A stretch of DNA of 64,000 nt. It comes from an uncultured delta proteobacterium (GTDB taxonomy: Bacteria; Myxococcota_A; Polyangia; Haliangiales; Haliangiaceae). A program made the position numbers and the translations under genes. Where the stretch lies: the NCBI GenBank assembly GCA_963848295.1, contig CAWKDB010000002.1, positions 1,024,001 through 1,088,000 of the forward strand. Direction: 5' to 3'. The notes under the pieces were generated by a model. That model was not told where the DNA came from. It saw nothing but the letters and a program-made list of their open reading frames with translations, and did no database searches. How positions within the stretch are numbered: position 1 is the first letter of the stretch; the number at the start of each line of letters is the position of its first letter. Below, piece after piece: positions 1 to 64,000 of this stretch.

Positions 1-1
1 G

Positions 2-100
2 CACATGGCGGCGCTGCGCCGCAAGATCGAAGCGGATCCGGCCCGACCGCGCTGGCTGACGACCGAGGCCGGCGTCGGCTATCGCTTGCTCGACGAGTAG
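2..100 (+). CDS. kdpE: 3' end of OmpR/KdpE-family response regulator (partial)
   Basis: Reads [32 protein letters not shown], the typical KdpE winged-helix C-terminus; truncated by the window start. Confidence 0.7.
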
Positions 101-107
101 CGCCCGG

Positions 108-2240
108 TCAGCCGCGCCCGCCCTCGGCCATCCTCACGTCGATGCGCGCGAGCAGCTTGCGGACGCGCTCGGCCATGTCGTCGAGCTCGGACAACCCGGA
201 CGCAGCGCCGAGCTTCTGCGCGAAGTTCATGACCCGGATCAGGTAGCCGAACAGGTTGCCCTCTTCGTGCTCGAGGCCGTGCTTGTCGACGAACTCCAAG
301 AACCCCACGCCGCTGTCCTCGAGCTGCGCCCACACCGTCTTCGGCTTCTTGCCCCCGTGGAGCTCGGGGTGCGGGACCTTGCTCGAGAACTCTTGATGGA
401 TCACCTCGATCTTCGTCAGCGGTCGCGGGTGCGCCTTGTCCCATTCGGCTTCGATGTCGTCCCAGGTGACGTGCGGGTTGTCCATGCGCGCCTCGCGCAG
501 CCGCGTGCGCATCCACTCGCGCTTCTCGTCTTCGCCCTTGCGGCTGAGCAAGCGCTGGATGATGTCGTGATCGATCAGATATTCGACGAGCTCGCGCAGC
601 TCGATGTACTCGAGCTGATGGTTGAACAGCACGTAGAAGATCAGCAGGCCATCCATGCCCTGCAGCTCGCGGATCATCTGGCCGGAGATCTGCTTGCCGT
701 GCTCGTCGAGCACGCCGATCGCGCGCATGTTCGCGACGAGCTGCTCGAGGATCTTCGTCAGCTCCTTGCGATCGCGATCCCCGAGCAGGAGGTTCTCGAT
801 CACCGTCACGATATCGAGCCGCATCGACGGCGGCAGCGACGCCTCGGTCGCCGCGATCCGCTTGTCGAGGTCGGACAGCGGCACCTCGGTGAGATCGGGC
901 AAGCCGATCGCGAGCACTTGCTCCGCGGTGATCTTCGTCTTGCTGCGCAGCTCGGCCGGCTCGCCGCGGACGAGCTCGGCGTGCGAGTCGGGCGACCACG
1001 TCACATCGCCCTTGCGTTGCGCATCGCTGCGCGCGCGGTTGTAGACGCTCTTCGTCACCTTCGACACGTCGTAGCCCGGGCGCTTCGCGGCGTCCTTGAG
1101 CTCCTTGCGCAGCTCGACGACCACGTCTTCGGGCGCGAGCGTCACCGCGAGGCCCTTGTCGTCGAACTGCGGCCGGCCCGCGCGACCCGCCATCTGGTGA
1201 TACTCGGCCGCGGTGATCATCCGCGCCTGCTGCTTGATGAACTTGCGCAGCGACGGAAACACGACGGTGCGCGCCGGCAGGTTGATCCCCGCCGCGATCG
1301 TCTCGGTCGACACCACGAACTTGATCAAGCGCTCGAGCGCGAGCTGTTCGACGAGCTGCTTGTAGCGCGGCAGGATGCCGGCGTGATGGATGCCGATGCC
1401 GTGGCCGAGCAGCGGCCGCAGCTCCTTCGCGGCGCCACTCGGCAACAACGCCTCGTCGCACAGCGCCTCGATCCGCGTCTTCTCCTCGTCGGTCGTGAAC
1501 CGCCGGCACGACTTCAACAGGCGCGCGACCTCGAAGCACTGCTCGCGGCCGAACACGAACACGATCGCGGGCACGTCGCCGCCGTGGGCGAGCTCGCGCA
1601 CGGTGTCGATCAGCATCTCCTCGCGGTAGTCGTGGACGAGGGGCACCTTGCGCTCGCGCGAATCGACGAGCTCCATCGTCGACGCGGCGGGTGAGCGTCG
1701 ACCCACTGGCAGAACTTCTCGGGGTGACCGACCGTCGCCGACAGGATCACGAGCTGCGTGCGCGGATCGAGCCCGATGATCGATTGCTCCCATACGTAGC
1801 CGCGCTCGGGGTCGTTGAAGTAGTGGCCCTCGTCCATCACGACGATGTCGGCGGGCGACACGTTCTTGTCGGCGACGATCCGATTCCACAGGATCTCGGC
1901 GACCTCGACCTGGATCGGCGCCTCGCGATTGACCTTGTAGTCGCCGGTCGCGAACCCGACATAGCCTTCGCCGAAGTCGGCGCACAGCTCGCGATACTTC
2001 TCTTCGGTCAACGCGCGCAGCGGCGTCGTGTAGATCGCGCGCTGGTTGCGGCCCATCGCGGCGTGCAGCGCGGCCTTCGCCATCAGCGTCTTGCCGGTGC
2101 CGGTCGGCACGGTGACGAGCAGGCTCTTGCCGGCGAACACCGCGGTGATCGCACTGCTCCTGGACCGGGTACGGTTCGAGGCCGCGGCTCCACAGGAACT
2201 TGTCGTAGAACGAAAGCTCGAGGTCGCCGTCGCTCGTCAC
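108..2240 (-). CDS. Ski2/HelY-like DEAD/DEAH-box (SF2) helicase, frameshifted
   Basis: PTGTGKT, DEGH and SAT motifs in ORF 1610..2140; HHAG, TETIAAGIN and QMAGRAGR in ORF 108..2240. Frame breaks near 2153 and 1680-1700. Confidence 0.85.
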   Translation of the reverse strand: MTSDGDLELSFYDKFLWSRGLEPYPVQEQCDHRGVRRQEPARHRADRHRQDADGEGRAARRDGPQPARDLHDAAARVDRREVSRAVRRLRRRLCRVRDRRLQGQSRGADPGRGRRDPVESDRRRQERVARRHRRDGRGPLLQRPRARLRMGAIDHRARSAHAARDPVGDGRSPREVLPVGRRSPAASTMELVDSRERKVPLVHDYREEMLIDTVRELAHGGDVPAIVFVFGREQCFEVARLLKSCRRFTTDEEKTRIEALCDEALLPSGAAKELRPLLGHGIGIHHAGILPRYKQLVEQLALERLIKFVVSTETIAAGINLPARTVVFPSLRKFIKQQARMITAAEYHQMAGRAGRPQFDDKGLAVTLAPEDVVVELRKELKDAAKRPGYDVSKVTKSVYNRARSDAQRKGDVTWSPDSHAELVRGEPAELRSKTKITAEQVLAIGLPDLTEVPLSDLDKRIAATEASLPPSMRLDIVTVIENLLLGDRDRKELTKILEQLVANMRAIGVLDEHGKQISGQMIRELQGMDGLLIFYVLFNHQLEYIELRELVEYLIDHDIIQRLLSRKGEDEKREWMRTRLREARMDNPHVTWDDIEAEWDKAHPRPLTKIEVIHQEFSSKVPHPELHGGKKPKTVWAQLEDSGVGFLEFVDKHGLEHEEGNLFGYLIRVMNFAQKLGAASGLSELDDMAERVRKLLARIDVRMAEGGRG

Positions 2241-2266
2241 GCTCGACGTGTACCAGCGATCGGGTC

Positions 2267-2290
2267 GGGGACGCTGTCGGTTTTGTCAAC
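2267..2290 (+). repeat. Single copy of GGGGACG-N9-TTGTCAAC repeat
   Basis: ggggacgctgtcggttttgtcaac; matches the copies at 9317, 9383, 40684, 40758, 45102 and 45175. Confidence 0.8.
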
Positions 2291-2298
2291 TAACGCCG

Positions 2299-5200
2299 TC
2301 AACGCGCCAGCAGCGCCTTGGCGTTCGCCACGACGCCATCGTACGTCGAGTGCCACTTCCGGCTGACGATGTCGTGGAGCTCGGCCTTGCCTTCTGCGCT
2401 GCGTCCGAGCGCGAGCAGCTCTTGGGCCTCTTGCAGCCGGAGCGCCGGATTGCTCTGGTCGACCACCACCGCCTGGTGGCGGAACGGTTGCGCCTCGCCG
2501 AGCCGGCCGAGCTTTGCGTAGACGGTCGCGACCGCGACATAGCCCGCGCTCGAGTACGGATCGCGATCGATCTCCGAGGACAAGTAGCGCCACGCTTCCG
2601 TGCGGTCACCGTCGCGCAGCAACAGCTCCCCGAGGTCGCGATCGATCGAGCTATCGCCGAGGTCGAGCTCGCGGCCGCGGTCGGCCCAGTGCTTCGCGCG
2701 CGCGACCGCCTCGGTGTGCGCACGGCCGTGGCTCTGGAGTGCGAGCTGCGTGCAGTCGTCGAACATGTGGCGGAGCTCGGCGGCGACCACCGAGCGCGTG
2801 ACCGGCGACCCCGCCGCATCGAACGCGGCCTCGTAGTGGGCGAGCGCATCGCCATAGCGCGACTCCGAGTCGGCGATCTCGCCTGCCAACATGTGAAGCT
2901 CGCGCGTGCCGACGCGCTGGACGAGCGGCTCGAGCACGCCGTCGGCCCAGGCGGTCAGGCCGTATTGCCGCGCCGCCGCGATCATCGCGAGCTGATCGTC
3001 GACGTCATCGCCGGCCAGCTCCGACGCGCGCTGCAGCGTCGCGAACAGCTCGGCGCGATCGCGCGCGGCGATCGGCACCATCGCCATGACGTGGGCAAAG
3101 CTCCGGCCGGCGAGCACGCGGTCGCTCCACGTGTGCCACAACAACTGCCAGCCGGCGTCGTTCGAGGTCGCGGTCGCATACACCTGCGCGACCTGCTCGA
3201 GCATCGGCGGCATCGCGTCGAGGTCCGGGTTCGACATCAGATCGACGATGCGTTCGCTGGCGCGCTCGTCCTGACCGGCCCATTGCCACTCCTGAGCCGC
3301 CCGCGCGCGAGCTACGTTGCGCAGCTCGCCTACCGCGATCGCGTCCCACGCCGCCGCGCGTTGCTCGTGCGGCACTCGCCCGTAGCTCGTCATCAACTCG
3401 ACGACCGCGCGACGCGCCTCGACGGCGCGCTCGTCGATCGACAGCAGCGCATCGAGCGCGGCATGGGTCGAGGCATGGCCGTCGGACGCCGCGTGCGCCG
3501 CCGATCGCAGCGTCCACAAGGTCCCGATCAAGGTGTCGCGCAGCACCGCGGCCGGGCGCGCGCTCGGGATCGAGCTGTTGCGACCCTCGAGCGCGAACAG
3601 CGCGACCGGATCGTCCGCCAGCGGCGCGAGCGCCGAGACGAGCTCGCGATCGAGGGCTTGCCCGGAGCTCGCGATGCTTTGGCTCGCGAGCGCGACATCG
3701 CCGCGCGAGATCCCGCCGTGATGCGCGAGATCGAGAAACGCCTTGCCGATCGCCTCGCTGTCGTTGCCGGCCGCCAGGCTCGCGAGCAGCTCGCGCTGGA
3801 GTTGCCGCCATGCCGGCGTCCCGATCGGCAGCGCCGCGAGACGCGTGGCCCAGTACGGAGGCGCGTGCTCGGGGAGCTCGACCGTGACGTCGGACCGCGG
3901 TCCGGGGTTCGCCCAGGCGACGGCATCCGGGATCGGACTCAGCTCGTAGCTCGCGGCGAGGTCTTGTCCACGGACGCGTGCGGCGCTCGGGCCGCTGTCG
4001 GTCCAGGTCACCGCGACGACCGTGTGCGCGTCGCCATCGGTGACCGCGATCAAGCGATCCCTGTCGTCGAACCGCAGCACGTATTCGACGCGAGCGACGC
4101 CGTCGATCGTCGCGGCCAGCGCGACCTCGTGCGGTCCCCGCGCGGCGACGTCGAACCACTTCGCCCAGTGCGCGGGCTCGGCGATCCAGATCGGAAACGA
4201 TCCGAGCGCGAGCGCGATGTCGTCATCGCCGATGTCGCGCGTGACGTCGAGCCCGAGCTCGACATAGCGCCGCGTCCAGCGCGCCCCGTCGAAGGCCGCG
4301 GTCTCGTCGAGCAGGTACGGCGTCGTCGTCCGCCAGCCGAAGTGATGCGCCGGGTCGACCGCGATGTCGCGATCGCCCCAGTGATAGAGGCCCGCCGGCA
4401 ACGCATCGTGGGCCCGTCGCAGCAACTCGCGCGCCGCGGCATCGATCGTATGCGGGCCGGCACCATTCGCGCGCAGCTGCGCTCGCACGGTATCGATATC
4501 GTCGCCGCTGAGGCCCGGAACAAATGCGCTGACGTCGCCGAACCCGCTCCTGACCGGCTCCGTCAGCTGCTTGAGGTTGTAGACCGGGATGGTGATGTCA
4601 TCGCCGGCGCGGATATGAAACGCGGAGCCTTCGTCGTGCGCGAGGTAGCCTCGGTGGACCAGCTGGAGCTGGTAGCGACCGCTCCCCAGGACATCGATCG
4701 GCTCGACCCTCGGTCCCCACGCATCACCGGACGCGTGCGATTGTTCCGCCTCCTCGGGCGACGTGGTGATGGTCAGACCGCCCGCGAACCTGCCGTCGAT
4801 CTCGAGCTCGCGAATCGCCGGCGCCCTCGTAAACCAAGTGGGTGTGAAGCTCTGCGCCGAGGGCACGACGAGCGGCCGACGTACGACCTCGGTGTCGCCG
4901 AGATCGACGAGAGGGCGCACGGCGCTCGTCCACGCCGCGGTCACCGGGATCGTCGCGGGCATCGCGTAAGGAGCCCAGGTCGCGCCGTCGCCCTTCTTGA
5001 CGCCGTACTGCGCGTACATCGCGTCGTTCTCGAGCACGAGCAGCGACGTGTGGCGCGACAGCAAGAAGTAGCGCTTGCCGAGCGCGACGATCTGGCGCCG
5101 CAACTGCTCGTCGCGAGCCTCGCGCGGGTCGGGGATGTCGGCGGTGCCGACGGCATCGGCGGCCACCGGCTCGTACTTCGCGGCGAGCAGCGCGTCGATC

Positions 5201-7404
5201 TTTCGCTGGGCCCACAGCCGCGGCAGATAGCCCGCGTTCGGCGTCGGGGCGGCGAGCGCGATCCGCTGCGACCACGGCTTGCCATCGCGCGTGCCCGTGA
5301 TGACTACCGCCGTCGGGGTCGCGTTGCCGGTCAGCTTCGCGACGAGCTCGAGTTGCTCGCCATCGGCGAGTTGCGGCGACCGAACGAACGCGCTCGAGGC
5401 CACGTCGCTGCCGTCGCTCGCGACGAGCCTCGCGACCAAGCCCGTGATCCGCGACGTATGCAGCGCCGCGACGAGATCGAGCACGCGCCAGTCGAGATCA
5501 TCGGCGAGGTCGATCGTCGTGGCGTAGCCACCCGTCGCCGCGGCGAGGCCCGCGAGCAGCCCGGTATCGACGCCATCGCCGAGCCCGATGCCGACGAACT
5601 GCGCGTTGCCGACGAGCTTGTCGCGCAGCGCATCGAGTTGGGTCGCGCCGGCCGTGACCACGCCGTCACCGAGGTAGATGATCGTCGCGTCCTCGGGTGC
5701 GACGCCAGCGAGCAACGGCAGCGCGGTGTCGAGCGCCCCTGCGACATCGGTCGCGCCGATCCCGCCTTCGGTGGCGAGCGCTCGACGAAGCGCAGCGCGG
5801 TCGACATCGCGAACCTTGGTGAGCCCGAGCTTGACCCGCGCAGCGGCGTCGAACGCGACCACCGCGACGCGATCGTCTTCATCGAGCTCGCGCATCAGCG
5901 CATCGACCACTTCGGTCTGCGCCTCGAGCGCGAGCTTGTCGCGCGACGCGCTGACGTCATCGAGGATGACCCAGGTGCGCGGGCGATACGCGGCGCGGGC
6001 GGAGCCCAGTCGATCGAAGTCGAGCGGCGCGCGGACGAGCGCGAACCGATCGTCGCCGTCGCGCGCGATGCTGAACGTCACCGCGTTGCGTGGGTCGCGG
6101 ACCCGCACGACCAGCGCGTCGCCGATCTTCTCGGCGGTGCCGTGATAGCGCACGATCGCATCGTCGCCGTCGCGCGTGACCACGATGGGATAGCTCGTCG
6201 CCGACAGCTCGCAGCGCGCGCACCCTTTGACCCGCATCGCGATGTCGAGCTCGCCGACCGGACGGTCGACGTCGGGCAACGGCACGGTCAGCGTCCAGTC
6301 GTCGTACAGCTTCGGCAGGCTCTGCGTGTAAGCGAGCGCGAGGCGCTTGTCCTGGTGCGCGGGCAACGGATAGACGCGCAGCGCGAGCCGACCGGCGCCG
6401 GCCCACTCGAGCAACGCGGGATCGACCCGGCGATAGACGAGGTCCTCGTAGATCCGGCGCGCGCTCATCCGCTCCACGACCGCCGATTCCATCAGCTTGC
6501 CGTCGACGTACATCGCGAGCCGTTGCAACGCGGCGTCCGGTGGAATCGCGAAGCGATAGATGCCTTCGAGATCCTGATCGGAGTCGTTGCGGAACGTCTG
6601 ATCGATCGCGACGCGCGCGACTTGGTCCTCGACGACGATATCCAGCCCGAGCTTCATGATCGGCAGCGGGTACTCGTCGCCCCACGGCGGATGCGAACGC
6701 AGCCCCGGATCGCGAGCGAACAGCGTGCCGTGATGTCCGATCGCGGTCGGCGCCTCGCGCCGAACCTCGCGCGACCAGCTGACGAGCTCGGACAACCGCG
6801 GTGCCGGGCCGCGGACCGGGGCGCGCCCAGCCGCGACCACGCCTTGATCGCCGGCGTGCAACACGAGCTCGCCGCGGTCGCCGATCAGCTTCACGACGCC
6901 GCGCAACACCGCCGCGATCGTTTGATCGGTTTCGGCGTCGACGAAGAACTTGGTGCCGAGCACCTCGATCCGGCCGCGTGCGGTGTCGACGACGAAGTCG
7001 CCCTTGCCCGGCACCACATCGAGCAGCACCGCGCCGGTCACCCGGACGTGACGCGGACCGACGACCGCGAGCGTGCTGCCCGCGCGCGCGACGTACGTCG
7101 TGCCATCGGCGAGCGTGCCGGCGCCAGTCTGCGGCTGGCTGAGGCCGGCGACGGTTCCCGGGTGGGCGACGAACCGCAGCGCGACGAACGCGATCGCCGC
7201 GGCGGCGGCGAGCCCGATGCCGAGCGCGAGCAATGGCGTGCGCAGCTTGGCGCGAACGGCGGGCACCGCCGCGGCGGCCGCGTGGTTCGAGAGCAAGGCT
7301 TCGCGAATCCGCACGCGCGCGGCGTCGGACATCTGCGGCGGCTCCCCACCGCCTTCAAGCAAGCTCGAGACGTTGTGCTCGAGCACATCGGTTTCGGATT
7401 TCAT
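2299..7404 (-). CDS. Large membrane-anchored FecR + VIT + vWA + TPR-like protein (putative anti-sigma fusion), ~1701 aa
   Basis: ATG at 7404 overlaps the ECF stop (ATGA). TM helix LLALGIGLAAAAAIAFVAL; FecR-like FVVDTARGRIEVLGTKFFV; VIT (DQTFRN..LEGIYRF..DPALLEW); MIDAS DVSAS and YLGDG; C-terminal TPR-like helices. Confidence 0.8.
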   Translation of the reverse strand: MKSETDVLEHNVSSLLEGGGEPPQMSDAARVRIREALLSNHAAAAAVPAVRAKLRTPLLALGIGLAAAAAIAFVALRFVAHPGTVAGLSQPQTGAGTLADGTTYVARAGSTLAVVGPRHVRVTGAVLLDVVPGKGDFVVDTARGRIEVLGTKFFVDAETDQTIAAVLRGVVKLIGDRGELVLHAGDQGVVAAGRAPVRGPAPRLSELVSWSREVRREAPTAIGHHGTLFARDPGLRSHPPWGDEYPLPIMKLGLDIVVEDQVARVAIDQTFRNDSDQDLEGIYRFAIPPDAALQRLAMYVDGKLMESAVVERMSARRIYEDLVYRRVDPALLEWAGAGRLALRVYPLPAHQDKRLALAYTQSLPKLYDDWTLTVPLPDVDRPVGELDIAMRVKGCARCELSATSYPIVVTRDGDDAIVRYHGTAEKIGDALVVRVRDPRNAVTFSIARDGDDRFALVRAPLDFDRLGSARAAYRPRTWVILDDVSASRDKLALEAQTEVVDALMRELDEDDRVAVVAFDAAARVKLGLTKVRDVDRAALRRALATEGGIGATDVAGALDTALPLLAGVAPEDATIIYLGDGVVTAGATQLDALRDKLVGNAQFVGIGLGDGVDTGLLAGLAAATGGYATTIDLADDLDWRVLDLVAALHTSRITGLVARLVASDGSDVASSAFVRSPQLADGEQLELVAKLTGNATPTAVVITGTRDGKPWSQRIALAAPTPNAGYLPRLWAQRKIDALLAAKYEPVAADAVGTADIPDPREARDEQLRRQIVALGKRYFLLSRHTSLLVLENDAMYAQYGVKKGDGATWAPYAMPATIPVTAAWTSAVRPLVDLGDTEVVRRPLVVPSAQSFTPTWFTRAPAIRELEIDGRFAGGLTITTSPEEAEQSHASGDAWGPRVEPIDVLGSGRYQLQLVHRGYLAHDEGSAFHIRAGDDITIPVYNLKQLTEPVRSGFGDVSAFVPGLSGDDIDTVRAQLRANGAGPHTIDAAARELLRRAHDALPAGLYHWGDRDIAVDPAHHFGWRTTTPYLLDETAAFDGARWTRRYVELGLDVTRDIGDDDIALALGSFPIWIAEPAHWAKWFDVAARGPHEVALAATIDGVARVEYVLRFDDRDRLIAVTDGDAHTVVAVTWTDSGPSAARVRGQDLAASYELSPIPDAVAWANPGPRSDVTVELPEHAPPYWATRLAALPIGTPAWRQLQRELLASLAAGNDSEAIGKAFLDLAHHGGISRGDVALASQSIASSGQALDRELVSALAPLADDPVALFALEGRNSSIPSARPAAVLRDTLIGTLWTLRSAAHAASDGHASTHAALDALLSIDERAVEARRAVVELMTSYGRVPHEQRAAAWDAIAVGELRNVARARAAQEWQWAGQDERASERIVDLMSNPDLDAMPPMLEQVAQVYATATSNDAGWQLLWHTWSDRVLAGRSFAHVMAMVPIAARDRAELFATLQRASELAGDDVDDQLAMIAAARQYGLTAWADGVLEPLVQRVGTRELHMLAGEIADSESRYGDALAHYEAAFDAAGSPVTRSVVAAELRHMFDDCTQLALQSHGRAHTEAVARAKHWADRGRELDLGDSSIDRDLGELLLRDGDRTEAWRYLSSEIDRDPYSSAGYVAVATVYAKLGRLGEAQPFRHQAVVVDQSNPALRLQEAQELLALGRSAEGKAELHDIVSRKWHSTYDGVVANAKALLAR

Positions 7405-8024
7405 ACGGCCTCCGACAGGTGGCTCGACAGCGCGGCGAACGTGTCGCGGAACGCGCGACGCGCGCGAGCGAGTAAAGACTTGGTGGCGTCGATCGAGATC
7501 CCGAGCTCGCCGGCGAGGGTCTCGAGGGTCTCGCCATCGACGTACTTGCGCGTCAGCGCGGTGCGGTACTGCTCCGGAAGATTTGCGATCGCCATGTGGA
7601 CGAGGTCGCGGGTCTCCGCGCGCTCGAGCACTTCGCCCGGCAATGGCCGCTCCGCCATCGCCGCGAACGTCTGCGCGAGCGTCGCGTCGATCCGCTGCCA
7701 CGCCTCGCGGAGCTCGTCACCGCGATGGTGGGCGCGCAGGTGATCGCGAATCACGTTGCGCGACAGCACCGCGAGCCAGCTGCCGAGCGAGCCACGACTC
7801 GCGTCATAGTCGGCCGGGCGCGATAACGCGTTCGCGAACGTCTCTTGCACGACGTCCTCGGCGACCGCGGCATCACGGCCGACGCGATAGAACACGAACG
7901 TGTACAGCCCGGCGACGTGCGCGTCGTACAGCCTCGCGATCGCCTCGGCATCGCCGGCGCGTGCGCGCTGGAGCTCGGCCGAGCTGCCCGATCGGAAGAG
8001 CCGCGCGAACAGCGCGCCGATCAC
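7401..8024 (-). CDS. ECF-type RNA polymerase sigma factor
   Basis: Region 2 (AEDVVQETF..SWLAVLSRN) and region 4 (LPEQYRTAL..ETLAGELGIS..KSLLARAR). Confidence 0.9.
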   Translation of the reverse strand: MIGALFARLFRSGSSAELQRARAGDAEAIARLYDAHVAGLYTFVFYRVGRDAAVAEDVVQETFANALSRPADYDASRGSLGSWLAVLSRNVIRDHLRAHHRGDELREAWQRIDATLAQTFAAMAERPLPGEVLERAETRDLVHMAIANLPEQYRTALTRKYVDGETLETLAGELGISIDATKSLLARARRAFRDTFAALSSHLSEAV

Positions 8025-8102
8025 GTTTCACCTTGCATGAGTGGTGGTGTCAACGGCGGGATCAGAGGTGTCGCACTATCTTGCGCGGCCATCACCGCTT
8101 CG

Positions 8103-8180
8103 CCATTCCGGTTCCGCTTCACCGTCCACTATTTCCGGGCGAATAGTGAGTAGTAAACCGGGAACCGGAACCGGAACTGG
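8103..8180. repeat. Nested imperfect palindrome with GGAACC hexamer repeats in divergent intergenic region
   Basis: ttccggttccg (8106-8116) pairs with cggaaccggaa (8166-8176); inner stem cactattt/gaatagtg (8127-8148). Confidence 0.65.
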
Positions 8181-8196
8181 AGTGCTACGGTGCGCC

Positions 8197-9312
8197 GTGG
8201 CGTTCGATGGGCCTCTGATCGCCGACCGTTATCGACTCGGTGACCGGCTCGGCAAGGGCTCGCAGGGCGAGATCTATCTCGCCCGTGACGAGAAAGCGAA
8301 AGGCGCCGAGGATCGCGAGGTCGTGGTCAAGCGGCTGACCCCGCGCGGCACGTGGAAGTCGTTCGAGCTGTTCGAGCGTGAGGCGAAGGTGCTGTCGCAG
8401 CTCCGCCATCCGGGCGTCCCTCGCCATCACGCGACGGTCGAGGCACCGCCTGGCACGTTCAACCTCGTGATGCAGCGCGCACCCGGCGAGAACCTGCGCG
8501 ACCAGGCGAAGCGCCGCCGGTTGTCCGAGACCGAGTTGCGCGACGTGCTCGTGCGCACGCTCGAGATCCTCGACTACCTACAGACTCGCTCGCCGGTCGT
8601 CGTCCACCGCGACATCAAGCCCTCGAACCTCATCCGCGCGCCCGACGGTACGATCACGCTCGTTGATTTCGGCGGCGTGCTCGATGCCGCGCGGGAGGCC
8701 GGCGGCTCGACCGTGGTCGGCACGTTCGGCTACATGGCGCCGGAGCAGCTCCACGGCAAGGTCACCGGGGCGACCGACATCTACTCGCTCGGCGCCACGA
8801 TCGTCGCGCTCGCCGGCGGGATCGAGCCCGAGGACGTGCCGCGCAAGGGCCTCACGATGGACCTCGACCGCCATCTACCGTCCCTCGATCCCTGTCTGCG
8901 AGCGACCCTGGTCGCGATGACCGATCCCGATCCCGATCGCCGGCCGCAACGCGCCCGCGATGTCCTCGCCCTGCTCGCGAAGAGTCGACCGCGGCGCAGC
9001 TCCGCGTCGCCGCGCGACCGAGCGCTGGTCCGGTCCTCGCCCTCGCCACTCGCGCAACGCCGGCTGTTCGCCGATGTGGCCGAACCGGTCGGCACGCTGC
9101 TCCGCCTCGGCGTGCTCGGCTTCGGCGCCGGCGGCTGGATCGGTATGGTCGCGCTCCGCCTCAACGTCATGATCGTGTTCGCGATCGCGATGGCGCTTGC
9201 CTTCCCCGCGCGCAAGAAGATCCGCGGCGTCGGTACCGAGCTCGACACCATGCTGTCCGAAGGCCAGAGCGGCTTCACCGCGATCATGAGGGGCGCGATG
9301 GCTCGCGACTAA
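8197..9312 (+). CDS. Ser/Thr protein kinase with C-terminal hydrophobic segment
   Basis: GKGSQG, VVVK, HRDIKPSN, DFG, GTFGYMAPE. GTG start chosen after an extended -10 (TGCTACGGT). Confidence 0.9.
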   Translation: MAFDGPLIADRYRLGDRLGKGSQGEIYLARDEKAKGAEDREVVVKRLTPRGTWKSFELFEREAKVLSQLRHPGVPRHHATVEAPPGTFNLVMQRAPGENLRDQAKRRRLSETELRDVLVRTLEILDYLQTRSPVVVHRDIKPSNLIRAPDGTITLVDFGGVLDAAREAGGSTVVGTFGYMAPEQLHGKVTGATDIYSLGATIVALAGGIEPEDVPRKGLTMDLDRHLPSLDPCLRATLVAMTDPDPDRRPQRARDVLALLAKSRPRRSSASPRDRALVRSSPSPLAQRRLFADVAEPVGTLLRLGVLGFGAGGWIGMVALRLNVMIVFAIAMALAFPARKKIRGVGTELDTMLSEGQSGFTAIMRGAMARD

Positions 9313-9316
9313 CCGC

Positions 9317-9408
9317 GGGGACGGAGGAATTCTTGTCAACCGAGACGTCGGCCGTGATCCCAACGATCGCGCGCCGTTACGTGGGGACGGAGGAATACTT
9401 GTCAACCG
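9317..9408 (+). repeat. Direct repeat pair (26 bp, 1 mismatch) with 40-bp spacer
   Basis: ggggacggaggaatTcttgtcaaccg (9317-9342) and ggggacggaggaatActtgtcaaccg (9383-9408). Confidence 0.9.
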
Positions 9409-9497
9409 CCCGGGGGTTCCGCTGCGCTGCCGGCACCCTCATCGCGGAGCGTGATCCGCATGGCGTTCCATGCTCTGGCCTGGCAGCATTAGCCGGC

Positions 9498-10385
9498 ATG
9501 GCAGTCGCCCGCACCTCTGGCCAAGGCGACGTACGCGTTCCATGTCCGCTGTGCGGCGGCTTGCTTCATCCGATCGCGGGTCGCTGCAAGCACTGCAAGG
9601 CGGACCTCTCGACCTATCGGGGTAGCCGCCCGCAAGCAAACGCGCCGCTGCCGGCGCTCGCGAACGGGTCACCACCGCATGCCGCCCCGCCCCCCGCGCG
9701 CGCCGCCGTGCCGGTGCCGATGCCGATGCCGGTCGGCGATCGCGAATCGCAGCCGGTGCTGCCGCCGCGCCCGACCGGGCGCTCCATGCCGGCGCAGTCG
9801 TCGGGCGGCGTGCTGCGCCACTGGCCGGTCGTCGTGATCGTGCTCGCCGTGATCGCGATCGCCGCCGCGGTGATCCTGATGGTCTGGCCGAAGCACGACG
9901 GCGATCCCGGCAAGACCGGCATGCTACCGCCCGCGCCGGAGCACATGAATACGAGCCCGTTCGCACCGGGCGACCTGTCTCCCTCGCAGCCGCAGGTCAT
10001 TCCGCGTCCGCCCCCGACTCCACCGCAGATCGATCCGCCTCGACCTCCGCCGCCGAGCGACACCCAACTCATCGACCCCGACGATTTCGGTGGCGCGCCG
10101 AATGGCTCGCCGAACACTCATCTACCGGCGTTACCACCCGGTGACAACAACTTCGGGATGACCGTGCTGAAGCACGCGTGCGCGCGCCTGCTCACTTGTC
10201 CCGGCGGCAGCGTGCTTCGCCAGAGCTGCGACATGGTCCACGACCTACCTGACATGCCGATACCGACCAACTGCCCGTCGGCGAAGCAATGTGTCGATGC
10301 GATCGACCACCTGAGCTGCACCGACAACCTAGACTTCACGAACGCGATGACCCTGCCGGTGTGCCTGCAAGCGCTGCAGTGCTAG
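9498..10385 (+). CDS. Zinc-ribbon / TM / Pro-rich / Cys-rich membrane protein
   Basis: CPLC..CKHC at the N-terminus, one TM helix, Pro-rich linker, 8-Cys C-terminal domain. Confidence 0.7.
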   Translation: MAVARTSGQGDVRVPCPLCGGLLHPIAGRCKHCKADLSTYRGSRPQANAPLPALANGSPPHAAPPPARAAVPVPMPMPVGDRESQPVLPPRPTGRSMPAQSSGGVLRHWPVVVIVLAVIAIAAAVILMVWPKHDGDPGKTGMLPPAPEHMNTSPFAPGDLSPSQPQVIPRPPPTPPQIDPPRPPPPSDTQLIDPDDFGGAPNGSPNTHLPALPPGDNNFGMTVLKHACARLLTCPGGSVLRQSCDMVHDLPDMPIPTNCPSAKQCVDAIDHLSCTDNLDFTNAMTLPVCLQALQC

Positions 10386-10421
10386 CCCGCGCCCGACGCT
10401 GACCTCTGCTACGGTCTCGAC

Positions 10422-11288
10422 GTGAGCTTCGCGCGCCCGCCGTTCGAGATCCTTCGCGCCCCCGCCGCGATGCGCGCCCGCGCCGAGGATCTGCGCCGCG
10501 ACGGTCGCCGGATCGCGGTCGTGCCGACGATGGGAGCGTTGCACGCCGGCCACCTCGCGCTCGTTCGGGCCGCGCGCGCTCGCGCCGACGTCGTGATCCT
10601 CACGATCTTCGTCAACCCGACGCAGTTCGGCCCGAACGAAGATCTCGCGAAGTATCCTCGCGACGAAGCCGGCGACCTCGGCAAGGCGCGCGAAGCCGGC
10701 GCCGACCTCGCGTTCTGTCCCGATGCAGCGGCGATGTATCCGGCTGGCGCGCAGACGTTTGTCGAGGTTCGCGAGCTCCAGCAGCCGCTATGCGGTGCCC
10801 GCCGACCCGGCCACTTCGCCGGTGTCGCGACGATCGTGACGAAGCTATTCCACATCACGCAGCCGCATCTCGCCGTGTTCGGCGAGAAGGATTACCAGCA
10901 GCTCGCGATCCTGCGCCGGATGACTCGCGACCTCGACTTCGGGATCGAGATCGTGTCGGTCCCGATCGTGCGCGAGCCCGATGGCCTCGCGATGAGCTCG
11001 CGCAACGCGTACCTGTCCGCCGACGATCGCAGGGCCGCGCTCGCGCTGTCCGCTGGGCTCGCCGCCGCGCAAGCAGCGTTCGCCGCGGGTGAACGCGATG
11101 CAGGCGTCGTCGTCGCCGCGGCGCGCGCGCCGCTCGAACACGAGAGTCGCGTGCGAATCGATTACGTCGAGCTGCGCGACGCCGACGAGCTCACCGAGCT
11201 CGCCCGCATCGAGAAGCCCGCGGTGCTCGCGATCGCGGCGTTCCTCGGCAAGACCCGGCTGATCGACAACCGCGTGCTCGGCGCCTAG
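10422..11288 (+). CDS. panC: Pantoate--beta-alanine ligase
   Basis: VPTMGALHAGH, FVNPTQF, RPGHFAGV, FGEKDYQQ, GLAMSSRN, RLIDN. Confidence 0.97.
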   Translation: MSFARPPFEILRAPAAMRARAEDLRRDGRRIAVVPTMGALHAGHLALVRAARARADVVILTIFVNPTQFGPNEDLAKYPRDEAGDLGKAREAGADLAFCPDAAAMYPAGAQTFVEVRELQQPLCGARRPGHFAGVATIVTKLFHITQPHLAVFGEKDYQQLAILRRMTRDLDFGIEIVSVPIVREPDGLAMSSRNAYLSADDRRAALALSAGLAAAQAAFAAGERDAGVVVAAARAPLEHESRVRIDYVELRDADELTELARIEKPAVLAIAAFLGKTRLIDNRVLGA

Positions 11289-11914
11289 GCCGCGCGCGCG
11301 ATCTGGCCGAGCTTCGCGGCGAGCCCGCTGCGATAGAACCGGCGCAGCTCGCCGAGCATTTCGGGAATCTTGCTGCGCGCGACGAACTCGCCCTCGAGCC
11401 ACGCCGCATAGCGACTCGCATTGTCGTTCGCGGCGCGGTAACGGTCGCGTTCGTCGTGGTCGAGGTCCTCGTCGTAGTCCGCGGCGGCGAACAGCCGGTG
11501 GCGCAGCGGCACCGAGGCGTCGGGGCCGATCGCGAGCAGACACGTGACGTACTTGTCGACCTCGGCTTGGAGCTCGAGCTCGAGCTGGCTGACCGGGCGC
11601 TCCGCACGCGCGCATTGGATCGCGTAGATGAAGTGCGAGACGCCCTCGACCGCGAGCAAGAAGTCTCCGAAGTTGTGGTCACCGAGCCGGCCGGCGTCGC
11701 TGCGATCGAGGTTGACCAGCGCCCGCGGATCGACGAACAGCGCGAGTGACATCTCGCCATCGTGCTCGCACACGAGCAACTGTTCGCGTGGGCGGCGTTC
11801 GGGCTGCAGGCCGTCGCGAGTCGGCTCGTCGATCATGAAGTCATCGACGTCGACGCCGGTCGAGACCCGGTACAACGCCTCGAGCCCGCGTTGCACGCGC
11901 GCGAGCGTTTTCAC
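11285..11914 (-). CDS. Hypothetical protein with zincin-like EGVSH / ELQAE motifs
   Basis: GTG at 11914 shares a base with the upstream stop; stop overlaps the panC stop; LAVEGVSHF..ELELQAEVDKY. Confidence 0.7.
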   Translation of the reverse strand: MKTLARVQRGLEALYRVSTGVDVDDFMIDEPTRDGLQPERRPREQLLVCEHDGEMSLALFVDPRALVNLDRSDAGRLGDHNFGDFLLAVEGVSHFIYAIQCARAERPVSQLELELQAEVDKYVTCLLAIGPDASVPLRHRLFAAADYDEDLDHDERDRYRAANDNASRYAAWLEGEFVARSKIPEMLGELRRFYRSGLAAKLGQIARAA

Positions 11915-12474
11915 TACTGGATCACTTTGTGGGCCGGATCGACGAGCACGCCGGCGGCGCGCAGCTTCTTCTCGATCCACTCGTCGCGCGTCCGCAGCCA
12001 CATCTCGTACAACTTCGTGATGTCGGCGCTCGCGAAATCGGTGCGCTTGCGTACCTCGGCGAGCACGTCGACGAACTGCGGAAACTTGTCCGCGAGCTCT
12101 TCGTAGACCTCCGAGATCCGCGCGCCGCGGCTCATCGACCGCGCGAGCTGCGCGTATGCGCTCTGGCCGAGCCCGACGTAGTAGTCGACATCGACCAGCG
12201 ACCGCGACAGCGACTCCGCGAAGAACCCCGCGACATATAGGGACGTGTCGCCGACGTGCTTGAGCGTGCGTACCCGTTCACCAGGGTCCGCGCCGGGTTG
12301 CGCGAGCTTGACGCCGAGCGGCTCGTCGGTGAGCCGCGCGCGCGTCATGTCGCCGAGTAGGCCGACCAGGTACCAACTCGCGGGCTCCGAGGCCGCGAGG
12401 TCGACCACCGATAACGCATCGGTCACGACCTCGTGAAAGAACTCGTCGACCGAGCTGGCGAGAGTAACGTCCAT
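11914..12474 (-). CDS. Conserved-looking hypothetical helical protein
   Basis: MDVTLASSVDEFF..LKHVGDTSLYVAGFFAESL..DYYVGLGQSAY..LYEMWLRT; coupled to the downstream gene. Confidence 0.75.
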   Translation of the reverse strand: MDVTLASSVDEFFHEVVTDALSVVDLAASEPASWYLVGLLGDMTRARLTDEPLGVKLAQPGADPGERVRTLKHVGDTSLYVAGFFAESLSRSLVDVDYYVGLGQSAYAQLARSMSRGARISEVYEELADKFPQFVDVLAEVRKRTDFASADITKLYEMWLRTRDEWIEKKLRAAGVLVDPAHKVIQ

Positions 12475-12630
12475 GATTCTGATCTTCGGCCGCATCTGAG
12501 ATCGCGCAAGAACTCGGCGATTCCATATGCTTAGAGAACGCTCCGGAACGGCGTTCTCGGCAGCCCGCGGTGTGGGCGGATCTGCGACCCGCCCGCTCGT
12601 GTCGTTACCAACGAAATCCGCAGCCTACGC

Positions 12631-12660
12631 CCTTGCCAAGGGGCTCTCGGGGCCTTATCT
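12631..12660 (+). promoter_or_regulatory. Possible sigma32-like heat-shock promoter of groESL
   Basis: CCTTGCCAA..CCTTATCT resembles CTTGAA..CCCCATNT; lies just upstream of CIRCE. Confidence 0.4.
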
Positions 12661-12669
12661 CCAGGCTCG

Positions 12670-12696
12670 TTAGCAGTCGTCTGTGGTGAGTGCTAA
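12670..12696 (+). promoter_or_regulatory. CIRCE element (HrcA operator)
   Basis: TTAGCAGTC-N9-GAGTGCTAA, one mismatch to TTAGCACTC-N9-GAGTGCTAA, upstream of groES. Confidence 0.93.
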
Positions 12697-12727
12697 CAAA
12701 ATCCAGCTTTCCCCGAGGAGACCCGTC

Positions 12728-13017
<290 letters not shown>

Positions 13018-13028
13018 GGAGTAGGACC

Positions 13029-14693
<1,665 letters not shown>

Positions 14694-14715
14694 CTCGGCT
14701 CGTGCGCTGCGGAAG

Positions 14716-14745
14716 CGGCGGCCATCGTGGCCGCCGTTTTGCTTT
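14716..14745 (+). terminator. Intrinsic terminator after groEL
   Basis: cggcggcca-tcg-tggccgccg followed by ttttgcttt. Confidence 0.85.
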
Positions 14746-14754
14746 CCGGAGAAC

Positions 14755-14781
14755 GAGTACGTGCACGTGCCACGTGTCACG
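14755..14781. repeat. REP-like palindromic element, copy 1
   Basis: gagtacgtgcacgtgccacgtgtcacg; 25/27 identical to the reverse complement of 39816-39842. Confidence 0.7.
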
Positions 14782-14813
14782 TGCTCCGTGCTCGTACGCG
14801 CTCCGGCCTTGGC

Positions 14814-15131
14814 CTACCGCCCGGGTCTGCGGACGATCAGCTCGGCCCTGGGCAGCCCGCGCTCGCGCGTGAGCTGCGCGTGCTCGGTCTCCCAGCTCGC
14901 GGCGCGCCACGCGAACGTGAGCTCGGCGATCCACCACGTGACCGGTGCGATCACACCGGCGGTCAGCGTCAGCTGGAGCCGCGGCCACTCGCCGTGGAGA
15001 TCGCGCGCGAGCCAGGCGATCGCGAGCGGCGACAGCACCACCGCGCCGAGCACGGCGAGCTTTCGCCGATGGCGGTCGAGCCAGCGCACGCGCTGCGCGA
15101 GTTGCTCGAGGCGATCGGACGCGTCGCTCAC
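14814..15131 (-). CDS. Small two-TM membrane protein
   Basis: Two hydrophobic segments; GTG start 7 nt after TGCTACGCT. Confidence 0.6.
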
Positions 15132-15148
15132 TCGATTCAGCGTAGCAC

Positions 15149-15571
15149 CTATTGATGTAGGTCTTCGATGCAGTCGAGTTGCGCCTGCGCGCTCGACTGC
15201 GTCGCATGACCGGTCGTCGCGTCGCACGTGAAGTGCTCCGCCATGCATGCGTAGGTTCGTTGGTTCGCAGGCTCGCCTTGCACCGCCGGGTCACTGACTC
15301 GGACGATCGCCGACAAGCACGAGTCGCGTCCCGCGCCAGACAGATGTTCGCAGCACGCTTGCTCGTCGGAGGTCGCCTGCGCGTACACCGCGCCGTTGTG
15401 GTGATGACCGCCACACGCCGCGATCGTCAGCGCGATCCAGGCGCGAACGGCAATCGACAGTGTGGCGCGCGCTCCAGTGAAGCGCCGTTCACGGATCGCG
15501 GTTGCGAGGATGTCGCGACCGAAGACAAACGCGTGCAACTGCTGGGCAGCTCGATCATTGCGGTAGCTCAT
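15149..15571 (-). CDS. Cys-rich putative lipoprotein (start uncertain)
   Basis: IAAC lipobox-like motif, then CC..C..C..C..C. Confidence 0.55.
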   Translation of the reverse strand: MSYRNDRAAQQLHAFVFGRDILATAIRERRFTGARATLSIAVRAWIALTIAACGGHHHNGAVYAQATSDEQACCEHLSGAGRDSCLSAIVRVSDPAVQGEPANQRTYACMAEHFTCDATTGHATQSSAQAQLDCIEDLHQ

Positions 15572-15636
15572 GGCAACGCTACAACGCAAGCGCCCTGCCA
15601 TCTCGTCGCGGCACGACGCTCGCAACTTGCCGGCGG

Positions 15637-16983
15637 ATGCGCGTTGCTCGACTAGGTTGTGCGTTGCTCGCGATGTCGGCATGTGGAGCTCGCTATCGCA
15701 CCGAGCTGATCGGCCACGGGGTCGCGATCATCGGTCCGGCGCCGATCGGGGCGCCGCCGGTCGCGATCGTTCCGGGCGACTACGAGATCGCCGTCCACTT
15801 CTCGGTCCCGCGCGCCCAGATCGTCGACTGGAAGGTCGCATGCGCCGACGCGACCGCGGATGGCCAGCTCGGCGAGACCTTCGACGCGTATCGCGGGCGC
15901 CGGATCGCCGAGCTCCGCCACGACCGCGATCAGAAGAAGGCGACGATCTCCGCGATCACCGGTGCGCTGGTGGGAACGGTCGCGCCACCGGTGCAAGCGC
16001 GGGTGAGCGTGCCCGGCGGCCAGGCCACCGCGACGGTCTCGCCGGGTGCGGCGGTCGGGTCGGCGGTCGCGGATGCCGCGGTCAGCGACGACATCGTGTT
16101 GCCGCCGGGCGACGTGGGCGGCGGCACGCTGACCAAGAAGATCCGGCTGGCGGCGGCGACCGCCGGCAACTGCTCGCTGACCGCCACGGCCGATGACCCC
16201 GTCGTAGGCACGTTCGACGTGACTCGCATCCACGACCTCGCCGCCGAGGCCCGCGCCGCCGATGAGCTACGCCGCGCCGCCGCGATCGATGTCCGCGCCC
16301 ATGTCGTCGCGCAGCTCACCGCATCGGGCGCCGATCCCGAGCTCCGGCTACGGCTCGCCGCCGTCGCGACCGCCGAAGCGAACCGGCGGGCCGCGATCGT
16401 CACCGCCGAAGCGAACGCGCGCCTCGCCGTGGCGTTCGAGCTCCGCGCACGGATCGAAGGAGAGCTCGTCGGCTGGGGGGCAGTCGCGGGGATGCGCGCG
16501 CGGCTGATCGCAGAACGGCAGGCCGCGGCCGCCGAGGTCAGGATCGAGCGCGATGCGATCGTGCAAGCGAGGCTCGACGCGGAACAACGACGGATGACAT
16601 CCGCGCTCGCCGCACGAGGTGAGGTTCGCGCGTATCTCGTCGCGCTCGGTGCGCGCGAGCGGCCCGCGATGCCCGATCCGATCGACGAGCCACGTGGCAG
16701 CGCGCCGTTCATAGGCGCGACGTGGCTCGACGGCCACTGGACCTGGAGCGGCGAGGCATGGGAGTGGACCAAGGGCGGCTGGGACGATCCGCGAACGTTT
16801 GGTCCGAGCGGCGGCCCGGATCCGGTCGGCGCGGCTCCGAGCGTCGGGCTCGAAGCCCCGGCCGTCGCGATCCCCTCGGTCGTGGTTCCGGTACGGGTCG
16901 AGGTTCACGTCCCGGTGCGGATCGACGTGCACGTCCCGGCGCGCAAGCTGGTGCACCCGCCCGAGCCTCTCAAGAAACGCTAG
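15637..16983 (+). CDS. Putative lipoprotein with coiled coil and YXWGXW-like Trp repeat
   Basis: MSAC lipobox; WLDGHWTWSGEAWEWTKGGW. Confidence 0.65.
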   Translation: MRVARLGCALLAMSACGARYRTELIGHGVAIIGPAPIGAPPVAIVPGDYEIAVHFSVPRAQIVDWKVACADATADGQLGETFDAYRGRRIAELRHDRDQKKATISAITGALVGTVAPPVQARVSVPGGQATATVSPGAAVGSAVADAAVSDDIVLPPGDVGGGTLTKKIRLAAATAGNCSLTATADDPVVGTFDVTRIHDLAAEARAADELRRAAAIDVRAHVVAQLTASGADPELRLRLAAVATAEANRRAAIVTAEANARLAVAFELRARIEGELVGWGAVAGMRARLIAERQAAAAEVRIERDAIVQARLDAEQRRMTSALAARGEVRAYLVALGARERPAMPDPIDEPRGSAPFIGATWLDGHWTWSGEAWEWTKGGWDDPRTFGPSGGPDPVGAAPSVGLEAPAVAIPSVVVPVRVEVHVPVRIDVHVPARKLVHPPEPLKKR

Positions 16984-17300
16984 TTGCTGCCGTCGTCACT
17001 GCATGCGCGCGCTTGAGTCGCGGTCTTCGCCGCGATCATGCAGTCGATCTGGCTGTCGTTGTTCGCGGCGGTGCACTTGCTGACCACGACATCGATGCGA
17101 TCTTCGATCTTCTTGTCGAGCTTCGCCGTCTCCTCCTTGCGGACGAGATCGCGCTTGTCCGGCGGCGCCGCGGCGATGTCCTTGTTGGCTTGGTCCCAGA
17201 ACAGCAACGTGAAGTAGTTGCGAATCCCCTTCTCGCACTTCACCGGGTCGCCCTTGCAGCCGAGCGTGACAACGCACACGAGTAACAAGGTCCAGCGCAT
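16980..17300 (-). CDS. Small Cys-containing lipoprotein
   Basis: TLGC lipobox, four further Cys, stop overlaps the convergent gene. Confidence 0.7.
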   Translation of the reverse strand: MRWTLLLVCVVTLGCKGDPVKCEKGIRNYFTLLFWDQANKDIAAAPPDKRDLVRKEETAKLDKKIEDRIDVVVSKCTAANNDSQIDCMIAAKTATQARACSDDGSN

Positions 17301-17341
17301 GCCCCTCGCCTACCACGTTTGCAGCGGTCTAGGATGCGACG

Positions 17342-18466
17342 ATGCGTCGCCCCTGCCTGACCGCCCTGGCCATCGGCCTAGCGGCGAGCGCGGGGGCCGC
17401 GCGAGCGACGCCGTGGGGACTCAGCGCCGAAGCCGGCGCTGAATACGACACGAACGTCGAGCGCGTCGAGACCGGCCCCGGGCTCGATACCGCGCCGATC
17501 GCGTCGGGCGTGCTCCGTCTCGGCGTGCGCGCCGATCACAAGGGCGACGTCGCGGGTGGCCACTACGCGCTCGCGTTGTCGGACCTGACGCGTGTCGTCT
17601 CGACTGGTACCGCCGAGATCGAGGATGTCACGCTGCTCGCAGGCGACGTGCGCTGGCTGCACCCGGTCGGCGATCGCCCGGTGTCGCTCGGCTTCGGCTT
17701 GACCGCCGCCGATTCGCAAGCGATCGCGGATACGGTCGGTGCGCGCACGTTCGTCAACCTCGGCGGCGATCTCCTGCTGCAACTGCGCGACACCGACGAT
17801 CGCCGCCTGACGCTCGCGGTCGGGGGCCGCCATTTCGAGTACAAGCCGGACGAGGAGTACGACTGGGACGGGCCGACCGCGAACGCGCGACTCGATGTCA
17901 CGCTCTATCACTCGGACGATCGGACGCGCAGCCTCGAGCTCGCGACGCTGCTCGCGTTCGAGGCGCGGATGTACGGCAGTGCGGCGCTCGGCAAGTGCGC
18001 GCCCGGCCAGCCGCCGGACTGTGTCGTCGCGACCGAGATCTCGCGCGCCGATCGCTACCAGCGCGCGGGTATCGAGCTGACCTACGTCGGCCGTCAGGTG
18101 CTATCGCTCGGCTACGACGTCTCGGTCGTCGACTCGAACAGCTACGGCCAGTCGCTCGTACGCCATCGCGTGACCGCGTCGGCGACGACCTCGCTGCCCC
18201 ACAAGCTGTACTTCACCGCGATCGCGATCTTGCAGATCGACGACTACCTCGACGGCCTCGTCCTCCAGCAAGATCTCCAGCACACGTCGTTCACCAGCCT
18301 CGACGACGAGAACCGCAGCTCGATCCAGCTCCGACTCGCGCGCGCGCTGACACCGGCGTGGTCGATCGAGGTGCGCGCCGCGGCGTGGCGCAACATCGCC
18401 GGCGATACGATGGACCTCGCGTTTCACCGCGAGCTGGTCTCGCTCGGCGTCGTCTACAACAAGTAG
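17342..18466 (+). CDS. Putative outer-membrane beta-barrel protein
   Basis: Signal peptide (ARA), GAEYDTNV, alternating amphipathic strands, C-terminal LGVVYNK. Confidence 0.65.
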   Translation: MRRPCLTALAIGLAASAGAARATPWGLSAEAGAEYDTNVERVETGPGLDTAPIASGVLRLGVRADHKGDVAGGHYALALSDLTRVVSTGTAEIEDVTLLAGDVRWLHPVGDRPVSLGFGLTAADSQAIADTVGARTFVNLGGDLLLQLRDTDDRRLTLAVGGRHFEYKPDEEYDWDGPTANARLDVTLYHSDDRTRSLELATLLAFEARMYGSAALGKCAPGQPPDCVVATEISRADRYQRAGIELTYVGRQVLSLGYDVSVVDSNSYGQSLVRHRVTASATTSLPHKLYFTAIAILQIDDYLDGLVLQQDLQHTSFTSLDDENRSSIQLRLARALTPAWSIEVRAAAWRNIAGDTMDLAFHRELVSLGVVYNK

Positions 18467-19432
18467 TCACCGGTGGCCGCGCAGCGCTCGCGCGCGCGCT
18501 TCGATCGCGTTGCGCTGATCGGTCAGGCGCTTGAGCCGCGCCCTGACCGCATCGCGCATCTTCTCCGCCGCTGCGGCGCGCTGTGCGGGATCGCCGGAGA
18601 GCTGCGCGCGGGTCAGCCCGTCGATCGTCGCGTGATCGACGACGTCGGCGAGCACGATCGAGATATCGGTCTCGAACGTGCGGTTATCGGTCAGAGCCTG
18701 CGTGTGATCACCGCCGGCCAGGTTCGTGGTCGGGCTCGCGGCGCCGAACGTCTCGGTCCCGCTAGAACGAGGCGTCGCGCGTTGCGGCTCATCGTCTTCA
18801 CGCCGGGCGACGTCGATCGCGCGCTTGTGGTTCTTGTCGAGCTCGGCACGTTGCTCGAGGTCTTGCGCTTGGCGATCGAGCTCGCCGGCTTGCTTGGTCA
18901 ACTGCGCTTCGTCCTCGCGCAGCGCCTTGGCGCACTGGTCGAGCTCTTCCGGATCGGCGGCCGGATCGGCGTCGCAGTTCGGGATCACGATCTTGCGCGG
19001 CGCCTGCTGCGCCGGCACGACCCTCGCTCGCAGCGCGGCGAGCTGCTGCGCGCGCGGCGCCGGCGGCGTGGTCGCGAGCTCGGCATCGATCGCGACGATC
19101 AGCTCGTGGCGCGCGGCGGCGAGTGCAGCTTGCGCGGTCGCGACATCCCGACTCGCGCGCGTCAGCTGGTTCGCGGTGTCGGACGCATCGGCGAGCGCGG
19201 ACCGCAGCTCGCGATCCCGGCTCCACGACGGCCGCTCGGTCTTGAGACCGTCGATCGCGTTCTGCTCGTCGGCATAATGCCGGCCGAGGTCGGCCTGCTT
19301 GGCCACCGCTTCGCTCGCCTTGCGCTCCGCCGCGGTCGCGCCGGCCTGGGCGCGGTCGACCCCGCCGACGGCTGGATCGGCCCATGCGGCGGCACATGCC
19401 ACCGTCACGAGCACAGCTGCCAGCCAACGCAT
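18467..19432 (-). CDS. Secreted coiled-coil protein
   Basis: Signal peptide MRWLAAVLVTVACAAAWA; long Ala/Glu/Arg-rich helical stretches. Confidence 0.65.
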   Translation of the reverse strand: MRWLAAVLVTVACAAAWADPAVGGVDRAQAGATAAERKASEAVAKQADLGRHYADEQNAIDGLKTERPSWSRDRELRSALADASDTANQLTRASRDVATAQAALAAARHELIVAIDAELATTPPAPRAQQLAALRARVVPAQQAPRKIVIPNCDADPAADPEELDQCAKALREDEAQLTKQAGELDRQAQDLEQRAELDKNHKRAIDVARREDDEPQRATPRSSGTETFGAASPTTNLAGGDHTQALTDNRTFETDISIVLADVVDHATIDGLTRAQLSGDPAQRAAAAEKMRDAVRARLKRLTDQRNAIEARARALRGHR

Positions 19433-19560
19433 CGCCTCAGAGTTAAGCAGCCCCCGTGCCACGCACAAGGCCTCGATGTCACCGGGTTCAGCCCGCCGAA
19501 ACCTCTAGATCGTGAAGCCGGACAACCTGCCCCCCTCAGGAATCTGAGGCCCGAGGCGGA

Positions 19561-19953
19561 TTAGGGGGCGACCCGCTCACCCGCGAGGCGCAAGGTGAGA
19601 TAGCGCAGGGCCGCGGTCGCGTGGGTCGCGAGCACCGCGAGTGGCTCGCCGCCCGGCCGGTGCCACACGAGATAGTCGCGGCCGGTCGCGTCGACGATCG
19701 CGTGAAATCGCATGTGGACGAGCGCGAACCCGCCATCGAGCTCGAGCCGATCGCCATCCGGCGCGATGCCCTCCTCGAGCGGCCGGCCGTAACGCGTCAT
19801 CACGCGATCGACCGCGGCGACCGAGAGCTCGCCGCTCGCGCCTTCATCATCCTCGAGCGCGAGTCGGTCCGCCCCACGCCGCGCCCAGCTACGCGCGATC
19901 TGGCCGTCCGCGCGGATCCGCTCGTCGAGTAGCAGCCGCGGCTCGCCTGTCAT
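19561..19953 (-). CDS. Hypothetical protein
   Basis: MTGEPRLLLDERI..; fills the gap, protein-like composition. Confidence 0.55.
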   Translation of the reverse strand: MTGEPRLLLDERIRADGQIARSWARRGADRLALEDDEGASGELSVAAVDRVMTRYGRPLEEGIAPDGDRLELDGGFALVHMRFHAIVDATGRDYLVWHRPGGEPLAVLATHATAALRYLTLRLAGERVAP

Positions 19954-20004
19954 CGCGCCATCGTGCGACTTGCGCGGTGGAGGATCAACCGGGAAACTCC
20001 AGCC

Positions 20005-21804
20005 ATGCGCCGCGCGTTGCTCGTGCTCGCGATCTCGTGCGGCGGCCCGCAGCTCGCCGACCCCGGCAAGCGCGCCGATCTGTCGAACCTGTTGCCGGCC
20101 ACGCTCGAGGCCGAGCGGCCGAAGACCGGCGATCCGCGCGTCGCCCACGTCCGGGTGTGGGCCGACGCCGGCGTGCGCGCGCTACCGCACTGGCGCGAAG
20201 ACATCACCGACCAGATCGACTACGCGAGTCAGCTGCTGACCCCGTTCGTCGGCGTGCGGCTGCAAGTCGACAAGATCGGCGACTGGGATCGCCAGGGCGA
20301 TCCGAAGCTCGCGCTCGGCGAGCTGCGCAAGGCCGATGCCGGCGACGACGCGACCTGGGTGATCGGCTACGTCACGCCGCCCGACGTCTCGAGCAAGGAC
20401 ATGGCCGAGCTCGGTGAAGCGCACGTCCTCGACAAGTACGTCATCGTCCGATCGTGGCCGGAGCAAGCCGAGACCACGGCGCTCGCCGCTCGTCTGCCCG
20501 AGCTCAAGGACGCCGATCGAGCCGAAGTGATCAGCGCGCACAAGCGCCACAAGCAAACCGTCGTGCTGCTCCACATGCTCGCGGCGACGGTCGGCGCGAT
20601 CGGCGAGGCCGATCCGTCGTGGATCCAGGCCCTGCTCTACTCGCCGAAGCAATCGACGTTCTCGCAGCGCAATCGCGAGCTGATGGAGCTCGGGATCGGG
20701 CTCAAGCTCGCGGTCGTCAACCAGCAAACGCTCGCGCACGATCTGCTCGAGAACATCGAGAAGCAAGACTGGGGCGGCTGGGTTCCCGCCGACAAAGATC
20801 AAGTCGTCACCGCGCTGCGCAACGCGATCGACTCGGCCAAGGCCGGCAAGACCGCGGCCGATGTCCCGTCCGGCGCGTATCCCCAGTTCGACCGCGTGCG
20901 CGAGCTACAGAAGAAGGGCGACATCCAAGAGGCGACGCTCGAGATCGATAACTTGTTGAGCGCTTATCCGGGCAACGCCGCGATGACCGAGCTCAAGTGC
21001 GAGTTGCTGATCGCGAAGCCGGGCCTCACCGACAAGGTCACGCTGGCGACCTGCGCCCACGCGAGCGAGGTCGCGCCTGGCGATCCGACGCCCCACATGG
21101 TGCTCGGCGAGGCCTACGCGAAGGCGAAAAATATGATCGCCGCGCGAACGCAGCTCGCGCAAGCCGAAGATCTGATCGCAAATCTCAAGACCCGCCAGGC
21201 CGACGCGTGGCGCCGCGTGATCGGCGACTACGTCTCGGTCGGGGCGCTGACGTGGACCGAAGACGCGATCGCCAAGGCCAAGCTCGACCACGATCCTGCC
21301 GCGCCGATCGTCGCTCAGACGCGCGTGCGGTTCGGCGTGCCGCGCGACGGAAAGATCGTCAAGCCCGATGCCGAGGGTGCGTTCGTCGCGACGATCCAAG
21401 CCGCGCTCGACCAGGTCTATTCGAGCAAGTACGGCGAGGCCGCGCGATCGCTCGCCGCGGCGGATCGCAAGTGGCCCGGTGCGCCTGGGATCTCTGCCGC
21501 GCGCTGCGATCTCGAGCTCCGCCGAGGTCAGGCCGCCGAGGCGCGAGACGCGTGCCGGCGCGCGATCGCGAGCGACCCGGACGACTCCTGGGCGCTGTAT
21601 CTGTCGGGCGTGATCGATCTCGAGAACGAGAGCGGGACGAAGGCCGGGATCGAGCAGCTCAAGCGCGCGATCGCGGTCGACCCCGACCTCGGCCAAGCCT
21701 GGCGCGCGCTCGGCAAGGCCTACGCCCGCGAGCACGCGACCGCGGACCTCGAGCGCCTGGGCAAGGACTACGCCGCGAAGTTCAACCAGCAACTGCCCCA
21801 GTGA
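20005..21804 (+). CDS. Lipoprotein with degenerate metzincin-like domain and TPR repeats
   Basis: AISC lipobox; TVVLLHMLAATVGA where HExxHxxG is expected; C-terminal TPRs. Confidence 0.75.
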   Translation: MRRALLVLAISCGGPQLADPGKRADLSNLLPATLEAERPKTGDPRVAHVRVWADAGVRALPHWREDITDQIDYASQLLTPFVGVRLQVDKIGDWDRQGDPKLALGELRKADAGDDATWVIGYVTPPDVSSKDMAELGEAHVLDKYVIVRSWPEQAETTALAARLPELKDADRAEVISAHKRHKQTVVLLHMLAATVGAIGEADPSWIQALLYSPKQSTFSQRNRELMELGIGLKLAVVNQQTLAHDLLENIEKQDWGGWVPADKDQVVTALRNAIDSAKAGKTAADVPSGAYPQFDRVRELQKKGDIQEATLEIDNLLSAYPGNAAMTELKCELLIAKPGLTDKVTLATCAHASEVAPGDPTPHMVLGEAYAKAKNMIAARTQLAQAEDLIANLKTRQADAWRRVIGDYVSVGALTWTEDAIAKAKLDHDPAAPIVAQTRVRFGVPRDGKIVKPDAEGAFVATIQAALDQVYSSKYGEAARSLAAADRKWPGAPGISAARCDLELRRGQAAEARDACRRAIASDPDDSWALYLSGVIDLENESGTKAGIEQLKRAIAVDPDLGQAWRALGKAYAREHATADLERLGKDYAAKFNQQLPQ

Positions 21805-21836
21805 ACGCGACAGAGCGTTCGTGCCATCATCGGCCC

Positions 21837-21920
21837 ATGGCCAAGGTCACCGCGATCGCGATCGCACTAGCCGCCTGCGAAAAAACACACGCGACGACGC
21901 ACGTCGACTCGTGGAAGTGA
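21837..21920 (+). CDS. Possible 27-aa micro-lipoprotein or remnant
   Basis: MAKVTAIAIALAACEKTHATTHVDSWK*; LAAC lipobox; stop 1 nt before the next start. Confidence 0.3.
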   Translation: MAKVTAIAIALAACEKTHATTHVDSWK

Positions 21921-21921
21921 C

Positions 21922-23103
21922 GTGAGCTTTCTGCGCCGCGTGTTCTCCGCCGACTACCGCGCTGCGGTCTCCGCCGAGGCCGCGGGCAACGTCGATCTCG
22001 CGGCCGAGCGGTACGCCCTCGCCGGCGAGGCCGAAGGTGCGGTCCGCATGCACCTCGCGCGTGCGGCGCGTGCGCCGAACCGCCAAGCCGAGCTCGGCGC
22101 GCTGCGCGACGCGTTGCGCTGGGCCGGCGACGAGCCGGAATTGCGTCGCCAGGCGTCGAAGGCGCTCGGCCGAGCGCTGTGGGACAACGCGAAGGCGGAA
22201 GGGATCGCGACCGAGCGCGATCGCGGCAAGGTGCGCGAGGCGGCCGCGCTGCTCGGCGTCGGTGAAGACCACCAGGCCGCGGGCGAAGCGCTCGAGGCAA
22301 TCGGCGATCACCAAGCGGCTGCGCAGGCCTACTCGGCCGGCGGATTTCTCGACCGAATGGAGCAAGCGCTCGCCCAGGAAGAGGCGCTCGGCGCGAAAGC
22401 GCGCGACGAAGCCGATGCGTTCGCGAGCTACGAGACGCACATGCGCATCGGGCGACGCGACGACGCCCGCAACGATCTCGCGCGCGCGATCGCAGCCGCG
22501 AGCGCGGCCGGCGATTATCGGCGATTGATCGATCAGCTCGAGACGTCGCTGTTGACCGCGGGCAAAGTCGAGCTGCGCCGGCGCAACCAACCGGTCGTCG
22601 TCGTGTGTGCAGCGACGAAGATCGTGCTCGGTCGCGATCCACTGTGCGACCTGTCGTTGCGCACGGGCGGCGTGTCGCGCCAGCACGCCGAGATCGACCG
22701 CGCCGGCACGTCGTTCTCGCTCCACGATCTCGATTCGCGCAACGGCACGACGATCGGTGGCCTGCCACTCGTCGGGCGCGTGCCGCTCGCCGGCACCGGC
22801 ACGTTCGGACTCGGCGACGAATGCGCGATCGGCTTCGAGCTCGCCGCCGGCGTGCTCGTGCTGCGCGTCGCCGGTGGACTCGATCGCGGGACCGCGCTGG
22901 TCGCATGCGACGAGGGCCAGCGCGTCGAGCTCGCGACCGTCGGGTTACCGCTCGACGTGATCTTTCAGCGCGGACGGCCACTGCTCGGTCGCGGCAGCTC
23001 GCATGCGGTGTCGTTCAACGGTGAGCCGCTCGGCGATATCCGCGTCCAGCTCGTGCGCGGCGATCGGATCGTCGCCGACGGCGAAGAGATCGACATCGGC
23101 TAG
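21922..23103 (+). CDS. TPR-like + FHA domain protein
   Basis: FHA motifs LGRD..VSRQHA..DLDSRNGT after a helical N-terminus. Confidence 0.85.
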   Translation: MSFLRRVFSADYRAAVSAEAAGNVDLAAERYALAGEAEGAVRMHLARAARAPNRQAELGALRDALRWAGDEPELRRQASKALGRALWDNAKAEGIATERDRGKVREAAALLGVGEDHQAAGEALEAIGDHQAAAQAYSAGGFLDRMEQALAQEEALGAKARDEADAFASYETHMRIGRRDDARNDLARAIAAASAAGDYRRLIDQLETSLLTAGKVELRRRNQPVVVVCAATKIVLGRDPLCDLSLRTGGVSRQHAEIDRAGTSFSLHDLDSRNGTTIGGLPLVGRVPLAGTGTFGLGDECAIGFELAAGVLVLRVAGGLDRGTALVACDEGQRVELATVGLPLDVIFQRGRPLLGRGSSHAVSFNGEPLGDIRVQLVRGDRIVADGEEIDIG

Positions 23104-23107
23104 CGGC

Positions 23108-24034
23108 CTAGAGCGCCGGGCATTCGGCCGGCGTCACCCGCCAGCTGTAGACGTCGTTCAAGACCTCGACCATCGCGGTCACGCCGGGCGGCGGCGGGAC
23201 GCACCCCGGGGCGGTGCACGCCGCGCCGACGACGAGTGTGTCGCTATCATGCGCCAGCACGAACGCACCTCGGGCGGGATCGCCGAACGTGCGATGCGTG
23301 GCGAGCGCTGCGGTCACGTCGGGATCGGCGAGCCGGGCGATCACGTCATCCGCGGTCACGGTGTTGTCCGCGCCGCAGGCGCTGAGCGTGATCTCGCAGT
23401 GAGTCAGCTTGCCGGCGACGCGGCGATCGGCACGCACCGTGTAGGGCGCGACCAAGACGAGGTCGTCGTCGCGCCGGTGCGGGCCGACGCTCGCGTGAAA
23501 CGAGAATCCGCCGGGCAGCGTCGCGCAACCGTTCGCAGCGGCCACGCCGAAGCACGGAGCGACCGAGCCCTCGAGCACCGCGATGATCCGATCCGCGACC
23601 GCGGGGTCCCAACCGTCGAGCCCGATCGAGATCTCGATGTGGTTCGAGACGCGGCGTGCCAGGCGATGATCGCCACCGAGCTCGTACATCGCCTGCGTCT
23701 GCCACGGCTGGTCGGCGTCGGTCGTGTCGCCGACGTGCACGAACAGCGGCGCTACCTTGACGATCGGTGGATACGCCGATGCCGTGATCCGATCGTGGTC
23801 GGCCCTCGCCTCGATCTCGACGAGCGTGCGGCCGAGCAGCGGCTCGACCTGCGCGAGCAGCCCGCGCCCTCGATCGATCGCCGCCTTGCAGCCGACCGCC
23901 CACGGGCTCGGCGCGCGGGCTGCATCCGCGCTCGCATCGCGCGCGACCGGCGGGTGGTTCGAGGCCGCGACCGGCGCGGGGCTATCGCCATAACAGCTCG
24001 CGGTGGCGAGCACGATCAACGCGGCGCGACGCAT
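23108..24034 (-). CDS. Putative lipoprotein
   Basis: MRRAALIVLATASC lipobox; several Cys. Confidence 0.6.
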   Translation of the reverse strand: MRRAALIVLATASCYGDSPAPVAASNHPPVARDASADAARAPSPWAVGCKAAIDRGRGLLAQVEPLLGRTLVEIEARADHDRITASAYPPIVKVAPLFVHVGDTTDADQPWQTQAMYELGGDHRLARRVSNHIEISIGLDGWDPAVADRIIAVLEGSVAPCFGVAAANGCATLPGGFSFHASVGPHRRDDDLVLVAPYTVRADRRVAGKLTHCEITLSACGADNTVTADDVIARLADPDVTAALATHRTFGDPARGAFVLAHDSDTLVVGAACTAPGCVPPPPGVTAMVEVLNDVYSWRVTPAECPAL

Positions 24035-24087
24035 GGGCGTCGAGCGTAGCGTGTCGATCCGCACCACGCCCGCACGAAGCGACGGGG

Positions 24088-24768
24088 TCACGCCGCGCGC
24101 ATCAGTCGCACGACCCGCATGCTCAGCCAGACGTACGCGGCGACCGTCCCGAGTCCGAACGCGGCGAGCCCGAACAGGCACGCGACCGCGATCCAGCCCG
24201 ACCCGAGCGCGGGCCAATTCAGGATGATCGCATAGGCGAGCGCGAACCCGACCAGCGCGAGCACGAGATCGCCAGCGCGCTTGCTCAGCGACTCGGCGTG
24301 CAGCTGCTCCGCGACAGCGCCGATCGCGAGCAGCACCAAGATCAACCCGACGAACCCGGCGACCATCGCGATGGTCGCGACCGTGGGTACGCGCGCGACG
24401 TGGGCAGCGAGCTCGGGCGGCAGCGTGCCTGCGCTCAGTCCGTGCACGGCGAGCTCGCGCACGCGCAGGCCTACCCATAGCTGGTAACACTCGGCCGCGA
24501 TCACGCTCGCGAAACACAGCGCCGCGAACGACGCCTGCTTGCGCGTCGGCTGCGGCACGGCGCCGCCGAACTTCAAGATCCCGGCGGCGCCGATGATCGT
24601 CGTCGCGATCTCGCCGAGCGCCACCGGGAGCCCGAACGCGAGCGAGATGTCGGTCAGCTCGCCGCGCAGGATCTGGACGAGCGCCACGATCACGACGACC
24701 GCACGCGCCGCCATCGCCCAACCGAACACGACGATGCCACTCGCCGCCCGGCTCCAGTCGTGCGCCAT
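24088..24768 (-). CDS. Integral membrane protein (about 6 TM)
   Basis: Multiple hydrophobic helices; TATAGT 7 nt before ATG. Confidence 0.7.
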   Translation of the reverse strand: MAHDWSRAASGIVVFGWAMAARAVVVIVALVQILRGELTDISLAFGLPVALGEIATTIIGAAGILKFGGAVPQPTRKQASFAALCFASVIAAECYQLWVGLRVRELAVHGLSAGTLPPELAAHVARVPTVATIAMVAGFVGLILVLLAIGAVAEQLHAESLSKRAGDLVLALVGFALAYAIILNWPALGSGWIAVACLFGLAAFGLGTVAAYVWLSMRVVRLMRAA

Positions 24769-24827
24769 CCGCGCGACTATAGCTTGCGACCGCGTCGTGC
24801 GCGCCGGGTCGAGTACACTGTGCCGCG

Positions 24828-26276
24828 ATGGCGTCCTGGTGGTCCCGCATATTCGGCTCGCCCGACGAGCCGCCGGGGACCTCCGCCCCGAAGACCGAGC
24901 CGCAGCTCTTGGGGAGCGAAGATGAAGTGTTTCTCGCGCAGCTCGTCACCGACCTCGGCGACGGTAAGCGCCGGGGCGACATCGCAAACCGCGACACGCT
25001 GGCCCGGCTCGACGGGCTGTGGACCGCCGGTCACGAGCGACTCGCGATCGAGTGGATGGAGAAGCTGCTCGGCGTACCGGAAGTCCCGGCGGAGGCGATG
25101 GCCCCGTTGCGGGCGGCGCTGGTCGAACGCTACGATCAACGCGGTGAGCTCGACGCCGCCGCGCTGCACCTCGAGAAGCTGACCGGCGACGACGCGCACG
25201 CGCTGCGTGCCCACTACTTGCTCGCCGAACGCGCGCGGCGGCGCGGCGATCACGAGCAAGCGTTACGCCACTACGAAGCGGTGCTCGGTCGCGACGTGGA
25301 CTATCCGAACGTGCGCGCGCGCGTCGATCGACTTCGCACGCTGTCCGGCCGCGGCGCGCCGGTCGCGGGCGAGACGATCGCGGCGGGTGACGTCGCCGGC
25401 GTCCAAGCCGGTGCGCGCTATCGACTCGTGCGCGAGCTCGGGCGCGGTGCGACCGGCGTCGTCTACCTCGCTCGCGACGCCGAGCTCGAACGCGATGTCG
25501 CGATCAAGCTGCTGCACGCGCACCTCGCGGGGAGCGAGCAGAAAGATGCGCTCGCGCGGTTCTTCCACGAGGCACGCGTGATGGCCTCGTTGCGCCACCC
25601 GAACGTGGTCGCGGTGCTCGATCTCGACGAACCGGCGCGCCGGATCGTGATGGAGCTCGCCGCCGGCGGCACGCTGCGCGACGTCTTGCGCGAACGCGGC
25701 CCGCGGTCGCTGCACCGCGCGATCGAGCGCCATGGCCAGATCCTCAACGCGCTCGCCGCCGCGCATCGCCGCGGCATCGTCCACTGCGACGTCAAGCCGG
25801 GCAATCTCATGTTCCGTCGCGATGCCGACGCCTCCGGCGTCGAGGTCATGCTCGGTGATTTCGGCGTCGCTCACCTGCCCGATGCCAACGGCGCGGTCGC
25901 GTCGCTCGCACGCCGCGCAGAAGCGGTCGGCACCCTCGCCTACATGGCGCCGGAGCAACGCAAAGGCGAGATCGTGGCCGCGTCCGACGTGTTCGCAGCC
26001 GCGGTCGTGCTCTACGAGATGATCGTCGGCCACACGCCGTGGTCGCGCGAGGTCGTGATGACCGGCACGCGGCACACGCAAGACTTCGCGCTGCCGCCCG
26101 AGGTCTTCGCCGCGACACCGAAGCTCGCTGCCGAGATCCAGCACCACCTCGCGCAGCTCGGCGATCCCGATCCCGCGCGCCGTCCGACCTCGGCCCAGGC
26201 ACTCGCCGACGCGCAGCGGCTGCGCGAGCGGATCATCGCCGCGGAGGCGCGCTTGGTCGTGCTCAGTCGTCCTTGA
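24828..26276 (+). CDS. TPR + Ser/Thr protein kinase (non-RD)
   Basis: N-terminal TPRs; GRGATG, VAIK, HCDVKPGN, DFG, GTLAYMAPE. Confidence 0.9.
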   Translation: MASWWSRIFGSPDEPPGTSAPKTEPQLLGSEDEVFLAQLVTDLGDGKRRGDIANRDTLARLDGLWTAGHERLAIEWMEKLLGVPEVPAEAMAPLRAALVERYDQRGELDAAALHLEKLTGDDAHALRAHYLLAERARRRGDHEQALRHYEAVLGRDVDYPNVRARVDRLRTLSGRGAPVAGETIAAGDVAGVQAGARYRLVRELGRGATGVVYLARDAELERDVAIKLLHAHLAGSEQKDALARFFHEARVMASLRHPNVVAVLDLDEPARRIVMELAAGGTLRDVLRERGPRSLHRAIERHGQILNALAAAHRRGIVHCDVKPGNLMFRRDADASGVEVMLGDFGVAHLPDANGAVASLARRAEAVGTLAYMAPEQRKGEIVAASDVFAAAVVLYEMIVGHTPWSREVVMTGTRHTQDFALPPEVFAATPKLAAEIQHHLAQLGDPDPARRPTSAQALADAQRLRERIIAAEARLVVLSRP

Positions 26277-28014
26277 CCGGCGTCGCTTTGAGCGCGGCCT
26301 TGCCGTCCTTGACGTAGACCGTGAACCGCACTTCCTTGCAGCCGGTGCGGGTCATCAGGTCGTCGCGGTTCTTGATCAGCTTCTCGGAGAACTTTGCGTA
26401 GGTGAGGTTCGTGATCGGTTCGGCGCAGCTCTTCTTGACCGACACGAACTGATCGAACACCTGCTTGAAGTACGGATCGACCGGACCGCTCGCGTCCGCA
26501 GGTGGCGCGAGCAGCGTCGGCGCAGGCGGAGCCGCGGCCGCGATGCCACCGAGGATGTCGTCCTCGAGCCGGACCGGCGCACGCGGCGGCGGAGCGCTCG
26601 GCGGCGCGGCGCTCTGCGGCGGCTGCAGCGGCGGCGGCATGGGGGCGGAGCGCACGGGAGCGGGCGTCGGAGCGCGCGGCGGTGGCGTAGGGGCGCGCGG
26701 CGGCGGTGCCGGCGCCGGTGCGTCGCCGAACCGAAATTCCGACGGCGGTGGCGCAGCGCTCGAGGTCGCCGGGCCACCCGGTCGTGCGGCGGGCAGCGCG
26801 GTCGCGAGCAGATCGATCGTGCCGAGGCTGCCTTCGGGCGCCGGGCCGAGCAGTTGGTCGAGGTTCGTGCGCGCCGCTTTCGCGTCGCGCCCGAGCTTGT
26901 CGATGTGGATGTTCACCGAGCGCGCGATCGAACCGAACTTGCCGCCGTGCGCATCTTCGCCGAGTCGCTCCTGATCGCCCTTCGCGAGCTTGAGCGCATC
27001 GTTGGTCAATCGACGCAGCGGTCGGTCGGCTTCGATGAACATCAGCCCGATTCCGACCGCGAGGCAAAGCACGAAGCCGCCCGCGACCAGGATCCACGGA
27101 AAGTTCGCCGGCTTCAGATCGTCGCTCGTCACCGCGTGCAGCGTGCCCATGAAGCCGCGCGCTTTGGGCCGGGTCAGGAGGACCGCGAAGTACGCCTCCC
27201 GCGCTCTCGCCTCGCCGGGCAGGCGTGCGACGACCGCGGTCATCTCGTCGTTACCGGCCCGCACGTCGAACGGTTGGTTCGCCTCGCAATCCTTGCGCAG
27301 CGATCCGCCGGTCAGGCCTTTCACCGCCGCCGCCATCGCGGCGTTGTCATTGTTGAGCGTGCGCGAGCCAGCGACATCGTCGGCGCCCAGGTAGAAGCGC
27401 AGGTCGACCGAGAGACCGTCGACGAGCTTCGCTGCGAAGTCGTTCGTGACCTTGTTGCCGAGCACGACCGCGCCGACATATGCGACGGGAGGATCGCGCT
27501 TGATCACCGGCGATGCCGACACGAAGTACATCGTCCCGCCCTGTGCCCAGATGTCGTCGCGCAGGTAGCCGGCGAGCGCGTCGTCGACCAACGGTCGGCC
27601 CAATGCGACGTCGCGCGCGTCGGCTTCGTCGAGCCCGACCCGAGTGACGATCCGGCCGCTGCGATCGACGAGGATCGCGAAATCCGGCTTGCGATTGCCG
27701 TTCACGCCCTTGAGGATCTCGACCGCCTTGCCGCGCAGCGCGAGCGCGCGTGCGTCGTCGATCTTGTCGGCACTCGAGGCTTGTTCGAGCGCGCTGACGA
27801 TGTCGGGTGCACGGCTGAACGCGCCGGCGAGCTCGACGCGGACGTGCGCATCGGCTTCGAGCTGGATGTCGATGACGCTGCACGCGATCGACAGCCGATC
27901 GTGCTCGCCTTGGACGAGCGCGCGCTGTGCCGGACGCGGCATGATCAACGCGATGGTCAGCGCGATGCCGGCCGCGAGCGCGACCACGAACATCCAGATC
28001 TTCGACAGGAACAC
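26263..28014 (-). CDS. MXAN_5187-like protein (TM, Cache-like sensor, HAMP-like, Pro-rich, conserved C-terminal domain)
   Basis: C-terminus FDQFVSVKKSC..FSEKLIKNR..VRFTVYVKDGKAALKATP; two TM helices flank a periplasmic domain. Confidence 0.75.
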   Translation of the reverse strand: MFLSKIWMFVVALAAGIALTIALIMPRPAQRALVQGEHDRLSIACSVIDIQLEADAHVRVELAGAFSRAPDIVSALEQASSADKIDDARALALRGKAVEILKGVNGNRKPDFAILVDRSGRIVTRVGLDEADARDVALGRPLVDDALAGYLRDDIWAQGGTMYFVSASPVIKRDPPVAYVGAVVLGNKVTNDFAAKLVDGLSVDLRFYLGADDVAGSRTLNNDNAAMAAAVKGLTGGSLRKDCEANQPFDVRAGNDEMTAVVARLPGEARAREAYFAVLLTRPKARGFMGTLHAVTSDDLKPANFPWILVAGGFVLCLAVGIGLMFIEADRPLRRLTNDALKLAKGDQERLGEDAHGGKFGSIARSVNIHIDKLGRDAKAARTNLDQLLGPAPEGSLGTIDLLATALPAARPGGPATSSAAPPPSEFRFGDAPAPAPPPRAPTPPPRAPTPAPVRSAPMPPPLQPPQSAAPPSAPPPRAPVRLEDDILGGIAAAAPPAPTLLAPPADASGPVDPYFKQVFDQFVSVKKSCAEPITNLTYAKFSEKLIKNRDDLMTRTGCKEVRFTVYVKDGKAALKATPVKDD

Positions 28015-28021
28015 CGCCGCC

Positions 28022-28726
28022 TCACTTCTTCGCCGGCGCAGGCGCGAACGCGCCGGGCGGGACCTTCGGGTTGATGTCCGTCTTGCCCTTCGCGGCCACG
28101 TTCACGGTTTGATCCACATCGAGCCAATGATCCTTGTAGAAGATCTTGACGTGATAGCTGCCCTCGGGGACGTCCGGGATCTCGAACTTGCCGGCTTCGT
28201 CGGGATAACCGATGAACGCGGTGTTCACGACGACGACGGTGCCGTGGAGAAACGGCGCCTCGGGGTCGCCGATCTCGAGCACCTTACCGACGTCGGGCGC
28301 GCGAAACGTCTTCGGACCACCGGGATTGATCACGCCGTCGAGCAGCTTCGTGTCCTTGCCGTGGTCGAACGCGTGCAGTCTGCGATCGGAGTGCGAGCCG
28401 TTTTCGATCACGATCTCGGAACCGGCCGGCGCGGCGATCACGGGCCTACCGAACGATTCGCCGACCAGGTTCCACGTGATCCGCGGCGGCGTCGCGGGTT
28501 TCTCGTCGCCTTCGAGCACGACGACCAGCAGCGGCATCACGTTGTACGGCCGCAAGCCGGCGAGCGGGTTCGCGACCGGCTCGAGAAAACCGCGCGTCAG
28601 GACCGGGCGCTCCGGCGGCGGCGGCAGATCGAGCTTGCCGTTGACCATGCCCGCCCGCACGGGTCCCGCAGCGCTGACCGAGACCCACCCGAGCGCGAGA
28701 GCTACCGCAGACGTTCGAACCCGCAT
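28022..28726 (-). CDS. Secreted cupredoxin-like / carboxypeptidase-regulatory-like protein
   Basis: Signal peptide; DEAGKFEIPDVPEGSYHVKIFY. Confidence 0.7.
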   Translation of the reverse strand: MRVRTSAVALALGWVSVSAAGPVRAGMVNGKLDLPPPPERPVLTRGFLEPVANPLAGLRPYNVMPLLVVVLEGDEKPATPPRITWNLVGESFGRPVIAAPAGSEIVIENGSHSDRRLHAFDHGKDTKLLDGVINPGGPKTFRAPDVGKVLEIGDPEAPFLHGTVVVVNTAFIGYPDEAGKFEIPDVPEGSYHVKIFYKDHWLDVDQTVNVAAKGKTDINPKVPPGAFAPAPAKK

Positions 28727-28848
28727 CCTTTGCGATCGTAGGCCTGGGGTGCGCGCGACGGCAAGCCGCGGTGGCAGCTACGTCGCCGGAATTGTTCGCC
28801 CCCTGCCCGGGTGACAACCGCAGCGCGCCCTGGCCGATAGCCAGCGCC

Positions 28849-31167
28849 ATGCGGATCCGTGTGCCACCGCCGCTCGCTTGCGCGTTTGCCCTTGCCGCGG
28901 CCATCGCGGTGCGATGGTTGCTCGCTCCGCCGGGACCGCCGCCCCCGCCGGCGGGCGCGATCGCCGACGACCGGATCGACGATCGCGTCGAGGGTACGGT
29001 TGGCGCGCCGGTCGTGCGCACGCCGAACGGTTGGGGCGCGGCGCTCGATACCGGCGACGCGCGGGTCTGGATCTGGACCGACCGCGTGATCGCGCCGGGC
29101 GAGCGCCTCGTGGTGACCGGTCGCCTCCGGACGCCACGTGGCTTGCTCGATCCCGGCGCACCGGACCGCGCGGCGCTCGCCGCGAGCCGCGGCGCCGATT
29201 GGGAGCTGACCGCGGCGACGATCGATCGCCTCCGCGACGATGCCGGGCCGTCGGCCTACGCGTGGCGCGCCGCGGCGGCCTTGCAGGCGCGCTGGTCGCG
29301 CGCGATCGACGCTGCGGGCGGTGATCCGGTGGCCCGCGCGGCGTTGCGCGGCATCGCGCTCGGCGATCGCGGCGATGTCCCCGATGACCTCGATCGGCGG
29401 TGGCGCGCGGATGGCATCTTTCACGTGCTCTCGGTCTCGGGCCTACATCTCGCGGTCGTCGCAGGTCTCGCGTTCTCGCTGCTCCGCCGGATCGCGGCAG
29501 CGTCGCCGTGGGGCGGAAGGATCCGGCCGGCGGTGTGGGCGGCACCGCCTGCGCTGTTGCTCGCGATCGCGTACACGATGGTCACCGGTGCGCAGCTCGC
29601 GACGCTGCGCTGCCTCGCGGTCGTCGCGGTGATGCTCGTCGGCGCGATGCTCGATCGCCCGGTCAAGCTCGGCGATGCGCTCGGCGTCGCGGCGATCGCG
29701 GTGCTCGCGTGGCGGCCGGCCGATCTGCTCGACCCGTCGTTCCAGCTGTCGTTCGTCGCCGCGCTCGTGCTCGCGCTCGCACCCGGCGAGCGACGGGCGC
29801 TCGCGCCGTCGTCGCGGGTCGGCAAGATCGGCGCGTGGCTCGCCCGCGGCGCGATGACCTCGGCGTGGCTCGCGCTCGCGACCGCGCCGATCACCGCGTA
29901 CCACTTTCATCAGGTCGCCGCGGGCGGCGTGATCGGCAACCTCGTGCTGACGCCGCTCGTCGAGCTCGCCGCGTTGCCGCTCGCGCTCGCCGGACTCGTC
30001 CTCGGCGAGCTCGTCCCGGCGCTCGGCGGCGCGGTCGTTCACGCCGCGGTCTGGCTGGTCGCGCTCGTCGATCGCGGCGCGGCGCTGCTCGCGACCGCGG
30101 TCCCGGTCGGAGCCGTGTCGGTCGCGACCACGGCGGCGCTGGTCGTGCTCGTCGCGCTGTCGATCGCGCTCGCGGTTCGGCGCGCGGCGTCGTCGCCCGC
30201 TGGCGGGGGCCTGCGCCGCGGTTGGATCCACGCGGCGTTGTGGCTCGCGCTGTGTATCGCGTGGGCGTACGCGCGCACACCACCGCCGGCAGGCGCGTTG
30301 CGCGTGACGTTCTTCGACGTCGGCCAAGGCGACGCCGCGCTCGTCGAGCTCCCCGATGGCGCGACCTGGCTGGTCGACGCCGGTGGCAACACGAGCGCGC
30401 GCGAGCTCGGGCCGGCCTCGGCGACCGGCAAGGTGATCGCGGGCGCGCTCGGCGTCTACGATCACAGCGCGATCGATCTCGCGATCGTCTCGCACCCGCA
30501 TCCCGATCACTACCTCGGCTTCGCCGCGCTCGCCGGCCAGGTGCCAATTCGCGAGCTGTGGACCGCCGCCGATCCGGAAGGAGCACCGCCACCGCCGAAG
30601 CTCCGCGACAGCGCGATGCCGACGTTCGCCGCGATCACGGCGCAGCTCGTGGCCGCCGGCACCGTCGTCGCTCATCCGGCGCTCGGCGTCGCGCGCAGCG
30701 AAGCCGGAGTCACGCTCGAAGTCTGGGGACCGCGGTTCGCCGCGAGCGACGACCCGGCGATCTCGCCGATCGAGGCAGTCGATCCGGTGCGCTCGGTCAA
30801 CGACAACTCGCTCGTCGTCGTCGTGCGCTACCGCGGCCGCGCGCTCCTGTTCGCCGGGGACCTCGAAGCCGAAGGCGAGGCCGCGCTCGTCGCCGCCGGC
30901 CTCGGCCATGTCGACGTCGTGAAAGTGCCACACCATGGCAGCCCGACGTCGTCGTCGCCAGGCCTCGTCGCCGCGACCAAGCCTACACTCGCCGTGATCT
31001 CGTGCGGCGTCGCGAACCAGTTCCACTTCCCGTCGCAGGCCGTGGTCGAGCGCTGGCGCTCGGCGGGGGCCCGGGTCGAGCGCACCGACATCGCCGGCGC
31101 GATCACGGTGACGGTCGGCGACGACGGCGCGCTCGCGATCGAGCGTTTCGCCGGGGCGGCGCCGTGA
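28849..31167 (+). CDS. comEC: DNA internalisation competence protein ComEC/Rec2
   Basis: HVLSVSGLH, SFQLSF; MBL motifs DVGQGDA, SHPHPDH, NDNS, KVPHHGS. Confidence 0.93.
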   Translation: MRIRVPPPLACAFALAAAIAVRWLLAPPGPPPPPAGAIADDRIDDRVEGTVGAPVVRTPNGWGAALDTGDARVWIWTDRVIAPGERLVVTGRLRTPRGLLDPGAPDRAALAASRGADWELTAATIDRLRDDAGPSAYAWRAAAALQARWSRAIDAAGGDPVARAALRGIALGDRGDVPDDLDRRWRADGIFHVLSVSGLHLAVVAGLAFSLLRRIAAASPWGGRIRPAVWAAPPALLLAIAYTMVTGAQLATLRCLAVVAVMLVGAMLDRPVKLGDALGVAAIAVLAWRPADLLDPSFQLSFVAALVLALAPGERRALAPSSRVGKIGAWLARGAMTSAWLALATAPITAYHFHQVAAGGVIGNLVLTPLVELAALPLALAGLVLGELVPALGGAVVHAAVWLVALVDRGAALLATAVPVGAVSVATTAALVVLVALSIALAVRRAASSPAGGGLRRGWIHAALWLALCIAWAYARTPPPAGALRVTFFDVGQGDAALVELPDGATWLVDAGGNTSARELGPASATGKVIAGALGVYDHSAIDLAIVSHPHPDHYLGFAALAGQVPIRELWTAADPEGAPPPPKLRDSAMPTFAAITAQLVAAGTVVAHPALGVARSEAGVTLEVWGPRFAASDDPAISPIEAVDPVRSVNDNSLVVVVRYRGRALLFAGDLEAEGEAALVAAGLGHVDVVKVPHHGSPTSSSPGLVAATKPTLAVISCGVANQFHFPSQAVVERWRSAGARVERTDIAGAITVTVGDDGALAIERFAGAAP

Positions 31168-31180
31168 CACCGAGGGGCGC

Positions 31181-33066
31181 ATGCGTTCTAATGCATCCGT
31201 GGCTCTCGCCGCGCGCGATCAAGAAGTGTTCGAGCAAGCGGTGACGCGCGGCAGCGATCTGCTCAAGCACGGCAAGATCGACGACGCGCAGGGTGCGTTT
31301 CTCGCGGCGCTCGCGATCGATCGCGATAGCGCGCGCGTCCTCGCGCTGCTCGGGTTGACGTACTTTCGCGGGAACAACTTCGCTCAGGCCCGCCCGATCT
31401 ACGAGGACCTGGTCGAACGATCGCCGACCGATGCCTCGCATCGGCTCAACCTCGGCCTCGTGTATCTGAAGCTCGGCGACTCCGAGCGCGCGATTCATGC
31501 GCTCGAGGCGAGCCGCGCTCTCGACCCGAGCCAAGGTCGCGCGATCAGCTACCTCGGGCTCGCGTACGCGCGCGCCGGCCGCTACGCCGAGGCGTATCGC
31601 TCGTTCTTGATCGCGGGCCAGCACGATCTGGCGTTCGAGATCGAGGTCAACCTGACCGACGCCGAGCGAAACGGCATCCAATCGCAGCTCCGCCCGGTGC
31701 CCGGACGAACCCCGACGCCGGCTGCGCCCACGGTCGCGCGCACCTCCACGCCCACCGCGCCCGCGGTCGCGCGCACCTCCACGCCCACCGCGCCCGCGGT
31801 CGCGCGCACCTCCACGCCTCCCCCGCCGCCGGCCGCGCGCACTCGCACGTCGGACCCGACGCCGCATCCTTTCCCCGCGCGGACACCGACGCCGACCGGC
31901 ACGGGCATCCCGCTGCGCATGCCGCGCAACACGCCGCCGCCGATGGCCGCGGTCCAGCCTCCAGATGACCTGGACGATGGATCTCGCGGGCAAGTCGAGC
32001 TCAAGACGATCACGCCGCGCACGATCTCGGCGAGATCGCAGGGCTCGCGAAACAGGTCGCCTCGGCGGCGCCACCCGGCGTCGTCATGCCATCGGCCGAT
32101 CCGAGCGCGCGGATGAGCGACTCGATGCAGTTCGTCTTGCCCGAGCGCCTCGGCGATCCGGGCGTGCCGGTGCCGGCGATTCCGCAGCCGGTCGACGGTC
32201 AGACGATGGTGTCGCTCGCCGTCAAGATGGCGGCGCCGTCGGCCGCCGGCGCCGCCGGGGTTCGGACGGCGTCGGGCGGGTTCGCGCCGCTGCCGTTGTC
32301 TCAGCTCGCGACCGAGCAGCTCGTTCGTCCGAACGACGGCACGCACCCGTTCGAGCTCACCGATTCGGGGTCGCTCGTCATCCGGGTCACCGAGCGCGTG
32401 ATGACCCGGCTCGACGATGTTCACGTCACCGGAGGCGATCTCGCGTTCGAGCCCGCGCTGCGCCGGTCGCGCGGTCATCAGAGCGACATCAAGTTCGACT
32501 ATGGCGGGGCGGCGCTCTACTCGGTCAGCGGTCACGGTTACCTCATCGCGGTGCCGAACAAGCGCGCGTATACGGCGGTCGAGCTCGACGACGACATCTT
32601 CTATCTGCGAGAGGATCTCGTGTTCGCGTTCGAGTCGACGCTGCGCTGGGAGAGCGGCAACGTACCGGGGTTGCGCGGCCGGCTCCCGGTCGTCCAGTTT
32701 CGCGGCGACGGTGCGGTCGCGCTGCGCAGCGAGAAGCCGCTCGTCCGGATCAAGCTCCCCGCGAATGGCGTCGTGTTCGTCGCGGCGACGCGGATGGCAG
32801 GCTGGATCGGTCGCGTGATTCCGCGCGCGGTCGTACCGCCGAGCGGCGGGCCGATGGGCGAGATGTGTATCGAATGCACCGGCGAAGGCGTCGTGCTCGT
32901 CGATCCGGTCGGCGATCCGACGGGCCTGGCTCCGGAAGTGCCGGCGGCACCTCCAAGTGCGGTTGCGAGGCCGACCGCGAACGGCGAGGAACCGTCGCAA
33001 GTCGAGAAGGCGCTCAGCGACGAGCTCGCGTTCGACGACCTCGGCGAATCACGCGACGAGATCTGA
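31181..33066 (+). CDS. TPR + Thr/Pro-rich linker + AIM24-like protein (probable frameshift near 32040)
   Basis: TPRs in ORF 31181..32116; AIM24-like FYLREDLVFAFE..VQFRGDG..CTGEG in ORF 32086..33066. Could be two genes. Confidence 0.7.
31731..31818 (+). repeat. Intragenic 33-bp tandem repeat (about 2.7 units; VARTSTPTAPA)
   Basis: Units start at 31731, 31764 and 31797. Confidence 0.9.
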
Positions 33067-34391
33067 TGGGCGATGGGCCGATCGCGGCGGCCGCACGGCT
33101 CGCGGGGCTGCGAGGACGCGCGCTGCTGCACTCGGCGAGTAACCACGACGAGCTCGGAGCATGGTCGTTCGTCGCCGCCGAACCGTCCGCGACGTTGATC
33201 GCGCGCGGCCGGTCGCTCGTTCGACTCGATGCCGACGGTCGTCCCAGCGCGCGGTTCACCGCAGACCCGTTCGAAGCCGCGCAGGAGTTTCTCGCCGAGC
33301 ACGGCGCGACGTTCGGCGACGGTGACGGTCGGCCGCCCGAACCGTCGGTGATCGGCTACGTCGGCTACGATCTCGCGCGCGTCGTCGAGAGGCTGCCAGG
33401 CGGCAGCAAGCGCGGCTACGAGGGTGCGGATCTGTGGCTCGGCGCGTACGGCGCGGTCGCGCGGTGGAGCACGCATGGCGACGGCGCGGAGATCGTCGGG
33501 CGCGATCCGGTGGCACGCGATCGACTCGCCGGTTTACTAGCCGCGGGGGACCCTCGGCCCGCCGCGCCCCCCGCGATCGGCGAGCTCGTCGCCGACGATG
33601 ACGGCGCGCATCACATCGCGCGCGTACAGCGCATCCACGACTACCTCGCCGCCGGCGACGTCTATCAGGTCAACCTCGCCCGCCGGCTCGTCGCGCCGAT
33701 CGAACGACAAGGCGATCCGCTCGCGCTCTACGCGGCGCTCGCCCGCGTCGCACCAGCACCCTACGGCGCGTTACTCGAGACCGATGGCCTCGCGCTGATC
33801 TCGGGGTCGCCCGAACGGTTCCTCGCGCGCGCGGGCCAGCGGATCGAGACCCGCCCGATCAAGGGCACGCGCGAGCTCGGCGCAGGCGGCGCCGAGGCGC
33901 TCGCGAGCTCGCCGAAAGATGCGGCCGAGCACCTGATGATCGTCGACCTCGAGCGCAACGACCTCGGGCGCATCGCCGAGACCGGGAGTGTCGCGGTCGA
34001 TCGGCTCGGTTACGTCGTCGAGCTACCGGCGCTCTATCACCTCGTGTCGCGAGTCAGCGCGCGCCCGCGAGCCGACGTCGGATATGCCGGCGTACTGCGC
34101 GCGATGTTCCCCGGCGGCTCGATCACCGGCGCACCGAAGATCCGCGCGATGCAGCTGATCGACGAGCTCGAGCCGGCTCGTCGCGGCGCGTACTGCGGAG
34201 CGCTCGGCTACTTCGGCGCAGCCGGCGCATTCGATCTCGCGCTCGCGATCCGGATCGGCGTGATCGCCGGCCGCGAGCTCCGCGTTCACGTCGGCGGGGG
34301 CATCGTCGCGGATTCCGATCCGGCGGCCGAGCTCGCCGAAGCGGAGCTCAAAGCCGCCGGCTGGCGCGCCGCGCTCAGAACCCTTGCGTGA
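33066..34391 (+). CDS. pabB: Aminodeoxychorismate/anthranilate synthase component I family
   Basis: GDVYQVNL, SPERF, TRPIKGT, AEHLMIVDLERNDL, FPGGSITGAPK, GGGIVADS; ATG overlaps the upstream TGA. Confidence 0.88.
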   Translation: MGDGPIAAAARLAGLRGRALLHSASNHDELGAWSFVAAEPSATLIARGRSLVRLDADGRPSARFTADPFEAAQEFLAEHGATFGDGDGRPPEPSVIGYVGYDLARVVERLPGGSKRGYEGADLWLGAYGAVARWSTHGDGAEIVGRDPVARDRLAGLLAAGDPRPAAPPAIGELVADDDGAHHIARVQRIHDYLAAGDVYQVNLARRLVAPIERQGDPLALYAALARVAPAPYGALLETDGLALISGSPERFLARAGQRIETRPIKGTRELGAGGAEALASSPKDAAEHLMIVDLERNDLGRIAETGSVAVDRLGYVVELPALYHLVSRVSARPRADVGYAGVLRAMFPGGSITGAPKIRAMQLIDELEPARRGAYCGALGYFGAAGAFDLALAIRIGVIAGRELRVHVGGGIVADSDPAAELAEAELKAAGWRAALRTLA

Positions 34392-35102
34392 TGAACGTGA
34401 GCGCGTCCGGCGCGACCGGCACGTTCGGAATCGCGACCGCGGTGCCACCCATCGGGGTGAGGTTGACCGTCGTCGTCGCGACCCCGAGGTTCGGAAGCCA
34501 GACATCTCGCCGTACGGTCCGGTCTCGCCGTTCACGACCCACTGGGTCGAGCTCGTCGCCGAATCGTAGTAGTAGCCGACGTTCTCGTCGGTGTCGGTCG
34601 CCACGACGTTCTCGAGCGGCGCGCCGCCCTGGACGGCTTGCGCGATCACGCCGCCGGTGCCGGCGACGACGATCACGCCCGAGCCGAGCGCGAGGTCGCT
34701 GAACGTCGACGCCGACAGCATCGGGATCTGGTTGACCGCGCCGAAAGGCATCAGCGAGGTGGTCATGTTCGTGCCGGTGATGACCCACACGAGATCGGTG
34801 CCGAGTTGCGTCGCGATCGAGAACGCCCCGTTGTCCGCCGTCGTCGCGGTCGCGGCGCCGAGCGTCACGGTCAGGCCGCCGGCGCCGGTCGGGTCGCAGA
34901 CGTCGAGCTGGCGCGCATCCGACGCGACGCAGACTCGGCCGTTCAGCGTTCCAGATCCGCCGTCGGGCGCATCGATCACGTAGGCATCTGGGGGCTCGCC
35001 GGTGTTGCCGCCGCCACCACCGCCACCGATGATCGGAAAGCCGGGATGGTCGGCCTTGCACCCCATCGCGAGCAGGAGCGCGACCACGGCCAGATTGCTC
35101 AT
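34375..35102 (-). CDS. Beta-sandwich lipoprotein (frameshift near 34503)
   Basis: AMGC lipobox; the C-terminus WLPNLGV..ALTFITQGF* is in another frame. Confidence 0.65.
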
Positions 35103-35106
35103 ACGG

Positions 35107-35658
35107 TCATGATACCGCCCGCGCCCTGCGGTCGCGAAGATTCCGGACGTGCTGTGGCGCACTCTCGAGCAACAACAAGGCGATGCCGACGAGCAGCGCG
35201 ACGTCGGCGACGTTGAAGACCGGCCAATCGTGGCGCCCGGCGTGCCAGTGTACGAAGTCGGTGACCCAGCCGTTGCGCAGGCGGTCGAGCAGGTTACCGA
35301 GTGCGCCTCCGGCGATCATCGCAAACGCGACTCGCCGCAACCGCTGCTCCGGTCGACTGCGCGACGCCGCAAACCCGATCGCGATCAGCGCGGCGACCGC
35401 GACGATCGGCAGCGCGATGCGTCCCCAGGTCGTGTGCGCAAACCCCGAGAACGCGACGCCGGTGTTGTACTCGAGCTGCCAATCCCACAATCCGCCGACC
35501 ACCGACACCGGCGTTCCGCCGCAGTGCTGCGCGGCGAGCTCGCTTGCGGTGCAGCCGGCAGGAACCGGCAGGCCTTGCGCCCACGCCTTGCTGCCCTGAT
35601 CGAGCGCGAACGTGACGACCGCGATCGCGACGAAGATCACTGCCCGCTGCTTGTTCAC
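35107..35658 (-). CDS. lspA: Lipoprotein signal peptidase II, copy 2
   Basis: DQGSK, NTGVAFS, GGALGNLLDR, VTDF, WPVFNVAD. Confidence 0.93.
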   Translation of the reverse strand: MNKQRAVIFVAIAVVTFALDQGSKAWAQGLPVPAGCTASELAAQHCGGTPVSVVGGLWDWQLEYNTGVAFSGFAHTTWGRIALPIVAVAALIAIGFAASRSRPEQRLRRVAFAMIAGGALGNLLDRLRNGWVTDFVHWHAGRHDWPVFNVADVALLVGIALLLLESAPQHVRNLRDRRARAVS

Positions 35659-35695
35659 GGGGCGACGACCGCGCGCGGCGGCCCCGATATTCCCG

Positions 35696-36346
35696 CTACA
35701 TCTTGACGAGCCCGGCGGCCTTCGCCTTCTCGAGCCGGAGCTGCTTGCGCGCTTTGTCGCGCTTATTCTCTTTCTGGATATCGATGAACATCAAGCCGAC
35801 ACCGACGACGAGCACGATGTCGGCGACGTTGAACACCGGCCACTCGTGCTTGCCGTAGTGGAGGAGCACGAAGTCGGTCACGACGCCGTAGTAGATGCGA
35901 TCGATCAGGTTTCCGACCGCGCCGCCGGCGACGAGCGCGAGCGCCCAGTGCAGCACGCGTTGATCCCAACGCGCCTTGTACAGCATGTAGACCATGCCGA
36001 CCACCGCGCCGATCCCGACGAGCGACAGCGCCACGCGCGCGAACGCCTGGTTGTTCGCGAACAGCCCGAACGCCGAGCCCGGGTTCATCGACAGCCGCCA
36101 ATCCCAGAACGAGCCGAGCACCGAGACGTTATCGCCGTGACAGTGGCCGGTGATGAAGTCCGCGGGAACCGCACAGCCCTTCGGCGACACCGGCAGCGAG
36201 CCGCGCGCCCAGATCTTCGTCACTTGATCCGCGACCAAGGATAGCAAGCCCGCGATCGCGAACACCCGCCACTTGTGATCGGCGCGCGGCTGCGCCGGCG
36301 GCTTGTCGTCGGCAACGGCGGGCTCGGCGGCTTCGGTCTCGGCCAT
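35696..36346 (-). CDS. lspA: Lipoprotein signal peptidase II, copy 1
   Basis: DQVTK, NPGSAFG, GGAVGNLIDR, VTDF, WPVFNVAD; directly after ileS. Confidence 0.95.
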   Translation of the reverse strand: MAETEAAEPAVADDKPPAQPRADHKWRVFAIAGLLSLVADQVTKIWARGSLPVSPKGCAVPADFITGHCHGDNVSVLGSFWDWRLSMNPGSAFGLFANNQAFARVALSLVGIGAVVGMVYMLYKARWDQRVLHWALALVAGGAVGNLIDRIYYGVVTDFVLLHYGKHEWPVFNVADIVLVVGVGLMFIDIQKENKRDKARKQLRLEKAKAAGLVKM

Positions 36347-36348
36347 CG

Positions 36349-39198
36349 TCAGGACTCTCTCGCCACGAGCGCCGCGGCGCAACGGTCGCACACGTCGTTC
36401 GGCTCGGCCGCGAGCCGATCGTAGTGCTCGCCAGCACCGCTCGCAACGCGGGCCCGGATGGACCTCGACCACGACACCGACGTTGCCCTCCACGATGTCG
36501 ACCTCGGACACGATGAAGATCTCCGCGAGCTCGGTCGCGTAGCTCCGCAGCTCGGGCAGTTGCTCGGGTGGCGCGGAGATCGTGACCTTCGCGTCGACGG
36601 ACTTGCGCTTCTCGGCGCGGAACGGCTCGAGCGCCGCGTTGACGCGCTCGCGCCAGGCCATCAAGAACTTCCAGGTCTCGAGCGCGCGTCCGTCGGGCTC
36701 GGAGTCCTCTCCGAACGTCGCGAGGTGAACGCTGTCCGGGCTCGCCGTGAGGCCGCGGCAGATACTTCCAGATGTCCTCGGCGGTGAAGCACAGGATCGG
36801 CGCCGACGATGCTCGCGATCGCGCTCGCGCACTCCACAGCACCCACTGCGCGCTGCGCCGCTCGTCGGAGGCGGTCGCGTTCGAATACAGCCGGTCCTTC
36901 GCGATGTCCGAGTACCGCGCCGACACGTCGATCGTGACGAACTCGACGAGCGCGCGATGCACGTTGTGCAGCTCGTAGCGCTCGTAGGCCGCGCGACAGC
37001 GATGCTCGAAGTCGTCGATCACCTGGATCATCGCCGCGTCGATCGGCGGGCGCACGCCACGATGGGGGACATCGGGATCGAAGTCGTTGAGGTTGCCGAG
37101 CAGGAACCGCGCGGTGTTGCGCAGCTTGCGATACCAATCGGCGAGCCCGTCGAGCAGCGCCTGCGAGTACGGCATGTCGTTGCGGAACTCGATCGAGCCG
37201 ACCCACAGCCGGAACATCTCCGCGCCCGACTTCGCGATCACGCTGTCGGGCTCGATGTAGCTCGTCTTCTTGCCCTCGGCCTTCGCCTTTTCGATCGCGC
37301 TCTTGCGAGTATTCCTTGCCGTGCTCGTCGAGCACGAACCCGTGCGTGATGACTTGCTTGTACGGCGCACGGCCCATCAGGCCGATGCCGGCGAGCAGCG
37401 AGCTGTGAAACCAGCCGCGGTGCTGATCGCTGCCTTCGAGGTAGAGGTCGATGTGCTTGTAGTCGGCGCCGTCGCGGCGGCGCTCCATCGCGAGCCACGA
37501 CACGCCCGATTCGAACCACACGTCGACGATATCTTTTTCCTTCTCGAGCTGTCGGTCGACTTGCAGTTGCTTGCATGCGGTGCCGGGCGGGACGAGCTCG
37601 GCGACGCTCATCGTCCACCATGCATCGGCGCCGTGCTGCGTGAAGATCGCCGCGATGTGATCCATCGTGTCGGCGTCGCGTGCTCGGTGCCGCACGCCTT
37701 GCAGTAGAACGCCGGGATCGGCGTGCCCCACAGCCGCTGGCGCGACAGCACCCAGTCCGGCCGATGCTCGATCATCGCGTAGATGCGATCGTGGCCCCAC
37801 GCCGGGATCCACGTCGTCGCGTCGATCGCGGCAAGCGCTTTCTGGCGAAGCTCCTTGTGATCCATCGCGATGAACCACTGCGGTGTCGCGCGATAGATGA
37901 TCGGGTTCTTGCAGCGCCAGCAGTGCGCATAGGAGTGTCGGATCTTGATCGGTCGGCGGGTTGAGCAAGTAGCCGTGCTCGTGGAGCCACGCCGTGATGA
38001 TCGGGTTCGCCTCGTCGGTGGTCTTGCCTTCGAGCTCGCAGCGGCGTGCCAGAGGTGTAGCGACCCGCGTCGTCGAGCGGCGCATACGCGGGCAAGCCGT
38101 GCGCGACGCCGGTGCGATAGTCGTCGGCGCCGTGACCGGGCGCGGTGTGGACGAGGCCCGTGCCGGTGTCGGCGGTGACGTAGTCGGCGAACCACAGCTT
38201 CCAGCACTCGGCGTTCTGCGGTTCGGTCACGAATGGATGGCGATAGCGCGCGCCTTCGAGCTTCTTCATCTCGGTCGGCGTAATCTCGATCGCGCTGCTG
38301 AGGTCGAGGCCGCCGATCGCCTCGCCGACCGATTCGGCGAGCTCCTTCGCGACGATCAGATACTCGACTTCATCTTGCCGCAGCTGCGAGGGCCCGCTGC
38401 CGGGAGACGACGCGGGATCGCGACGTACGTGAAGTCGGGATGCGCGACGATCGCGAGGTTCGCGGGCAGCGTCCACGGCGTGGTCGTCCAGATCACGAGC
38501 GACGCGGGCTTGCCGCCGCCACCCCGCCTCGAGCGGGAACCGCACGTACACCGACGGCGACGACTTGTCCTTGTATTCGATCTCCGCCTCGGCAAGCGCG
38601 GTCTGATCGCGCGGGCACCAGATCACCGGCTTCTTGCCGCGATACAGCCAGCCGCCGCGCGTGAACGTCGCGAGCGCGCTCGCGATCGCACCTTCGTACG
38701 AGTTGTCGAGCGTGAGGTACGGCTCGCGCCACGCGCCGAGCACGCCGAGCCGCTCGAACTCGGTGCGCTGGATCGCGACGAACTTCAGCGCGTAGTCGCG
38801 GCACGCCCGGCGGATCTCGGCGACCGACATCGCCTTGCGCTTGGGCCCGAGCTCGCGCTCGACCGCGAGCTCGATCGGGAGGCCGTGCGTATCCCAGCCC
38901 GGCACGTACGGCGTGCGGAAACCCGGCCATCGTGCGCGACTTGACGACGATGTCCTTGAGGATCTTGTTGAGGATGTGGCCGTAGTGGATGTGGCCGTTC
39001 GAGTACGGCGGGCCATCGTGCAGCACCCACAGCGGCGCGTCGGCGCGCGCGGCTTGGATTCGCTCGTACAGCTTCGTCGCTGCCCATTCGGCCAGGATCT
39101 CGGGCTCGCGCTTCGCGAGATCGCCGCGCATCGGGAACGCGCGTCTCCGGCAGGTTGACGCTGTCCTTGTACTTGGACTGAGAACCTTGGCCCGACAT
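36349..39198 (-). CDS. ileS: Isoleucine--tRNA ligase (multiple frameshifts)
   Basis: [66 protein letters not shown] and C-terminal CERCW, across several frames. Confidence 0.95.
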
Positions 39199-39295
39199 CG
39201 GGCGCGGACCATAGCACCGGGAACAAGCGGATCCCTCCCCGCACTAGCCGTTCGTGCGACTTCGCGGGCCACATGCGCGGGCCTACTATGGCGCC

Positions 39296-39775
39296 ATGGC
39301 GGAAGCAGGAACGCGTGCATCGTGGGACGAGTACTTCATGAGCATCGCGCAGGTGGTCGCGACGCGATCGACGTGCCCGCGCAAGTACGTCGGCTCGGTG
39401 CTGGTCAAGAACCGCACGATCTTGTCGACCGGCTATAACGGCTCGATCCGCGGCATGCCGCACTGCTCGGATGTCGGCCACATGATGGAGGACAACCACT
39501 GCGTCGCGACGATCCACGCCGAGGCGAACGCGATCATCCAAGCGGCGCGCAACGGCGTGATGATCGACGGCTCGGCTTGCTACGTCACCGCGAGCCCGTG
39601 CTGGAACTGCTTCAAGCAACTCGCGAACGCCGGCATCACGCGGATCTGCTTCGGCGAGTTCTATCGCGACGAACGCATCTTCGAGATCGCGAACAAGATC
39701 AACATCGAGCTACTCCATGTGCCGTTGCCCGGCGTAAATCTGCCGGCGCTTCCGTCGGCGGCCGCGAAAGTCTGA
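39296..39775 (+). CDS. Deoxycytidylate deaminase (ComEB-like)
   Basis: WDEYFM, RSTC, TGYNG, HAEANA, PCWNC. Confidence 0.93.
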
Positions 39776-39801
39776 GCCAGCGTCAGCCGCTCCGTAATCA
39801 G

Positions 39802-39851
39802 ATCGTGTACGCGTCCGTGTCACGTGGCACGTGCTCGTACTCGTACACGAT
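39802..39851. repeat. REP-like palindromic element, copy 2
   Basis: Terminal 10-bp inverted repeat atcgtgtacg/cgtacacgat; core matches 14755-14781. Confidence 0.7.
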
Positions 39852-39973
39852 TCGAAAATCCGGAGGCGTTAGTTGGGGTACAAACCTTTCGCGAGATCAC
39901 CTGAACAGCTGTCACGTGAACGTCGCTTTTCAGGGCTGGAATTGTTGAGATCGGCCGCGCTCCCGGCCTAGCC

Positions 39974-40684
39974 TTGCTGTCCGTGCGGCGCTTGACCCTC
40001 CTCGTTGTGGCTGCGCTATGCGCCGGTGGCTCGGCGATCGCGGCGCCGACTGCGGCGGCCCACAAGTCGACCAACAAGGGCACGATGAAGCAGTGCGAGG
40101 GCAAGAAGTGCCACCGCGTCGCCGTGTTCCAGGGCCACAACGCCGCGTCGTCGACGCTGCGCACCGCTCCGCTCGAAAAGCCGTCGGGGGACATCTGGCT
40201 CAAGGCCGAGAACCTAGGCGAAGAGACCAAGGTCAACATCTATAAGTCGGATGGCTCGTTCGACGACGCCTCGCTCGCGAAGCTCGACGAGATGTTCCGC
40301 TGCGTCAAGACCGGCGAGGTCCGCGCGGTACGCCCCGAGCTCTACGAGCAGCTGTCGCGAATCTCCGACCACTTCGATCACAAGCGCATCGACCTGGTAT
40401 CTGGGTTCCGGTTCGCCGAGCGCGACTCCAGCCGCCACTTCCACGCGTCTGCGATGGACATCCACATCGTCGGCGTGTCGATCCGCGACATGTACAACTT
40501 CGCCGAGACCCTCGACTCCGGCAACATGGGCATCGGCATCTACCCGAGCAGCGGCTTCATCCACGTCGACTTCCGCGCCCCGGGCGAGCCGAGCTATCGC
40601 TGGACCGATTACTCGGGCCATGGTGGCAGCGGCACCAAGAGGCCGAAGCCCCGTACGCAGCCTGCGCGGAAGCCCGTCAGCTAG
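39974..40684 (+). CDS. YcbK/DUF882 (peptidase M15-like) secreted protein
   Basis: VSGFR..SRHFHASAMD..GIGIYPSSGFIHVD; signal peptide. Confidence 0.85.
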   Translation: MLSVRRLTLLVVAALCAGGSAIAAPTAAAHKSTNKGTMKQCEGKKCHRVAVFQGHNAASSTLRTAPLEKPSGDIWLKAENLGEETKVNIYKSDGSFDDASLAKLDEMFRCVKTGEVRAVRPELYEQLSRISDHFDHKRIDLVSGFRFAERDSSRHFHASAMDIHIVGVSIRDMYNFAETLDSGNMGIGIYPSSGFIHVDFRAPGEPSYRWTDYSGHGGSGTKRPKPRTQPARKPVS

Positions 40685-40788
40685 GGACGCTGTCTCTTTT
40701 GTCACCCTGCGCCCAGCGGCCGATCGGCTAACCCGCGGCTTTCAGAGGCGCTTTCATGGGGACGCTGTCTCTTTTGTCACCTTGCGCC
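40684..40788 (+). repeat. Direct repeat pair (30 bp, 1 mismatch) with 45-bp spacer
   Basis: gggacgctgtctcttttgtcaccYtgcgcc at 40684-40713 and 40759-40788. Confidence 0.9.
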
Positions 40789-40794
40789 GGGTGA

Positions 40795-41256
40795 CTAGCC
40801 CGGCGTCAAGCTCGCATCACCGATCGCATCGCGCACGTCGGTGACCGCTTTGAAGTCGGCATTCGGCGCGTCCTTGCCGATGTGCGAACCGCACCGCGCC
40901 TTCGCGCCGTGCTTCACGCACCCGGTCTCGCGATGTTCGGCACTGTTGCGGCTCGGCGCCGGCTTGGTGTTCGGCATCGCATCGAGTTTTGCGAGTGCGG
41001 CGGTGAGCTTCGCGGCGTCCTTGACCGTCGTGTCGCCACGCTTCGGTTTGGTATCGGGCTGGCCGGCGTTGCGTCCCGAGTACGTCTGTTCGTAGTGAAC
41101 CTTGTCGCCGGTCACCGTGATGGCGGTGTGCCAGACCGACATGTCCTTCGACATCTCGCCGGCGTCCCAGGTCAGCATGACGTCGGGGCCGGCCGGCTGA
41201 GCCGCCGCGGTTCCGACGAGCGCCGCGAACACAACAGTTCCAAGTAGTAGTCGCAT
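40795..41256 (-). CDS. Secreted hypothetical protein
   Basis: Signal peptide MRLLLGTVVFAALVGTAAA; TAGGAT 7 nt before ATG. Confidence 0.65.
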   Translation of the reverse strand: MRLLLGTVVFAALVGTAAAQPAGPDVMLTWDAGEMSKDMSVWHTAITVTGDKVHYEQTYSGRNAGQPDTKPKRGDTTVKDAAKLTAALAKLDAMPNTKPAPSRNSAEHRETGCVKHGAKARCGSHIGKDAPNADFKAVTDVRDAIGDASLTPG

Positions 41257-41437
41257 GGTCGGCATCCTACCGCACTGTGGTTTTGCGATTCCGAGATCTT
41301 GCGACTCTCGGTGAGCGCCCCCGTCCGGACCAGAAGTGGGGCTGCCCGTCTGCATCATCTGCCGCGACGGTCTGCGCGTCGTGGTACGCGACCGCGTCGC
41401 TCCGATCGTGCGTGTGGTTCCGTGGCAGAATCCCTGG

Positions 41438-42331
41438 GTGGATTCCGGCGCGATCATGCGCGACGTCTTGGCGCGACTCGAGCCGAAACCGCGGGAGCAA
41501 GTTACCGCGGCCGGGCTCGGTGCCCAGCTCGCGACCGCGCTCGCGACCGTCCACAGCCGGTGGCCGCACGCTCCCGAGCCCGACGCCGGGTTTGTCGATC
41601 ACCTCACGGCGAGCCTCGCGGGCCAACCGGATCTCACGACGGCGTTGCCCCGGCTCCGCCTCGACGACCTCTACCTCGCGTGGTGGTCCGGCCGCGGAGA
41701 CCAAGCCGCGATCATCGCGTTCGAGCAAGCGTTCGCGGAGGACATCAACCGGTTGGTCGCGCGGTTCCATCGCCTGCCGCCGTCCGAGCTGCGCCAGCGG
41801 TTGCGGATCAAGCTGTTCGTCGGCGCGCGGCCGCGGATTCGCGAGTACTCCGGCTTCGGGTTCCTGCAGAACTGGCTGCGGGTCGCCGCCGCGCGCGCAT
41901 TCGTCGACGCGGCGCGCAGTGATCGCAGCTTGCGCTACGAAGAAGAGCTCGACGAAGGTGAGCTGCTCGGGCTCGCCGCACCGGGCGATCCGCGCAACTC
42001 GAAGATGCGCGAGCAGATGGGCAGCGCCGTCAAGCGAGCGTTCGCGGATGCGGTCGCGACGCTCGCGCCTCGGCAACGCACGTTCTTGCGCCACGCCTAC
42101 GTCGATCGCTTGACGCTCGATCAGATCGCGACGACGTACGCCGTGCACCGCGCCACCGTGGCTCGCACGCTCGCGAGCGCACGCGAGCAACTGATCGAGC
42201 GGACGCGCGCGGCGGTCGCGGTCGAGCTCGGCGTCGGCGCGGACGATCTGGCGAGCGCGATCGCGGCGCTCGATACCCACCTCGAGCTGTCGTTGTCGCG
42301 CGTGTTGCGCAGCGAGGCGGTCGAGAAGTGA
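41438..42331 (+). CDS. Myxococcales-type ECF sigma-70 factor with N-terminal extension
   Basis: DLYLAW..GDQAAIIAFE, YSGFGFLQNWLRV, LTLDQIATTYAVHRATVAR; start approximate. Confidence 0.8.
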   Translation: MDSGAIMRDVLARLEPKPREQVTAAGLGAQLATALATVHSRWPHAPEPDAGFVDHLTASLAGQPDLTTALPRLRLDDLYLAWWSGRGDQAAIIAFEQAFAEDINRLVARFHRLPPSELRQRLRIKLFVGARPRIREYSGFGFLQNWLRVAAARAFVDAARSDRSLRYEEELDEGELLGLAAPGDPRNSKMREQMGSAVKRAFADAVATLAPRQRTFLRHAYVDRLTLDQIATTYAVHRATVARTLASAREQLIERTRAAVAVELGVGADDLASAIAALDTHLELSLSRVLRSEAVEK

Positions 42332-43815
42332 TGGCGTCGCCTGGCGACAAGCCGCAAGAACGTGCGGCGCGTAGCCCCGCCGCTGGCGGGGCAGAGGTAA
42401 GCGACAAGCCGATGCCGCCGAGCCTAGCGAAGCATGCCGGCTCCTGGCCGGCCGCCGTGCAACACACGGCGTGCCCGACCGATGACACGCTGATCGCGCT
42501 CGTCGAGCACGCGTTACCCGCCGAGGCGATGACCTCGCTCGCGGATCACGTCGACCACTGCGAGCGCTGTCGCGCGACGATCGGCACGCTCGCGGCGGTC
42601 GACGGTGGGGCCAAGCCGCGCAAGGTCGGCCGCTACGAGCTGGAAGATCAGCTCGGCGTCGGCGGCATGGGAGTGGTCTACGCCGCATTCGATCCGATGC
42701 TGCAGCGCCGCGTCGCGATCAAGCTGATGCATCCGGAGGTCGGCGAGAACGGCCCGGCGCGCATGTTGCGCGAGGCGCGAGCGCTGGCCCAGCTCCAACA
42801 CCCGAACGTCGTGGCGGTCCACGACGTCGGCGAGCACGAGGGCGACGTGTTTCTCGCGACCGAGCTCGTCGATGGCGAACCGCTCGACCGCTGGCAACGC
42901 GGCCGCGAAGCGCTCGAGATCGTCGGCGCCTACGCGCAAGCCGCGCGCGGGCTCGCGGCCGCGCACGCGATGGGCCTGGTCCATCGCGACGTCAAGCCGA
43001 GCAACGTGCTCGTCGCGCGCGACGGCCGGGTGCGAGTCGGCGACTTCGGGCTCGCTCGCCGCGGTGCGGTCGCCGGCGATCGCCTCGCCGAGGCCGCGGA
43101 CCTCGATCCGAGGCTGACGCGCGAAGGCGATGTCGTCGGCACGCCGGCGTACATGGCACCCGAACAACGCGCGGGCTTGCAAGTCGATGGTCGCGCGGAT
43201 CAGTTCGCGCTGTGCGTCGCGCTCGCCGAGGCGTTGACCGGAAAGCGCCCCGCAGCCGGCAGTCGGCCCGCCCTCGCCGCGCGCGGGACTCGCAAGGTCG
43301 CGACCGTGCTCGCCCGTGGCCTGCGGATCGAACCGGCTTCGCGGTTTCCAGATATGGCCGCGCTCGCGGCTGCGCTCGAGGCGCCGGCCGCGAAACGCCG
43401 GCGCGCCTGGCCGATCGTGGTCGCCGGCGTGATCGCCGCTGCGGCAGGAGCGCTTGCCGTCGTGTTCATGTTCGGCGCGTCGCCGATCGTGGTGCCATCG
43501 CCTACGAAGGCGATCAATCCCGATCCGATCGTTCAGCCATCCGCGTTGCGGCCGACCGGAATGCCGGAGTGCGATGCTCATCTCGCGACCCTCGCGAAGC
43601 TCGCGACCTGCCCCACCGCTCCGACGCCGACGCGCGACGCGATGCGCGAGGCGATCGATAACCTCCAGCACAACTTAGCCGTCACGCCGCCGGCGGCGCG
43701 CGCGGCGATCATTCAGCGCGGCGACTTCGCGAGAGCCTGCGTCGCGATGGCGAAGAACACCGTCAAGGTCGGCGAGTTTCTCGGCTGCGATATGACGATC
43801 GAAGCGCCGCGCTAG
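42328..43815 (+). CDS. Ser/Thr kinase with N-terminal zinc anti-sigma (HxxxCxxC) motif, TM helix and Cys-rich tail
   Basis: HVDHCERC; GVGGMG, HRDVKPSN, DFG, GTPAYMAPE; overlaps the sigma stop. Confidence 0.9.
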   Translation: MMASPGDKPQERAARSPAAGGAEVSDKPMPPSLAKHAGSWPAAVQHTACPTDDTLIALVEHALPAEAMTSLADHVDHCERCRATIGTLAAVDGGAKPRKVGRYELEDQLGVGGMGVVYAAFDPMLQRRVAIKLMHPEVGENGPARMLREARALAQLQHPNVVAVHDVGEHEGDVFLATELVDGEPLDRWQRGREALEIVGAYAQAARGLAAAHAMGLVHRDVKPSNVLVARDGRVRVGDFGLARRGAVAGDRLAEAADLDPRLTREGDVVGTPAYMAPEQRAGLQVDGRADQFALCVALAEALTGKRPAAGSRPALAARGTRKVATVLARGLRIEPASRFPDMAALAAALEAPAAKRRRAWPIVVAGVIAAAAGALAVVFMFGASPIVVPSPTKAINPDPIVQPSALRPTGMPECDAHLATLAKLATCPTAPTPTRDAMREAIDNLQHNLAVTPPAARAAIIQRGDFARACVAMAKNTVKVGEFLGCDMTIEAPR

Positions 43816-43949
43816 GCCCGCGCGCGCGGTCGATAGCGCCGGAGGAGATCCTCGGCGAGCTCCTCGAGTGCTCCGTCGAGCGCGGCTTGCCGTCGCCGGT
43901 CGCCTGCCGCGGCGAGTGCGCCGATCCAGAACGTTTGCTCGAGCGTCAT
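43812..43949 (-). CDS. Possible 45-aa small protein
   Basis: MTLEQTFWIGALAAAGDRRRQAALDGALEELAEDLLRRYRPRARA*; CTAG stop overlap with the convergent kinase. Confidence 0.35.
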   Translation of the reverse strand: MTLEQTFWIGALAAAGDRRRQAALDGALEELAEDLLRRYRPRARA

Positions 43950-44090
43950 GACTCCTGGATCGGCCGAACGCTGTAGCGATCTAGCCCGCTCCGGAATCGC
44001 GCTGACGTAGGCGCGTGTACGACTCGCGCTCGGGATCGCTTAACGCGCCAGGTGCGGCGAACCGTGGCGACTTGATGGCATGATGATCGT

Positions 44091-45074
44091 GTGGGGCCCT
44101 GCGTTCGACTCTCGATCGCGCTAGCCGTGGCCGCGACGCTCGCGCGGCCCGCGCGCGCGGATGACACGCCGTGGGCGACCGGGGTCAGCGCCGAACAAAA
44201 GGCGACCGCGCACACGCTGCTCGAGGCCGGTAACACGTTGTTCCTGCAGCGCGACTACGCCGCGGCGCTCGAGAAGTATCGCGCCGCGGTCGGCGCCTGG
44301 GATCATCCAGCGATTCGCTTCAACATCGTCCGATGCTTGATCCAGCTCGATCGCACGGTCGAGGCCGCCGATAACCTCAAGCTCGCGCTGCGCTACGGCG
44401 CCGCGCCTCTCGAGGACAAGGTCTACACCGAGGCGCTCGCGTACGAGAAGTTGCTCGCGCTCCAGGTCAGTGACGTCGATGTCAGCTGCGATCAGGCGGG
44501 CGTCGCGGTCACGCTCGACGGCCAACCGCTGGTGTCATGCCCCGGCAAGCAGAGCCGGCGCGTCACGCCCGGGCCGCACCAGCTCGTCGCGACGAAAGAA
44601 GGCTATCTCACCAAGACCAGCAACGTGGTCGCGATCGGCGGCCAGCACGAAGCCGTGGCCATCGCGCTCAAGTCGATCGATAGCGCGGCGATCGTGCATC
44701 GCTGGCCGACGTGGAAGCCGTGGATCGTGTTCGGCGCCGGCATCGCGGTCGTCGGCATCGGCGGGTTGTTCGAGTACCAAGCGGCGCAAGACATGTCGTC
44801 GTACGACAAGGGCCTCGCGCTCGCGTGCGCCGATACCGGGTGCAGCGCGAGCCGGCCGATCCCCACGAACCTCGCGGATCAGAAGACGCGCGCGACGCAC
44901 GAGAACGACGTCGCGCTCGGGGTGACGTCGGTCGGCGTTGCTGCCGCGGCGGCCGGCGGCGTGCTGCTCTATATGAACCGCGGCCACGCCGCGTATGCCG
45001 AGAAGGTGCTCGACCGAGTCGACGTCTCGACCGTTCGCGGCGGCGCGACCGTCGGGTTGCGCGGTCACTTCTAG
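44091..45074 (+). CDS. Secreted TPR + PEGA domain protein
   Basis: Signal peptide, TPR helices, PEGA-like VTLDG..PGPHQLVATKEGY, C-terminal hydrophobic segments. Confidence 0.8.
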   Translation: MGPCVRLSIALAVAATLARPARADDTPWATGVSAEQKATAHTLLEAGNTLFLQRDYAAALEKYRAAVGAWDHPAIRFNIVRCLIQLDRTVEAADNLKLALRYGAAPLEDKVYTEALAYEKLLALQVSDVDVSCDQAGVAVTLDGQPLVSCPGKQSRRVTPGPHQLVATKEGYLTKTSNVVAIGGQHEAVAIALKSIDSAAIVHRWPTWKPWIVFGAGIAVVGIGGLFEYQAAQDMSSYDKGLALACADTGCSASRPIPTNLADQKTRATHENDVALGVTSVGVAAAAAGGVLLYMNRGHAAYAEKVLDRVDVSTVRGGATVGLRGHF

Positions 45075-45101
45075 CTCGCTGGCGCCGCGGTGACGGGGGC
45101 G

Positions 45102-45203
45102 CAAGTTGACAATAGTGACAGCGTCCCCAAATTCTCCGAACGAATCCAGCTAGGTGGGGCCCACGCGATCCGCCCAAGTTGACAAAAGCGACAGCGTCCC
45201 CAA
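45102..45203 (-). repeat. Direct repeat pair (29 bp, 2 mismatches) with 44-bp spacer
   Basis: caagttgacaaWagYgacagcgtccccaa at 45102-45130 and 45175-45203; reverse complement of the GGGGACG family. Confidence 0.9.
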
Positions 45204-47475
45204 TTACGGGCAGTCGTCGATCTTGCCGTTGCAGTCGTTGTCGACGCCATCGCTGCAGTCGGTCTCGGTGGGCTCGCACACCCACGGCGTGGTGCGCACG
45301 AGGCCACGGAGCTGGATGGTGTGAGCGACGGCCGCGAACGCGATGCCGAGCATGCTCGGCACGACCGAGATGCCGGCGACCGAGGCGTTGGTCGGCAACG
45401 CGCCGTCGGACGGCAAGTGAATCGGCGCCCAGCGCGAGCCATCGAATTGCGCCAGCTCGGTCGGGCTCGCAGCGATCACGTCGTGACCGGAGGATGCGGC
45501 GAGCGCGTTGACGGTGCTGACGAACGGCAGCTGGCTGGTCGTCCAGTTCGCGCCGTCCCACGCGTAGCCGAACGAGGCATCGACCGCCACGACGTCGGTC
45601 GGCGAGATCGCGACCACCGCGATCAGCGCGGTCGACGGACAGGTCGCGTCGACGTCCCAGCTCGCACCGGCCCAATGGACGAGGGTGCCGTGGCTGACCG
45701 CCCAGATATCGTCGGTCCCGGTCCCCGAAACCGACGACACGTTCGTGACCGCCGCATAGGATTGCAAGCTCGCACCGTCGAACCGCTGCGCGCCGCTGCC
45801 GGTGAACAGCCACAGGTCGGTCGGGCCGGTGCCCCACAGCGCGCCGAGCGTGTTGCCCGCGGTGGTCAACAGCGACCAGGTCCCGCTGACGCGATCGAAG
45901 GCGTAGACGTCGCCGGCTTGACCGCCCGCCCACACATCGGTGCCGACGCCGAATAACGCACGGAGGTTCGCGCCGACCACCGTCCCGCTACCTGTCCAGC
46001 TCGTGCCGTCGAAGTGCTCGATGTGTCCGGCCGAGTCGGCGACGAATTGATCGTCGGACGCGCTCATCCAATACGCGACCGGCAGGAGCACGACGCCGGT
46101 ATCGAGCGCGGCATACGCTTGGCCGTGATAGCGGTAGAGCGCGCCGTCCGCGGACACGCCGACCGCGTCGTCGGGCGCGAGCTCGAGGAGCAGGCCCGGC
46201 GGCGCGACGCCGTTCGGGCCGACCTCGGTCATCGTGCTCCAGCCGTGGCCGTCGAAGTGTTGCAGGGCGCCGCCCGAGCCGGTGACCCACGCATCGTTCG
46301 GCGCCGATGCGGTGACCGCCGTGTACAGCCCGGTCTCCGGATCGGTCCATTGGGTCCACGTCGCGCCATTCCAGCTCGCGATGAGGCTCGAGAAGCTCGG
46401 TCCGATCGAGCCGGCGACCCAGACGTCGGTGGTGGTCACCGCGGAGATGCTCGAGATCTCGGCGGACAACACGCTCTGCCACGCCGAGCCATTCCAATGC
46501 CACAACGTCGTCGCGTCCGACGCCCAGAGAATCCGACGCGCTCGTGCCGCGTAGCGTGGTGATCGCGCCACCGGTCCAGGTGCCGAGTCCGGTCCAAGTC
46601 GAGCCGTTCCACGCTTGCACGCCGGCGGTGCGCGTTCCGATATACACCGCGGTCGAGCTCGCCGCCCACACCGCACTGTACGACGCCGCCGGTAACCCCG
46701 AGGCCGCGGTCCACGCCGTGCCGTCCCAGTGGAGGGCGGCCTCCGGGGTCACCGCCCAGACGTCGTCGGCCGCGGCTTCCCACGCGTCGCTGAAGCCGTC
46801 CGGTGTGATCTGTTGCCCCGACCAGTTCACACCGTCGTAGTGGCGCGCGTCGCCGAGGTTGTCGAACACCCAGAGATCCGTCGCGCCGCCACCGGCGAGC
46901 GCATAGCCGCTGGTCAGGCCCGTCGCCTCCGGTCGCCAGCCGAACCGGCCGCAGTCGGCGAACGAAGCGCCGCACGAGCCGCTGCAGCCGAGTGGTCCGG
47001 CGTCGAAGCCGTTGTCGATGCACGTCCCCGCCGGCGGCGCGCCATCGCACAGCTCGGGGCCGTCGATCATGCCGTCGCCGCAGCGCCCGACGCAGTGGCT
47101 CGTATCGAACGTGCAGAACGGCGTGCACGCGAGGCCATCGGGGGCGTAGAACCCGGCGGTCGTGCAATCGGCGCCGCCGAGGTCGTTGCCGTCACAGGCC
47201 TCGGTGCCGGTGCGTACGCCATCGCCGCACAACAACGGCTCGCACGCGCCGGCGTGGCACGACCCGGGGACGCCGGAGAATTCGCACGCATCGCCTTCGC
47301 CGAGCCCGGTGCACGCCGCGGTTTGATCCGGCGACACGCACGAGTGGTTGACGTTGTCGCAGGTGTTGCCGGGTGGACAGATCCGACCGTCGTCGCAGGT
47401 CACCTCGGCGGAGCGAACGCAGGCGGTCGCCGCGACGAATGCCAACAGCGTGATCAGCTTCGAGGGCACGCTCAC
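45204..47475 (-). CDS. Lipoprotein with myxobacterial Cys-rich repeats, beta-propeller-like HWDG repeats and C-terminal DGxDNDC motif (frameshift near 46530)
   Basis: ATAC lipobox; CGDGVRTGTEACDG; repeated DVWA..H[WF]DGxxW; CSDGVDNDCNGKIDD; GTGA overlap with the kinase stop. Confidence 0.75.
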
Positions 47476-50273
47476 TCCTTTAGCTGGGTCGCGAGCTTCG
47501 CGCGCTCGTCCTCGAGTTGCTTGACCCGCGCGTGCTCGCGCGCGAGCGCCTGTTGCAGCTGGAGCCTGGCCTTCTCGGCATCGGCGGCGGATTGCTCGGC
47601 GCGCGCCTTCGCGGCATCGGCTTCGTGGGCCGTCCGCACGAGCTTGGCATTCTTCGCTTGCAGCTCCTCGCGACTCTCCGCGATCTGCGCATTCGCGGCG
47701 ACGTCTTTCTGCGCCGAGTCTTTCTCGACCGCGGCGGTCTTGGCTTCGGCCGCGAGTCGTTCGCGCTCCTTGTCTTCCGCCGCCGCGAGCGCGCTCTGCG
47801 CGGTCCGCGCCAGGTCTTTCTCGCGGGCTGCACTCGCGATCGCCTGGTCCTTCGCGATTGTCGCTTCGTCGCGCGCGGCCGTCGCTTCGTCCTTCGCCGA
47901 CTTGATCGAGGCCCGCGACGCGATCGCACCGGCGGCGATCGCGGCGAGCACCACGAAGCCGCCGACGACCGCGCCGAGCCGCGCGCGCCGACCGCGGCGA
48001 GCGATCGCGAAAGCGCCGTCGAGAAACGCGCGCTCGCGCTCCGCCAGGTCGCGCGGCCGATGGTCGAGCCAGCGCCGCGCCTCGTCGAGTGCGCCACCGC
48101 GCCACAACAGGCCCGCCGGCCGGCGTTTCGCATCCCATTGCCGCGCCGCCGCCGCGAGCTGGGAGTGGAACGCGGCATCTTCTTGATCCTCGTCGAGCCA
48201 CCGCCGCAACGCCGGCCAGCGTTCGATCAGCGACTCGTGGACGATCTCGACCGACCCGCCGCTATCGGCGCGGGTCTGGACGACGAGCAGGCGCGCCGCG
48301 ACGAGCTGATCGATCACGTGCGAGAGCTCGCCGCCGTCGCGCGCGAGCTCTCGGAGATCGGCGAGCTCGACGATCGCGCGGGTCCGCTCGGGCGTGACGA
48401 GCGCGCGAAAGATCCGATGCGTCAGCTTCTGCGCCGCGGGATTCATGCTCGCGACGACGTCGTCGGCGTGGGTCGCGAGCGCGCCGCTGACACCGCCGAT
48501 CGCCGCGTAGCTCGCGGACGTCAGGCAGCGGCGACCGCGATCGCGCGCGTCCCACAGCTGGCTCGCCGCGAACTGCAGCAACGGCAGCGCGCCCGGCGTG
48601 CCGCCGAGGGCGTCGAGCATGTCGTTCACCATCGCCTCGGTTTCGAACCGATAGCCGATCGCGTCGATCGGTTGCACGATCGCTTCGCGCAACCCGGCGC
48701 GATCCGGCGTCGACAAGAACACCAACCCGCGGGACAGCTCGTCGGCAAACTGCGGGTCTTCACTGACGCGATCGAGAAAGTCCGAGCGCATCGACACGAC
48801 CACGCGCAACGGCGTCGCGGCATCGTCGGCGATCCCGGTCAACGCCGCGGTGAACGCGCGCCGGACCGCACCGTCGCCGACTAACGTGTACAGCTCCTCG
48901 AGCTGATCGACGAACACGAGGATGTTGGTCTCGGCGATGTTCGCGCGCGCCCGCAGCCGCTCGCCGAGCAGGCCGGGCTCGGTGAGCAAGCGGCCGGCGA
49001 GATCTTCGGGTTCGCCGCGGGTGGTGCCGTGCAGCGCGTTCGCGAGCGCGACGAGCGGGTTCCGGCCCGGCCGCAACGTGATCACGTCCCAGCGATCGCC
49101 GGACGCTTTGAGCGCGGGCCCCAACCCCGCGCGCACGAACGAGGACTTGCCGGCGCCGGACGGCCCGACGATGCCGGTCAGCGGCTGCTCGCGGACCCGC
49201 GCCACCATGCGCGCGATCTCGCGGCTGCGGCCGTAGAACCGATCGGCGTCACTTTCGAGGAACGACGTCAGCCCGGGATACGGACTCTCGCCGTCGCCGA
49301 GCAACCGGCCGGCACGGCCCGGCACGAGCAGCTCGAGTGCGCGGACCAGCTCGACGCTGGTCAGGCGCTCCGCCTTGCGCTTGCGCAAGCAGCGGTCGAT
49401 GACCTGCGCCAAGCCATCGGGGACATCGGGGGCTGCCTCCCGCACCGATCGCATCTCGGCTTCGGCCGCGCCGTTTGTCAGCAGCGCGCCGGGCGACGGG
49501 GATTCGACCGGGTGCACACCGGCGACCATCTCGAACATCATGATGCCCGCGGCCCACACGTCGGACCGATCGTCGACCTGGTCGAACCCCATCTGCTCGG
49601 GCGACATGTACGCGAGCGTGCCGACCATCGTTTGCTCGTTGAGCGTGTCGCGGTTGATCGTCGCCTTGTCGCTGAGCGCCTTCGCGATGCCGAAGTCGAG
49701 CACCTTGACGTGACCCGCGTTCGTGACGATCACGTTCTCGGGCTTGAGATCGCGGTGGACGATGCCGAGCTCGTGCGCGCGCGACAGCGCCCGCGCGACC
49801 GGCAACATCAGCTCGATCACGCGCGTCGCGGGTAACCGAGGCACGGACCACATCACCTCGCGCAGCGTCTGGCCCTCGAGAAACTCGAGCACCATGTACG
49901 GAATGCCGCGGTGATCGTCGACCGCGTGGATGATCACGATGTTGTCGTGGGTGCACTGCGCGGTCGCCTGCGCTTCGATCAAGAATCGCTCGGCGAGCGC
50001 GGGCGCCGCCTCGGTGACGAGCTTGATCGCGACCCTGCGACCGAGCTTGACGTCGCGCGCGGCCCACACCACGCCCATCCCACCGCGGCCGAGCTCGCGG
50101 ATCAGCTCGTATTGGTGGATCCGCATCCCCGGCGCGAGCGCGATTTCAGCTTCGCGCGGCGTCGACGGCACGGTCGCGGTACCCGCGAGCGGCGGCGTGC
50201 GAACGGGTGCGGGCGTTCCGAACACGGTGCGCGCCGCGACGCGATCGTTCTCACCACCCACGGCGGTAATCAT
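47472..50273 (-). CDS. Ser/Thr kinase + nSTAND1-like P-loop NTPase + TM + coiled coil
   Basis: HRDLKPEN, DFG; SPYPGL..FYGR, GPSGAGKSS, VDQLEE, LPLLQF, EIVHESLI; TM helix then an Ala/Glu/Lys coiled coil. Confidence 0.88.
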   Translation of the reverse strand: MITAVGGENDRVAARTVFGTPAPVRTPPLAGTATVPSTPREAEIALAPGMRIHQYELIRELGRGGMGVVWAARDVKLGRRVAIKLVTEAAPALAERFLIEAQATAQCTHDNIVIIHAVDDHRGIPYMVLEFLEGQTLREVMWSVPRLPATRVIELMLPVARALSRAHELGIVHRDLKPENVIVTNAGHVKVLDFGIAKALSDKATINRDTLNEQTMVGTLAYMSPEQMGFDQVDDRSDVWAAGIMMFEMVAGVHPVESPSPGALLTNGAAEAEMRSVREAAPDVPDGLAQVIDRCLRKRKAERLTSVELVRALELLVPGRAGRLLGDGESPYPGLTSFLESDADRFYGRSREIARMVARVREQPLTGIVGPSGAGKSSFVRAGLGPALKASGDRWDVITLRPGRNPLVALANALHGTTRGEPEDLAGRLLTEPGLLGERLRARANIAETNILVFVDQLEELYTLVGDGAVRRAFTAALTGIADDAATPLRVVVSMRSDFLDRVSEDPQFADELSRGLVFLSTPDRAGLREAIVQPIDAIGYRFETEAMVNDMLDALGGTPGALPLLQFAASQLWDARDRGRRCLTSASYAAIGGVSGALATHADDVVASMNPAAQKLTHRIFRALVTPERTRAIVELADLRELARDGGELSHVIDQLVAARLLVVQTRADSGGSVEIVHESLIERWPALRRWLDEDQEDAAFHSQLAAAARQWDAKRRPAGLLWRGGALDEARRWLDHRPRDLAERERAFLDGAFAIARRGRRARLGAVVGGFVVLAAIAAGAIASRASIKSAKDEATAARDEATIAKDQAIASAAREKDLARTAQSALAAAEDKERERLAAEAKTAAVEKDSAQKDVAANAQIAESREELQAKNAKLVRTAHEADAAKARAEQSAADAEKARLQLQQALAREHARVKQLEDERAKLATQLKE

Positions 50274-50338
50274 AACATGTGGTTGCGGAGTGCAACGCGC
50301 GCCGGGTTGGCCGCGCAACCTGCCTCGGGGCGCTCGGG

Positions 50339-51049
50339 TTACGGCGTCGACAGCGCCATCACTTCTCGCACCTGCGAAGCGGTCACATCGCCGTTGCCGA
50401 ACGCGTCGTCGAGCATGCCCTGGCGGCTGCGCACGAGCTGGATCTGGATCGTGCAGCTCTGGGTGGTGCTCCCACTGAGCGCCTGGATCGTCCCGGCCGG
50501 AATCGTGAAGGAGCCGTTGTCGGGTGAGATCGGGCCGCTCTCGGTCGCGATGCAGGTGCCGAGCACTTCGTAGCTCAGCGGATCGGTCTCGCCGGATCCG
50601 GTCCACGTGATCGCGATCGGCGAAGACGCGCGCGAGTAGCTATCGGTCCCGCTAGTCTGCGATGTGATCTCCAGCTCCTCGGGCAACGTCGCGACGGTGT
50701 CCGGCGCGCTGATCTGGGGCGCGGCGCGCGTGTACGCGATCGTGACGACCGTGCCGCCGGTGGTCACCGCGAGCGTCCCTTGGTAGGCCGCGGCGTCGAG
50801 GAACGTCCCCGGCGTCATGTCATCCGAGAGCGCGCCGGCGGATGCGGTCAGCGCGTCCCCCGGCGATAGCTCGACGAAGTCATTCGATAGCACGCCGCCG
50901 ACGCGGAGCACGGTCGTCACCGTCGTGGCGCCAGAGCCATCGGCGTTGATCGTGTTGCTCGAGTACATGCCTTCGGTCGCGATGTCCTTGGACTGCGACG
51001 TCGTGCAGGCGGTCGCGATCGCGAGCGCGAATAAGGAAAGCTTGGTCAT
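50339..51049 (-). CDS. Putative lipoprotein (beta-rich)
   Basis: MTKLSLFALAIATAC lipobox. Confidence 0.7.
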   Translation of the reverse strand: MTKLSLFALAIATACTTSQSKDIATEGMYSSNTINADGSGATTVTTVLRVGGVLSNDFVELSPGDALTASAGALSDDMTPGTFLDAAAYQGTLAVTTGGTVVTIAYTRAAPQISAPDTVATLPEELEITSQTSGTDSYSRASSPIAITWTGSGETDPLSYEVLGTCIATESGPISPDNGSFTIPAGTIQALSGSTTQSCTIQIQLVRSRQGMLDDAFGNGDVTASQVREVMALSTP

Positions 51050-51159
51050 CGCATCGATCGTACTGTCGTTCGGGGCGCGACGGTGTGATCAACGTTGTGA
51101 GACACCGGTGAGAGTCGTGCCGGCTGGCGTGGCGGCTAGCGCAACAGTCGGCACGAGCT

Positions 51160-52869
51160 TCAATGAGCGCGCGCGGCCGGCGCCTTGCGCGCAGCTTCGG
51201 CGAGCAGCTCCGCCGCGTGGGCTCTCGCCTTCGACGTCGCGTTGCCACCTAGCATGCGCGCGAGCTCGTCTTTACGCGCCGCGCCCGTGAGCTGCCGCAC
51301 GTGGGTCTCGGTCCGGCCGCCGAGCTCGGTCTTCGACACGTGGAAGTGATGATCGGCGTACGCCGCGATCTGCGGTAGGTGGGTGACGCACAGCACTTGC
51401 CGGTGATCCGCGACCGCGCGGATCTGCGCGCCGACCACCTGCGCGGTCTGGCCGCCGATCCCCGCGTCGACCTCGTCGAACACGTAGGTCGCGACTTCAT
51501 CCGCGCTGCGCAGCGCGAGCTTGAGCGCGAGCATGATCCGTGACAGCTCGCCGCCCGACGCGATCTTCGCGAGCGGCCGAGCGTGCTCGCCTTTGTTCGA
51601 CGCGAGCATCACCTCGAGTCGATCGGCGCCGGCCGGACCGAGAGGCCGCGCCTCGATCGCGACCGCGAGCCGCGCCGCGCCCATCCCGAGCTCGGCGAGC
51701 GCGGCACCGACGTCCTTTTCGAGCGTGCGCGCGGCCTTGGTGCGGCCCTTCGTCAGGGTCGCAGCCGATGCGATCGCCGCCGCTTCGGCGCACACGCGTT
51801 CGGCGACGAGCGTCGCGAGCGCCGCGTCGCGGCCGGTGAGCATGCCGAGCTCGGCGCGCAGCTCGGCTGCCTTCGCGATCACCGCGTCGAGCGTGCCGCT
51901 GTGCTTGCGGACGAGCCGGCGCACCAACGCGATCCGTTCGTCGAGCCAGGCCAGCCGCTCCGGATCGCCTTCGAGCCGGTCGGCATAGCTGCCGAGCTCG
52001 CGCGCGGCATCCGCGATCAGCGTCTCGATCTCGCCGAGCTGGCGCACCACCGGCTCGAGCGTCGGATCCGTGCGCGCCGCGCGTTCCAGCTCGCGCGCAG
52101 CCGCGGCCACTCGATCACGAGCCGCATCGCGGTCGTCGCCTCCGTACAGAAACTGCTCGGCGGTGCGCGCGGCGCCTTGCAGCTGATCGACCGCCGCGAG
52201 TCGCGCGCGTTCGAGCTCGAGCGCCGAGTCTTCACCGGGTTGCAGCGCAGCCGCATCGAGCTCGTCGAGCTGAAATCGCAGGTAATCGACGCGCGCTTCG
52301 CGCTCGCGTTCATCGCCGCCGAGCGCACGCACCGCAGCGTCACAGCGACGCAGCTCGTCCCACGACGCGGTCATCGCCGCCACCGCGTCGCGGTCGCCCG
52401 CGAACGAGTCGAGGATCTCGAGGTGGCGAGCCGGATCGACGAGCCCTTGGTGTTGGTGCTGCCCCGAAAGATCGATGAGCAGCCCGCCGAGCTCGGCGAG
52501 CCGCGCCGCGGTGGTCAGCCCGCCGTTGACGTAGCAGCGACTGCGCCCACCGCGCTGGATGATCCGCCGGATGAACACGGTGAGGTCTCCTCCGGTCGTC
52601 GGCTCGCCCAACCCGGCATCGTCGAGCACCGAGCGCACCCGCGCGCGCAGGTCCGCCGGCACCTCGACGATCGCCTCGACGACCGCCTCGTCGGCTCCCG
52701 CGCGCGGGATATCGGCCGATGCTCGCCCGCCACGCAACAGATTCACCGCTTCCACGATCAGCGACTTGCCCGCGCCGGTCTCGCCGGTGAGCACGTTCAT
52801 ACCCGGGCCGAGCTCGAGCTCGACATCGGACAGGATCGCGAAGTTCGTCGCTCGCAGGTGGCGCAGCAC
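51160..52869 (-). CDS. recN: DNA repair protein RecN
   Basis: [42 protein letters not shown]. Confidence 0.96.
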
Positions 52870-52871
52870 GA

Positions 52872-53753
52872 TTACCGCCCTCGCCCGCCGCGCACGCCCC
52901 AGTGCAGCTTGTCGCGCATGACATCGAAGAAGCTCTGCGAAGAGGCGTAGAGCACGAGCGGCGTCTTGTCGGCGGTCAGCTCGACCGTGTCGCCCGGCGA
53001 GAACGCGTGCGCCCACTGGCCGTCGACCGTGAGGATCACGCCGTGCTCGTTGGCGGCGAGCTGGAGCCGCAGCTTCGCGGTCGCGCCGAGCACGAGCGGT
53101 CGGTTGGTCAACGCATGCGCGCAGATCGGCGTGAGCGTCATCGCCGCCTGGCCGGGCGCGACGATCGGGCCGCCCGCGGCCATGTTGTAGGCGGTCGATC
53201 CGGTCGGCGTCGCGACGATCAACCCGTCGGCGCGATAGGTCGCGACGAACGCACCGTCGCAATGCGCGTCGACCTCGACGAGTCGCGCCATCGCCCCTTG
53301 GTGCAGGACCGCGTCGTTGAGCGCGAGCTTCGTGACCGGCTCGGCGCCCGGGCGGTTGAACGTGACGCGCAGCCGCATCCGCTCGGCACGCGGCAGCTCT
53401 CCGGCGAGCGCCGCGGCGAGCGCGCGACTCGCATCGGCCGGGCCGAACATCGCGAGAAACCCGAGCTGGCCGAGGTTGATGCCGAGCACCGGCGTGCCGT
53501 GGTGAGCGACGAGTCGCGCCGCGCGCAAGATCGTGCCGTCGCCGCCGAGCACCACGGCCAGATCGATGCGCTCGCCGAGCTGGTCCTCGGGCACGACCTC
53601 GACGCCCGCGGGCGCTCGAAAATCTGCGATGTCTTCGGTGGTCACGACCGCGCTATGGCCGTGGGCGATCACCAACGGGACGAGCTCGTGGAGCAAGACG
53701 CCGGCCTCTGACTTGTCCGGCTTGACGATGAAACCGACTCGCGACACCCGCAT
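52872..53753 (-). CDS. nadK: NAD(+) kinase
   Basis: GGDGT, NLGQLGFL, ADGLIVATPTGSTAY..AGGP; upstream of recN. Confidence 0.96.
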   Translation of the reverse strand: MRVSRVGFIVKPDKSEAGVLLHELVPLVIAHGHSAVVTTEDIADFRAPAGVEVVPEDQLGERIDLAVVLGGDGTILRAARLVAHHGTPVLGINLGQLGFLAMFGPADASRALAAALAGELPRAERMRLRVTFNRPGAEPVTKLALNDAVLHQGAMARLVEVDAHCDGAFVATYRADGLIVATPTGSTAYNMAAGGPIVAPGQAAMTLTPICAHALTNRPLVLGATAKLRLQLAANEHGVILTVDGQWAHAFSPGDTVELTADKTPLVLYASSQSFFDVMRDKLHWGVRGGRGR

Positions 53754-53936
53754 GGAGTAGCACGACGCTATGACACTGAACTATCGAGCAGGTCTCGCGA
53801 TTCGCCGATATGACCTGGGTTCCTGGAGATCGGGCTCCGGGAGATCGACGGGAGATCGGGTATAAGGACCGCGCCGCACCCCTCGGCCCGGGGAGCCAGC
53901 TGTGCGTTCGGCTGTCCGGCGTAGCCCCGAGGCTGC

Positions 53937-53965
53937 TTGACTTAAGTTTCCGGCTCTTGTAGACG
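53937..53965 (+). promoter_or_regulatory. Sigma70-type promoter of rplM-rpsI
   Basis: TTGACT-N17-TAGACG. Confidence 0.6.
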
Positions 53966-53998
53966 ATCGACCTCCGCTTCCAGGATTGCGATGTTCCC

Positions 53999-54457
53999 AT
54001 GATGACTTCCACGACACAGAAGACGTTCTGGCTCACCAAAGAAGCCGGCGAGCACCAGCGCGAGTGGTACGTGGTCGATGCCACCGGACACACGCTGGGC
54101 CGCCTCGCCTCGAAGATCGCGATGGTCCTTCGCGGCAAGCACAAGGTGTCGTACACGCCGAACGTCGACATGGGGGACTTCGTGATCGTGCTCAACGCGG
54201 GCGGCGTGAAGCTGACCGGGACGAAGCCGGACAAGAAGCTCTATCAGCGTCACACGCTGTACCCGGGCGGGATCAGGACGCGCGTCGCGAAGGAAGTCCT
54301 CGCGACCACGCCCGAGCACGCGATCCGCGAGGCGGTGTGGGGGATGCTGCCGAAGGGCATGCTCGGCCGTCGGATTCTCAAGAAGCTGAAGATCTATCGC
54401 ACCGACAAGCACGACCATGCGGCGCAGCAGCCGCGCGTGCTCGAGGTCAGGAACTAA
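53999..54457 (+). CDS. rplM: 50S ribosomal protein L13
   Basis: [32 protein letters not shown]. Confidence 0.98.
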
Positions 54458-54458
54458 G

Positions 54459-54854
54459 ATGACCACCGCGCAGAAGACGTATTCCACCGGCCGCCGCAAG
54501 ACGGCGATCGCTCGCGTCTGGCTCACGACCGGCGAGGGCAAGTTCACGATCAACGACCGCAGCGACGAGGATTACTTCTCGCGCCCGACCGCCCGTATGG
54601 TGATCCGCCAGGCGCTCGAAGAGGTCGCGTTGATCGGGTCGTACGACATCGTCGCGACCGTCAAGGGCGGCGGCATCGCGTCGCAGGCCGGCGCGATCCG
54701 TCACGGCATCACGCGCGCCTTGATGAAGGTCGACGGCGAGCTTCGCCCGAAGCTCAAGGCCGCCGGCTACGTCACGCGCGACCCGCGCAAGAAAGAGCGC
54801 AAGAAGTACGGCCAGAAGGCCGCGCGCGCTCGGTTCCAGTTCAGCAAGCGCTAG
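54459..54854 (+). CDS. rpsI: 30S ribosomal protein S9
   Basis: [32 protein letters not shown]. Confidence 0.98.
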
Positions 54855-54877
54855 AGCAGGCAACCGTTTGTCGGTCT

Positions 54878-54908
54878 CGGCCGTCGTTCGCGACGGCCGT
54901 CGCGTTTT
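54878..54908 (+). terminator. Hairpin / terminator after rpsI
   Basis: cggccgtcg-ttcg-cgacggccg then tcgcgtttt. Confidence 0.6.
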
Positions 54909-54933
54909 CGGCTTCATGGTGTACGGTCGCCGC

Positions 54934-56454
54934 ATGAAGCTCGCGACGGTGGTGATGGCAGTCGTAGTCAGCTCGGCCGCCGCCGCCGGCACGCCGAAGC
55001 CGAAGACCGCGCGCCCCGCCGCCTTGTTCGCGGTCGTCACCCGCGACGCTCCGCGTGCGTTCGACGGGCTGCACGCGTTCGGCGCCGCCGCGCTCCCCGC
55101 CGGCGCGATTCCGGACGACCTCGACGGCACGATGCTGCACGCGATCGAGAACATCGTAGGCGCGCCGGACCGTGCGATCGATCCGACCGGGCCGATCTAC
55201 GTGCTGATGGTCGACGACGCCCACGCGAGCGGCCTCGTGCTCGTCGGCCGCTCCGGCGAGCCCGCGATCGCGCCCGGCGGGGTCTCGATCAAGCGCAAGC
55301 ACGGTTGGTCCGCGATCGGGGTCAAGCCCGCGCTCGATGCGGTCGCCGACTACGCGTTGTCGACGATGATCGCGAAGGCGCCGCCGCCCGGGCTGACCGC
55401 GAGGATCTACGTCCCCGGCCTGCTCGCCCGGTTCAAGGACGACATCGCGGATGCCCGCGCGGCGATGCTCGGCACGCTCGGCTCGACCGCGGGCGCCGGG
55501 ATGAGCGACGTGTTCGCGTCGTACGTCGACGGCATGTTGTCGGTCGCGACCGATCTCGACGAGGTGCAGATCACGATCGACGGCGATGCCGCGAACCTGA
55601 CGCTCGATACGAAGCTCGCGGCGCGCCCCGGCAGCCGGTTCGCGCGGTTCATCTCGGCGCAACGCCCGAGCGACTTCTCGCTGCTGTCCAAGCTCCCCGA
55701 CCTCGGGGCCTTCGAGGTCGCCGGCAGCGCGACGCTCGGCCCGTATCACGATGGCTGGCTCGCGTTGACGTCGCAGATGTTCGGAGTCGCCGCGAATGGA
55801 CCCTTGCTGAGCGCGTTCGACGCGGCGCTCAAGGCGTCGAACGGGGACTTCGCGATCGCGACGACGTTCGGCGCGGGCGTCGCGAGCACGTTCGTGTTCG
55901 GCGCTGCGGATGCACGGGCGCTCGACGGCGCGCTCGGCCGCGCGATCGCGCTGTTCGCCAGCGGGCTCGACCTCCACCTCGCCGGCTTTCCGATCCGCTA
56001 CAAGCCTGCGGTTGCCGCGACCGTCGATGGCGTCGCGCTGCACGGGCTCGACGGCACGATCGACACGTCGAAGACCACGCCGCAGATGAAGGCGGCGCTC
56101 GCGCTGACCATGCCGGACGGGGTTCAGAACGTCGAGGTCGCGCAGGTCGGCGGGCTCGCGATCGTGAGCTCCGGCCCGCCGAGCATCCTCGCCGCGGCGA
56201 AGCGGTTCATCGCGATCGCGCACGGCACCGCGAGCGGACCCTTGCTACCGCCGGCGCTCGTCCAGCTCGTCACGATGGCGCGCGAGCATCGCGACAGCTT
56301 GCTCGTGCTGGTCGATCTCGGCACCGTGCTCGCCGCACAGCTCCATCGCCAACCCTCGCCGGCGCCGTTCGCGATCTCGATCGGCTTCGATCGCGATGCG
56401 CACGTCCACATCGCCGTCCCGACCGCGACCGTGCACTCGGTCGTCCGGCCCTAA
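54934..56454 (+). CDS. Secreted hypothetical protein
   Basis: Signal peptide [24 protein letters not shown] 6 nt before ATG. Confidence 0.7.
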
Positions 56455-56460
56455 CCGCTC

Positions 56461-57909
56461 GTGCGATTCCGCGCGCCGATCCTCGTCAAGCTCCTGGCCG
56501 CGCTGGTCGTGCCGGTCGTCGCGCTGTTCGCGCTGTTCGCGATCGTCGCGTTCGAGGTGTCGCGCCGCGACCTCGACGACGAGCTCGGCCGCCGGCTCGA
56601 GGCGATCGCATCCGCGGCATCGACCCAGGTCCGCGACGGCCATTACCTCGCGGCGATCGGGCCTCGCGACGCGTCCGAACCGCTGTATCAGGCCGTCGTC
56701 GCACGGCTCACGACGCTCGCGCACAAGACCGATGCCCGGTTGATCGTGCTCGACGGCAACTTCGACGCGCGCATCGACACCGATCCCAAAGGTCTCACCT
56801 TCGGAGCCCACTACTTCCACGCCGAGCTCGATCGGGCAGAGATCCGGCGTGTGCTCGACAAGGGCGCGGTCGTCTCGTCGGTGACGTTCCAGGACAACGG
56901 CGGCACCTGGTACAAGACCGGCTACGCACCGATCGCCGAGTCACCGACCGACGCCAAACCGGTGCTCGCGATCGCGGCGCAGGCGCCGGCATCGTACTTC
57001 GATCGGCTGAGCGATCTCCGGGGCAGGCTCGTCCGGTGGGGCGCCGGGCTCGCGCTCGTCAGCGTGCTCGCCGCCGTGCTCGCGACGCTGTTGATCACGC
57101 GCAACGTACGCCGGCTCGCCGCGGCGGCCGAACGGATCGGCGGTGGCGACCTGCACGAACCGATCGCGGTGCGCTCGCGCGACGAGCTCGGCACGCTCGC
57201 GGGCGCGATGGATCGGATGCGCGTCCAGCTCGCCGAGCGCGATGCGAAGATGCAGCAGATGCTCGCCGGCATCGCGCACGAGGTCCGCAACCCGCTCGCC
57301 GGCATGACGCTGTTCGCGGGCCTGTTGCGCGACGACCTACCCGAAGGCGACGAGAAGCGCGGTCACGTGCTGCGCATCCAGCGCGAGCTCGGCTACCTCG
57401 AGCGCGTCGTCAACGAGTTCCTCGACTACGCGCGCCGGCCCAAGCCCGAGCTCGCCGACGTCGACCTCGGCGAGCTCCTCGACGAGATCGCGCAGCTCGC
57501 GCCGAGCGCCGCACCGGCCGATCTCGCCGAGCCGATCGAGGTTGCGGTGACACCGACGCGAGAGCACGCGTTCGCCGATCGCGGCCAATTGCGCCGCGCC
57601 GTGCTGAACCTCGCGCGCAACGCGGTCCAGGCCGCGGCGGCGGCCGATCATCACGGCAAGGGCGCCGTGCGGCTGTCGGTGACCAAACGCGACGGCGAGC
57701 TTCACCTCGACGTCTGGAACCGCGGAGCCGAGATCCGGCCGGAGACCAGCGGCAAGCTGTTCGAGCCGTTCTTCACGACTCGCGAGCAAGGTACCGGCTT
57801 GGGCCTCGCGTTCGTCCGGGACATCGCGCGCGATCACGGCGGCCGCGTCGAGGTCGACAGCAAGGACGGCGAGACCACGTTTACCGTGATCCTGCCGACG
57901 ATCACGTAG
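56461..57909 (+). CDS. HAMP-containing sensor histidine kinase
   Basis: Two TM helices, HAMP (RDELGTLA), [21 protein letters not shown]. Confidence 0.93.
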
Positions 57910-57947
57910 CCGGGATGGCGAACGTGTACCATCCGGGTCGAACCGCC

Positions 57948-59318
57948 ATGGCGACGATCCTGATCATCGACGACAACGAGACGATCCGCGAAGGCCTCGC
58001 CGCGACGGTCAAGAAGCTCGGCCATGCTCCGGTGATGGCGAAGAGCGGGACCGCCGGCATCGCCGCGTTCAAGGCGCAGCGCGCGGACTTCGTGATCACC
58101 GACCTCAAGATGGATGGCACGACCGGCGTCGACGTGCTGCGCGCGATCGCGGCGCTCGATCCCGACGTGCCGATCATGCTGATCACCGGGTTCGGCACGG
58201 TCGAGACCGCGGTCGAGGCGATGAAGCTCGGCGCGTTCGACTTCCTGACCAAGCCGATCCAACCCGAGGTCGTGCGGCTCAAGGTCGAGCGCGCGCTCGA
58301 GCTCGGCGAGGCGCGGCGCGGCCGGCGCAAGGCCGACGCGATGACCGATTATCTCCGGGCCGAGACCGACGACAAGTTCGCCGAGCTCGTCGGAGGCGGC
58401 GAGAAGATGGCGGTCGTTCGCCGGACGGTCGAGAAGGTCGCCGCGAGCGACACCACGGTGTTCATCGCGGGCGAGAGCGGCACGGGCAAGGAGCTGGTCG
58501 CGAGGGCGATCCACCGGCTGTCGAAGCGCGCGAGCGGACCGTTCGTCAAGGTCAACTGCGGCGCGTTGATCGAGACGCTGCTCGAGAGCGAGCTGTTCGG
58601 TCACGAGAAGGGCTCGTTCACCGGCGCGGTCAAGCAGAAGCTCGGCCGGTTCGAGCTCGCGGACGGCGGGACGCTATTCCTCGACGAGGTCGGCGACGTG
58701 CCGCCCGCGATGCAAGTGAAGCTGCTGCGCGCGTTGCAGGAGCAAGAGTTCGAGCGCGTCGGCGGCGAAGCGCCGATCAAGGTCGACGTCCGCGTGTTGT
58801 CGGCGACGAACAAGGATCTCGACGCCGAGGTCGCGGCGGGCCGGTTTCGCCAGGACCTGTACTTCCGGCTCGTCGTGCTGCCGGTCAAGCTGCCGCCGCT
58901 GCGCGAGCGCCGCGAAGACATCCCGCTGCTCGCACAGCACTTCGTCGCGAAGCTCGCGGCGAAGGCGAACCCGCGCGTGCGCACGATCAGCGACGCGGCG
59001 CTGGGCCGGATCATCGCTTACAACTGGCCGGGGAACGTTCGCGAGCTCGAGAACGCGATCGAGCAGGCGCTGGTGTTCGCCGAGGGCGACGAGATCACCC
59101 CGGTCGCGTTACCCGCCTTCTTGCAAGGCGGGGGTGAGGACGACCGGCTCGAAGTACCTCGCGAGATGTCGCTGCCCGAGATCCTCGACGATCTCGAGCG
59201 CCAGCTGATCCTCAAGGCCTACGCGAAAGCCGACCGGGTCAAGACCGAGACCGCGCGCCTGCTCGGGATCAAGACGTCGGCGCTGTACTACAAGCTCGAG
59301 AAGTACGGCATCGAGTAG
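57948..59318 (+). CDS. Sigma54-dependent NtrC/AtoC-family response regulator
   Basis: Receiver (IIDD, TDLKM), [28 protein letters not shown], Fis-type HTH. Confidence 0.95.
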
Positions 59319-59319
59319 G

Positions 59320-59640
59320 ATGCCGGCCGCGCGTTCAGACCGCCGGCTTGTCCGCGTGCTCAAGGCGCTCGCCGATGCGAATCGGTTCCGCATGGTCCAG
59401 GAGATCGCCGCGGCGGGCGAGCTGTGCTGCACCGAGGTCGCGGCGAAGTTTTCGCTGGCGCAGCCGACGGTGTCGCATCATCTGGCGATCCTGCGGGCCG
59501 CGGGTGTCGTGAAGTTCCGCGCGCTAGGCCGGCACAACATGCTCTCGGTCGATCACGAGCTGCTCGCGCACGTCGTCGCCGCGCTGCCGGTGCGCATCGC
59601 CGAGCCGAAGCGCAGGCGCTCGACAAGTCGCGCCGTCTGA
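59320..59640 (+). CDS. ArsR/SmtB family transcriptional regulator
   Basis: LKALADANR..ELCC..QPTVSHHLAILRAAG. Confidence 0.9.
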   Translation: MPAARSDRRLVRVLKALADANRFRMVQEIAAAGELCCTEVAAKFSLAQPTVSHHLAILRAAGVVKFRALGRHNMLSVDHELLAHVVAALPVRIAEPKRRRSTSRAV

Positions 59641-59682
59641 CGTATTCAAGTTCTTCGATATCACCAAGACGGAGGCACCGCG

Positions 59683-60309
59683 ATGACCGCTGGAAGCTAC
59701 ACGCTCTATTACTCGCCGGGCGCATGCTCGATCTCCCCGAACGTCGCGCTGCGCGAGGCCGGGCTGCCGTTCGAGCTCGTGAAGGTCGATCTCCGCGCGA
59801 AGAAGCTCGCCGACGGTAGCGACTATCTCGCGATCAGCCCGAAGGGCTACGTGCCGACGCTGCGCTTGCCCGACGGCGAGATCCTGACCGAGGGCGCGGT
59901 GATGGTGCAGTACATCGCCGATCGCGCCCCGGACGCGAAGCTCGCGCCTGTCGCCGGGACGATGGCGCGTTATCGCCTCCAGGAGTGGTTGAACTTCATC
60001 GCGACCGAGCTCCACAAGGGGCTGTCGCCGTTCTTCAACGCGCTCGCGGGCGACGAGTACAAGGCGCAGTGCAAGCAGCGCTACGCGTTGCGGCTCGGGG
60101 TGCTCGCTGCCGGCCTGAAGGGCAAGCCGTGGCTCATGGGCGACCAGTTCTCGATCGCCGATGGCTACGCCCTGTACGTGCTGCGCATGTGGCAGCACGC
60201 GGTGAAAGAGTCGCTCGCGCCGTGGCCGGAGCTCGTCGCCCATTACGCGCGCCTGACCGCACGACCCTCGGTCGTAGCGGCGCTAGCCGCCGAGGGCATC
60301 TCGGCCTGA
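59683..60309 (+). CDS. gstA: Glutathione S-transferase (beta class)
   Basis: LYYSPGACS, PKGYVP, LTEG, WLNFIATELHK, FSIADGY. Confidence 0.92.
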   Translation: MTAGSYTLYYSPGACSISPNVALREAGLPFELVKVDLRAKKLADGSDYLAISPKGYVPTLRLPDGEILTEGAVMVQYIADRAPDAKLAPVAGTMARYRLQEWLNFIATELHKGLSPFFNALAGDEYKAQCKQRYALRLGVLAAGLKGKPWLMGDQFSIADGYALYVLRMWQHAVKESLAPWPELVAHYARLTARPSVVAALAAEGISA

Positions 60310-60319
60310 CTCGCCGAGC

Positions 60320-60676
60320 TTACGGCGTGGCCGGAGCGGCGGGAGCGGGAGCAGCGCCATCGGCCGGCTTTTCCGCGTCCCGGAGCTTGTTGCGGCACGC
60401 GCGCATGTCTTTATCGAGCGCGTCGAGCTTCTCGATCTTCTCCGCGTTGCCCTTGTCGTCCGCCATCTTCTTCGCCTCTTCCGGGGTGAAGGAGGCCTCC
60501 ATCGATTTCTCGTAGGCGCGCGCGTCTTCCTTGACCTTGTCGGCGCACTTCATGTCCTTGCACTCACACATGGCCTTCTTGAAGCCTTCGCTCTTCGAGA
60601 TCGCCTCGTCGAGCTTGCTCTTGCTGCAACCCGAGAGCGCCACGAACATTCCTGCCAACAATGCGAGCTTTTTCAT
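60320..60676 (-). CDS. Small Cys-containing lipoprotein
   Basis: LSGC lipobox; MCECKDMKCADKV. Confidence 0.75.
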   Translation of the reverse strand: MKKLALLAGMFVALSGCSKSKLDEAISKSEGFKKAMCECKDMKCADKVKEDARAYEKSMEASFTPEEAKKMADDKGNAEKIEKLDALDKDMRACRNKLRDAEKPADGAAPAPAAPATP

Positions 60677-60717
60677 GGCGGCCATCCTCGGTGATCGCGC
60701 GTCGCGAAAGCAAGCGC

Positions 60718-61653
60718 CTACTTCAAAAATGGCGGCTGCGCCGTCGGCGCCGGCTGGCCGAACCGCGACCGAGTCCAGGTCAGAAACTCGTCCCCGGGCC
60801 GCTCGAGCGCGGCCCGGCAGATCTCGGCAACGTGGGCGGGGAAGTCGCGCTCGATGACCCAGCGCAGGAAGCTGCGGTCCGGTCCGGCAGCGAGCTCGTG
60901 GACCGCAGCGCCGGCATACTTGCCGAATCCTAGGACGACGACTCCGTCGGACCAGCGCAGGTGGCGCGATGGTCCGACCCAGCTGGTTCCCCATAGTTCT
61001 TGCTTGGGATCGCAGACCGTCGCGATCTGCGACCAATCGCGATCGTCGAGCTTGAACGCGCGCAGCATGCCGGCGAGGACGCGTCCTGTTGCCGCGACGT
61101 CAGCAGTCGCGCTATGAGCTGCGGCGAATTCGTCACCGACGAACCGGCGATGCGCGTGCTGCAGGCTGCGCGGCTCGCACTGCTGCCACAGCCGGAACGG
61201 GTCGACGATCCGCTTGCCGCTCAGGTCGAGCAGTGGCCGGCCTAGCCGCGCGTACTCGGCCTGCAGCATGTCGATGTCGAACGACAGGTTGTAGCCGACG
61301 ATGACCTCCGCCTCGGCGAAGACCTGGGCGATCTCGTCGGCGTACTCGCCAAAGGCCGGACAGCCCTCGAGCTCTTCGACGGAGATGCCGTGCACCGCCT
61401 GAGCCGCCGGGTTGATCGGGACCGCCGGCTTGATCCGCCAGGTTCGCCGCGTCGCCGGGTCCTCGTCGTCGAGCCCGAACTGGACGCAGAGCTCGATGAT
61501 CTGGTCCTTCGCGAAGTCGATACCGGTCGTCTCGGAGTCGAACACGATGATCCGCTGCGCGGCTACGGCCGGAACCGAGACCAGCGTCAGGCGTGGCTGC
61601 TCCTGCGCCGGCGGCGCCGGGCGCCAATCGAACAGCGAGAGAGTGCCTTCCAC
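60718..61653 (-). CDS. DnaQ-like DEDDh 3'-5' exonuclease
   Basis: FDSETTG, GYNLSFD, HSATAD; C-terminal FGKYAG. Confidence 0.88.
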   Translation of the reverse strand: MEGTLSLFDWRPAPPAQEQPRLTLVSVPAVAAQRIIVFDSETTGIDFAKDQIIELCVQFGLDDEDPATRRTWRIKPAVPINPAAQAVHGISVEELEGCPAFGEYADEIAQVFAEAEVIVGYNLSFDIDMLQAEYARLGRPLLDLSGKRIVDPFRLWQQCEPRSLQHAHRRFVGDEFAAAHSATADVAATGRVLAGMLRAFKLDDRDWSQIATVCDPKQELWGTSWVGPSRHLRWSDGVVVLGFGKYAGAAVHELAAGPDRSFLRWVIERDFPAHVAEICRAALERPGDEFLTWTRSRFGQPAPTAQPPFLK

Positions 61654-61738
61654 CTCGCTACCGTACGGGGTCGGTCTGACGCCGGGCAGCGAGAGGGATC
61701 GACAAGTCCGCAAGCGATCGAATACCTTACGTTTCCGT

Positions 61739-62398
61739 ATGCGCGACATCGCCCGCCGAGGCACCGCTATCTGGTCCGTGATCGCCGTTACCGCCCTCGC
61801 CTCGTGCAGCAGCTGCCGGGTCAAGGAGCCGCCGCCGATCACCGGGCGCTGGATCGACGAGTTCGCGCGCGACTCGCCCGGCGACAACTACAACGCGACC
61901 GGCCCCGGCTACGCGGTCAGCAACGGCGCGCTGTCCGCGCACGGCGCCCACAACCACCCGCTGTGGCTGCGCAAGAAGCTGCCCCACGACGTGCGCATCG
62001 AGTTCGACTGCTGGTCGACCGAGAAGCGCGGCGACATCAAGGTCGAGGTGTTCGGCGACGGCAAGTCGTTCGACCCCGACGGCGGGCGCTACACCGCGGT
62101 CGGCTACGAGGTGATCTTCGGGGGCTGGTACAACGCGAAGTCGATCATCGCGAGGCTCGACGAGCACGGCAAGGACGTCGTCGAGCGCACGCTGCCGAAG
62201 GTCGTGCCGAACCAGCACTACCACTGGAAGATCGAGCGCATCGGCAAGAAGCTCACGTGGTGGATCGACGACATGACGACGCCGTTCCTGGTCTACGACG
62301 ACCCGCGTCCGCTCGAGGGCAACGGCCACGAGTACTTCGCGTTCAATAACTGGGAGACCGATACCTGGTTCAAGAACCTGGTCATCACGCCGCTCTGA
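61739..62398 (+). CDS. Exported concanavalin-A-like beta-sandwich protein
   Basis: Signal/lipobox-like N-terminus; IEFDCWS..GDIKVE..FGGWYN..FNNWETDTWFKNLVITP. Confidence 0.65.
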   Translation: MRDIARRGTAIWSVIAVTALASCSSCRVKEPPPITGRWIDEFARDSPGDNYNATGPGYAVSNGALSAHGAHNHPLWLRKKLPHDVRIEFDCWSTEKRGDIKVEVFGDGKSFDPDGGRYTAVGYEVIFGGWYNAKSIIARLDEHGKDVVERTLPKVVPNQHYHWKIERIGKKLTWWIDDMTTPFLVYDDPRPLEGNGHEYFAFNNWETDTWFKNLVITPL

Positions 62399-62452
62399 GC
62401 TCTGGGCGGTGCCCGAGCATCGGGTCTCGGCTACAATGCCCCGGACAACGGG

Positions 62453-64000
62453 GTGGAGCAGTTCGGCAAATACACGCTGATCCGCAAGATCGGCAGCGGC
62501 GGCATGGCCGAGGTGTTCCTCGCGCGCACGATGGTCGCGCAGGGGCTCAACAAGACCCTCGTCATCAAGAAGATCCACAGCGCGTATGCGCGCAGTCGCC
62601 AGTTCGTCACGATGTTCGTCGACGAGGCGAAGATCGCGCTCGGGCTCAACCACCCGAACATCATCCAGGTGTTCGACTTCGGCGCGGTCGGCGACACCTA
62701 CTTCCTCGCGATGGAGCACGTCGAGGGCATGGACCTGCTCCGCCTCTTGCAAGAGGCCGCGAAGGCGAAGGTCCGCGTGCCGTACGGGCTCAGCACGTAC
62801 ATCGTGCAGCAGGTGGCCAAGGGGCTCGACTACGCCCACCGCAAGGCCGACGAGTTCGGCCAGGCACTCGGCATCGTGCACCGCGATATCTCGCCGCAGA
62901 ACGTGCTGCTGTCGTGGGACGGCGGGGTCAAGATCGTGGACTTCGGTATCGCGCGCGCCCGCGATGTCCACGAAGAGGCCGGCGTCATCAAGGGCAAGTT
63001 CGCGTACATGTCGCCGGAGCAAGCCCGCGGCGAGCCAGTCGATTGCCGCAGCGACGTGTTCGCGGCCGGCATCGTGCTGTACGAGCTGGTGTGCGCGCGC
63101 CCGCTGTTCCACGCCAAGGGCAAGGACGCGCTCGAGCTCGTCAAGTCCGGCGCGATTCCGCGCCCGCGCGACTTCGCGCCCGAGCTGCCCGATTCGCTCG
63201 AGCGGATCATGCTCAAGGCGCTCGCGTTTCATCGCGCCGATCGGTTCCAGACCGCGCGCGACCTGCAGCACGAGCTCGGCAAGTTCCAGCTCGAGTGGGG
63301 CCAGAAATCCGGCGCGCTGATCGACAACGGCCAGCTCGCCCAGCAGCTCGCACAGCTCGCGCCGCCCGATGCGCGCGTCGTCACCGCGAGACCGCCGGCC
63401 GAGGGCGACGGCGTGCCGTCGGCCGTCCACGACGATGCGTCGGCGCCGGTCGTGTTCCCGAACGCGAGCGGCCCGATCAGCAAGAGCGAGCTGCCGAGCG
63501 GCAACTATCCGCGGCCGCCGACGCCGACCCCGATCCCCTCGAACACGCCGGGCGTACGCGACAGCCGCGAGCGCAAGTACGTCTACGTGTTGCAAGGGGT
63601 GCTGCGCGGGATGAGCGCACTCGAGCACAAGCTCGGTCACGCCGGCGCCGCGCGCCTGGTCAACGAGTTCTACAAGGTCGCGCAAGGTGTCGCCTACAAG
63701 CACCACGCGCTGCTCGACGTGCCCAAGCTGCCCGGCGACGGCAAGGACGTCTCGGTCGCAGAGCTGGCGATGGGCACGACCGGCGGCGAGACGATCGTCC
63801 GGCTCGTCGTGGGCTTGCCGATCGCGAGCGAGGACGATGCCGGGCGCGCGATCCAGCTCGCGCTCGCGCTCGTCGATGCGCTCGATGGGATCGGCTCCGA
63901 TGTCGAGCCCGAGCTCCGGCTCGCGCTCGCGGTCCAGCGCGGCGTCGCGCTGGTCGTGCCCAAGCCTCAGCGCGGCAAGCCGCGCCCCGGCGACGAAGGC
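62453..64000 (+). CDS. Ser/Thr kinase followed by degenerate class III cyclase-like domain (partial)
   Basis: Translated by hand from GTG 62453: GSGGMAEVF, HRDISPQN, DFG, KGKFAYMSPE, then RERKYVYVL..GLPIASEDDAGRA; open to the window end. Confidence 0.88.
   Translation, partial: MEQFGKYTLIRKIGSGGMAEVFLARTMVAQGLNKTLVIKKIHSAYARSRQFVTMFVDEAKIALGLNHPNIIQVFDFGAVGDTYFLAMEHVEGMDLLRLLQEAAKAKVRVPYGLSTYIVQQVAKGLDYAHRKADEFGQALGIVHRDISPQNVLLSWDGGVKIVDFGIARARDVHEEAGVIKGKFAYMSPEQARGEPVDCRSDVFAAGIVLYELVCARPLFHAKGKDALELVKSGAIPRPRDFAPELPDSLERIMLKALAFHRADRFQTARDLQHELGKFQLEWGQKSGALIDNGQLAQQLAQLAPPDARVVTARPPAEGDGVPSAVHDDASAPVVFPNASGPISKSELPSGNYPRPPTPTPIPSNTPGVRDSRERKYVYVLQGVLRGMSALEHKLGHAGAARLVNEFYKVAQGVAYKHHALLDVPKLPGDGKDVSVAELAMGTTGGETIVRLVVGLPIASEDDAGRAIQLALALVDALDGIGSDVEPELRLALAVQRGVALVVPKPQRGKPRPGDEG

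Follow-up and report, generated by a model that had tools for sequence, protein, structure and literature searches.

This locus raises the question of how an ECF sigma factor would be controlled by a 1,701-aa envelope protein whose gene overlaps its own. The pair lies near one end of the window, the whole 64,000-nucleotide stretch of DNA from an uncultured delta proteobacterium that was analysed. An earlier, sequence-only reading had taken it for a one-component envelope sensor, a description that is better replaced by a two-protein ECF/anti-sigma switch with the following features.

8048-8073, minus strand: predicted ECF promoter, CGACACCT-N13-TGACA (-35 at 8066-8073, -10 at 8048-8052)
8021-8038, minus strand: 5-codon upstream ORF, starting 9 nt past the -10, its TGA overlapping the sigma GTG (GTGA)
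7401-8024, minus strand: ECF sigma factor gene, 207 aa (Pfam Sigma70_r2 and r4_2)
2299-7404, minus strand: the giant, a candidate single-pass anti-sigma read in one frame (1,701 aa)
7282-7392, minus strand: cytoplasmic two-helix anti-sigma domain, residues 5-41 (predicted from invariant residues, model and co-fold)
7162-7239, minus strand: alanine-rich transmembrane helix, about residues 56-81 (hydropathy)
6760-7122, minus strand: FecR-like juxtamembrane domain, about residues 95-215 (PF04773; family-profile alignment)
6952-6957, minus strand: predicted self-cleavage site Gly150-Thr151 (aligns with FecR G181-T182)
4945-6684, minus strand: ITIH-like body, about residues 241-820 (model and Foldseek)
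about 5455-5976, minus strand: vWA domain with intact MIDAS (VWA_3, alignment)
4540-4863, minus strand: hypervariable glycine-rich linker, residues 848-955, candidate bait region (alignment)
3850-4452, minus strand: beta-sheet domain, residues 985-1185, likely LolA/RseB-like (model, hhalign)
2302-3849, minus strand: alpha-solenoid ending in TPRs, residues 1186-1701 (model, TPR matches)

The sigma factor matches Sigma70_r2 (E 4e-13) and r4_2 (E 2e-11) and shows, as conserved features, an amphipathic N-terminal helix and a long linker between sigma2 and sigma4; its best NCBIfam matches are generic. As the sequence-only reading had stated, its stop codon overlaps the start of the giant, the TGA and ATG sharing ATGA at 7401-7404, and the proposed order of short cytoplasmic N-terminus, one transmembrane helix, FecR, VIT and vWA with an intact MIDAS is borne out by Pfam, hydropathy and alignment, with a single hydrophobic stretch at residues 54-81. 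It was also right that no TonB receptor is adjacent, none being found by a Pfam scan among the neighbours in the window, and the giant likewise lacks FecR's receptor-binding subdomain. The self-cleavage dyad and the operon promoter go beyond that reading. Downstream of the pair lies a DEAD helicase gene split by a frameshift, and upstream a divergent Ser/Thr kinase gene (Pfam, window); such a kinase is frequent near the pair across loci, in variable position, and has been excluded from the parts of the system. The genome is 85% complete and its assembly contains frameshift errors, seen in the nearby helicase, in groEL and in a class B paralogue. No sigma-70 promoter was found in 1900-8400.

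The sigma/giant pair is conserved in myxobacteria. Of 24 genus genomes, 19 encode an orthologue of the giant, cut by contig ends in a few cases, and the five genomes without it are also without the sigma; at least 120 database relatives are listed, most of 1,650-1,850 aa and all with FecR, VIT and VWA. For these orthologues the expectation that an ECF gene would always lie directly upstream holds in both directions, with the same 4-nt overlap in 17/17 non-self loci having upstream DNA and, starting from the sigma (a single match in 85 of the 121 family genomes), a giant at 49/49 loci examined, these loci coming from 48 genomes out of the 84 others in which the sigma was matched. Frameshift errors close by in the assembly might suggest that the long ORF is an assembly fusion, a possibility that the sequence-only reading had raised, or that the pairing arose by chance, but many independent genomes, those of the genus and of the wider relatives alike, encode orthologues with this architecture in a single frame; both ideas are refuted by these and by the linkage counts, and are almost certainly wrong. 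A profile search over representatives gave 485 matches, and of the 25 scanned among the 150 listed, each one with a family assignment was another such giant or a fragment of one. Relatives of the family occur across Polyangia and Planctomycetota, and sigma-less FecR-VIT-vWA lipoproteins and exported forms exist. The Gly-Thr dyad is found in 19/19 orthologues and 76/80 sigma-linked paralogues versus 7/30 sigma-less relatives, and DxSxS in 19/19 and 79/80 versus 9/31, contrasts that lie between clades rather than being independent events and that come from sets chosen by profile. Planctomycete relatives with an orthologous sigma have a degenerate MIDAS, of ExSxD type in 34 of the 48 parsed and DxSxS in none.

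Very probably the giant serves as anti-sigma to the ECF factor whose gene overlaps its own, because the linkage is fixed and because the two are predicted to bind. The structure model places cytoplasmic helices at residues 5-17 and 27-41, and L8, N11, V12, L15, P23 and L37 are invariant in 111 aligned sequences. Co-folding of the sigma with residues 1-56, close to the about 55 suggested earlier, gave an ipSAE of 0.64 versus 0.00 for the best control, and the pass mark is attained by 116/157 solved complexes and 2/215 mismatched pairs, although custom alignments were used and the pass could reflect likeness to solved ECF/anti-sigma complexes; the runs share at least 88% of contacts and the partner pLDDT is at least 73. 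In the predicted interface residues 7-20 lie on sigma4 and 29-41 on sigma2. Class I anti-sigma factors are likewise described as having a dual sigma2/sigma4 interface with one helix on each (PMC7406223), but the class I domain has four helices, with or without Hx3Cx2C, whereas the giant has two and is without a zinc motif; the motif is present in class B and some planctomycete relatives. An AA pair falls within residues 50-90 in 106/111 orthologues, and RseP is encoded in the window's genome.

The FecR-like domain of the sequence-only reading is found by Pfam at residues 99-172 (PF04773, E 2e-7, above cut-off), and the family profile aligns E. coli FecR 82-244 (E 5e-17) with G181-T182 opposite G150-T151, a dyad invariant in 111/111 aligned sequences; a single-sequence PDB search of the FecR part gave nothing significant. 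FecR is reported to cleave itself at G181-T182 and to be activated by force-driven dissociation of the nicked halves (PMC12036975), whilst self-cleavage of FoxR has been reported as non-essential for signalling (PMC10328401). Judged by this alignment, the giant probably nicks itself at Gly150-Thr151. The alignment to E. coli FecR stops at residue 244 of 317 and in the giant VIT follows; FecR_C (PF16344) has no Pfam match in the giant or in the whole genome. By sequence comparison the receptor-binding C-terminal part of FecR appears to be replaced by an ITIH1-like body.

That body is modelled (pLDDT 85, pTM 0.83) as a VIT/beta-sandwich, vWA, a second beta part and helices, with C395 and C398 invariant; Pfam places VIT at 254-359 (E 1e-19) and VWA_3 at 479-628 (E 6e-11), and the MIDAS residues D483, S485, S487, T552 and D580 are invariant in 111/111 aligned sequences. 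The top Foldseek match is ITIH1 (6FPY, E 5e-29, 601 columns), in agreement with the earlier assignment of VIT-vWA to the heavy-chain architecture of the inter-alpha-trypsin inhibitor. The ITIH C-terminal domain has no Pfam match in the giant, and the C-terminal half consists instead of a beta-sheet domain and a solenoid. Thus the roughly 500 aa that had been left unassigned can now be divided into a variable linker (848-955), the beta-sheet domain (about 985-1185) and an alpha-solenoid. The linker is 107-238 aa long among relatives, with 17% Gly and a mean identity of 11% versus 36-74% elsewhere in the giant; a variable protease-susceptible region is described in ITIH4 (PMC7793589). The beta-sheet domain is likely LolA-like, as its strand-helix order in the structure model and an hhalign alignment to LolA suggest (probability 51%, E 1.5e-4, 103 columns; five controls at most 0.7%). 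Atlas leads for it stand at 0.88-0.89; it has no Pfam or PDB profile match, and fold searches with the model of the whole C-half returned only TPR/solenoid matches. The solenoid model has a pLDDT of 93 and all its matches are TPR/solenoid; the TPR-like repeats noted from the sequence are supported by the family profile at about 1575-1690 and by the model, Pfam finding none on the giant.

Upstream of the operon, CGACA-N17-GACA is present in 57/58 upstream regions. The operon promoter is the top matrix match in its own genome at 28 bits, and a matrix search of that genome (85% complete, with frameshift errors) found no second site. The strict pattern has at least 87 matches listed, in 59 of the 121 family genomes, versus 3 for the reversed control, most of the genomes having a single site; a looser pattern was set aside as too close to background. 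The 5-codon ORF is likely a leaderless start coupled to the sigma: its spacing matches the 7-10 nt at predicted target genes, and similar short ORFs ending on the sigma start were seen in many relatives (by eye, uncounted). A start codon 7-10 nt past the -10 follows 27 of 40 off-operon sites fetched, and 25 of those 27 have a crude signal peptide (random background 0.9%), whilst sites from genomes without the sigma have such a start and signal peptide in 0/4 cases. In relatives the promoter also precedes apparently leaderless genes for exported proteins. Exported but unrelated proteins (SNase, RCC1, OmpA, DUF6438) make up the majority of predicted targets, and no receptor gene was recognised among 29 scanned. 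TIMP/NTR-like genes, with an invariant A-C at the predicted mature start, lie behind 10/40 off-operon sites. In the reverse test the promoter was found at 6/20 further TIMP-like loci versus 2/300 random windows and was absent at the other 14; TIMP-like genes occur in just 30/121 family genomes, and the promoter motif is absent at the window genome's own (C2:309179). The TIMP likeness is weak (Pfam TIMP E 0.034 and NtA E 0.028; PDB agrin NtA E 0.006 and N-TIMP-2 E 0.14), and NtA-type folds need not inhibit proteases. A literature search on bacterial TIMPs gave nothing relevant.

The reading we favour, to which we would give slightly less than an even chance, is that the giant works as an anti-sigma that is already nicked, needs no TonB receptor and is released upon envelope damage, proteolysis being the likeliest kind; the pair would then be a self-contained alarm for such damage. 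The two cytoplasmic helices are predicted to clamp sigma4 (residues 7-20) and sigma2 (29-41), and by analogy with FecR and FoxR self-cleavage would leave a periplasmic piece of about 1,550 aa held non-covalently on a short membrane stub. The ITIH-like body, bait-like linker, LolA-like domain and TPR solenoid appear to replace the receptor-docking subdomain of FecR, and therefore the giant would sense without a dedicated TonB receptor, for which there is probably no need. The least certain steps are that a cut in the variable linker, combined with an ITIH4-like capture of the attacker that depends on the MIDAS, might loosen the outer piece, and that RseP might then cleave the alanine-rich helix and free the sigma. 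Proteolysis as the trigger is a tentative choice. The earlier proposal that the ectodomain may bind a ligand or be cut by foreign proteases stays a proposal, to which the variable linker and the TIMP/NTR-like predicted targets lend indirect support. Transcription by the sigma is predicted to cover the operon itself and, among relatives, genes that are apparently leaderless and encode small exported proteins, some of them TIMP/NTR-like. A more specific version, which we hold to be rather unlikely, is that the ITIH-like ectodomain baits and captures attacking proteases, is shed and switches on exported TIMP-like inhibitors, being built by analogy like an adhesion-GPCR or Notch-type receptor with the fast-evolving linker and MIDAS as the trap. 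If true, this would be the first signalling role for the bacterial ITIH fold and would give bacterial TIMP-like proteins a regulatory context in Myxococcota and Planctomycetota.

The same anti-sigma and self-nick could also respond to ligand binding and mechanical pull, the MIDAS, LolA-like or TPR parts gripping an outer-membrane protein, lipoprotein or LPS until force or mislocalised lipid detaches the ectodomain; we consider this a minority possibility, if a serious one. A conserved divergent TonB-like membrane protein would possibly be the route: a protein of 350-410 aa with a membrane helix that we take to be of SxxxH type is encoded divergently upstream and was matched at 39/49 sigma loci, but it belongs to no Pfam family and is unlinked in the window's genome (C10:1149586). 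The LolA-like domain speaks for a pull, as do STN, secretin and RcpC pieces in some planctomycete relatives, although the structure search of the C-half gave no LolA match and class B paralogues may be without such a domain. The activation of FecR by force (PMC12036975) fits as well.

It would seem improbable that the giant is mainly an envelope effector, an inhibitor or scaffold, with the sigma as a private loop without specific sensing in which any loss of giant frees sigma and more giant is made. The operon's own promoter is indeed the only clear site in the window's genome, the strict pattern occurs just once in most of the family genomes that have it, and sigma-less lipoprotein and exported forms occur; against this, many relatives have extra sites far above control ahead of exported proteins, and the dyad and MIDAS are kept with a linked sigma and decay where it is lost. 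Canonical FecIRA-type cell-surface signalling through a TonB-dependent transducer encoded elsewhere is less probable again, and decidedly unlikely: the FecR domain with its Gly-Thr dyad and two STN matches in the genome would suit it, but the alignment that ends at residue 244 and the missing FecR_C in protein and genome do not, and neither the flanks of the pair in mapped loci, where part of the neighbours was scanned, nor the 29 targets showed a recognisable receptor gene.

The pair stands for an ECF/anti-sigma family that has gone unstudied and is frequent in Kofleriaceae, where the sigma was matched in 85 of the 121 genomes searched; it brings with it a testable promoter, a predicted cleavage site and candidate targets. 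These genomes commonly encode bacterial VIT-vWA proteins, for which our literature search gave no paper describing an anti-sigma sensor role; since one of them is here connected to transcription as an output, a reporter could serve to find its ligand. The family also suggests that the self-nicking FecR domain is a portable release switch without need of a TonB receptor. A literature search found no paper on a FecR-VIT-vWA anti-sigma architecture, although an earlier bioinformatic mention is possible. A genomics study of 79 planctomycetes reportedly defined 30 new ECF groups.

Amongst known systems, FecI-FecR, FoxI-FoxR and PupI-PupR share an ECF gene overlapping a single-pass regulator, a homologous juxtamembrane FecR domain with a Gly-Thr self-cleavage site, and the presence of RseP, as described in PMC12036975. 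FecR has 317 aa with a receptor-binding subdomain, whereas the giant has 1,701 aa without it and a different cytoplasmic domain; furthermore the giant has no linked TonB receptor and its predicted targets are not iron uptake genes. In the ECF classification (PMC7826278) the descriptions of ECF267 and ECF46 give, at +1, a putative anti-sigma that resembles FecR and to which a sensor (TPRs or LamG) is added, and that of ECF267 has TPRs, kinases nearby and no TonB receptor; these group descriptions mention no VIT or vWA, which sets the giant apart, and ECF267, of Sorangium and Chondromyces, is given no conserved promoter, unlike the giant's operon. In ECF226 and ECF289 the putative anti-sigma, also single-pass, bears a von Willebrand A domain, but joined to DUF3520, and FecR, VIT, LolA-like and TPR parts are not in their descriptions (PMC7826278). 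FecR-like anti-sigmas without a TonB receptor are thus on record there in ECF267 and, in Spirochaetes, ECF242, as is a vWA anti-sigma, and therefore neither trait alone is new; the word "vault" is absent from the searched part of that classification's supplement text. Human ITIH heavy chains (ITIH1, 6FPY; ITIH4, as described in PMC7793589) share the VIT/beta-sandwich and vWA fold over about 600 columns, an intact MIDAS and a long variable region behind the body, but they are soluble plasma proteins whilst the giant is a membrane protein of 15% identity to them in which inhibition is hypothetical. SigI-RsgI, as described in PMC10328401, is also a self-cleaved anti-sigma with its own distal sensor, acting by dissociation followed by RseP and Clp, but with Asn-Pro cleavage in an unrelated fold, carbohydrate-binding sensors and Gram-positive hosts.

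Finally, RpoE-RseA-RseB resembles the pair as an envelope-stress ECF with a single-pass anti-sigma and a periplasmic domain of LolA fold, which in the giant is likely. There RseB exists as a protein of its own and it is DegS that cuts RseA, whereas in the giant the candidate domain belongs to the same chain and autocatalysis is predicted for the first cut.

The sigma gene of the window stops within the start codon of the 1,701-aa giant gene, its candidate anti-sigma, an arrangement already proposed in the sequence-only reading:

7401-8024, minus strand: ECF sigma of 207 aa, in which sigma-70 regions 2 and 4 are recognised
2299-7404, minus strand: giant, 1,701 aa, its start overlapping the sigma stop as ATGA

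The giant has a single hydrophobic stretch (residues 54-81), matches to FecR (99-172), VIT (254-359) and VWA (479-628), and TPRs near residues 1575-1690 that were detected with a family profile, which bears out the claimed order of one TM helix, FecR, VIT, vWA and TPR. Residues 1-11 of the sigma (7992-8024, minus strand) form a conserved amphipathic N-terminal helix (hydrophobic moment 1.47), which could be membrane-targeting. At 8197-9312 (plus strand) a Ser/Thr kinase whose C-terminal part has a hydrophobic stretch is encoded divergently; relatives often have its orthologue no more than a few genes away from the pair.

Because frameshift errors occur near the pair in this assembly, the possibility that the long ORF is a fusion was tested directly; a DEAD-box helicase (108-2140, minus strand; relatives have it intact next to the pair, at about 710-740 aa) and groEL (12728-14693, plus strand) are both broken, probably by long-read indels. 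Orthologues of the giant occur in 19 of the 24 same-genus genomes, a few truncated by contig ends, and the five genomes without it also lack the sigma. A protein search gave 321 matches, the 120 listed all carrying FecR, VIT and VWA, with the named relatives being Kofleriaceae; these results speak against a fusion. The sigma is present at all 17 non-self giant loci with upstream DNA (19 examined, two ending at contig ends), 74-83% identical and with the same 4-nt overlap. It has one match each in 85 of the 121 family genomes searched (6/17 genera), and when the search starts from the sigma the giant is found at 49/49 loci, these being the 29 best non-self matches and 20 mostly from the divergent end, from 48 of the 84 other sigma-bearing genomes. 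At these loci of class A, the orthologues of the window's giant, the ECF gene is directly upstream, a linkage that the sequence-only reading had suggested testing. One genome flagged as unpublished (G010) contributes one locus each to the giant-to-sigma, sigma-to-giant, promoter and TIMP-like-locus counts, with the conclusions unaffected.

Residues 5-41 of the giant form two helices without a zinc motif, in which L8, N11, V12, L15, P23 and L37 are invariant. Co-folding of the sigma with about the first 55 residues, a check suggested from the sequence, was run on residues 1-56 with paired 34-row alignments and predicted binding (ipSAE 0.64 against 0.00 for the best control), the runs sharing at least 88% of contacts with partner pLDDT of at least 73. 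The mark is reached by 116/157 solved complexes and 2/215 mismatched pairs, rates that are only rough for the alignments used here, and the pass may stem from likeness to solved complexes. Among the contacts listed, the nearest join helix 29-41 to sigma2, and the interface also takes in residues 7-20 and sigma4 residues; this predicted arrangement fits the dual sigma2/sigma4 interface reported in class I anti-sigmas (PMC7406223). The model supports binding of the sigma by the cytoplasmic domain of the giant.

The proposed FecR-like domain holds up: besides the domain match, E. coli FecR residues 82-244 align (E 5e-17) to a family profile that covers the first 460 residues, with G181-T182 falling on G150-T151, a dyad invariant in 111/111 sequences. 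The alignment ends where the C-terminal part of FecR starts, and no FecR_C domain was found in the giant or in its genome. FecR self-cleaves at G181-T182 with its halves remaining together, and their TonB-driven dissociation leads to further cuts, the last by RseP (PMC12036975), which is encoded in the window's own genome. An alanine-rich membrane helix, a feature tied to RseP/Clp processing, is present in 106/111 orthologues; FoxR's self-cleavage is reported not to be required for signalling (PMC10328401). In this genome, which has no FecR_C match, a FecR-domain protein of 380-500 aa is encoded after each of four more ECF genes:

G000 (the window's genome), C11:443279-445410: ECF and FecR-domain pair
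G000, C10:4051549-4053335: ECF and FecR-domain pair
G000, C10:3894485-3896247: ECF and FecR-domain pair
G000, C10:2494144-2496020: ECF and FecR-domain pair

A model of residues 1-847 (pLDDT 85, pTM 0.83) has human ITIH1 (6FPY) as its best structural match (E 5e-29, 601 columns, rmsd 8 A, 15% identity), and the DxSxS MIDAS reported as intact proves invariant across the aligned sequences. Residues 848-955 are a linker, 107-238 aa across the family with 11% identity and 17% Gly. In ITIH4 a long variable region is susceptible to proteases, and the cutting protease is captured via the MIDAS (PMC7793589); the giant's linker would be similarly placed, by analogy of position. Linker residues about 900-950 (window 4540-4700, minus strand) resemble by eye a short beta-sandwich remnant in the giant and its closest relative, whereas other members have a Gly-rich stretch instead. 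The model of residues 945-1701 (pLDDT 93) shows a beta-sheet domain followed by a solenoid of about 500 residues, and fold searches with it returned TPR proteins only. Against a 30-sequence LolA alignment the beta domain scored a probability of 51% (E 1.5e-4; five controls at most 0.7%), and Atlas leads were of the LolA kind, under the Atlas bar of 0.9; the domain is a likely candidate for a LolA-like fold.

CGACA-N17-GACA lies upstream of the sigma at 57/58 loci, the window copy (8048-8073) being the best matrix match in the genome, and the strict pattern gives at least 87 matches in 59/121 genomes, compared with 3 when the pattern is reversed as a control. Because of its ECF-like spacing and co-occurrence we infer that the sigma reads this promoter. 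A 5-codon ORF (8021-8038, minus strand) begins 9 nt past the -10 element, and its stop lies on the sigma start codon; many relatives have a short ORF at the corresponding position. Through this ORF, leaderless initiation may be coupled to the sigma. A 21-bp tandem repeat upstream of a 195-aa gene (G000, C2:523900-523963) resembles the motif, probably by chance. At 39/49 loci a match was found to a Myxococcota membrane protein (350-410 aa, no known family) whose gene lies upstream of the sigma in divergent orientation; by eye, this gene seems to be preceded by a sigma54-like GG-N10-GC element, and the own-genome copy (C10:1149586) is unlinked to the sigma. Examples are:

L025 (fetched locus), 2049-3227: divergent membrane protein
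L026 (fetched locus), 5246-6322: divergent membrane protein

The analysis covered 40 off-operon promoter sites, 39 from the strict pattern (three more omitted) and one from a looser search, several of them mutually orthologous. TGACA is followed by a start codon after 7-10 nt at 27 of them, and 25 of these 27 have a crude signal peptide, against 0.9% at random positions; the arrangement is seen at 0/4 sites from genomes without the sigma. Ten of the 40 precede genes for small exported proteins that would begin, once mature, with Cys and that weakly resemble TIMP and agrin NtA. In a reverse test the promoter was found at 6/20 further TIMP-like loci versus 2/300 random windows, and at one of the six (L393, G135:C511:19161-20929) a single promoter copy is followed by four tandem TIMP/NTR-like genes. 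Counting against a TIMP output are the 14/20 loci without a promoter match, the own genome's TIMP-like gene, which has none, and the diversity of the other predicted targets.

A genome scan for relatives retained 80 of 279, labelled Polyangia, Myxococcota or Deltaproteobacteria MAGs. In class B a different ECF comes first, and the protein after it, mostly 1,300-1,550 aa, has an anti-sigma domain (zinc-type or degenerate), TM, FecR, VIT, vWA and TPR. Class C comprises forms that are exported or lipoproteins and have no sigma. The window's genome holds a class B paralogue, where a membrane Ser/Thr kinase and a different ECF accompany a zinc-anti-sigma FecR-VIT-vWA-TPR gene broken by a frameshift:

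G000, C10:2718513-2725300 (L001:4514-11301): class B paralogue, giant at C10:2720353

The Gly-Thr dyad is retained in 19/19 class A, 76/80 class B and 7/30 sigma-less proteins and DxSxS in 19/19, 79/80 and 9/31 (145 proteins less 9 duplicates; 6 without upstream DNA), differences that are clade contrasts. In a tree of 80 rows classes A and B are apart with sigma-less forms in between, and one class B subclade shows sigma decay together with MIDAS loss. The planctomycete forms (1,900-2,400 aa) share the giant's domain order and have a degenerate MIDAS, with a sigma in 50 of the 62 having enough upstream DNA (by HMM, a few weak). Their non-zinc sigmas cluster with the window's (support 0.99), and the class B sigmas and the zinc-type planctomycete ones fall into separate clades, in a midpoint-rooted FastTree whose groupings carry no monophyly test. 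Some planctomycete relatives also have STN, secretin, WD40 or RcpC matches, and the planctomycete-type metagenome loci (L306-L381) have their own motif, CGAAGGATT...ACAT, upstream of the sigma (about 26/51), spaced like the myxobacterial one.

Linkage, architecture and motifs of the pair are directly observed. The folds, the promoter and the clamping of the sigma by the giant's cytoplasmic helices are predicted; the giant would nick itself, its ectodomain would be shed and RseP would cut, and proteolytic attack on the ectodomain, the least certain step, would be the trigger. This whole reading we favour over its rivals, tentatively and at somewhat under an even chance. That a ligand or a mechanical pull is the trigger instead is possible but rather unlikely. 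No second promoter site was found in the own genome (85% complete), which counts against a wider output. A private refill loop is in our judgement improbable. Canonical FecIRA signalling is very unlikely, as the receptor-binding subdomain is absent and no linked receptor was recognised at the mapped loci, and on these two points the giant falls outside FecIRA signalling.

Our literature searches found no paper on a FecR-VIT-vWA anti-sigma architecture, a planctomycete ECF-group genomics survey being outside their scope, and the portion of the ECF classification text consulted names no VIT-bearing anti-sigma (PMC7826278). That text does place FecR-like anti-sigmas without receptors in ECF267 and, in Spirochaetes, ECF242, one with an added lectin-like domain in ECF46, and vWA-bearing anti-sigmas in ECF226 and ECF289 (PMC7826278). 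In the favoured reading the sigma-giant pair would resemble both FecR and RsgI, each a nicked anti-sigma with release on dissociation.
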